Part shown: positions 1 through 64,000 of the stretch, piece after piece
How positions within the stretch are numbered: position 1 is the first letter of the stretch
Layout: each line of letters opens with the position of its first letter
Origin: Antechinus flavipes
Lineage: Eukaryota
DNA: 64,000 nucleotides
Reading direction: 5' to 3'
Assembly: GCF_016432865.1 (NCBI RefSeq)
Contig: NC_067401.1
Location: 205,654,001 to 205,718,000, forward strand
Program-made: the position numbers and the translations under genes
Notes under the pieces: model-generated
Told to the model about the DNA's origin: nothing
The model's database searches: none
Seen by the model: the letters and a program-made list of their open reading frames with translations, nothing else

Positions 1-3000
1 TGCTCTCCCATAAATTTGCCCTGGGAATCCACCCAGCCTTCTTAGATTTCTGCTAACGTCAGGAGAATACCAGTGGAGCATTTGAGCTGTCCATTGAGCT
101 ATCCACCTGTCGTTCCCCTTTCTTGTCATGGCACTCAGCCCATTTGTTTCTTTGCTCCTACATTTCCCTGATGACATCTTTTACTCAATTTTTTTTCCAA
201 GTTCTCTTTTGTTAAATGTTGTACATGGCTCACACCCACTGTGCACCTCTCTGTTCCCTTTTGTGTGAAACTCATTTTAAATTCTTTGGATGACTCACAT
301 CTGTACAAAAGCACCAGTAGAATATTGGTATTATTAAGATGGAACTTTGTTTCTGGGGGAAGTTTGAGGTTATTAAAGGATCTCTCATTTACACCATATC
401 TCTTATATGTATATAGCTGTTATCTTGTTCTCTCCCTTTTTTAGAATATGAGTACCTTGAAGAAAGGGACTAGATTTTAGTCTTTGTATTTAGAGCACTT
501 AGTGGAATGCCTGGCACACATGAGCAATTAATAAATGTTTATTGACTAACACTTTTTTTTGAGATATGCCACATGTCCATATAACTGAACTGCATTGTAA
601 ATATTAGTGTTGGGATAGCCAGAGCTATTTTTAAACTTTGACACATCCAGGAGATGATTTGGGCACCATTCCCTTTGTAAGTACAGATTACTACTTCTCT
701 ATGACTTCTCATCTTGTATAATTATTGCTATGTTTTTCTGTAAGTAATAACAATAGTTCGCATTTATAGAAATACCTTAAGGTTTATAAAATACTTTCCC
801 CACAACCACCCTATAAGGTAAAAGAACACAATTATTATTATGCTCATTTCTCAGATGAATAAATTAGCGCAAATACAAAATATACATACTCTTCCAATTC
901 TACATGTATGAATGTAGAAAGATCAACATTGATCTTCTGGCTGTTCCATAAAAAGATACTCCATGTCTCAGTCTCTGGCTGTCCCCCATGCCTCTCTTTT
1001 ACTCTCTAAGGACTGACGTCCCTGATTTCCTTTAAGCCCCACTAAAATCCTACCTTTTTACAGGAAGTCTTCTCTCACCTGTCCTCATTCCAATGTGTTC
1101 TCTTTCTTAATTATTTCCTATTTATCTTGTATATAACTTACTTGTACATAATTGTTTGAATGTTGTCTCCTCCATCATCTTGAAAGCTTCATGAAGGCAG
1201 AAATTGTCTTTTGCCTCTTTTTGTATCTTCAGTAACTGGAACATAGTTGACTTAATAAATGTTTGTTGAATTGAGTTGAATTTGATTTGATATATTGGGA
1301 GGAGGAGGAGTGAAGAGAACAAGCATGTATTAAAAAGTGCTTTGTAAATATTATCTCATTTGAGAATCACAATTCTTCCATGTAATTGCTGTTGTTTTTG
1401 TTGTTGTGGTTTAGGGTGTTAGAACCCAGGAAACATGAACCCAACCTTTCCTGAATGGGCTTCCAGGGCTTCCCTGACATAGCATATTGCCTCTTGTTGA
1501 CCTTCCAAAGATCCACTCCAAGTACTAGATGCATCCCCTGTTTCTTTTACTATTTCATCAGTCCCAGTGCATCAATTAGTGTGCATTTGCTTTCCTTCCC
1601 TTTCTCTACAGGAGCAGCCTACCTCTTTTTCTTATTATATTTATCCTTGTTGATGTCTGGGTACCACTTATGGAAGGCAAATTATTACTAGTAACAAGTT
1701 GCAATACAGTCTATTATTGAGGCAATTGGATAGCTCGGTGGATAAAACTCAGGTCTGGAATGGGAAAGATCTGAATTCAAATTCAGCTTTACGCAATTAT
1801 TAGCTGTGATCCTGGAAAAGTAATCTCTGTTTTAACCTTGGAGCAACTAGAAAGCTCAGTGGATAAAGTGCTGGGTTTGGAGTGAGAAAAGATTGGATTC
1901 AAATCCAGGTTCAGACATTCACTAACTGTGTGACCTATTAAATGACACAAGTCACTTTACCTTTCTTGGTCTAAATCCACTGGAGAAAGAAATGATAAAC
2001 AACAACAAAACAACAGGCTGCAAGCTGCTCACACTGATTATAGCATCAAGGGATGCTATATATAGGGATGAGAGGGGAAGGATTTTATGGCAGGATTTAG
2101 GGTAACTAGAATATAATAGGAGTATATGTACATTTTATAAGTACCTGTTCTGTAGAGCAACCATTAGCCAAATAGATAGAATTGCTATCTATAGATGGAT
2201 GTCTTGTTATCTCTCAATTGCGTATGTTTCACTAAACCCAGATAATTCCCCACCCCCCATTTCTATCCCCAAACCCCCATCCACATTCTCCCACAAGGTA
2301 GCCTGTACATATGCTTGGACATAGGGAAGAGATAGTGGAAGAAAGCTGACTTAAGAAGAACAATGGCACATTAAGTCCCCCTTACTCCACAATTCCTATC
2401 CCTCTATCTTAGCAGCAGCTTCTCTGTCACATTCCCCTTGGGGAATCAGAGAAGGCAGAAGCATGAAGGAGGGGGCAGATGCTTCAAGAACAGATACTGA
2501 GCTGTCATCCTATTTCTCACTTGTGCCTCTAGAGAGACTCCTTCCTTGCCTCCACCCCCAACACGACAGAACATTGAAATTCTCAGGGAACACTAGGCTC
2601 CCAGGTATTAACAATGCGTCTCCACTCAAATTGTATACATTGGATAGAAAGCCTCTTGTTCAGAGTGGGCATTCAAAAAGTAACTGATTAACTGAGAGGA
2701 TCTATGATTCATCAGAGATAAGTTAGTTTCTTTACCTTTTCCCCTCTTTGATAAGAACTGTAGACTCACTGATCTAGGAACTTAAAGGTCATTTAATCTA
2801 ATGTCTTCATTTTTCAGACAGGGAAATCGAGGCCTTAGAAAGCTGACATAAGGTCACAAGGTAGTATTGTGACTTTTGTGACCCCATTTGGGGTTTTCTT
2901 GGCAAAGGTACTGAAATAGTTTGCCATTTCCTTCTCCAGTTCATTTTAGAGATGAAGAGACAGAAGCACAGTTAAGTGTTAAAGATTAATAGTTAAGGTT

Positions 3001-3621
3001 AAGTGACTTGCCCAGGGTCTCACAGCTAGTAAGTGTCTGAGGCCAGATTTGAATTCAGGAAAATGAGTCTTCCTGATTCTATCCACTTGACCATCTAGCT
3101 CCCCTTCATACTGTATGTATGGGCAGCCTGTATAATAAAAATAAGCAGCCATTATTACCTTCAAAGGAAAAAATGATATAGTATGCTGCTGTAGAGATGA
3201 ATGTGCAGCAAGGACAGGCTCAAAAATGTGTCACATAGTAAGACTCTCCTGCCAAGACAATGTGATATTGTTGAAAACTAATATTTCTGACCCCTGTCAG
3301 CTTGATTCTTTCCTTTTGCTCTTCTCCATTTCCATGACCCGGTGCCAAGGACTATTTTAGGAATCTGATTTCATTCAAGCTTGATGTCCCCCTCAAAGAC
3401 TGAAATCAGCTGTGATTAGCAGTATGTTACCCTGATTGAAAGGCTTTGCCTTCTTTCAATAATATTAACAGTTTGTGCTTATATAGATCTTTATAAATAG
3501 GTATACCTGGAAAAGTAGATGGAAAAATAGGCCATATAGCAAGAATGAGGAATAACATATGGGCAATACTGCAATGTTTATCTCAGAAAATTAGAGACAG
3601 AAGTGGATAGGCAGATAGACA

Positions 3622-3623
<2 letters not shown>

Positions 3624-3659
<36 letters not shown>
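3624..3659. repeat. (CA)n microsatellite
   Basis: Pure CA run. Others: (CA)n ~6673-6724, (TG)n ~15543-15591, (TC)n ~30700-30732, (TG)n ~51729-51760. Confidence 0.95.
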
Positions 3660-3661
<2 letters not shown>

Positions 3662-3854
3662 TCAACAGAGACAGAGAGAGTAACAGAAAAAGAAGATGCC
3701 AGCATGTTGGATAAATTCTCTGGGAATGATAGCTATAGACAAATATCACATGGAATGAGGTTTGGCTAGATTATTGAATTGTATCCTTGGAAAGAATACC
3801 TGTGTCTATCATATATCCATTTAAGAATTTATAGTTTACCTGGGAAAACATTTT

Positions 3855-4905
3855 TACATTCAAAAGTTCTGACAAAGGCCTCATTTCCAAAAGATTTAGA
3901 AAATTGACTCAAATTTATAAGAAATCAAGCCATTCTCCAATTGATAAATGGTCAAAGTATATGAACAGATAATTATCAGATGAAGAAATTGAAACTATTT
4001 CTAGCCATATGAAAAGGTGCTCTAAATCACTATTGATCAGAGAAATTCAAATTAAGACAACTCTGAGATACCACTACACACCTGTCAGATTGGCTAAGAT
4101 GACAGGAAAAGATGATGATGAATGTTGAAGGGGATGTGGGAAAACACTGATACATTGTTGGTGGAATTGTGACTACATCTAGCCATTCTGGAGACAATTT
4201 GGAACTTTGCTCAAAAAGTTATCAAATTGTGCATAACCTTTGACCCAGCAGTGTTACTAAGAATGTTTGTGGCAGCCCTTTTTGTAGTGGAAATTGAAGG
4301 GTTGCCCATCAGTTGGAGAATGGCTGAACAAATTATGGTATATGAATGCTATGAGATATTATTGTTCTGTAAGGAATGACCAGCAGGATGATTTTAGAGA
4401 GGCTTGGAGAGACTTACATGAACTGATGCTAAGTGAAATGAGCAGGACTAGGAGACCATTATACACTTCAACAACAATACTATATGATGATCAATTCTCA
4501 TGGACGTAGCTCTCTTCAATTATGAGACGATTCAAACCAGTTCCAATTGTCCACGATGAAGAGAGCCACATACATCCAGAGAGAGGAATGTGGGAATTGA
4601 GTGTGGACCACAACATAGCATTTTCACTCATTCTGTTATTGTTTGCTTGCATTTTTGTTTTTCTTCTCAGGTTTTGTTCTTTCTTTCTAGATTCAATTTT
4701 TCTTCTGCAGCAAGATAACTGTATAAATATGTATACATGTATTGGATTTAACATATAATTTAACATATTTAACATGTATGGGACTACCTGCCATCTAAGG
4801 GAGAAGGTGGAGGGGAAAGGAAAGGAAAATTTGGAACAAAAGGTTTTGCAAGGGTCAATGTTGAAAAAATTACCCATACATATGTTTTATAAATAAAAAG
4901 ATATA
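3855..4905 (+). mobile_element. 5'-truncated marsupial LINE-1 (ORF2 3' end and 3' UTR)
   Basis: Degenerate ORF2 C-terminal peptides (e.g. GCPSVGEWLNKLWYMN...DDFREAWRDLHELMLSE) followed by an L1 3' UTR with G-rich tract and AATAAA. Confidence 0.9.
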
Positions 4906-6436
4906 ATATTATCTCATGTGATTCACACAACACCTTATGAGATGGTCAATAATCACTTATTGACTGGCCTCTTTGCTGTTTCTCACAGATGACACTTTCA
5001 TCTTCTAACTCCATCCATTTTCACTGGCTTATAGTCAACAAGCATTTTAAAAAACCTACTATGTTCTAGGCCCCATGCTAAGTGATGGGGACACAAAGAA
5101 AAGTTTTTTTAAATGGCCCTTGTTCTCTAGGAGTTCACAATCAAATGGAGATGTAAGAACGATATGTGCAAACCAAATTGGAGATAATCCAATAGGGAGG
5201 GCACTAACATTTAGGGGGATTTGTGCAGAAGGTGGGGCTGAAACTTGAAGGAAGCCAGGAAATGAAAATTCCAGAGAATTCCAGGCCCCAGGAAGAGCCA
5301 GTTAAAAGGCCCCACGGAGAGGATATGGGATGTCTACAGTGAAGAACAAGACCTGAATCATCCTATCATTGAGTATGTGGAGGGGAGTGTAATGTGTAAC
5401 CAGACTGAAAAGGCAGAAAAAGGCCAGGTTTATGAGGGCACTGAAAGCCAGATAGAGGAACGTTTGATCCTGTCGGCATTGGGGAGCTGCATGAATTTGT
5501 TGGGGAAGGTGGGATGTGACATGGTTGGACCTGTGCGATTTTTAGGAAGATCATTTTGACATCTCAGTGAAAAAGGAACTGGGCCATGGAGAACAAAAGA
5601 ATTTTGCCAGAGTACAGGCAGGAAGTGTTGGAGGTTGCAATGTGGGAGTAGAGAAGGACGCATATGAGAGAAGGCTTTCTAAAGCAGAATGGCAATGGCT
5701 GGCTTGGGAGTATTGAGGGTCATACTTAAGTTGCAAATCTGGGTAAATCACTGATGATGGATCAAGGCATTACAAGTTTTATTTTTCCCATTTTGTAGAT
5801 GAAGCAACCATGGCTCAGAGAGGGAAATGACTTGTCCAAAGTCACAAGGCACCAGCACACAGAGAATGGATCACGCCTGGCACTCAAATCCAAGTCTTTG
5901 CGCCACGTAGTCCTTCGTCGAAACGTCCCTCCCAAAGCAGGAAAGGAGAAATGGGGTCACCATGGACACCGGAGTGTGGAAGATTCTAAAAAGGGGGTAA
6001 AGCTGGGTTCACTGGCCGCAGGGGCCCAACTCAGAGAGTAGCCCGCGCAAAGCCAAGCTTTGATTTCCTTCTTACCTCCGCCTCCCATTCCAAGATCCAC
6101 CCCCTTTGGGGGCGGGATCTCCCGTTTCAACCAATCCTAGGAACGAACTCTGGCGGTTTGTACTCTTCCCTTCCAATAAGGAAAAAAAAAGAGCCCCTTT
6201 GGCTGCAAAGGCCAATCACGGCAGGGGAAATACGGTTGTTAGGCAGGTTTGGGGGAGCTGGGGCCAATGGCAGGCGCGGGCACGGCTCGGCCGGGGCTCA
6301 AAGCGCAGGCAGCGGCGGCGGTGGCAGCGGCGGCGGCGGCAGCAGCGGCGGTGGCAAGAGGCCGGAGCGGGCCCATCGCAGCAGAGCGGAGCCGGAGCGA
6401 GACCCCGGGGGCCGGGCCGAGTCAGGCCAGGCCGAG

Positions 6437-23629
<17,193 letters not shown>

Positions 23630-24620
23630 CTTACCTCCTCTCTCTCACCCAGGGCCACTGCCCAATCACCCCTGGGACACTGCTCTGGCCCTTCAGCCCT
23701 GCCCCCCAGCTGACCTGGGGGTAGGATGGGGGCGGGGGCACCAGCTCCCTAAAAAACAGAATACTTGGGTCAAAGACTCTCACTGTGGCTTGGCCTCCCT
23801 GTGACTAGTGTAGACATGCCCTGGAGATGCTCATTGTTCATAGCTGGGATGCCCCCTGCGCTGACTCCCATTCTCCAACCTCCCAGGTGTTTGGGGCCAA
23901 CTCTGAAAAATCTCTTTAAACACTCCTCCCTCCCACTCTTTCTCATCTTCACTTGAGTTGAAGATCTCTACTGTATATCCCTTTCTCAAAGGGATCTGGA
24001 AAGATCAGCAAATAGCTACAGACTCAAAGTTGCTTTTATCCCCCCTACCTCCCCTCCCCCATTGTGGGTCAGGACAGATGGTCTCCTTGTTGTGAGGGCT
24101 GAGGCAGAGCAGGTGAAGAAAGGCTGGTCCCTAAGCACCAGACTCACAGATGACTCTGCACATCCCCCAAAGGGGATTGGGGGTAGAATCACTGAGGCTC
24201 TCTAATGTATATGCCCTGTGACCTTGCCTGACCCAGATCAGACTGGGGGTAGGAAGAGAACCCACATAGAGATGTACTGTGTGAAGCCTCACAGGGACCA
24301 AAGGGTGGGAGGGGAGGAATGTATAAGGAGACACTACCACCTTTTAGTCCTCCTCCTTTCTCTTAAGCAGCAGTCCAGGGATCACAAACACTAAAAGGGA
24401 CCACCCTCGGCCTGCTTGAATCCCTGTCCTGCAAAGCCCCAGAAATGGGGTGAGAGAAAAGGGTAGCACCTTAAGGTTCTTCCCCAGCTTCAGTTGTCCC
24501 AACATCTATTTATTTCTTTGTACCCAAGGCCAGACCCTTACCTGCCTCACATTGGCACCACTGGGGGATTGGGGTGCTGGGGCACAGATGGCGCCGCTGT
24601 TGGCTGTGTACATAGGGTGC

Positions 24621-24626
24621 TTTATT
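24621..24626 (-). terminator. Probable MEA1 polyadenylation signal (AATAAA on minus); second candidate at 24509-24514
   Basis: TTTATT on the plus strand about 230 nt past the MEA1 stop. Confidence 0.65.
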
Positions 24627-24692
24627 CTCTGCAAAGTGTTACATGCTAAGGTGGGTTGGGCTTGGGCAGATGTCCCCATATGTACAGAATTG

Positions 24693-24698
24693 AATAAA
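24693..24698 (+). terminator. Probable PPP2R5D polyadenylation signal (AATAAA)
   Basis: First AATAAA I found downstream of the stop at 23629; UGUA (24681) just upstream; GU-rich sequence downstream. Confidence 0.7.
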
Positions 24699-24852
24699 GT
24701 GGATCTCTGGAGAGAAGTCCGAGTTTGCCTGTAATGTGGAAGGGAGTAAGAGGAACAAATAATTTGGGACCAGGAATTTATCCAGTTGTGTATCAAGGTG
24801 GTACCAGGTCTGGAGTTGGGGGAAAAGGAAATGGGATTGTTCTCAGTGGTAG

Positions 24853-25711
24853 TCACTTCCATGTAGAGGTTGCCTGTCGAGCCTGCAGAGTCTTCTGTAC
24901 CACATCCTCCCACTGGGCATCTGAAATCTCCTGGGCCCAAGCAGGGACTCCTGGGGCAGGCAAACTTACTCCAGCCATTGTCCGTTTCACCAGCTCCACA
25001 TGTTCTGAAACCATACCCAAGTTTCAGTTAGGGAACAAATAAAACTGGCCTATTGACACCTTGCTGGGAGGGGTGGGACAGTTCTGAGGCCTCAGACTAC
25101 CGAAGTTCCCCAAAATTGAACCACCCCACAGAACAACTGACTCCTTTTGGTTTCAGGGGTCATTACTGCTAATGATAGTTCCTGATTTACTTAGGATTAA
25201 GTTCTACTCCTAATTTTGGAACAATTTAGAAATTGTCATTACCTGGATCCATGGGTATGGAGCTTCTGCTGCTCAGTGCTACAGCTCCTTCCTCTTCCTC
25301 GTCTTCACTCTCTACAGGAGGGTCAGGTAGGTGCAACCCCAGGGCCTTTAAAGCAGAAAGAATGGGATTGTAAACTGGTTCTTATGGCCCCCAGCTGCAC
25401 ATCCTTCCCCAATCAGCCCAGAACTACCATAAACACCACACCTGGATACGTTCCTGAATGTCAGTGACCGCATCTTCAATACCTTCCACTGGTGCCAGTT
25501 CTACTTCTTCTTGCTCAGGGTCCTGATTCAGAGGCTGGTAGGAATAGTCTGTCGGGCCTGACCCCAAGTCTTCAGGCTCTTCCTCAGGTTCTTCACTGCT
25601 CCAGTCACCTGTGCCATCTGTGGGGCCCTGGTGCTGCCCCAGATCTTCATTCTGGTTTGGGAAGATCCGCTCAGGACCCATCTTATCTTCCCCCAGAACC
25701 ACTGCTGCCAT
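24853..25711 (-). CDS. MEA1: Male-enhanced antigen 1, 3 coding exons, 174 aa
   Basis: Exons 25711-25442, 25345-25243, 25004-24853. Translation [20 protein letters not shown]...YSYQPLNQD...[10 protein letters not shown]...[22 protein letters not shown]...[12 protein letters not shown]...WK* matches MEA1. Acceptor at 25723/25724 upstream of the ATG. Confidence 0.96.
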
Positions 25712-26057
25712 GCAGGCCCGGACTGGGGGGAGGGGGGTGGGAGACAGGGAGAAAGAGGTTTGGACCAGTTAGGCCCATTTCTAGCTTCTCCCTCAGATCT
25801 TAAAAACAAGTCGACATCAACCCCTTTCCCCTAATTTCATTCTCAGCACAGCTTTCCCTCACCCTCCTTTGGGGCTCTGACACTCCCCATCCTTCTGAAA
25901 TGATTCCTCACCAATATGCCCCTAGTCCTCCCCTCCACACGTCAGCTGCCAAACGAGGTTTGGCTTCTCCGGAGATTTCTCAAATCTCTCCGCAACAGGA
26001 GTCTCTATCCCCCTCTGCCCCTCCCCTTAGGTCTCAGCTGTGTCCTCCTAGGGATGA

Positions 26058-26480
26058 TTGGCCTCCCACTGCAGGTGCTCCCTCTTCTGGTTCCCCCCCC
26101 CCCATATGATGTCCTCCCCACTACAAGGGCTCCCTTCTCTGGTCCCCCCAATATGGTGTCCTCTCCACTCCTGGTGCTCCCTTCTCTATTTTCCCCATAT
26201 GGCGTCCTCCCCACTCCAGAGGTTCCCTACTCTGATTTGCCCCTTATGTGGTATTCTCCCCACTCCAAGAGCTCCCACCTCTGTTTCCCCCAATATGGTG
26301 TCCTCTCCACTCCAAGAGCTCCTTCCTCTGGTCCCCCAATATGGTGTCTCTTCCACTCCAGGAGCTACCTCCTCTGGTCCCCTCCTTAAGTGTGTCCTCC
26401 CCGCTCCAGGGGCTCCCTCCTCTTGTTTCCCCCTTATGTGGTGTTCTCTCGACTACAGGAACTCCTTCTTCAGGCTCTAT
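26058..26480. repeat. Degenerate ~46-47 bp tandem repeat (about 9 copies) in MEA1 intron 1
   Basis: Recurring unit ~CCCCAATATGGTGTCCTCTCCACTCCAGGAGCTCCCTCCTCTGGT with anchors at about 26104, 26151, 26197, 26244, 26293, 26339, 26386, 26434. Confidence 0.8.
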
Positions 26481-26703
26481 CTGGTTTTCTCTCCCCTCTT
26501 CTTGTTTCCCCTCATATTGTTTCCTCTTCTTTCTAGGGGCTCCCTTCCTCTGACTCCCCCACGGGGATCTCCTCACCCCTCTCTGGGAGCTTCCATCTTC
26601 TGGGTTCCACATACGGGAATCTCTCCTCACCCTACTCCTCGGCCCCATCTGCAGAATCCCACCCCCCACCCCTCGGGTTCCCCCACTACTGAAAGAACTT
26701 CAC

Positions 26704-26770
26704 CTGCTCCGAGCCCGCGGCCGAACCCGCACTCCGACTTCCGGGGACGGAATTGTGGGATCGAATTACA
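26704..26770 (-). other. MEA1: Probable non-coding exon 1 of MEA1
   Basis: Donor CAG|GTGAAG at 26704/26703 in a CpG-rich segment with an ETS motif and no ATG. The 5' boundary is a guess. Confidence 0.55.
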
Positions 26771-27150
26771 CGTTCCTTCAGCTCCACCCACTTCTGGTTC
26801 CCACTCCTAATTGCTCTAATGATTGACGTGGCCTGGACGTCCTACCTGCTTTTGGTATTGAGAATGCAGGACTACATTACTCAGATGTTTCTAGATCATC
26901 TTCATGTATATAGCCGCAAGAAATACTGTTTCCTTTCCTCTCGCCTCTTTTCACGCTACGGACTACATCTCCCATGAGGTTTAGGAAGCGTTGCTTGGAA
27001 GTGCGCATGCGCAACCCATTGCCTGACCGGAACTGGAGAGCTCACTTGTGTTTGTCTTGTTGGGACCGGCCCGTCGGTTAGAGCGGAACCGGATTCAGCC
27101 TGCTGGGAGCTCGCGGACCTGCGGGCCCCGCCCCGGCCCGGCCTGGCAGG
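26730..27150. promoter_or_regulatory. Bidirectional MEA1/KLHDC3 CpG promoter
   Basis: ETS CCGGAAGT (minus, 26737-26744); TGACGTGG (26824-26831); ZNF143-type ACTACATCTCCCA (26962-26974); NRF1 palindrome TGCGCATGCGCA (27002-27013); CCGGAA (27027-27032). KLHDC3 exon-1 donor CAG|GTACCA at 27149/27150. Confidence 0.8.
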
Positions 27151-29735
27151 TACCAGGGAGCGGGGCCTGATGGGAGGAGGGTAGGGCAGAATTGGGAGGG
27201 ATCAGGACGTTGGAAGGGGGGAGGGGCATTGAGTGAGGGGATAAAGTGGAGGAGGGGCAGGGAGGGGTCACTGAGGTGGGGAGGGAGGGGGCCCTAAGGT
27301 CGGGGGAGGAGAGATTGGATTGGTTTGGAAGGGAGTATTGTGAGACTAGAAAAGGCCAAGAGTGCGCTTGGAGGGATGGAGGGGGGAAGGGAGACAGTCT
27401 GGAAGGAAGGGAGGACAGGGCCGAGTGGAAGGAGGGAGATCCTGAGGATTGTCGTAGAAGGGTCTAGGTAAGTGCATGAGGGCCGTAGAGAGGGCCAGGA
27501 GGTCCCTCAGGCTTGGAAGAAGCCTCCGTCTCCGTGAGTTTGGGTTGTCCTTGTGGAGAACAGCCTGTGTTTTCCTTTTCCTCTGGTGATCGACATGAGT
27601 TGGTTTTTTTTTTTTTGTTTTTTTTGTTGTTTTTTTTTTTAAGTCCTTTTGTCTTCCGTGAGGATCGTGAAGGGACGGGAGTAATAGTGATGAATAAAGG
27701 TCGTTTTCTCTTGGATTCAACAGCTTCTTTCTGTTGCAGAGATAGGGAATCCATATTTGGGGGAGGAATGTTGCTCTTCGGGCTTGTCGCGTATTAAGGC
27801 CTGAAGAGATTTGACCCTTGGCAGGTTGGGGGGGGGAGTATTGTTCCTCCCCCAGGCTTACGTGTGCCCAAGCTCTGGAGCAAGCTTGTCCCTTCCATTA
27901 GGTCTCCTTGGGCAAGGAAGGGATGATGTGCTTGAACCCAGCTCGCTCTCTTTGGAGATTGCAGTGCCACCTGGTGGGTGACCTTTCTTTTTGTCACTGC
28001 GTTCTGGGCAGTTCCTGATGCCTGGAAGGTTTCCGGAGCTGGTGGGTGGGGAGATTTTTTATTTATTTTTGTTTAGATCCAGATTCTGATTTTTATCAGT
28101 CGGAAACTCAGAATAACCGATTCTCAGAGTTGGAAAGGATCTCTGAAGTCATCTAGCTCAATATGTACTTGAATAAGAATTCTCTCTACATGGAATTGTC
28201 AGAATGACTAATCCTTTTACTGCTGCATATACAAATTTGTCTGCAGTTTATATAATATGAAATTTGCTTAGGACACTGAAGGGTTAAATGATTTGCCCAT
28301 ATGTTATATAATGTGATCATAGATTTAGAGGGAGAAGGGATCTTAGAGGTGGTGTAGTTTCTCCCTTCTTCATTTTTCAGATGAGAAAACTAAGGGGCTT
28401 GCCCTTGGTCAGACAGATAGTAAGTAAAATTGGAATGTAATCAAATATAATTTAACAAAATGACATTTAATTTTTTCAAGTCGGTGTTCTTACCAAACCA
28501 TGATACCTTCTATAGTACAGTTTTAAGACTATGTGCGTCTCAAAGGCATTGTCTAAATGCAGATCCTGCTGACTCAAAGGCATATTATATCAGTTGTTTT
28601 CTCATACAAACATAAATTGTTATCATTACCATCTCCTAGTTGGTGCTTAATAGAGGCTTATTGAATTACCTGCTTGCTTTATTTGGTAGCATTTCTGAAG
28701 GACTTCAGTGTCTGTGACCAGGTCTAATTCTTAACCACCCAAAGGCTATCTTTGCTTTTCCTATTTACCAGACTCCCTCAAGGGCCCGGTTGGGGGAGGG
28801 GTAATAGCAGTTATTTTCTGCCCCTCGGACAACATGGCTTGGCAAAAGCCTGTCCCTACCCATACTCTTGACAAGCTTGAGTTCCTGGTCCTGGCCAGGT
28901 TCCACATTCATCTGTCAGGGGAACTCCTTGTGCCCATGGGGAGTCCCAGGTAGCTCCAATTACAGAACTTGGTGGGAGCTGCCTATTATCGCCAAGCTGC
29001 CCCTAGTTATACTGGAGTTTCCTGAGTCTGGGCACATTGTGTCCTCTCTAAGGTACAACCAGGACAAGGACCCTGGAGAAGGAGATGGGTGCCTTACCCA
29101 TTCCAAGGACCTGAAGCTTTTTTTCCTGGAAGCACCTATGCCAGACTGTAGCGGTTGTCTAGGCTGGCTAGGTTATTAATAGTTCCTGGGTATTTCAGTG
29201 TCCCTCTCCCCACTTTAGAGTGCCCAGAATCCTTAAGACCTTTTGGCACTTAAGAAGCTTGGTAACAGAGGCAACAGGATCTGTTTCTTATCTCTGCAGT
29301 TCCTAGCTGAGGAGTGTACTGAATCATTCTAGGAGCTTTTCCCCATCTGGGGACAGTATCTGGACCCCCTGGATCCCTGGAGTCCTTAGATGTTGCGTCT
29401 TTGGTCAGTGTATCCTATACCAAGGAAGAATTAGGTCAGGGTTGCCTCAGGCTGTTGGGGAATGGAGTTAGGATCAACTCTGACCTCAGTAGCTCCCCTG
29501 AGGTGGGGGTAGTCACCTGGACTATGACTGATCTTTTCAAAGAAGGATGATGTGGGAGGGGTGCTAGAATGATAATTGTAAGACAGAGGTAGTCAAAGCA
29601 TTCTGAATTGGGCTTAGCTCTGGGGACAGAGGTTTTGTCTAAAGGCCTTTTACTTGTATTTGCACACGTAGCAGAGACAGCGGGGCAGGCTGGCCGTGCT
29701 GTGCGGGCATGTGTCGGTAGCCACATCAGAGGGGA

Positions 29736-32700
29736 ATGTTACGGTGGACAGTGCACCTGGAGGGCGGGCCCCGCAGGGTGAATCATGCAGCAGTGTCTGT
29801 GGGGCACCGGGTGTATTCGTTTGGAGGATACTGCTCTGGAGAAGACTATGAGACATTACGCCAGATTGATGTACATGTCTTCAATGCAGGTGAGTGGGAA
29901 TTGCACTGGGTGCTCCGAGAAAAATAGGGTTAGGGAAGATGAAAAGGGCAGAAGGTTAAAGTTTGACAGATATCATCATTCTAAGGAGGAGGGAGAAGAA
30001 TGGTGTTTTAATCCTAGATCCAAGACATAGGTGGATGGGGAAGATGGGGAGGCCAGGAGGGTGCCAGGTCTGAATGGAGCTATGCCTACAGTGTCTCTTC
30101 GTTGGACAAAGCTGCCCCCAATGCGGTCCAGTGGACAAGCTGGGGAAGTGCCCTACATGCGTTATGGACATTCAGCCGTCCTCATTGATGACACTGTCTA
30201 CCTGTGGGGTGGACGCAATGACACAGAAGGAGCCTGCAATGTGCTCTATGGCTTTGATATCAGTGAGTATTGACTCAGCTGCTGAACTTGTACAGATTGT
30301 GTACACATCTTGAGGGGAGGGAGGAGGGAAACTTAAAATATTAGGAAGGAGGAATGAGAAGACCTTAAAGGACAAGAAAATAGTGAAAAATATTGACCAC
30401 TTAGACCCTGACATTCTCTGCTCTTCTTTAGACACCCACAAGTGGTTCACACCCAAGGTTTCTGGAACAGTGCCGGGGGCTCGAGATGGACATTCAGCCT
30501 GTGTCCTGGGCAAGAACATGTATGTCTTCGGGGGTTATGAGCAACTGGTAAGTCCATGAGGAAAAATGGAGAACACTGGAGAATATATATGGAGAAGGAT
30601 GTAGAATTTGTAGGAGGCCTTCACTTGATTGTTAGACTTTGATGGTAATAGGAAATAATTTTTTTTCTCCTCCTCTCATTTCCATTTTCTTTCTCTATGC
30701 TCGCTTTCTCTCTCTCTTTCTCTCTCTCTCTCCTCCATTTAGGCTGACTGTTTTTCCAATGATATCCATAAGCTGGATACCAACAGCATGACATGGACCC
30801 TCATTTCTGCAAAGGTCTGTACTTTTGTATTCTCTTTATATATTTTTTCATTCCTGGATCAATAAAATACAATAACGGGGAGACTGTATTCCTTAAAGCT
30901 CTTACATTACCCTGAACTTTACCAAATCCCTTTTTTCCCTTTCCTTTATTACTTATGCTTGGTTCCCACTTCCATTCCAGTGGAGGACTTGAAAACCATA
31001 AACAATGAGAGAATAAAGACTAGAAACTTTGTTTTGGAAGTGGTAGAAAAAGATCTCAGAGTTTTTCATTTAATAAGGAAGGAATGGTCACTTATTTCTT
31101 TAAACATCCATTCCAGTTCTTCTAATGAATCTTCTCTCCATTTCTACCTCTTCTCAGGGCACTCCTGCACGATGGCGGGACTTTCACTCAGCCACAATGT
31201 TAGGCAACCGCATGTATGTTTTTGGGGGTCGAGCTGACCGATTTGGACCTTTTCACTCCAATAATGAGATCTATTGTAACCGAATACGTATCTTTGACAC
31301 GAGGGCTGAGGCCTGGTTGGAGTGTCCACCTACCCCACTGTTGCCTGAGGGCCGAAGAAGCCACTCTGCTTGTGAGTATCACCCCCCCACCCAAAATTCC
31401 TTTCCTAAACCTCTTTTCTTAACATTCTTTTCCATTTTCAGTTGGGTATAATGGGGAGCTGTACATATTTGGCGGCTACAATGCAAGGTTGAATCGGCAT
31501 TTTCATGATCTCTGGAAGTTCAACCCAGGTAAAGGTCTAGGATGTTGGAGTGGGAAAATCCATAGAATAAGACTGTAGGGATGTCCAGGGTCAAGCAGGG
31601 TGAGAAGAGTGGCTCCTAAGGACTTGGCATTCATTGAGGGAGTAGCTGGAATAGACCGGGGGTTGAATTTGGTGTTTTCCACAACTTCCCCTCAGTGTCC
31701 TTTTCTTGGAAGAAGATTGAGCCTAAGGGAAAGGGGCCATGCCCCCGCCGGCGCCAGTGCTGTTGCATCGTGGGAGACAAGATTGTCCTCTTTGGAGGCA
31801 CTAGGTCAGGATGAAGGGTGCGGGGGAGGGACTTTTGGGATCAGGGAGGAACATAAGACCATAATACTTGCTTAAAGGGGTTTTGGTGGAATGTTCATCT
31901 CCTTATTATGATTTTTTTCAATACCTATAGTCCTTCTCCTGAAGAAGGCCTAGGAGATGAGTTTGATCTCATGGACCACTCCGACCTACACATTCTAGAC
32001 TTTAGTAAGTGTTTCCATTCCCCAAATTCTTTTGCCAAAAGGGATTCATTCCTATGGCAGGGAAATCAGTGCTGTTCTCTTTCCTAAGCCCCTGACTCTC
32101 TTTCTACCTTAGGTCCCAGCCTGAAGACCTTGTGCAAACTGGCTGTGATTCAGTATAACCTGGACCAGACCTGTCTGCCCCATGATATCAGGTACAGAAG
32201 AGAGGATAGGAATACCTGCTCCTTCTATATTTAGTTTCATCCTATCCTGTATCACTTATATAGTACTGTCTTAGATACTGTGCAGTTGGTGAGTGTGGAT
32301 GCAAGCACATTTAGCGTAGCCAGTTTGCAGATAGTCTTAAGGAGAAAGTGAGGCAAGTGGATATCACTATAGTGAGCTTTTACAACTCTAGCATAATTAT
32401 AAGCAATATAAATTGTTCTTTGCTTCTTCCTCTTGATTGCTTATACCAGGTCTATGAATACACTTTTCTCCAGTTGCTCAGACATTTGAATATACAAACA
32501 TAAACAGGATACTAGTACAGATGTGGAGGTGGGGAAAGTGGGTTGTTAGGGTTTACCGATGGGTGGAGTTCAATTGCTATTAAGCCTAGGTTTGTGTGGA
32601 GGAGGGAAGGAATAAGATGTTGATCTTTTAGGAGCTTTGAAGGATTGGGTTTAGTGTAAGAGAATCTATTTCTTGTTCTGTTTACCTCAATCCAGTCTCT

Positions 32701-32796
32701 TGCCTTCTATGCCCTTCCCGGTTTTGCAGGTGGGAGCTGACTGCCATGACCACCAACAGCAACATCAGCCGCCCCATTGCATCATCCCATGGGTAG
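29736..32796 (+). CDS. KLHDC3: Kelch domain-containing protein 3 (CUL2 substrate receptor), 10 coding exons, 380 aa
   Basis: Exons 29736-29889, 30092-30262, 30432-30547, 30743-30814, 31158-31371, 31442-31528, 31696-31804, 31931-32004, 32113-32191, 32730-32796 (1143 nt, in phase). Starts MLRWTVHLEGGPRRVNHAAV; kelch GG motifs; BC-box-like PSLKTLCKLAVIQ near the C-terminus. Confidence 0.97.
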
Positions 32797-33619
32797 GGGG
32801 AAGCCTTCATTGCCTTCCCTACTGATCCTGCTGCTGTCCTCACCACCCCTTCCCATCATTTGCGAGCCTGCCACCATGGGCCCCTGGACTTTGTTCCCCT
32901 GCAGCTGGAGGTGCCGGACTAGGGATTTTTTTCTGTGCTGTGGACTTTTGGAGGGGCAGCTGGGGGAGTACTGGGGCCCTCCCCTTATCTCCTCTCCCCT
33001 GGGGCTCAAGCCCTTTCCCTTTGGTGCTCTTCCCTATCCATCTCATCTTTCCCTTTGATTGTTCCTTAGCATCTGCCCTCTGTTTGGGGCATCCACATAT
33101 TTTATGGGGTTTGAGGGAGGGAAGGTAAGGAAGCATCAGTATCTAAGCATAACTTCACTGCTTCCTCCACCTTTAGGAGAAACCCTTAGCCCCACCTCCT
33201 TAACCCTGCCTGAGCCATGAGTGGTGTCCGGGAGCTAAGAGGTATAGAGCTATTGAATTGAAGTCCTCTCTTCACCCTCCTTGGGGACAGGGGTGCCCAT
33301 CAGGTGATCCCTTCCTCCCCTCATTCCTGACCCACTTACCCCTTCCAGGTTGTTACTGTTCCCTGAAAACCAGCCAGCGCGGATTTTATAAAAATGTGTA
33401 CAAACCCAAAGCAGTGTTGTCTGTTTGTGGGGCACACGGACAGTCCTTCTGGAGGGTGGAAGGATGAAATGGAGGCGGCGGTAGGTTTGATGCCCCCTCC
33501 AAAAAAGGGAGAGCAACACGCTGGGGAGAAGTCACTGCCTTTCGGAAGGGAAGGGACTGAGATCGGAACTGGACCTTCAGCTTCTCATCAAACTAGAGCC
33601 AATCTGTCACCAAAGCCAG

Positions 33620-34800
33620 TCAGTCTTTATTAAGCGCCTACAGTGCGCTAGATGTGGATGCAAATAAAAAAGTGAGACAGTCTCTGCTTTCAGGGAGCTT
33701 ACCTTCTACTGGGGGGATACAACATTCACTAATAAGTAAGTGCCAGATCTATGCAAAATCAATAAAAGATCATTTTCAGGGTACCAACAACTGAGAATAA
33801 TGGAAAGACCCCTGGGAGGAAGTGGCACTTGAATGGACCTTTGAAGGTGTGCAGTGTGTGGGTGTGGGGGAAGGGGAAGTGGTATAGCATTACAGGTATA
33901 AAGAACAGACTTGGCAAAAACAGGGAGATGAAATAGGAAATAAATATATTGGGAAATAGCAAGTAAGCCAGTTTTGATGGAATGTAGAACATGTGAAAAG
34001 GAATTAACATGTAATCAGACTGGAAGGATAAGCTTCAGCTACATTGTGAAGGACTTTTAAGTGCCCAAAGAGGGCTTTGTATTCTAGAGGCAATGGGAAG
34101 CCACACATAGCTTTTGAACATGGGAATGGCATGGTTTTCAAAATGTCATTTTAGCAGCTCTGGGAAGAGGTGGCTTGGAGAGGAAGAGATTGGATGTAGG
34201 GAGACCAATTAGGCTATTGCATTAACCTAGGAGAGCTAGTCCCAGGCTAGTGGCTCTGGGAGTGAAGGAAAAGGGATAGAAGAGATGTGGATGAAGACTG
34301 AATAAGACTAGGTAACTGGTTGACTGGATATATAAGAGTTGGGAGGGAGGGAGTGGGGGGCGGGGGAAGAAAACTTAGCTCATCAGAAAAATGGTAGTGC
34401 CCTCAACAAAATAAGGAAGTTGGATAGGGTGCTTTTAGGGAGAAAAGTCACAAAATTATTTGAGGGGGTCATTTAGGTAAAAATGAATTGTCCTTAAGGC
34501 AGTTGAGGATGTGGAACTGAAGCTCAGGAGAGAAAGTGGAGGCTGAATGTGTAGGTTGGAGGAATCATCTGCAGAGAGATGCTCATGGAACCCATGATGG
34601 TAGAGGAGGCAAGTCATAGAAGATGATCTGCAAAGGAGACTGAAGACTGGTCTGCTAGGAAGGGAATTGTAATAGAGCAGTCTAGGGCTTTGAAAACCTA
34701 GGGAAAACAGCCAGGAGGAGGAAATGCCAGTAATGTAGAAGCTTCTGAAGAGGTCATGGACTAAGAAAAGGCCATTGGATTTCACCACAAAAACATCCTC
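33620..34800 (-). mobile_element. Old LINE-2-like fragments between KLHDC3 and RRP36
   Basis: L2 3'-end motif (CAGTCAGTCTTTATTAAGCGCCTAC...GCTAGATG) followed by degraded L2-like body. Similar L2 ends at about 440-550, 1040-1290 and 15770-17420. Confidence 0.55.
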
Positions 34801-35699
34801 TGGAGAACAGTTTCTGTTGAATCCTGGGAACAGATGGTAAGGTGGAGTGGGGATGAGGATATTTTCTTAGGGTTTGGATACCAGAAAAAGATAAGATAGT
34901 TTGAGAGTAGGGTCAAGTAAAGGCCTTGTAAAGTTAAGAGAACAAGTATCTAGCAAGGGCCTATATTCTTTACAAATATTGCCTCAGTTGATCCTCCTAA
35001 CAACCTTAAGAGGTAGGTGTTGCTGTTATCCCCAATAGTAGTAGAAGAAATGGAGACAGTGGTTAAGTGATTTTGTTCAAGGTCACCCAGTGACTGAGGC
35101 TATATTTGAAGTCTTCCTGGTGTTCTCAGTTCACTGTGTCAAGGGGGAAAAGCCAGGGCTTAAGGAGAGAATCAACTGAGGATTGGGAGCAGATGGTTCT
35201 CAATAGGGCACTGGATCAAATTGAAGGGTTAGCAGTGGACACCTTGGCGAGATGACCTTATCTGAAGTGAGGAACTGGAGAGCTCTCCTTAGGTAGTCTC
35301 AGCTTTCCCCGTGAAGTTGACATTTTGACAGGAAAGGGGGAAGGGGAGAGGCAGTGCTGTGCAGGTGATGCTAGGTTTGGAACAGAGGTCACACGAAGTG
35401 TTAGGAGTCATTTGAAGAAGAGTAAAGGTTCAGCTGCTGTGTAACACATTTGCGGACTCGGGGTGGCTGGGTGTATTTCCGCCGGGTGAATGGGGCCAAG
35501 AGCTTCAAGCAGAAAAACTCGGGACTTGGGGACGAGGGCTAGTACAAGGCTGAACTGGGTGACACCCATGTGGCCCAACATCCGTGACCTGCCCTCTCAC
35601 CTACCCATATAAGGTAGTTACGGCACGGGGGCTGGCACACGGACCAGAAGCCTCCGCTTCTCTCTATTCCCGGGAACCCGTTTTGAGTTAAAAGGTCGT

Positions 35700-35945
35700 C
35701 AGCGCCGCTGGACCACACCTGCTCTAGCATCCAAAGCCTCAGCTTTGGCTCCGCCTTGAGACTGCAGGGCCGGGCCTACTTCCGGCAGACGCTTCGTTCT
35801 GGTTGCCGCCGGAAGGGGTGGTGCTTCGCAGGCCGCCGCGGAAGTGGGGCCGGAGTTGTTTGGAGTGGCATTTTGAGTTTGTGGATGCCGTTGCCGGTGA
35901 AGTTGCGCGGTTCGATGGCCTGTCCTGGCCAGCCTCGGGAACCCA
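35700..35945 (+). promoter_or_regulatory. RRP36 CpG promoter with ETS/GABP-like motifs; CArG box upstream
   Basis: ACTTCCGG (~35778), CCGGAAG (~35808), GCGGAAGT (~35838); CCATATAAGG at 35605-35614; CpG-rich. Confidence 0.6.
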
Positions 35946-38507
35946 ATGGCGGCGGCGGGACCGAGATTGGTGGGTCTGGAGATATCGGGCGGGAAACCTG
36001 GAACCTTAGGGTGGAATGTGTGGTGTGAGTGAACGAGAAGCGGGATCCGGGTGGGCTTAGGTAGAATCAGGCCGGGCCGAGGGCCACCCCCTGAGCGACC
36101 AGCGGCGCCCTCTCCGTTACTTCTTTCAGATCTGGCCGCCATGTCCTTTGAGGAGCTCTTGGAGCTTCAGCGCCGGGTGGGGACCAAACAGTACCGGCAG
36201 CTGACGGGGCAGGTGACGGAGACTCGATCTGAGGATCAGTCGCGGAGGGCAGCCCCCACTCGTGATCACGGGGCCGCAGAGAAGCAAAGGTGGGCGAGGA
36301 TCGGGGGACGGGGCAGGAACCCCACTCTAGGGATACAATCCAGTCCTGCCTCCCCAATGAGCCTTGACCTCTCGGGATGGCACTCCTCGTAGGGGTGAGG
36401 GGAACATATTGAATGATTTTACCCGGTATTCCCCTAATTCTTCCTTTCTGTCACTCTCAGGCCTCTGGAAATGTCTTCGAAGATTCGAGTGCCGTTTTTG
36501 CGGCAGGTCGTTCCTGTCAGAAAGAAGGTGGGATCCCTTGAGCAGACAAAAATCAGGGCTCAGCCATGATAAGATTTTTTGGGCCGATTGTTTGGGTTGG
36601 AATAGAAAGAAGATAGAGAAGATTCTATTTGTCATTCATTAATACAACTCATTGATGACTACTGTTTATTTTACCTGTGCTGTATTTTTCACTCCATCAC
36701 CTTCTGTTTGTTAATACCCATTGCTACAGATCCTTATTATCATCTGTCTGGATCGTTAATAGTGTCCTAATTTTGGCTTTCTTGTTTCTATTTCCTGTTT
36801 CTATGATTCATCCTTTATACTGGTATCAGACTTAATATTTTCCCTTTGGAAAAATCCACTCATGTCTTAGAAGTCTTTGGAGGTTCTCTACTACTGTCCC
36901 ATTGAGTAAAAAGTTCAGACTCCTTTACCTGCCATTCAGTGCCTTTGATAAACTGGCACCATAATATATTCTCTTAATGCATAAAATACCTGAAGAACTG
37001 AATCACTCTGTCTCCAATCACACTATGCTTTCGTTCATGCTGTTCCTTTTGCTTAAAATATCCTTTTCCTTTTATCTACTAAATTCCTACCCATTCTTTA
37101 GACAGGACTCTTAACTTGGAGTCTATCAAGTTTTTATTAAACATTTTCAAAAATTGCATTTCAAATAATTGCTTTCTTTGTTATCATATGTTCTTTCTTG
37201 CATTTAAAAGCATTATTCTGAGAAGGGGTCCTTAGGATTCACTAGACTGTCAAAAGGATCCATGACATAAAAAAGGTTAAGAACTCCTACTATAGTGTTT
37301 TATCTCAAAGTCTACTTCCATCCAATCTTTTCTGACACATAACCTGCTCTTTCACCTTACTTTCCAGTCCATCTTCTACAAGTTATATAGCCACCTAATG
37401 GGTGAATAACAGTTTTCCACAGGCTGTTTGGGCAAGATAGAAGGAAAAAAGCTGATCTTATTTTTCACTTCTTTTGGTATTCTTCACAGGTGGCCCGGGA
37501 CCCTCGATTTGATGACTTGTCAGGGAGTACAATCCTGAAGTGTTTGAGAAGACATACAGATTTTTGAATGAGTATCGTGCAAAGGAAAAGGAGGTGCACA
37601 CAGGGACTAGGCTTTGGGAGTGGAGGGGGAAAGTAGGGTAAACTTGAGCCTGGATTTATGGATAAGAGAGATAAAAGGATACAGGTTATTCCTAACCCTG
37701 GTCTCAGCTTTACAGCTGGTGGCAAAGCATCTAAAGAAGAGCAAGCCAGGAGAAGAACAGGAAAAGCTGAAGCAACTGCTCCATAGAATGGTGAGTAATG
37801 AGACTTCAGACATATCCTCTATATGACTCCTTTCCTTTATGGAGCCTGATACACTTTCACCATTTTTCCTCCTAGGATCAGCAGGAGGCTGCTCAACAGG
37901 AGCAGCAGCGGCAGCAAGAGCAGCGCCTGGCCCTGAAACGGGAACAGAGAGCCCAGGCCCAGCAGGGCCATAGGCCTTACTTTTTGAAGAAATGTGAGTA
38001 GAGGAAATAGCCTTCCAGGCTTTAGTGTGGCTATTGTGTAACTGATTGAATAGTGAAATGGTGAAAACTCATGTGGAGAAGGGCCCTGCTAGTAAAGATG
38101 GTGAAAGACTTGTGTGTGAAGAACAAGTCTTTAGTAACAGGTATTAGGTTCTACATGTTGCTTTTATCTGAAGCAGGGTCCAAGAGGAGAAAATAAAAGA
38201 AAGGGCTTTCTGATAAGAGAATGATACAAGGAACTCACATGACTTTATGGGACCACACAGTGTGAGAAATGTGCTAAGTCAGCACATCCCATTAGGCCCT
38301 TAAAACTAAACAATAGCCTGTGAGATCTTGCCATAGCTCACATTTTCCCCCTGATTCTTTTTAATATTAGCTGAACAGAGGCAGCTGGCACTGGCTGAAA
38401 AATACAAGAAGCTAAAGCGAAGCCAGAAGTTGGAGAGTTTCTTGAGCAGAAAGAGGCGCCGAAATGCTGGAAAAGACCGAAGATGGCTTCCCCTGGGCAA
38501 GGACTAA
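35946..38507 (+). CDS. RRP36: Ribosomal RNA processing protein 36 homolog, 7 exons (~246 aa once a 1-nt deletion in exon 4 is corrected)
   Basis: Exons 35946-36024 (start tentative; donor GGT|GTGAGT gives the needed phase 1), 36130-36289, 36461-36527, 37490-37593 (104 nt, one short of frame), 37716-37790, 37876-37993, 38371-38507. Motifs MSFEELLELQ, RPLEMSSKIRVPFLR, VARDPRFDDLSG, RPYFLKKSEQR, RKRRRNAGKDRR. Confidence 0.93.
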
Positions 38508-38512
38508 ATAAA
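38507..38512 (+). terminator. AATAAA overlapping the RRP36 stop codon
   Basis: Sequence GAC TAA ATAAA: the stop at 38505-38507 shares its last A with AATAAA. Confidence 0.55.
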
Positions 38513-39400
38513 GGGGCGGGGCTGGTCCTTTCCTGCCCCTTTCCAGCTTGGCCCCTTCCTCACTAGGCAATGCCTGTGAAGACAGTCTTGGAATGAACTT
38601 AGTGCTTTGTGGTTCTGCTTTTCTACCCTTGGTTGAGTTCTGTAAGCCCTGGGGCATCAGGATCTGGGGTTTTGTGGCAGTGGATAGATCTGGTCAGCCA
38701 AAGTGCTGCTGCTGTCTAGCTGGGGTTTTGGTTAATCATTGAGGCAAAAGGAAGAAAATATTAAAGACTGATAGGCTTAGTCTGGCTCCATATAGATTCC
38801 TCAGATCAAACTCGGTTCCCTCTCTTTCCTCAGGGAAGGAAGTACCTTTTCAGGGGGCAACTTTAATGCAGAAGGAAGAAGTGTGAGGGGTTATCAGTGA
38901 ATAACCTGGAGGCCAGGGTTAAGAGAAGGCTTAGGAATTCTGTACTTGATGCTAGAATACTGTAAACACTTCCATAAACACTTGATGATGATCTTTTGTC
39001 TTTGTTTCTTAAGTTTTTAAGAGTCGGGGGTGGGGTGGGGGGAGGAGTGGTGAGGAGGGGGGGGTGTGGGTGGAAGAGATGTTCATAGTTATTTTGAGTC
39101 TTATAAGAGTAATATATGGCATATGGGAATGAGTAGGTGATAAAGGGGGAAAGCTAGCTTCTTAGTTTACATTATCTTTTCAGAAAGAGTTTATGAGCCC
39201 TATAGTTGGTCACCTCACTGGGAATTATCCTGGAATACTAGGACAGGGGTTTACTCTGTTTTCAGGCATCTCTTCTGCCCAAAGGAAGTCTTCTACATGC
39301 CAAGAATGTAATGTAATCCTTCCTCAGCTGTTCCTCTATCCTTCCCTGCCTTCAGCCCCCAAACCAGAGATGGCAAAGCCCCCCAGGCGTCAGTTATAGC

Positions 39401-39406
39401 TTTATT
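39401..39406 (-). terminator. Probable poly(A) signal of the TMEM121-like gene (and possibly CUL7 read-through)
   Basis: TTTATT on plus, about 260 nt after the stop; the first canonical signal on minus downstream of the CUL7 stop at 41509. Confidence 0.65.
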
Positions 39407-39665
39407 TGTGCCGAGTCTGACACTTGAGGACCTCAGTCTGCATCAGACTGCTTTGATTTGGACAGCTTATTGACAAAAGACCATCTGGAGCCCCTGCAGA
39501 TAGTACTTTGTTTAAAACAACAGACTTGTATCCAGGTCCTGTCTCACAGTCCCAATCTGCAGGTCCAGGTTGAAGGTGAAAGGACTCAGGCAAGTTGTGC
39601 TGTTGAAAGTGATAGTTTAGGGGGATAGTCCATGTCCATCCCATCTCCCTGCACAAAGGGGCAAG

Positions 39666-40541
39666 TCATGTTGGCCTCACAGCCTGAGCTGGGCCTAAAA
39701 GGCCAGGGTCAGTGGGAGGCTGGGGTGATGGTGGACCAGAAAGCCACTGTTTCCGGTACTGCAGAAACATGCAGAGCTTGAGGGCCAAGGCCAGCAGGTT
39801 CTTTCCTAGAAAGATGCTGGAGACATAGGTATCGTGGAACAGGAGGAGATGAGTGGCCCGGATGAGGCTCGTGGCCAGATTAACCGTGAGCAGGCTGAGG
39901 AGTGGGTAGAGCACCATGCGATGTGGCAGGGGCTGTGGGCCTTGCAGGCTGAGCTCGCCCAGGGCTGCGCACGGCAGCAAGAGCAGCAGGGCATAGCAGT
40001 AGAAGAAGGTGACGCCCTCTGCCCAGAAGGGCAACACCCTCTGAGGTGGCTCCCACAGCCCAGCCTGTACGTCTAAAACATCCAGCAAATCCATGACCAC
40101 CCACAGCAGGTGGCTCCGGAGTTCTTCATGCCATCGGAAGGTTGATAGGATCTCGGGGGTCTTTGGAGATCCCAGCAGGGCAAAGAGTCCAGGCACACTG
40201 AGGGCCAGCACCAGGGTGAAGGCCTGGCGGGCGGGGGGCCCGGGGCAGTGACCCTCAGCCCGGCAGCTCCGGTAAATGAAGTAGACCTTTAACTCTAATA
40301 CAAAGATGTAGAGAAACCAGAGCAACATGGCGCAGCCCCGCCGGGTGGTATGGGCTTGGGCACCAGCACCAGCCACCACAGGGCGAAGCACCAAGATCAG
40401 GCAGATGTTGCCTGCAGAAAGCAGCAACCCCAGACCCAGCCACCAACCTCCTGGGCTCTGTCCCAAGAGATAACCATCGGCCAGCAGCATGCTTCCTGAA
40501 ATGAGGGCCACTACCAGCCATGTGGGGCAAGAGGATACCAT
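39666..40541 (-). CDS. TMEM121-family (CECR6/TMEM121) multi-pass membrane protein, intronless CDS, 291 aa; paralogue of TMEM121
   Basis: ATG at 40541 in strong context (AGG ATG G); the track's 40568 start is a GTG. Blocks AMLLWFLYIFVLELKVYFI, DLLDVLDVQAGLWEP, LPFWAEGVTFFYCY.LLLLLPC, MVLYPLLSL and SSIFLGKN align with TMEM121 as I recall it. About 6-7 hydrophobic segments and a Pro-rich tail. No stops or frameshifts. Confidence 0.92.
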   Translation of the reverse strand: MVSSCPTWLVVALISGSMLLADGYLLGQSPGGWWLGLGLLLSAGNICLILVLRPVVAGAGAQAHTTRRGCAMLLWFLYIFVLELKVYFIYRSCRAEGHCPGPPARQAFTLVLALSVPGLFALLGSPKTPEILSTFRWHEELRSHLLWVVMDLLDVLDVQAGLWEPPQRVLPFWAEGVTFFYCYALLLLLPCAALGELSLQGPQPLPHRMVLYPLLSLLTVNLATSLIRATHLLLFHDTYVSSIFLGKNLLALALKLCMFLQYRKQWLSGPPSPQPPTDPGLLGPAQAVRPT

Positions 40542-40829
40542 CCTGCCAAGCCCTTTGTGTCCACCCACAGCTGGGCATTCCTTCTCGCCCTTTGCCTACT
40601 GCTCTGTCTCTAGCTCCCATTCCCCTTTGTCTTGCCCCTGCCTCGGGTCCTAAGGTGCTGAGCCTCTCCTCCCGCTCTCTTAGGGTGTCCTTCCCCTACT
40701 GCCTGCCTGAGCCAGAGTCTCCCTCCTCCACCCTGGGCCCGCGCATACCCACTCTTTTGTCCCTAGGGACTGTCATGGGTCCCCGGCCCCCTTCTCGCCC
40801 CTCTCTGTCACCTCTCTGGGCAGCCTGCG

Positions 40830-41130
40830 GCTGGTGCTGGCGCTCCGCGCAGGACACGGCCCCGTGTCTCTCCCCATTTCTCAACTCCTTCCTCCCACTA
40901 GGAGGAACCTGGTCCCGCGGCCCCGCCCCTGCCTGGGCTCGGCCCTGGCCTGGGCGTGCCGCTCCGGGCTGCAGTGCGGGCGGGACCCGAGCCGAGGCAA
41001 CTCGGCGGAGCGCAGCGGCGGAAGCGGAGAGGGGCGGGGCCGGGCCGGAGGGCGTTGGGGGAGGGGCTTCGGCTTACTGGGAGATCCCGGGAGGGCCTGC
41101 TAGCTCCCTGTGCAGCGTGCTCGGGTCCCT
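40830..41130 (-). promoter_or_regulatory. CpG island with GC boxes upstream of the TMEM121-like ORF
   Basis: Dense CpG with GGGCGG/CCGCCC motifs (~40921, ~41032) 300-600 nt 5' of the ATG. Confidence 0.65.
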
Positions 41131-41508
41131 AGAATGGCAGCAACTCCCCTTTCTCTAGGGCTCTAAGGCTCACAGCACTCCCGTGAGGTAGGCAGTGCAT
41201 ATATCTCCATTTTACAGCTGAGAAAACTGAGGCCAAGGGACAGAATGAACTGACTTGCCCGAAGTCGCCCATCTACTTAGTTCTCTAGGCAGGGATTCCA
41301 ACCCAGGTCTTCCCAGACTCCCGCCTGGTGCTCTTTCCAGTAACTCAGGTGTGGCTAAAAGTTGTTGGGCATTTTGCCTTGAGAGCTTTTCCTAACGACT
41401 GCCCTTCCTCACCGGTGCCCGGGCTGCCTCCTTCGTCTTCCCTTCCCAAGCCTCCCTACGAGCAGAGTCCTGGATCCTATTCCTCTGGAAATCACCCCAG
41501 AGGCCGGG

Positions 41509-44500
41509 CTATCGGAAGGTGGAAAAAGTCCGAGCAGGAGGGGAGGGGCTGGGGGTTGTTCGGGTTCGGATCTCCAGGGTGTGGAAGGTAGAGGGTGGGG
41601 CAGGCCCTAAGGCAACCAGGTTGGGGGGTGCAAGGGGAGGCCCCTCTGGCTCCGGAGCTGCATATGCCAGGACTTGGGGCCGGTCTTCCTGCCTTCGAAC
41701 ATAGCCCTGGCCCAGGAGATGGAGGATGCAGGAGAGGACATCGGCCCCATTACACTCATCCTCACCGCCCATGCTGTTGCCCGGGTCTCTCGGGGAAGAC
41801 TGGCCCTTCTGCCAGGCCTCCAGTACCTAGGGACACACAAAGATCATTGTAGTCCAACCTTGTTCTCCGTCGGAATTCCCCCTCAGAACAAGAAAGCCCA
41901 GAGGAGTGCTCTACGTGCCCCCGGATCCACATGTGCCCCTTGGGGTGGGGGCTCTTCATTATGGAGCTGGATATACAGATGCTGCTTCCCAATAACCATC
42001 CCTAGAGAACCCCTAGGTCACCACCTTCCATGGACTTCTTTCCCCCGTACCAGACAGACAAGCTGATCAATATGCAGGCCTTTCTCGCCATGGGCTTTGA
42101 GGATTCGGACAAGGAGGCAGCTCAGGAGGTTCCTCTTCCTCTCCAGGGTTCGGCACTCGTCCTCCTCCACACTCAGGTATGTCTGGGGGGGGAGCAGCCA
42201 CAAGGCCTCCCCCCCAGGCTCCTTCTCCACCTCCCGAAGTCGCAGCACACCTGAGACACATCCACCCAAATCCACCCCCCCACATATACTTATATACTTC
42301 TCTGATTTATGGGATCTGGAGACAGGATATCTATCCTTAGGCTAAGTAGTAAGGCCTAGAATCCCCTGCTCTTTCCTTCCTTCTCCTCCCCTTCTACAAC
42401 TCCCTGTCCTATCCTGAGGAATGTTGTCCTGAATTAGGGCAGAGAAGTCTCCAGCTGCTGTTACCTACCCCCAGGTGGGAGGCCCTGGCCTTCCTGGAGG
42501 GTCAGGGGGCCAAGCCCTGAAGTGAGGGGCTCAAGTGCTTGCATCACAAGCTCTGAGGGCAGGTCTGAGGTCTGCAGCAGAGTCTCCAAGGCCACCTCCT
42601 GGAGAAAGGAATCAGAATCAGCCAGAGTTTGGGATTTTAGGGGTAACCTAGCACTGACCTGAGGGATGAATATCTCCTGCAACTCTGACAAGTATTTTAT
42701 ATCTCTGGAAAAACAGGTTAGTAGTGACAGGGGCAGAGGAGAAAAAAGAAAAGCTTGAGAAAAAGTATGGAAAACAAGAGAGACAGGAGCATTCTCCAAT
42801 TGATAAATGGTCAAAATATGAAGAATTTTGGGAAGAAGAAATCAAAGTAATATGTAGTCATAAAAAATGCTCTAAATTATTATCGATTAGAGAAATACAA
42901 GTTAACACAACTTTGAGGTATCATCTCAACCTATCAAAGTGGTTAAAATGATAGAAGGGGAAAACAACAATTGTTGGAGGGAATGTAGAAAAACTGGCAC
43001 ACTAATAAATTGTTGGTAGAGCTGTGAACTGAACCAACCATTTTGGATAGCAACCTGGAATTATGCCTAAAGAGTTTAAAATTGTGTACATTATTTGACC
43101 CAGAAATAATACTATTAGGTCTTTCCCTAGGTGATGAGGGGAAAAGGAAAGGAATCTTTAAAGCTCTCTTTGTGCTGACAAGGAACTAGAAATTAAGGGT
43201 CCAATAATTGGGGAATGGCAGAAAACAAATTGTGGCATATGATTGTTATGGGATATTGGTGTACTATAAGAAATGATAAGCAGATTGATTTTAGAAAAAC
43301 ATGGAAAGCCTTACATGAAATAGTGAGGACTGAAATGAGCAGAACCAAGAGAATATTGTATTCTGTAACAGCAATATTGTTTGAAGAGACAATATTATCT
43401 GACTAGCTGACAAGCTAAGAATGGCTAAGCTATGACTAAGCTATTCTGAATAATGTGAATATTCAAATCAATCACAAAGCATTTATGAAGGAAAATACTA
43501 TCTGATATACGGAAGTATATATATTATATGGTTCCACATATATATCTATATCAAATGGTAGCCTTTTCTAATATGGAGTTGGGAAACAGACAACTTGGAA
43601 CTCAAAATGTAAAAAAAATTATAAAATGTAAAAAAGAATATAGAAGCAAAGATGGGGATAAAGAGATAGATGGGGGTGGTACCTCCATTTGGTTAAAATG
43701 CAGAAGAAGCCACATCTGTAATGTAGAGACATGAAGAATCTGAGCTCTGAATGACAGTTCGGCCCTGCCCAACCATGACCACTGCAGTAGGCGCTGTGAC
43801 CCCAAGACTGGCCGATTCTGACCTAGTAGATAGGACAAGAAGGAATACTCTATAGCATTCCTTCCCCCTCCAGTACTGTACATAGAATTATAAATTTGAA
43901 ACTTATTTCCTTCTAGGAATTTCAGTGATCTTCTAGTTCAAGTCCATTTTAGAGAGGAGGAAACTGAGTTGGAGAAAGCCAGGTGATTTGCTCTGGGGAC
44001 ACCCAAGTAAGAAATGGCAGAGTCAGAATATGAACTCAGGTCTGTTAGCTCCAAACAGAACAATCGTCCCACGGTATCACCGGCCTATGGTTCTGTGTGT
44101 CTATCTCTCAATCAGTCAATTTATATTTGTGGATAATCTGATGTGTCTGCAATCTCATTTTGGTAGTTCCAACAGTGCAGATTGAAACCTATCCATGTCT
44201 ACTCATCCTCATTCCTGTCCTCCTGAAAATCTGCCCTATGCATGGTGATTGGAGTTCTTAATGACAGTAATAACAGCTGATCTTTTATACAGAGCTCTAA
44301 AGTTTACAAAGAACCTTTTAATCTCTTATTTACAGAAGAGTCTTAAAAATGTCTACTGGGACAGGTAGATGATGCAGTATACAGAGCACCGACCCCAGAG
44401 TCAGGAGGAGCTGAGCTCAAATCTGGCCTCAGATACATTAATAGTTACTAGCTGTGTATGAGAGAGACAGGCAGAGGGGAGAGACAAAGACAGGGAGACA

Positions 44501-47500
44501 GACAGAGAGAAGGGGGGGGGGAAGAAAGGGAAGAGGGAGACATGTTTATGTTAATAACTTGCCAATAGGTGGGATTTGAATTCATCTTCTATCTCTCAAA
44601 GATAATACTCATCTGCAATATGAAGGGTCTCTACTGACTATATGTCTTGCACTCTGCTTGTTGCTGTTGGAGGAATCATAACACTAAGGACAGGAACCTT
44701 TCCTTCACTCCCCTAATCTCACTAGTTGATGGGCAAGGGCCATTTCCCCAGAACCCCAACCACCAATCTGCACAGATGCCATTAGAATCTCCTGTTCTCT
44801 TAACTTATTAAAATCACTTTTCTCTTTACTCCCTCCTAGACAGATGCCAGCTTCCCCCTGCCCTCCAAGGGAGAGAATATGTAAGTTCCATTCAACTCTC
44901 TGTCGTCTGCATGAGCCTCAGCCCTTCTAGTATTGCAGCTTTAAGGTGAATATGACCACTCTCACCCTGGGGATGGTCAGGGAATTGCCACCCACAGTCC
45001 ACTCCCAGTAAGAAGATAAGACTACAGGGCCTCACCACAATGGCAGGGGCACAGTGGACTTCCCTTCAGCCCTGCCCCTGAACTCTCCAATATGTATTGT
45101 CTCTCTTAGTTAGAATGCAATCTCCTTGAGAGCAGGAATTATTTTTGCTTGTAGCACTTTGCACATAGCAGGCACTTACTAAATTTTCCTTATTTTCTTT
45201 TATTCCTTCACCATCTCTGTTGTCAATCCTACTAGAAAGGTGAGACTCATCAGAGTGGAAAGTAACTGAGAGCAGGAACTGTGTTTCCAGGACTAAGTTT
45301 GGAGTTCTGTGAGGGCAGAGCAGGGATCAAATGTTTTTAGACTGCTTGCGTGGTTTGAAAATTGTCCCCTCAGTGGGTAACCTTCACACTTGTCCAATTC
45401 TGATATGTCAAGGAGAAGTTTCTGGCATTAAAAATATTTAAATTAAAGCAAGCAAAGGAAAAATAATTCTTGTTGCATGACCCTGGTATTGCTCTTAGCA
45501 CTGGCCCTGGCTGTGCCTGAGTCTTGAGGACTTTGTCTCTTTCATTAGAGAGGAAGTTCTCCCTGAGGATGGATAACATGCTTCCCTGTTTCAAATGTCT
45601 TCTATTTCCAGAATCCAATATAGGAGTCTGTCCATAACAGATATTTAGGGGATGTCCCACAATGGAAAAGACCCTGGCCTGGGAGGAAGGACATTAGGAT
45701 TCTAGTCTAGCTCTTCTGTGACTACTTGTGAGATCTTGGGCCAATTATTTCTTCTTGCTTGGTCAGTTTTCTCAATTATTAAATGAGGATATTGGCCAAA
45801 ATGACCCCTGAGGTTGTATCTGGCTAGCTTGCTTAGCCTTCTATTCCACCAGAGAAAAAACAGATTGGAGGGAACGGCTTCTCAAGCACGGTGATGTGCT
45901 CCCTCTGGTGCCCAGAGATGAACCTTTTGTCCGCCTTTGATTTTGCTGTTAGGCAAAAAAAAAAAAAAAAGCTGTCCTACTTTTCCTGACCCCGTTCCTT
46001 CTTCAGCTCATTTTACAGAAGAGGAAACTGAGGCAAACAGAGAGAAGTGACTTTCCCAGAGTCAGCCAGTTAGGAAGTGCCCAAGGCCAGATCTAATTCA
46101 GGAAAGGAGTCTCTCTGATCCAGGTCTGGGCTCTATCCGCTGGGCCACCTAAATGTCCCCCTCCCTTTGATACCAAAGAATTTTTATCTTGAATATAACA
46201 TGAGATTGGCTCACATAGGTTTAAAGTGGGAAAGGTCTGCAGAAACCCTCTGGCCGTCCCTCTCGTTTTACATAAGGAAACTTGAGTCCAGAGAGAAAGG
46301 AAATGATTGATCCTAATGATGGTAGCATTGTCCCAGGTGAACTTAAGTGACTTGCTCAAAGTTGGTGGCAGGACCTGAAACCAGGTCTTCTAACACCAAA
46401 TCTAGTGCTCTCTCTGTTGAGCCAGAGGTGACCAGCTTCATCTCCATCCTCTCCCATCCCTCCATCACCCCAACCCCACCCCAAGTGTCAAGGTTCCAGG
46501 TCATGACCAGAAACTTCCCCCTTACTTTTCCTCTTAAACCAGGACTCCTCTCTGGATGGGCAACCCACCCCTCCTATTCTGTAGCCCCACATCCCAGCTG
46601 TGCCCCCACCCACTTACTCTGACTGTAGAAGTTGGAAAACCGGGTGAGGCTGGTGCTGAGAGCGGGGGGGAAGTACTTGGTGGGCTCGTGCAGGTAGCAG
46701 AGGGGGGACACAGGCCAGCAGCGGGGAGACAGGACCAGCACAGACACTTCAGGGACTGGCTCCTCAGCCACCAGCTCCTCCACTGGCTGTGGGGACAAAT
46801 GTCTCTCAGGGACCTTCCTCCTTCAAGTCGGTCCAACTTAACAAACATAAATCTTACTCTGCACAAGGCACTGGGACGGGTGCTCTGGGGAATATAAACA
46901 TAAATACCACATATCCCTCTTCTACCCAGGGAAGGGATTCCTTAGCTCCATATATTTTCTGTCTGCCCCTCCTTAAATCCCCTATCCCTCCCCTTCCCCT
47001 GGGGATGGGCTTCCAGCCTCTCTGTCACTTCATCTCCTCCGGAGGATGGGTCCTTGGCCCCAGATCTCACCTCCTTCTAGGAAAGGGTCCCTAGCCCCAG
47101 ATCTCACCTCCTTCTAGGAATGGGTCCCCAGCCCCAGATCTCACCTCCTTCTAGCAAAGGGTCCCCGGCCCCAGATCTCACCTCCTTCTAGGAATGGGTC
47201 CCCGGCCCCAGATCTCACCTCCTTCTAGCAAAGGGTCCCCGGCCCCAGATCTCACCTCCTTTTAGGAAAGGGTCCCCGGCCCCAGGTCTCACCTCCTTCT
47301 AGGAATGGGTCCCCAGCCCCAGATCTCACCTCCTTCTGGCAAAGGGTCCCCGGCCCCAGATCCCACCTCCTTCTAGGAGTGGGTGCCCGGCCCCAGATCT
47401 CACCTCCTTCTAGGAATGGGTCCCGGGCCCCAGATCTCACCTCCTTTTAGGAAAGGGTCCCCGGCCCCAGGTCTCACCTCCTTCTAGGAATGGGTCCCCG

Positions 47501-50500
47501 GCCCCAGATCTCACCTCCTTTTAGGAAAGGGTCCCCAGCCCCAGGTCTCACCTCCTTCTAGGAATGGGTCCCTGGCCCCAGATCTCACCTCCTTCTAGCA
47601 AAGGGTCCCCGGCCCCAGACCTCCCCTCTCTCATCTCACCTCCTGCCGAGGCTGGGTCTCTGGCCCTTGTCTGTCACCTCCTCTTGAGGCTGGGGCCTCA
47701 GCCCCTGCCTCTTGCTCACCTCTTCCTGGGGATAGGCCTCCAGCCCTTGCTCTTCATCCTCTTCCTGTTCCAGGAATTGCTGGTCGATCTGCTCAAGCTG
47801 GAAGAGGTGGAACTGGTGCTGCAGCTCCTCCGACGTGCTCAGGCTGCTCAGCATCTGCTGGGGTAGTCGGTTGGGGAAGCAGAGCCCAATCTGCTCCAGC
47901 ACGGCCCGCTCCAGCCAGCTCGGGCCCAGGCTCAGGAGGCGGTCTGCCAGATAGTACCTGCAGCGCACGTAGCCCAGGCCTTACTGAGGACGGACTCGGT
48001 GCCCTCCCAGCTGCTTCCTGCCTCGGCTCTGGAGGGCCCCCGGAGTCCCCCCTCAGCCACGACCGCCACCCCCGGTGCCGCCCCCGCCGGCTCTCTGAGG
48101 CCCCCTCACTCACTGGTAAAAGTGCTCAAAGGTGGTGGCGAGCTCTAGGCCAGACAGGACCATCATGGGCTCCAGGCTCCGCTGCAGCTGGCCCAGCATC
48201 TCTTCCCCCTGAGGGCCGCCCACGCGGCTCCTCTGGATCTGCTGGTCGATGTGCCGGGCGAACTGCTCGCTCACCTGGGCACGGGACAGAAGGCGGAAGC
48301 AGTGGAAAGGGGGCAGAAGGAGGGGAAGAAGGGAGGGGGCGAGGGGACTGGGAATGGGGGTGGGGGAGGCCGCCCCTCTGAAGGGGGAGCAGGGAGGACT
48401 CACATGGGCAGCGGTGAGGAAGGAAAGCTGCAGAAGAGCCCCAGAGAAGCCCTGGCGCAGGGCCAGCGTGAAGGCTGCCCGCGGCCCAAAGAGCTCCGCC
48501 CCAGCGCTCTGGAGCCGTTCGTAGATGTCGCAGTAGCTGGGCACGAGGTCCGGGGCCTGCCAGGCCGCGGTCAGAAACCTGCTCACCTGAGGGCAGGAGG
48601 CGGGAGCATGAAGGGGCGGCCGGGCTCCTCTAGGCCTTCCCCACACCCGCCAGCCCCCACCCTGCCCACCTGCTCTTGTACCACTCCCCTCCAACACTGG
48701 GTGATACCCCTCAGGCTGCCACCAGGAGGTCCCAGTCCAGCCCCCGAGTTCAGCTCCCGACTCTTACTATTCTTGCCATCTGTGGAGACAGAGACCGAAG
48801 GAAAAAAGTCCTAGAAAGCTCTCCTCAATCCAGCCCTCCAGCATTCCAGGATGAAGGGCAGAAATAGAAAGAACATCACCAAGAACTGACAACATGAACC
48901 AGGGCCATCAAAGGGATAAAACCATGGAAGAGAAAGTAAAGGGAGGGAACAGCTAGGTGGCTCAATGGATAGAGCACCAGTCCTGGAATCAGGAGAAACT
49001 GAATTCAAATCTGGCCTCAGACATTTGACACTAACTCTGCAAATCTGAGGAAGTCATTTAACCCCAAATGCTTCAAATTCAAGGGAAAAAAAATTGAGGA
49101 GGGAGGTGGGTGCCACTCTCTCCCCAAGGATGACATTTCCAGAGACTCACTAGGCCAGGTGAGTAACTTGGACTGGAGACCCGAGGGAGGCTCCACATGC
49201 ACCAGCAGGTGAGTGAGACATCGGACACGTGAGGTAAAAGCATCTGCTTGTTCCTGTTTGTTCCGGGCCTTCTCTCTGTGCTCCAGGTACTGGCTCAGCA
49301 GCCAGGCCAGGGGGCTCACCCCACTGCCATCTGAGAAGGGAAGACAGTTCAGGAAAAAATAAGAAATTATGGGCTGATTGATGGGATGGAGGCTGAGCAA
49401 TTACTGGTAGGGGCAGTTCTTGAAAGAAAGCTATCAAAGTAAAAGTATAGGATGGTTACCCCGGGCAGTCATTGGGGAAGATGTTACAGGATGGCTACCA
49501 GGGACACTTCTTGAGGAAAAGTTCTCAGAGCAGAACTTGTACAAGTTACCAGGAGCAGTTTCTGGGAGAGAGGCAAGGGGATAGTTACCAGGGGCAGTGA
49601 TGCTCTGCACCAAGGGGCTGACCAAGGCTTCCCAGCAGGTCCTTCCCAGTGCCTGGGCAGCCTCATCATCAGGGAGGAATCGATCTGCAAAACTCTGCTC
49701 ATGGCGCAAAGCCCCGTTCAGTCTGGTGACAGGGTCAGGAGCTAGAGGCACGAGCCCCTGGCCCCAAGACTATCCCTCAATACAATACCCTGAATGTTCC
49801 CGTGTCAAGAGCCCCCCACAGACATCAGGAGGGCCTCCTCCCCCAGAAATGCCCTATCCCCCTCTCTGAAAACCCCAGACTCTCACAGGTTGTGACTCTC
49901 ACCCCACCCTCTTCCCTCCTGTCTTGATCCCCGCTCCACCACACCTGCTCCAGCCTCCCCACCTTCCCTCCCGCCCCCACCATGTCCCTCTCCACACCTA
50001 GGGCAGAGCTGCAGCAGGCGCTTCCGGTCCTGAGCAATATCTTGACTCCAGGCTTGGGCTCGAACAGTGTAGAAAAGGTGAGTGCGGCGACACAGCTGCT
50101 CGCGGAACAGTGGCCAGAAAGTGGGTTTGGGGCCCAGAACCTCCACCCCTCGCACACGGGTGTCAATGCCACCCTGAAACATGTGACTGTCAGTGACTTT
50201 CTGCAGCAGCCGGACTCCCTCCCCAAATCCGTCTCCCCACCACTGGAGGCAATTGGGGCTAAGCGACTTGCCCAGGATCACACAGCTAGGAAGTGTTTAG
50301 TGCCTGAAGCTGGATTAGAACTCAAGTTGTCCTGACTCCAGCCTGTCACTTTGTTTACTGTGCCATTTAGCTGCCCTATGCTAGAGCTAGCTATTATTTT
50401 ATCCAACCCTCTTTTTTTTTCAGAATAGGAAACTGGGTCCTAAAAAATGAAATTATTTATACAAAGTCTCTCAGGTAGTAAGTGATAAAATCAAGATTAG

Positions 50501-51725
50501 ACTCCAAACTTCGTAATAGCAATAGCAGCAGCAGCGGCAGTTAACTTTGTTACTATGTTGTCATGTGTCAGGCAGTGTGCTAAGTGCTTTACAATTATTA
50601 TCCTACTTGAACTTCCTAACAACGCTATTATTTTACTGAGGCAAACATCAGTTAAATAACTTTCCCAGGGTCACACAGCTAATAAGTGTCTGAGGCTGGA
50701 TTTGAACGCAAGTCTTTTTGATTCCAGCTCTTCATATTATGTCATCTAGATGCTCCAACTCTTATCAGCTGATTCCAAATATCACAATCTTCTCAATACA
50801 TCTCCCATATTTCTAGGAGTATACTATTCATTGGACTTCTTCTCAACCAATTAAATTAAACAAACTAGTATTAAATGCCTATTATATACAAGAAAGTGAC
50901 TAAATCCCCACCCTCAAGAAGCTTACATTGAGTCAGCTCCATTCAAATTGTGTAGGTACCTGATCCCCTTGCCTAAGATATATTCTTGTTCTCCCTTCCT
51001 CTCTCCTTCCCTCTCTCTTTCTCTGTGTCTCTGTCTCTCTTTTCCCCCTCCCCTTCCAAAAGCTCAGTGTCATTGAATGGCTTTAGCCCTCTCTCTCTAC
51101 TCCCTCTTCCCTCTCTTGATGCCAGCCCCTTTTACCTGCTGGCAGCGCTTGATATGGATCTGTAGGATGGGCCAGAAGCGGGTCATGTTCTCCAGAAGAA
51201 GCACCCGCGTGTCAGAAGGCATGATGTTTACCTGCATTGGGTCGAGAAGAGTTTGTAATCCTCCTGACAGAGAAGCAAAAGTTCTACATCCTGTTCCTGA
51301 CACTTTCTTCACCTTCACTGCCACCCCCTCCCCAGATTCTACAGATCTTCTGGAACTTAAAACTCTGGTTCTGTCCCGTTCAGGGAAGAGTCAAACTTTC
51401 TCTCCTTGAGGAATAGGACACATGAGCTCACTGGGGGACTGGGTTCTCCCCACAGTGGGGAGGGGAAGTGATGCTCACAGTGCTGAGCTTTGTGCTGACA
51501 GAGCGGGCATGGTCTCCGCCCAGCACCACCACCCGGGCTGGCATGTAGCTTGAGTCTTCCTTAGACACCAGGAGAATCAGCTGCCTGGAAATAAGAGAGG
51601 GAAGAAACTCATCAGTGACTAGATCCATGGGAGAGCTCAGAAAACCCCTTTACCTTGGCTTCAAGAAGTTATTATTTTCCCTCAAGCCAAGCCACAGAAA
51701 TTTTGATCATATTTCTAGACTATGG

Positions 51726-51761
<36 letters not shown>

Positions 51762-52808
51762 TGAGAGAGGAGGAGAGACAGAGAGAGAGACAGACGGAGA
51801 TAAACTAAGGTACAGAAGTGTAATATGTTTGTCCATAGCACAGAAAAGATGTTTTCAAGGCTTTCTTTAACCCATGGAGTCCCCACCTGACAACAGCCCC
51901 TCGGTGCATGTGTAATGTGATGTAGTGAGACCCTGTAGTGCCGCTGGACTCCCAGTAAGTCTTGGGGTTTTGGTCAGTCAGCTTGCTGGCCCCGAGAGAA
52001 TTGGACGACACCTCCATCTTCTCCCAACACTTGTCCTTCACATCCACATCAGAGCCTGGGGCCAAATAGGAAGGAAAGAACAAATTTGTCTGGTTGAGAA
52101 AAGGACACGGGACAGAGAATTATAAGGAGAATCATAATGTCTGCTGCTAGAGCAATGGAGGAGTGGCAACGCTATTGGGCTGGGTATTGGGGCTGGGGGA
52201 GACAGCCACTGACCCTAGCCAGAGGGAGGTGGAGGACACTGACCCTGGCAGAGATGCCTGAGGAAGACGTCAAAGAAAGGGATGTTAATGGGCCGGTGGG
52301 TTCTTCGGTGCTCTTCAATCTGGCCAAGAACCATCTGTAGTAAGACCACAGGGATGGAGGCAACATAGAGGGGGACAGAGGGACAGGAAGGAGCACAGTA
52401 ACAAAAATAAATTTGTATGTGGAAAAGGTCGAGGTATAAAGCAATTCTGTTCACTCTTCCCATCTAAACCCTAAAGAATAACTGTCATAGGAAACTGACA
52501 GCAGACAGATGGACTCGGGATAAATTGAGACTTTTTTTTGGATATGGCCTATGCAGTAATTTGTTTGCTTGACTAAACTATGTTAGTTAATAGGATTCTG
52601 TTTCTCTTTTTTAATTAACAGTGAGGTGTGGAGATGGGGAGAAATGTTGGATTGTTATTCATTGAAAAAAATTAAATTTACTTTAAAAATCAAGGTGTTA
52701 ACAACATAGAATTGTAGTTTCTCATATAAAGCCTCTTTTTCTATTGTATGTATATGTAAATGCCTGTCTTATTTGGTGTTTAAATTCAATATAAATTATA
52801 TACATATA

Positions 52809-52839
<31 letters not shown>

Positions 52840-55800
52840 ATTTGTAAATTCAAAATAAATTTAAAAAAAAGAAATCAGGCACAGAAAAAAATAACCTCTG
52901 ATCAATCAGATCATTAGCCCAGCCCCGCTTCACCAAACTAGGTTACTAGCCTATGTGCTGTTCTTCTTTCCTTCCCCTTCCTCTCTTGCTCTAAACTCAC
53001 ACTCTGACCCAGCCTCATCTCCTACCCCTTATCTGTCTTCTTCTCCTCATCTCCTCATCTCCTACCCCTTATCTGTCTTCTTCTCCCTAGACTCTACCTG
53101 CCTCCTTTCCATCTTCTCCCCAGTTCTATCCCCTTCATCTACCATCCTCCTAACCTGGATGCAGCCGGCCAAGATGCTTTTGGTGAGGTTGCTATAAAGC
53201 TGGGCGTGCTTCTCATATTCGCCCACTAGATCTTGGAGCTCAGAGCCCAGAAACAGTTGTTCCTTGTGCTTGTCCAGGGCCTTGGTGAGAATCTCTCGAG
53301 CTCCCAGCTGGCACAGAACCACTGCGCAGTCCTTGTGGAGTGTGACCAGGCGATGCAGGAAACAAATTAATCCCTGGACCACCTAGAATGGATATCGAGG
53401 CAGTGTAGGATCAAGGTTGTTACTGAGGCCCTCTTGCTGTGGATGCCCTATTGACCATCCTGCCAAGAGGAAGATAAACCTTATTTTGCCACTTTCCATT
53501 CAAATCAACTAATTGACAAGCATTTATTAAGCATTTGCTGTGTGCCAGGTAGTGGGCTACATATCCAGTACCCATCTGGGGGTGCCTGGGGCTCAGCTCT
53601 CCTTAGCCACAAGCTCCTCCTAATTGAGGTTACTAAGAACACCACCCAGGTATCCATGGGTGCATCTGGCTGTGTGAAACTGAGAACCCCCAGGGTGGCC
53701 AATGTTCCAGGAATCTCTGGACTTTCTCCGGCCCCTACCCTCTAGGTACCTCATGGTCTTTGTTGAGTGTTCTCAGGCTGGCCAAACAGGAGGAGGCCAC
53801 TTTGTGCCAAGGAAGAGTTGAGTCCACACAGACATCCAGGAGACAGCTCAGTATTCTGAGAGTCCAGGAAGAAGGGTTTCAGATGAGAAGATGGACACAT
53901 AGATTGAATGTCAGGACCATATTTGTTACTCTCTTTTATACTTCAACACTCTACTTCCCACTTTATACTCCAAAGAGAAGAAGGATGGGTTGGGTGAAAT
54001 ATAGGTTGGGTTACAATGACTAGAAACCAGCAATTTGCTTATGCAAAATTTATTAAATCAGTATTATTATTCCCATTTTACAGGTGAGGAAACTGAGGCA
54101 AACCCGTTAAGTGACTTGGCATGGGTCACAAAGTGAAAAAGTATCTGAGGCTGGATTTGAACTAAGGCTGGCACTCTACCACTGAGCCACCCAGCTGACC
54201 CTAATGGAGAGTTTGGACTAGATGTTGTAAAGTATTTTCTAACATGAAATTTTATACTAAAAACTCCAACACTGTATAGTCTATCTTGTAATGTTATATA
54301 TTCTAAAATCCCTCCCAGATCCTATGTTCTATGCAGGAATATTTTAATTCTAAGATCCCATCCAGCTCTGACATTTCAATTCTTTGTTTTTGATAAGGAG
54401 GGGTTTGTGCAAATACTCAGGTGTCTGCATGACTGAATGGAAAGAATCCTGGATTTGGGGACAGCAAATATAGGTTCTAGATCTAGCACTGTCATTTACT
54501 CCCTATGTTATCTTTTGAGTCTCCATTTCATTTTTCTGGCTCTCCATTTCTTCCCTTTATAAAATGAGGGGCACTGAATGAGATGAACTCTAAAATCCTA
54601 TATTTCTTTTTTGCTGCCATTTTTTTCAGATTACCTAGAGGAGGCCATGGGCAGTAGTGGGGCTGCTGCACATTTGTAAACGTGCACAACCATCTGCCTG
54701 GTATACCTCTGAGAAAGGGCATGCAGGCTGTGTGTGCACATCAGGGAGAGCCTGCCTAACCACTCAGGTAAATGAGATTGCAGTGTATAGATTGATGTAG
54801 GCTCCCTCCCTGGACTCCACCTCCAGCTTTTTAGCTAGAGTCCACGAAGATAAAACTACCAGTTTACCAGATGAATAACAGCAATAACAATCGCCAACAT
54901 TTATATGACATGTTAAAGTATGCAAAGTACTTTACAAATGTTATCTCATCTCATACTCACAACAACCCTAGAAAGTAGGTAATATTATTAACCCCATTTT
55001 GCAAATGGGCTAATAGGCAGAGACCTTTTCCAGGTCCATATTGTTAGTAAGTATATGGGGTAGGATCTGAATTCGGGTCTTCCTGACTCTAACGCTTTCT
55101 CTAACTACTTAACTGCCTCTGAGGCAAGAAGACAATCTCATGGGGGTGAACATAGTCCTCTTTGCTTGTTTACTTGTTTTCCTTCCAAACTCCTGGCTGC
55201 CCCCACCCCTACCCGCATCCCCTCACCTCAGCCCAGTCATTTGAAGGGCCTTGTTCTCGGGGGTCTCCAGGTTCTGTAGCAGCAGCAGGAAGGCTTGGGG
55301 CTGGTGCTGGAGCTGCCCCAGGAGCCGGCTCACTTGACCCTCCCCAATGCCCTCCTGGCATATGCTTAACTCCAGCTCCAGGAGCTGCTGTCCAGAGGGC
55401 TCTGCAGCCCCCATGAGGCTCCGAAACAGCAGCTCAGCTGCAGCCCCAACAAACATAGGGTGAAGAAAGGGGGTGACAAGAGTTGGCTAGACTTAGAGAG
55501 ATGAAGACCCTAGAAAATAAACTGGAAACATTTTTTCCCCTTCAATAAATGAATCAGGGGGAAGAAAGCAGTTTTTGGTTACCTTCCATTCAAAAGTCAT
55601 GGGCCAAATGTTATTGTTCCCTGCTGATTACCTACCCCACCCCAAATTTTGCCAGATTTTTGCCTCTATAGGTCTTTACATGTTCCAACAGAAAAAAACA
55701 AAAACAAAATATGATTTTATAGAGGAAGTGGAACATATACTATGGAGCAGATTATATGTTTTTAAATTAACAAAGAGACTTTACTTCCATAAAATATTAA

Positions 55801-56355
55801 AAAAAATTATACTGCACAAATTATCTCTTTTCCCCCAAATTGTCAATTTCTTCACCAAAAACAATAACAATGCAAAAAAAGCTACCTTCCACCCACAATT
55901 TCAACATTTCTAAAAATTATTTATCTATAATCACATCCTTCCTTTCTGCTCTTAAATCAGAAATTTCCCTTGTTAACTCCTGATACTCCTCAGTCTCTTC
56001 CCAGCTGCCTTCTCTATTGGTTATTACCTATTTCATTTCCCAGAAAGGGGTTTCTCTTACCTTCTGGTGCTGTTGATGACTCCTCCACCTCTAGTGATTT
56101 AATCTGCCCTTTCACCTCCACCTCTGATTTGGTGTCTAGAAATGGGGCCTCAGGGCTGCAGGTGTCCTGACCAGGCTCTGGAGGAGTAGGATTGGCTGAA
56201 TTCTCCACAGGCTGTAACCTGAATTTGTTGTAAACAATCGAATTAAGCAGGTCATTGTGGGTGCTGCCTTGAACCTGCCTACTGAGTGCCAGGACCAGCT
56301 TCTTTGCCAACTCCACAGATACTTTGAGTTCACCAAGGGCTTCTTCTTCCACAGG
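41509..56355 (-). CDS. CUL7: Cullin-7, 3' 20 exons (1146 aa incl. DOC/APC10 and cullin domains); 5' exons lie beyond 64000
   Basis: Exons (minus): 56355-56061, 55437-55227, 53855-53750, 53382-53155, 52334-52244, 52055-51887, 51584-51479, 51231-51136, 50173-49998, 49722-49589, 49330-49151, 48779-48670, 48586-48404, 48274-48114, 47957-47720, 46786-46618, 43822-43683, 42598-42469, 42250-42051, 41826-41509 (3441 nt, in phase). DOC motif PKTYWES, VRILKAH, terminal TFHTLEIR...TFSTFR*, no RBR module, and position next to RRP36 all indicate CUL7. Confidence 0.92.
42740..43645 (+). mobile_element. LINE-1 3' fragment in a CUL7 intron (antisense to CUL7)
   Basis: HSPIDKWSK...[17 protein letters not shown] and [20 protein letters not shown] peptides of L1 ORF2. 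Confidence 0.85.
47057..47640. repeat. 37-bp minisatellite, 15 full copies plus a partial, in a CUL7 intron
   Basis: Unit GCCCCAGATCTCACCTCCTTCTAGGAA(A/T)GGGTCCCC(G/A), starting at 47057 and every 37 nt to 47575; partial copy at 47612. Confidence 0.97.
48944..49092 (+). mobile_element. CORE-SINE (MIR/MAR/WSINE-type)
   Basis: GCTAGGTGGCTCAATGGATAGAGCACCAGTCCTGGAATCAGGAGAAACTGAATTCAAATC; tRNA-derived A/B boxes. Similar copies at about 1725-1980, 2862-3105, 9845-9950, 41190-41330, 44370-44460, 50640-50750, 54060-54200 and 56440-56570. Confidence 0.8.
49451..49600 (-). repeat. Degenerate tandem duplication of a CUL7 exon end/5' splice site (4 copies)
   Basis: ACTGCCCCTG|GTAACT, ACTGCTCCTG|GTAACT, AGTGTCCCTG|GTAGCC and ACTGCCCGGG|GTAACC with exon ends at 49589, 49550, 49499, 49460. 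Confidence 0.75.
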
Positions 56356-58587
56356 CTGTCATAAAACAGGAAGAAAAACATATTACACAGGGCTGCAGGG
56401 ACTGGGAGTTACTGGAGGTAGGAGAGCATGCTTCTGTTTTTCTGTTGTTTTTTTGAGAGTCAATTAGGATGACTTGCCCAGAGTCATATAGCTAGTTAGT
56501 ATTAAGTGTCTGAGGCTGGATTTGAACTCTGATTCCAAAGGTAGTGCTCTATCCACTGAGCCATGTGACCACCCTTAGGGAAGGGTATTTCTGGATGTCC
56601 TTTCCATTTCCCTCCACTCCAGGACATCACAATATATGCCTTTCTACACCTTTCTGAACACACCAGTTCCTCTCTCATAGAGCTCCTGGTTCCTACTTCC
56701 CAGCTTTCCTACCATAGCAAATATCTACCTTAGTTTTTCTGAAACTATTATCTTCATTTCATGCAGAACAATATTATTCCATCACATTGATAAAACAGCA
56801 GTTGTTCAGCCATTCTACCACTGATGGACATCCCTTTAGTTTCCAATTCTTTGCTATTACCAAAAAAATGCTGCTATAAAGATTTCTGTATATATAACTG
56901 CTTTTCCTCTCTTTGAACTTTTTTGGGATATAGACTTAATCATGATATTGCTGGGTCAAAGGACATACAGTTTAATAGATTTTTGGATATAGTTCCAAAT
57001 AGTTTTCCTGAATAGTCATACCATTCCACAGCTGCATTAAAGTACCAACAGTGCATTAAAATATATGCTTTCTCCCAGCTCCTCCAGCATTTGTCATTTT
57101 TTTTTTTTTGGTCAACTGAGTCAATCTGATGGATGTGATTTGGTACCTCAGAGTTGTTTTAATTTGAATTTCTCTATTGTTAATTTAGGGCACTGTTTTC
57201 AAATGCCTAGATAAAGATTTTATTTCTTCTTTGTATCTGTAGGCAGATACAAATACTGTCTATTTGTATTCTTTGATCATTTATCAATTAGGAAATGGCT
57301 CTTGTTCTTATAAATTTGACTCAGTTTCCCATGTATATCTTAGAAATGAGACTATCAAAGAAACATGATGCAGAGAGCCATTCTCCCTCTTACTTTCTCC
57401 TAGCCAGTATACTTACCATTTCTTGCTTCTAATTTTAGCTATATTGGTTTTATTTGTACAAATCCTTTTTAATTTTATGTAATCAGAATTGTCCATTTTG
57501 CTTTCTCTGATCCTTTCTATTTCTTGCTTGGTCATGATTTCTTCCCCTTATCTATAGATCTGAAAGTTAATTTTTTCCATGCTACTCTAATTTATTTACG
57601 ATATCACCCTTTAAGTCTGAATCGGGAACTCATTTGCAGTTTTGGTTATTTCACATTGCAAATACTGGCCTATATTTAGTTTCTGTCAAATGCTTTCCCA
57701 GTTTTCTTAACACTTTTTGTAAAATAGTGATTTTTTTGCCCTAATACAAGAGATCTTTGAGTTTATCAAAAACTAAGTTATCGTACTCATTTTTCGGTAT
57801 GTTATATGCCTAATGTATTCTACTGATCAACCTCTCTGTTTCTTACCCAGTACCAAACTGTTTTTTTTTTTTTAAACAATTACATCTTGAAATAATTAAC
57901 AATTATATATAGATTATATATTGCTAGGTTCCTTCCTTTTCATTAGAAAAATTGATTCCATTTAATTCTTGATTTTTTTGTTCCTCCAGGTGAATTTTGT
58001 CATTTTTTCTAGTTCTACCAAATAATCCTTTAATAGTTTGATTGGTATGGCATTGGATAAATACAATAATTTAGGTAATAGCATCAATTCTGTTATGTTG
58101 GCTCAGTCTATCCATGAGTAATTAACATTTTTCTAATAATTTAGAATTGCATTCATATAGACTCTATGTGTGTGTCTTAGCAGGCAGACTTCCAAGTATT
58201 TTAATGTAGTTATTTTATTGGCAATATACAGAAATGAGGATGATTTCTGCAGGCTTATTATTTACCCTTCAACTTGGCTACAGTTTTTAATTGTTTCAAT
58301 AATTTTTTAGTTGACTGTCTAGGGTTGTCTAAGCAAATGGTCGCATCATCTCCAAAAAGGGTTAATTTTATTTCTTTTTCTAAGTTTATTCCTATAATTT
58401 ACTTTTCTTTTCTTTTTTTATTATAGCTAGCATTTGTAATACAACAATGAAAGTAATGGTAAAAATGGACATCTCTACTTACTGTGCTAAAAAAAAAGAA
58501 GACATACTGATCTTAATGGAAAGGCTTTTAACTTGTTCATAATACAAATCATGCTCTCTTGGTTTTAGATAACTAGTATTTATAATT

Positions 58588-58785
58588 ATTATTATTATTA
58601 TTATTATTTATTTTTTTTTTTTTTGCTGAGGCAATTAGGGCTAAATGACTTGCTCAAAGTTACACAACTAGGAAGTATTAAGTGTCTGAGATCAAATTTG
58701 AACTCAGGTTCTCCTGACTTCAGGGCTGGTGTACCACCTAGCTACCCTTTTTCCAGTGTCTTTTTTTTTTTTTTTTTTTTTTTTT
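58588..58785 (-). mobile_element. Marsupial CORE-SINE (WSINE/MAR-type) with 14-bp TSD
   Basis: TSD TAGTATTTATAATT at 58574-58587 and 58786-58799; body GCTAGGTGG...GAGTTCAAAT...AAGTCATTTAGCCCTAATTGCCTCAGC with an A/(AAT)n tail. Confidence 0.85.
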
Positions 58786-60517
58786 TAGTATTTATAATTT
58801 TTCAAAAAGTTTAATTTTTTATACTTTCTATTGTTTTTTCTTTAAATACAGAGTGAATGTATTTTTTTACTAACTTATATCCTATTCTTTCTTTTAATAT
58901 TTTTTAAGCATATAAACTTTTTAAAATTCTTTTTTTAGTTCCAAATTCTCCCTTTCTCTCCCCCCATGCAGTGAAGTCAAGAAAAACAAAACCTATTGCA
59001 AATATGTGTTGTCATACAAAATGAATTTCCACATTAAGTCCTATTTCCCCTTCTATCACCCTCTCAAAAGCAAGAAAATGGGGAAAAATCGGTTTTAATC
59101 TGTATTCTATATCCATCAATTCTCTGAACAGAAATGGATAGTTTGTTTCAACATGAAGCCTTTGATTTGAATTGTGGCAACTCATCATGTTTATCTGTTA
59201 CTGTGTCTTTCAAAGATAATTTTTTTAAAACAATATTGCTGTGTAGAATGGTGTATTTTTTCAAAAAGTTTTTTTCAGCATCTATTAAAATAATCAAGAT
59301 TTTGTTGTTTTTATTATCAATATGGTCAATTATCTTTAGTTTTCCTAAGATTGAACTAGCTTTATATTCCTGATATGAATGCTGTCTATTTATAGTGGTG
59401 TATCATCTTTATGATGTATTATTGTATTCATTAAGGAAATTGGCTTATAGTTTCCTTCTTTTTTGTCTCTTTCTGAAGTAAGTTGTAAAGACCATATTTG
59501 TGTCATAGTTAGTAAGACTTGTTTAACTATATTTTCTGTCCAGTCTATGTAGTATTTGAATTGTTCTTTAGATGTTTGGGGGTATTTGCTTCTAAATTCA
59601 CCTAGTCTTAGGGCTTTTTTTTGGGGGGGGTTCATTGTTTGGGCAATTTCTTTTTATAAGAAAAGACCATTTTAAGTATTCTAATTCTTGTTCTTTTAAT
59701 CTAGATAATTTATATTTTTGTAAATATCAATCTGTTTCATTTAGACTATCAATTTCTTGGCAGACAATTGGGTAAAACAGCTTTTGATAATTGCTTTTAC
59801 TTTTTATTCATTAGTTATAAATTCACCCCTTTATATTTTTGTAATTTTTATATATTTTTGTAATTTGCTTTACTTCTTTCTTTTTAAAAATTAAATTAAC
59901 TTGTGGCTTATCTATGTTATTGTTTTTTTCCTTAAAAACTTGGCTCTTAGTTTTACTAATTTATTTAATCAATTTAAAAAAAACTTTCAGTTTTGTTCAT
60001 TTTTCCTTTGATTTTTCAGGATTTCTATTTTGATGTTTATTTGGGGGATTTTTAGTTTGTTGGTTTTCTAAGTATTTTTAGTTGTATGCTTGATTTAATG
60101 CCTTGCTCTCTTTTTTGTGAAAGTATTTAGAGAGATAATTTTTCACTGAATGGCTATATCCCACAAATTTTATTATGTTCATTATTGTCATTATCTCAAA
60201 TGAAATTATTGTTTTTATGATCTGTTCTTTGACCCACTCATTCTTTAGAATTAATTTAGTTTCCAATTAACTTTTATCTTGGCTTTAAAAGCCCTTTATT
60301 GAATATAATTTTCATTTCATTGTGGTCAGTAAAACATGTATTTGAGATTTGTTTTTATGCATTTGTGAGATTTATATTCCCTAATACATGGTAATTTATT
60401 TAATTGGTGAAAATGCCATATACATAGCTGAAAAATAATACTATTTTCTATTCGTATTCAATATTCTACAAAGGTGATACATATGATAATATGTCACTTT
60501 TAAAAAGTTCTATTTGG

Positions 60518-60988
60518 TGAGCAGGACCAGATCATTATTTACTTCAACAACAATACTATATGATGATCAATTCTGATGGACGTGGCCCGCTTCAACAATG
60601 AGATGAACCAAATCAGTTCCAATAGAGAGCAATAATGAACTCAACCAGCTACACCCAGGGAAAGAACTCTGGGAGATGACTATGAACCACTACATAGAAT
60701 TCCCAATCCCTCTGTTTTTATCCACCTGCATTTTTTATTTCTTTCATAGGCTAATTGTATACTATTTCAAAGTCCAACTCTTTTTTTATACAGCAAAATA
60801 ACTGTTTGGACATGTATACATATATTGTATTTAACTTATATTTTAACATATTTAACATGTATTGGTCAACCTGCCATCTAGGGGAAGGGGTGAGGGGAAG
60901 GAGGGAAAAAATTGGAACAAAAGGATTTGCAACTGTCAATGCTGAAAAATTACCTATGCATATATTTGTAAATAAAAAGCTATTTTAA
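60518..60988 (+). mobile_element. Young ~470-bp L1 3' end with perfect 16-bp TSD, nested in the older L1
   Basis: TSD AAAAAGTTCTATTTGG at 60502-60517 and 60989-61004; TTTT|AAAAA target; 3' UTR similar to the L1 at 4440-4905. Confidence 0.9.
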
Positions 60989-63794
60989 AAAAAGTTCTAT
61001 TTGGAATTCAACTTTTTTCTAGTTTATTTTCTGGCTGTTTTTTTTATTACAGCCTGAGAGAGGTAAATGAGATTTCCTTATTACATAGTCTTACTGTCTA
61101 TTTTCTCCTCCTTTAAACTTTTGTTTAAAGAATTTAAAGTTGTGCATTTAGTATACATTTAATGTTGATATTAATTCATATTATACCTTTTAGGAAAATA
61201 GAGTCTATTTATCTTTTAATTGGATCTAATTTTGCTATTTTTTTGCCTGATATCATGATTGCTATCCTTGACTTTTTTTTGTAACTATACCTAAAACATA
61301 AAAGATTCTACTCCAGGCCCTTTTTTTTAGCTCTGTGTGTATCTTTCCATTTTAAGTGTGTTTCTTGTAAATAACTTTTTTGGATTCTAGTTTTTAATCT
61401 ATATTGTCTTTTTATGTTTTATGAGTGAATTCATCCCATTCATGTTCACAGTTGTGACACTATTTCCCTCTATTCTATTCTCTTATAATTTTCCTTCTCT
61501 TTTTTCCCTATCCCCTCCTAAAGAATTTTTTTTCCTTTCTGACTAATATTTCCCTCTTATTCTCCCCCTTTCCCTAAACCTCTTTCCTTATTTCCCTATT
61601 GGGTAAGATATATTTTTGTACCTCATTTAACTAGTTCAGATGAGAGTGAGGTTCAAGAATCAGGTGCTTCCCCTACTGCTTTTTATATTATATAAACTCC
61701 ACCCTTGTGTACTACATTTGTGATAGATCATTTCTCCTATTCTTTCCCTCCTTTTCTTTCTTTTTCAGTGCATTCCTCTTACTTACCATTCTTCTTTTGA
61801 GATTATATAAACATAACAAAATCTGGGCCCTCTGTCTAGTTAAATTCTTTTTTATGACCCCTAGTGGTGACAAAATTCTGAGAGATTATCTGTATCATCT
61901 TCCCATATAAAAAATATAAAGTTTAACTTAGTCTAGTTTCTTATGATTTCTTGCTTATATTTCTTTTCATGACTGCATTGATATGTCAAAATTTTTATTC
62001 AGCTTTGGTTATTCTATCAGGAATACTTGAAATTCTGTAATTTCATTAAAGGTTCATTCCCCCTCATACGATTATACTCAGCTTTGTTAGGTAGGTTATT
62101 ATTAATTGTAATTCTAGAGCCTTTGCCTTCCAAAATATTATATTCCAAGCTCTTCATTTCTTTATAGTAGTTGCTGCTAAATATTATGTGATCCTAACTG
62201 GTGGCTCCCTAGGATATGAATTCCTTCTTTCTGACTGCTTGCAGTATTTTTCCTTTGACCCAGGAGCTCTGGGTTTTGGTTACAATATTCTTGAGTTTTC
62301 CTTTTGGTGTTTCTTTCAGATTACCAGTGGATTCTTTTAATTTACAATTCTTTAATTGCCCTTTGGATCTAACATGTCTGAACAGTTTTCTTTTTATTTA
62401 TTTCTTTATATTTATATTTTAATATATTATATAAATATAAAGTTATATTTATTAATATATTAATAACACATTAATTTAATATTGATATTAAATATTATTT
62501 ATTTATAATAAATATTATATATTTAATATAGTGTCTAGGATCTTTTTTGTTCATTTGGATAGTTCAATGATTCTTAAATTATTTCTTCTCATACTACTTT
62601 TCAGATAAGTTGTTTTTTCTTCTGTGAGAAATTTCATAATTTTTTCCTATTTTTTTTCAGGCTTCTAATTATGTTTTATTATTTCTTGATGTGTCATGGG
62701 GTCATTATCTTTCATTTGGCCAATTCTAATTTTTGAGGAGTTATTTTCTTTGATAAGGTTTTATACCTTCTCTCCCTCTTTCCCCCAGCTTTTAATTTTC
62801 TTTTCATATCTTTTTTCCCCTCATTTTCCAATTTTTCTTCTTCTGCTCTCAATTTTTAAAATAATTTTTTTATATCTTTCTAAAACTCATTTTAATTCTT
62901 CTAGGAATTCTTATTGTATTTGTGTCCAAGATACATTTTTTTTCAAGTCTTTGTAGATGTTTTCAAGATATTATCTTCTTCAGTATTTATTTTTATCATA
63001 GCAGTCTTTTATGGATAATTTTTTTTTAATCGCTAATGCTTTCCAACCTGCTTTTTTACTTAGTGCTGGCACTGGAGGTGGCTGGGATGTCTGGTCTGAG
63101 TTTTTTTCTTCTTATGTCCTATTGCTTTCACAATTCAGTCTGGGAGCCTGTAAGCTTTCAGTGCTCCCAAAGTGGATATGATTTAGGGAGAGGTCTGTTC
63201 TCGGCTGTCCTTGTCTGAGCTCTGCAATTTCTTTATCAGTTCCAGGTCTGTTAGCTTGTCCTTGTTTGGAAGTATCTACAGAATGCTGCTGTATTCATTC
63301 ACTTAGCCTGCTTAGAGGTCTGAGGGTTTAGAGCAAGTGAAGTGCTGGTTTCCTTTTGGTCTGGAATTTTTTCCCTGGTTACTTCACTGAGGGTTTAGTT
63401 CCTGAGTTAAAGGCTAGAATTGAGTCCCTGCTGTGCTTCTGTGCTCAGAGCCATACAACTACATTCTCTTAAACAGTCCCTTGTTCAGTAAAGGGTTCAT
63501 CTAGAGTTAACAGCAATTGCTCCTCTCCATCCTGGATCAGTGAACTGGAACCGGATAGGGGGTTCTTGCCTCAAGGGCTAGTTTGAAGTTCCTGGAGATC
63601 TCTCTGGCTCTGATTCTTCCTTTCCCGGTGTCCTCTTTCAGTCCCATGTTTCATGTTCCTGGTCAGATCCTGTTCCAGGATCTACAGACCCATCTTCCTA
63701 TCATTCTAAGCTGTCATGGACTGGAAAAATAATTCATTGGGACTCTTTCTTGGCTTTCTTGATCAGAATTCAAGAATTCTGTGCATTTTGTAGA

Positions 63795-63985
63795 TCAAAG
63801 CTTCTCAAACTGTGAGTTGCAACCCCATTGTATAACTGAATGTGAGGGGGGTCATAAAATTATAACTTATTATCAGTAAATTATTTGTATACCTATTTTA
63901 AACACTTATATATCTGGAGTTGTATAAAAATATATTAGGTGAAAAGGGATCATGAGTGGAAAAAGTTTAAGACCTGTTTAGATCA
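63795..63985. mobile_element. Probable hAT/Charlie-type non-autonomous DNA transposon
   Basis: CTTCTCAAACTGTGAGTTGCAACCCC ... GGGATCATGAGTGGAAAAAGTTTAAGACC resembles MER5/Charlie terminal repeats. Family not verified. Confidence 0.45.
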
Positions 63986-64000
63986 CTGTGGAAAAAGAGT

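Follow-up and report, generated by a model that had tools for sequence, protein, structure and literature searches.

There are three close clades of TMEM121-type genes in jawed vertebrates (here termed A, B and D), which were distinguished by protein searches together with a phylogenetic tree and are approximately 65-70% identical to one another. Clade A is TMEM121 itself, which is called 'hole' in chicken and is located at 14q32.33 in humans. In placentals, TMEM121 is found next to TEDC1, as fused gene models indicate. The placental gene models P0191 and P0202-P0205 fuse these two genes (Pfam families PF14970 and PF14997), which is probably the result of read-through of adjacent genes.

The members of clade B carry several names. 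They are termed 'TMEM121-like' by NCBI, TMEM121L by Weng et al. and tmem264 in fish annotations, and the name TMEM121L is used here. Mentions of 'TMEM264' in mammalian papers were rejected as evidence for this gene, as they stand for TMEM263 or TMEM265 by typographical error, or arise from TMEM26 with a reference number appended, and only the zebrafish tmem264 is real. Clade B representatives are found in sharks, ray-finned fish, coelacanth, lungfish, amphibians (salamander and caecilians), turtles, crocodilians (alligator), squamates and many birds, and across jawed vertebrates, those outside marsupials share 66-88% identity with the turtle copy. The gene order in chicken, Anolis and zebrafish has been described as KLHDC3-NPAS4L-RRP36-TMEM121L, and the NPAS4L/TMEM121L pair is stated to be missing from mammalian genomes (Weng et al., PMC7604627). 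Zebrafish tmem264 has also been reported to adjoin npas4l (PMC9432843).

Clade D has representatives in coelacanth, bichir, bowfin, gar, salamanders, a caecilian and squamates, and it includes a long-branch group of teleost sequences that are called 'TMEM265' in UniRef. In gecko (L001 10001-11320) and bowfin (L006 and L007, 10001-10969), MRPL11 encloses the gene, which is encoded on the other strand. Human MRPL11 is presumably located next to NPAS4 at 11q13. If so, a TMEM121-type gene and an NPAS4-type gene would lie together in each of two paralogous regions.

In this report we describe a further member of this family from Antechinus flavipes. It is located in the window, which is the whole 64,000-nucleotide stretch of DNA that was analysed. 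The gene is an uninterrupted open reading frame (ORF) of 291 amino acids on the minus strand, wherein the ATG start codon occupies positions 40541-40539 and the TGA stop codon occupies positions 39668-39666. An in-frame TAG is located 18 codons 5' of this ATG, and there is no earlier ATG. The start context has an A at position -3 and a G at position +4, which makes it a strong Kozak context. The Pfam profile PF14997 (CECR6_TMEM121) matches the translated ORF over profile positions 3-194 of 194 with an E-value of 4.7e-45 and a score of 154.3 bits. The curated threshold for this profile is 25 bits, and therefore the match is far above chance. Exon-sized ORFs show that the neighbours on the plus strand are PPP2R5D, KLHDC3 and RRP36, and that the minus strand carries a CUL7/CUL9-type gene. 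A CUL7/CUL9 ARM exon of the latter is recognized by Pfam at 53065-53382 (minus strand), and its last coding exon ends near 41509 as judged by alignment to the called end of CUL7 in Dromiciops. The relevant features of the window are as follows:

39666 to 40541, minus strand: single-exon coding sequence of the marsupial orthologue of TMEM121L/tmem264, 291 amino acids plus TGA; ORF, PF14997 match, 88-91% DNA identity to Dromiciops and dN/dS of 0.09.
40800 to 41100, no strand assigned: small CpG island and putative promoter between the CUL7 stop codon and the ATG; GC content of 0.74, CpG observed/expected ratio of 0.70, and 74-77% identity to Dromiciops over 41017-40729, above that of neighbouring intergenic blocks.
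40542 to 40636, minus strand: conserved stretch directly 5' of the ATG, likely 5' UTR, with the Kozak context GGCAGGATGG; 84% gap-free identity to Dromiciops.
39401 to 39406, minus strand: AATAAA polyadenylation signal, 260 nucleotides past the TGA and conserved in Dromiciops (L005 11124).
38355 to 38504, plus strand: final coding exon of the convergent neighbour RRP36, a marker of the conserved position; Pfam RRP36 match with an E-value of 1.7e-8, and matches to RRP36 exons beside the clade B gene in milkfish and guinea fowl.
41512 to 41826, minus strand: open frame that contains the final coding exon of CUL7, which precedes TMEM121L on this strand; 86-94% gap-free identity to Dromiciops over 41803-41504 up to the end of the called CUL7 gene (L005 8807), and no Pfam match of its own.

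An earlier, sequence-only reading of this DNA had described an intact 291-amino acid ORF with a strong Kozak context, its own CpG island and a downstream AATAAA, and all of these elements are present in the window. It had also placed the ORF between RRP36 and CUL7, and had assigned its product to the TMEM121 family as a multi-pass membrane protein. The ORF does lie between the last exons of these two genes, the profile match covers the whole PF14997 domain, and an AlphaFold2 model of the protein (discussed below) has eight long helices. We consider it probable that this is a working protein-coding gene, and that it is the fast-evolved marsupial orthologue of vertebrate TMEM121L/tmem264, kept at the ancestral position beside RRP36.

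The exact Antechinus protein is already present in NCBI and UniRef, and its orthologues are annotated as 'transmembrane protein 121-like' in Gracilinanus, Monodelphis, Macrotis, Dromiciops, Sarcophilus, Sminthopsis, Trichosurus, Notamacropus, Vombatus and Phascolarctos. Thus, what is new here is modest, namely the orthology assignment and the correction of the statement that the gene is missing in mammals. The proposal of the sequence-only reading that the gene is kept in marsupials is borne out, as the ORF is intact in 11 species that represent several orders. Its position was the same in the four others examined (Macrotis, Dromiciops, Gracilinanus and Vombatus), wherein CUL7 and TMEM121L lie on one strand and are followed by KLHDC3/RRP36 on the opposite strand. 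Among 10 marsupial proteins that were compared, pairwise identity is at least 86.6% and 209 of the 291 columns are invariant. The closest relative of the Antechinus protein is that of Sarcophilus (97%).

The NCBI model of the Dromiciops protein (269 amino acids) is a spliced prediction, and the DNA itself carries a continuous frame of 308 amino acids (L005 9956-10927). The Dromiciops stop codon is located later than that in the window, which indicates that the length of the C-terminal tail varies among marsupials. In the part of the Dromiciops locus that is equivalent to the gap between the CUL7 stop codon and TMEM121L, only two weak AATAGA variants are found among the polyadenylation hexamers.

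Transcription of the window gene is predicted to run most likely from the CpG island, located 260-560 bp 5' of the ATG, to the AATAAA at 39406-39401. When the minus strand from 41520 to 39300 was scanned for 12 common polyadenylation hexamers, this was the sole match. On the plus strand, an AATAAA at 38507 is located almost directly after the last RRP36 coding exon, which ends at 38504 (region 38504-38512). This adjacency suggests that the 3' UTR of RRP36 may be very short. The convergent RRP36 and TMEM121L ends may therefore lie within about 900 bp of each other.

The best-surviving alternative is about the mode of expression of the ORF and not about its identity. Perhaps the ORF is not independent, but is instead carried towards the 3' end of read-through transcripts from CUL7, with any translation product derived from a bicistronic or alternative CUL7 mRNA. 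It shares its strand with CUL7 and begins approximately 970 bp downstream of the CUL7 stop codon (near 41509). Moreover, none of the 12 common hexamers is found on the minus strand between that stop codon and the AATAAA at 39406, which is located beyond the ORF. Thus, CUL7 transcripts may traverse TMEM121L or use an unusual signal. However, the CpG island and a conserved block intervene between the two genes, the start codon of TMEM121L resides in a strong Kozak context, and the NCBI pipelines call a separate gene in each of 11 marsupials. Furthermore, the guinea fowl orthologue is located behind a PACS-family gene rather than behind CUL7. We consider read-through expression to be unlikely.

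The orthology of this gene is decided by its genomic position. In the window, TMEM121L and RRP36 are convergent and their stop codons are separated by 1.16 kb. This is the arrangement of the clade B gene in milkfish, wherein RRP36 is located 8.8 kb downstream on the opposite strand, and in guinea fowl, wherein RRP36 is located 2.8 kb downstream on the opposite strand and is followed by a PAS-domain gene. The RRP36 exons of the window match both of these loci collinearly. The sequence-only reading had pointed to syntenic copies in outgroups as informative, and such tail-to-tail copies exist in both species as well as in the published chicken, Anolis and zebrafish map. At the bowfin clade B locus, no neighbouring gene was found within 10 kb.

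The window gene resembles other clade B members not only in being convergent with RRP36, but also in having a single continuous coding sequence, as in bowfin and milkfish, and an eight-helix domain. It differs from them in several respects. Its protein is only 45-51% identical to those of clade B and has replacements at 41 of the 144 family-conserved positions, and its codons are richer in GC at positions 1 and 2. It is also preceded by CUL7, whereas a PACS-family gene is found at this place in guinea fowl (L004 1-5235). Human PACS2 is presumably located near TMEM121 at 14q32.33, which would add one more pair common to the TMEM121 and TMEM121L regions. Finally, the usual neighbour NPAS4L, located beyond RRP36, is missing from the window. 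A search of the KLHDC3-RRP36 gap (32200-36000) for PAS/bHLH coding potential that might represent an NPAS4L remnant found none. This difference reflects a lost neighbour and is not a property of TMEM121L itself.

The phylogenetic evidence agrees with placement in clade B, but long-branch effects are in play and sequence alone is not decisive. In a quick tree, the marsupial genes were left unplaced at the base among long branches. This result was superseded by a more careful analysis with IQ-TREE under the LG+C20 mixture model, wherein the marsupial genes fall inside clade B (support 80/92) and group with the clade B genes of sauropsids (support 68/99), as expected from the species tree. In approximately unbiased (AU) tests, neither a grouping of the marsupial genes with TMEM121 (p 0.079) nor one with clade D (p 0.095) is rejected. 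Columns that are diagnostic for individual clades were also inspected. The marsupial proteins match none of the eight TMEM121-specific states and none of the five clade D-specific states. Clade B-specific columns number only two, and the marsupial proteins match one of these.

A true TMEM121 is found separately in marsupials. It is represented by a Petaurus protein (P0211) that is 91% identical to pangolin TMEM121, and by a Monodelphis protein (P0129). Because marsupials have this gene as well, TMEM121L is not the TMEM121 orthologue in a new location, nor does it derive from TMEM121 by recent copying. Identity of the window gene as TMEM121 proper was likewise rejected, since it is only 46-52% identical to TMEM121, compared with 91% between marsupial and placental TMEM121, and since Monodelphis has a TMEM121 of its own besides TMEM121L. 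The sequence-only reading had proposed a paralogue of TMEM121 that is not nested among marsupial TMEM121 genes. This agrees with the tree, and the slowly evolving TMEM121 genes of Petaurus and Monodelphis show that the window gene is not a translocated true orthologue.

A related possibility is that a marsupial-specific duplicate of TMEM121, such as a retrocopy, was inserted between RRP36 and CUL7 and then diverged rapidly. The coding sequence has no intron, its product is no less similar to TMEM121 than to clade B proteins, and the AU test leaves a grouping with TMEM121 standing. However, the clade B genes of bowfin and milkfish and the clade D genes of gecko and bowfin also have single continuous ORFs, and thus the intronless coding sequence says little about a retrocopy origin. 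In addition, such a duplicate would have had to land in exactly the position and orientation relative to RRP36 that the clade B gene occupies in guinea fowl, milkfish and the published maps of chicken, lizard and zebrafish, while the best tree places the marsupial genes with sauropsid clade B and no TMEM121-specific residue state is seen. We therefore regard this origin as very improbable, and assign the gene to clade B.

TMEM121L is clearly maintained under strong purifying selection in marsupials, as the sequence-only reading had suspected. Comparison of the Antechinus ORF with the full Dromiciops ORF (L005 10001-10927), which is a single species pair, yields a dS of 0.43, a dN of 0.038 and an omega of 0.089, which is not near 1. 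Omega falls to 0.06 when residues 1-270 are taken alone, and reaches 0.55 in the C-terminal tail. The coding DNA is 88-91% identical between the two species and has no indel, whereas the intergenic flanks are full of gaps. It is hardly credible that the ORF is a decaying relic that is open by chance and functionless in marsupials, for although its stem is very long, one in four of the family-conserved positions has changed and the tail evolves almost freely, the low omega over residues 1-270 at this dS, the lack of indels over about 800 bp despite indel-rich flanks, the intact ORF in 11 species from several marsupial orders, and the 42 columns (including an FYCY motif and most charged residues) that are invariant across 50 family members all argue against this.

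The constraint seen today follows a burst of change. In the IQ-TREE analysis, the marsupial stem has a length of 2.32 substitutions per site, compared with 0.05-0.08 for the tips. Conservation of 90% or more among 33 slow members of clades A, B and D defines 144 positions, and at 41 of these marsupials are fixed for another residue. The replacements are mostly found in the N-terminal half of the protein, and those that remove a charge include E27G, R33W, K34W, D45N, K137W and R239Y. The GC content at codon position 2 of the window gene is 0.46, compared with 0.33-0.39 in clade B orthologues, and position 1 is also richer in GC.

The 42 columns that are invariant across the 50 aligned family members, the window protein included, contain the residues D22, R53, R68, K85, W147, D151, D154, W163-E164, F180-Y-C-Y183, P190, E196, N221, R228 and K247-N248. 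The sequence-only reading had proposed that the core motifs are preserved while the loops have diverged. Its first part stands, as these columns are all retained, but the divergence extends beyond the loops to the replaced family-conserved positions. Since the replacements are fixed and the family-invariant columns are all kept, the change predates the divergence of living marsupials and then stopped.

Rate bursts are found elsewhere in the family. The Discoglossus pictus copy (P0031, 303 amino acids) is a member of clade B with a branch of 1.89 substitutions per site, whereas the clade B copies of salamander and caecilians are slow. This is a second, independent rate burst in clade B. Long stems are also seen in clade D, both for squamates (1.18) and for teleosts (1.65). 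Clade D, a third close paralogue, resembles the window gene in its rate bursts, but is distinguished by its location at MRPL11 and not at RRP36.

The burst on the marsupial stem may have been caused by relaxed constraint, biased gene conversion or a new function. One specific scenario, which we offer tentatively and consider possible though somewhat doubtful, is that TMEM121L came under new selection on the marsupial stem, beyond a mere relaxation of constraint, after NPAS4L was lost in mammals. Approximately 40 positions that had been frozen since before the split between sharks and bony fish would then have been remodelled for a therian-specific or marsupial-specific task, perhaps with co-expression with CUL7, and placentals would have dispensed with the gene.

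The AlphaFold2 model of the window protein, with its eight long helices, has a pLDDT of 74 and a pTM of 0.73. It suggests a membrane protein of about eight helices with the TMEM121 fold, as superposition on the models of mouse, human and chicken TMEM121 gives TM scores of 0.82-0.85. TMEM121 thus shares both its Pfam family and its predicted fold with the window protein, but occupies another locus. Matches among predicted structures are limited to TMEM121, TMEM121B and, weakly, TMEM26 and TMEM236. TMEM121B (CECR6) is by name a member of this Pfam family, with a TM score of 0.67 relative to the query, but it is twice as long and only 19-20% identical by structural alignment. Probably because of this low identity, TMEM121B was not recovered by two word-based searches or by an exhaustive HMMER search, and the tree was built without it. 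Its kinship to TMEM121L is therefore far more remote, and TMEM121L did not arise from it. TMEM26 and TMEM236 match the predicted fold with TM scores of only 0.46-0.59, and at 12-14% identity they have no detectable sequence relation to the window protein. We know of no function for either protein, and thus they give no mechanistic clue.

Among solved structures, only generic helix-bundle matches were found, with Foldseek E-values above 0.5. The best VIA-align match was to designed GPCR-like folds (Z 12.4, 7.5 Å rmsd), which is within the noise for helical models. Therefore, there is no mechanism to borrow from solved structures. To our knowledge, the CECR6/TMEM121 family also has no known molecular activity. 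TMEM121 has been reported to restrain cardiac hypertrophy, and its overexpression or knockdown alters the phosphorylation of AKT, p38 and JNK (PMC9366253). By analogy with this paralogue, which is about 50% identical, TMEM121L might be a non-enzymatic membrane modulator of kinase signalling whose partners are altered in marsupials, although we have low confidence in this proposal.

These observations suggest the following history. TMEM121L and TMEM121 separated before the divergence of cartilaginous and bony fish, probably in the early vertebrate genome duplications, and an origin by whole-genome duplication, as the sequence-only reading had also proposed, is plausible. The ancestral TMEM121L was positioned tail-to-tail with RRP36, with NPAS4L adjoining. 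In marsupials, TMEM121L was retained at this ancestral spot, now directly downstream of CUL7, while NPAS4L was lost. In placentals, both genes were apparently lost. Protein searches with the marsupial protein, pangolin TMEM121 and turtle clade B recovered no clade B protein from placentals or monotremes, and these searches, together with one published sentence (PMC7604627), are the basis on which TMEM121L seems to have been lost in placentals. On the marsupial stem, TMEM121L changed very rapidly, with replacement of about one quarter of the family-conserved positions and a shift to GC-rich codons, and after this burst it has been subject to the strong purifying selection described above.

The wider impact of these findings is limited for now because the CECR6/TMEM121 family has no known molecular activity. 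The claim in the literature that mammals lack the NPAS4L/TMEM121L pair can nevertheless be qualified, since marsupials lost NPAS4L and kept TMEM121L, and a marsupial gene that was listed only as 'TMEM121-like' gains a proper name and orthology. In addition, the close relatives of TMEM121 fall into three old paralogues, each with its own conserved location: TMEM121 adjoins TEDC1 (in placentals), clade B adjoins RRP36, and clade D resides within MRPL11. The rate burst followed by stasis in marsupial TMEM121L also offers a clean case in which to weigh relaxed constraint against new function.
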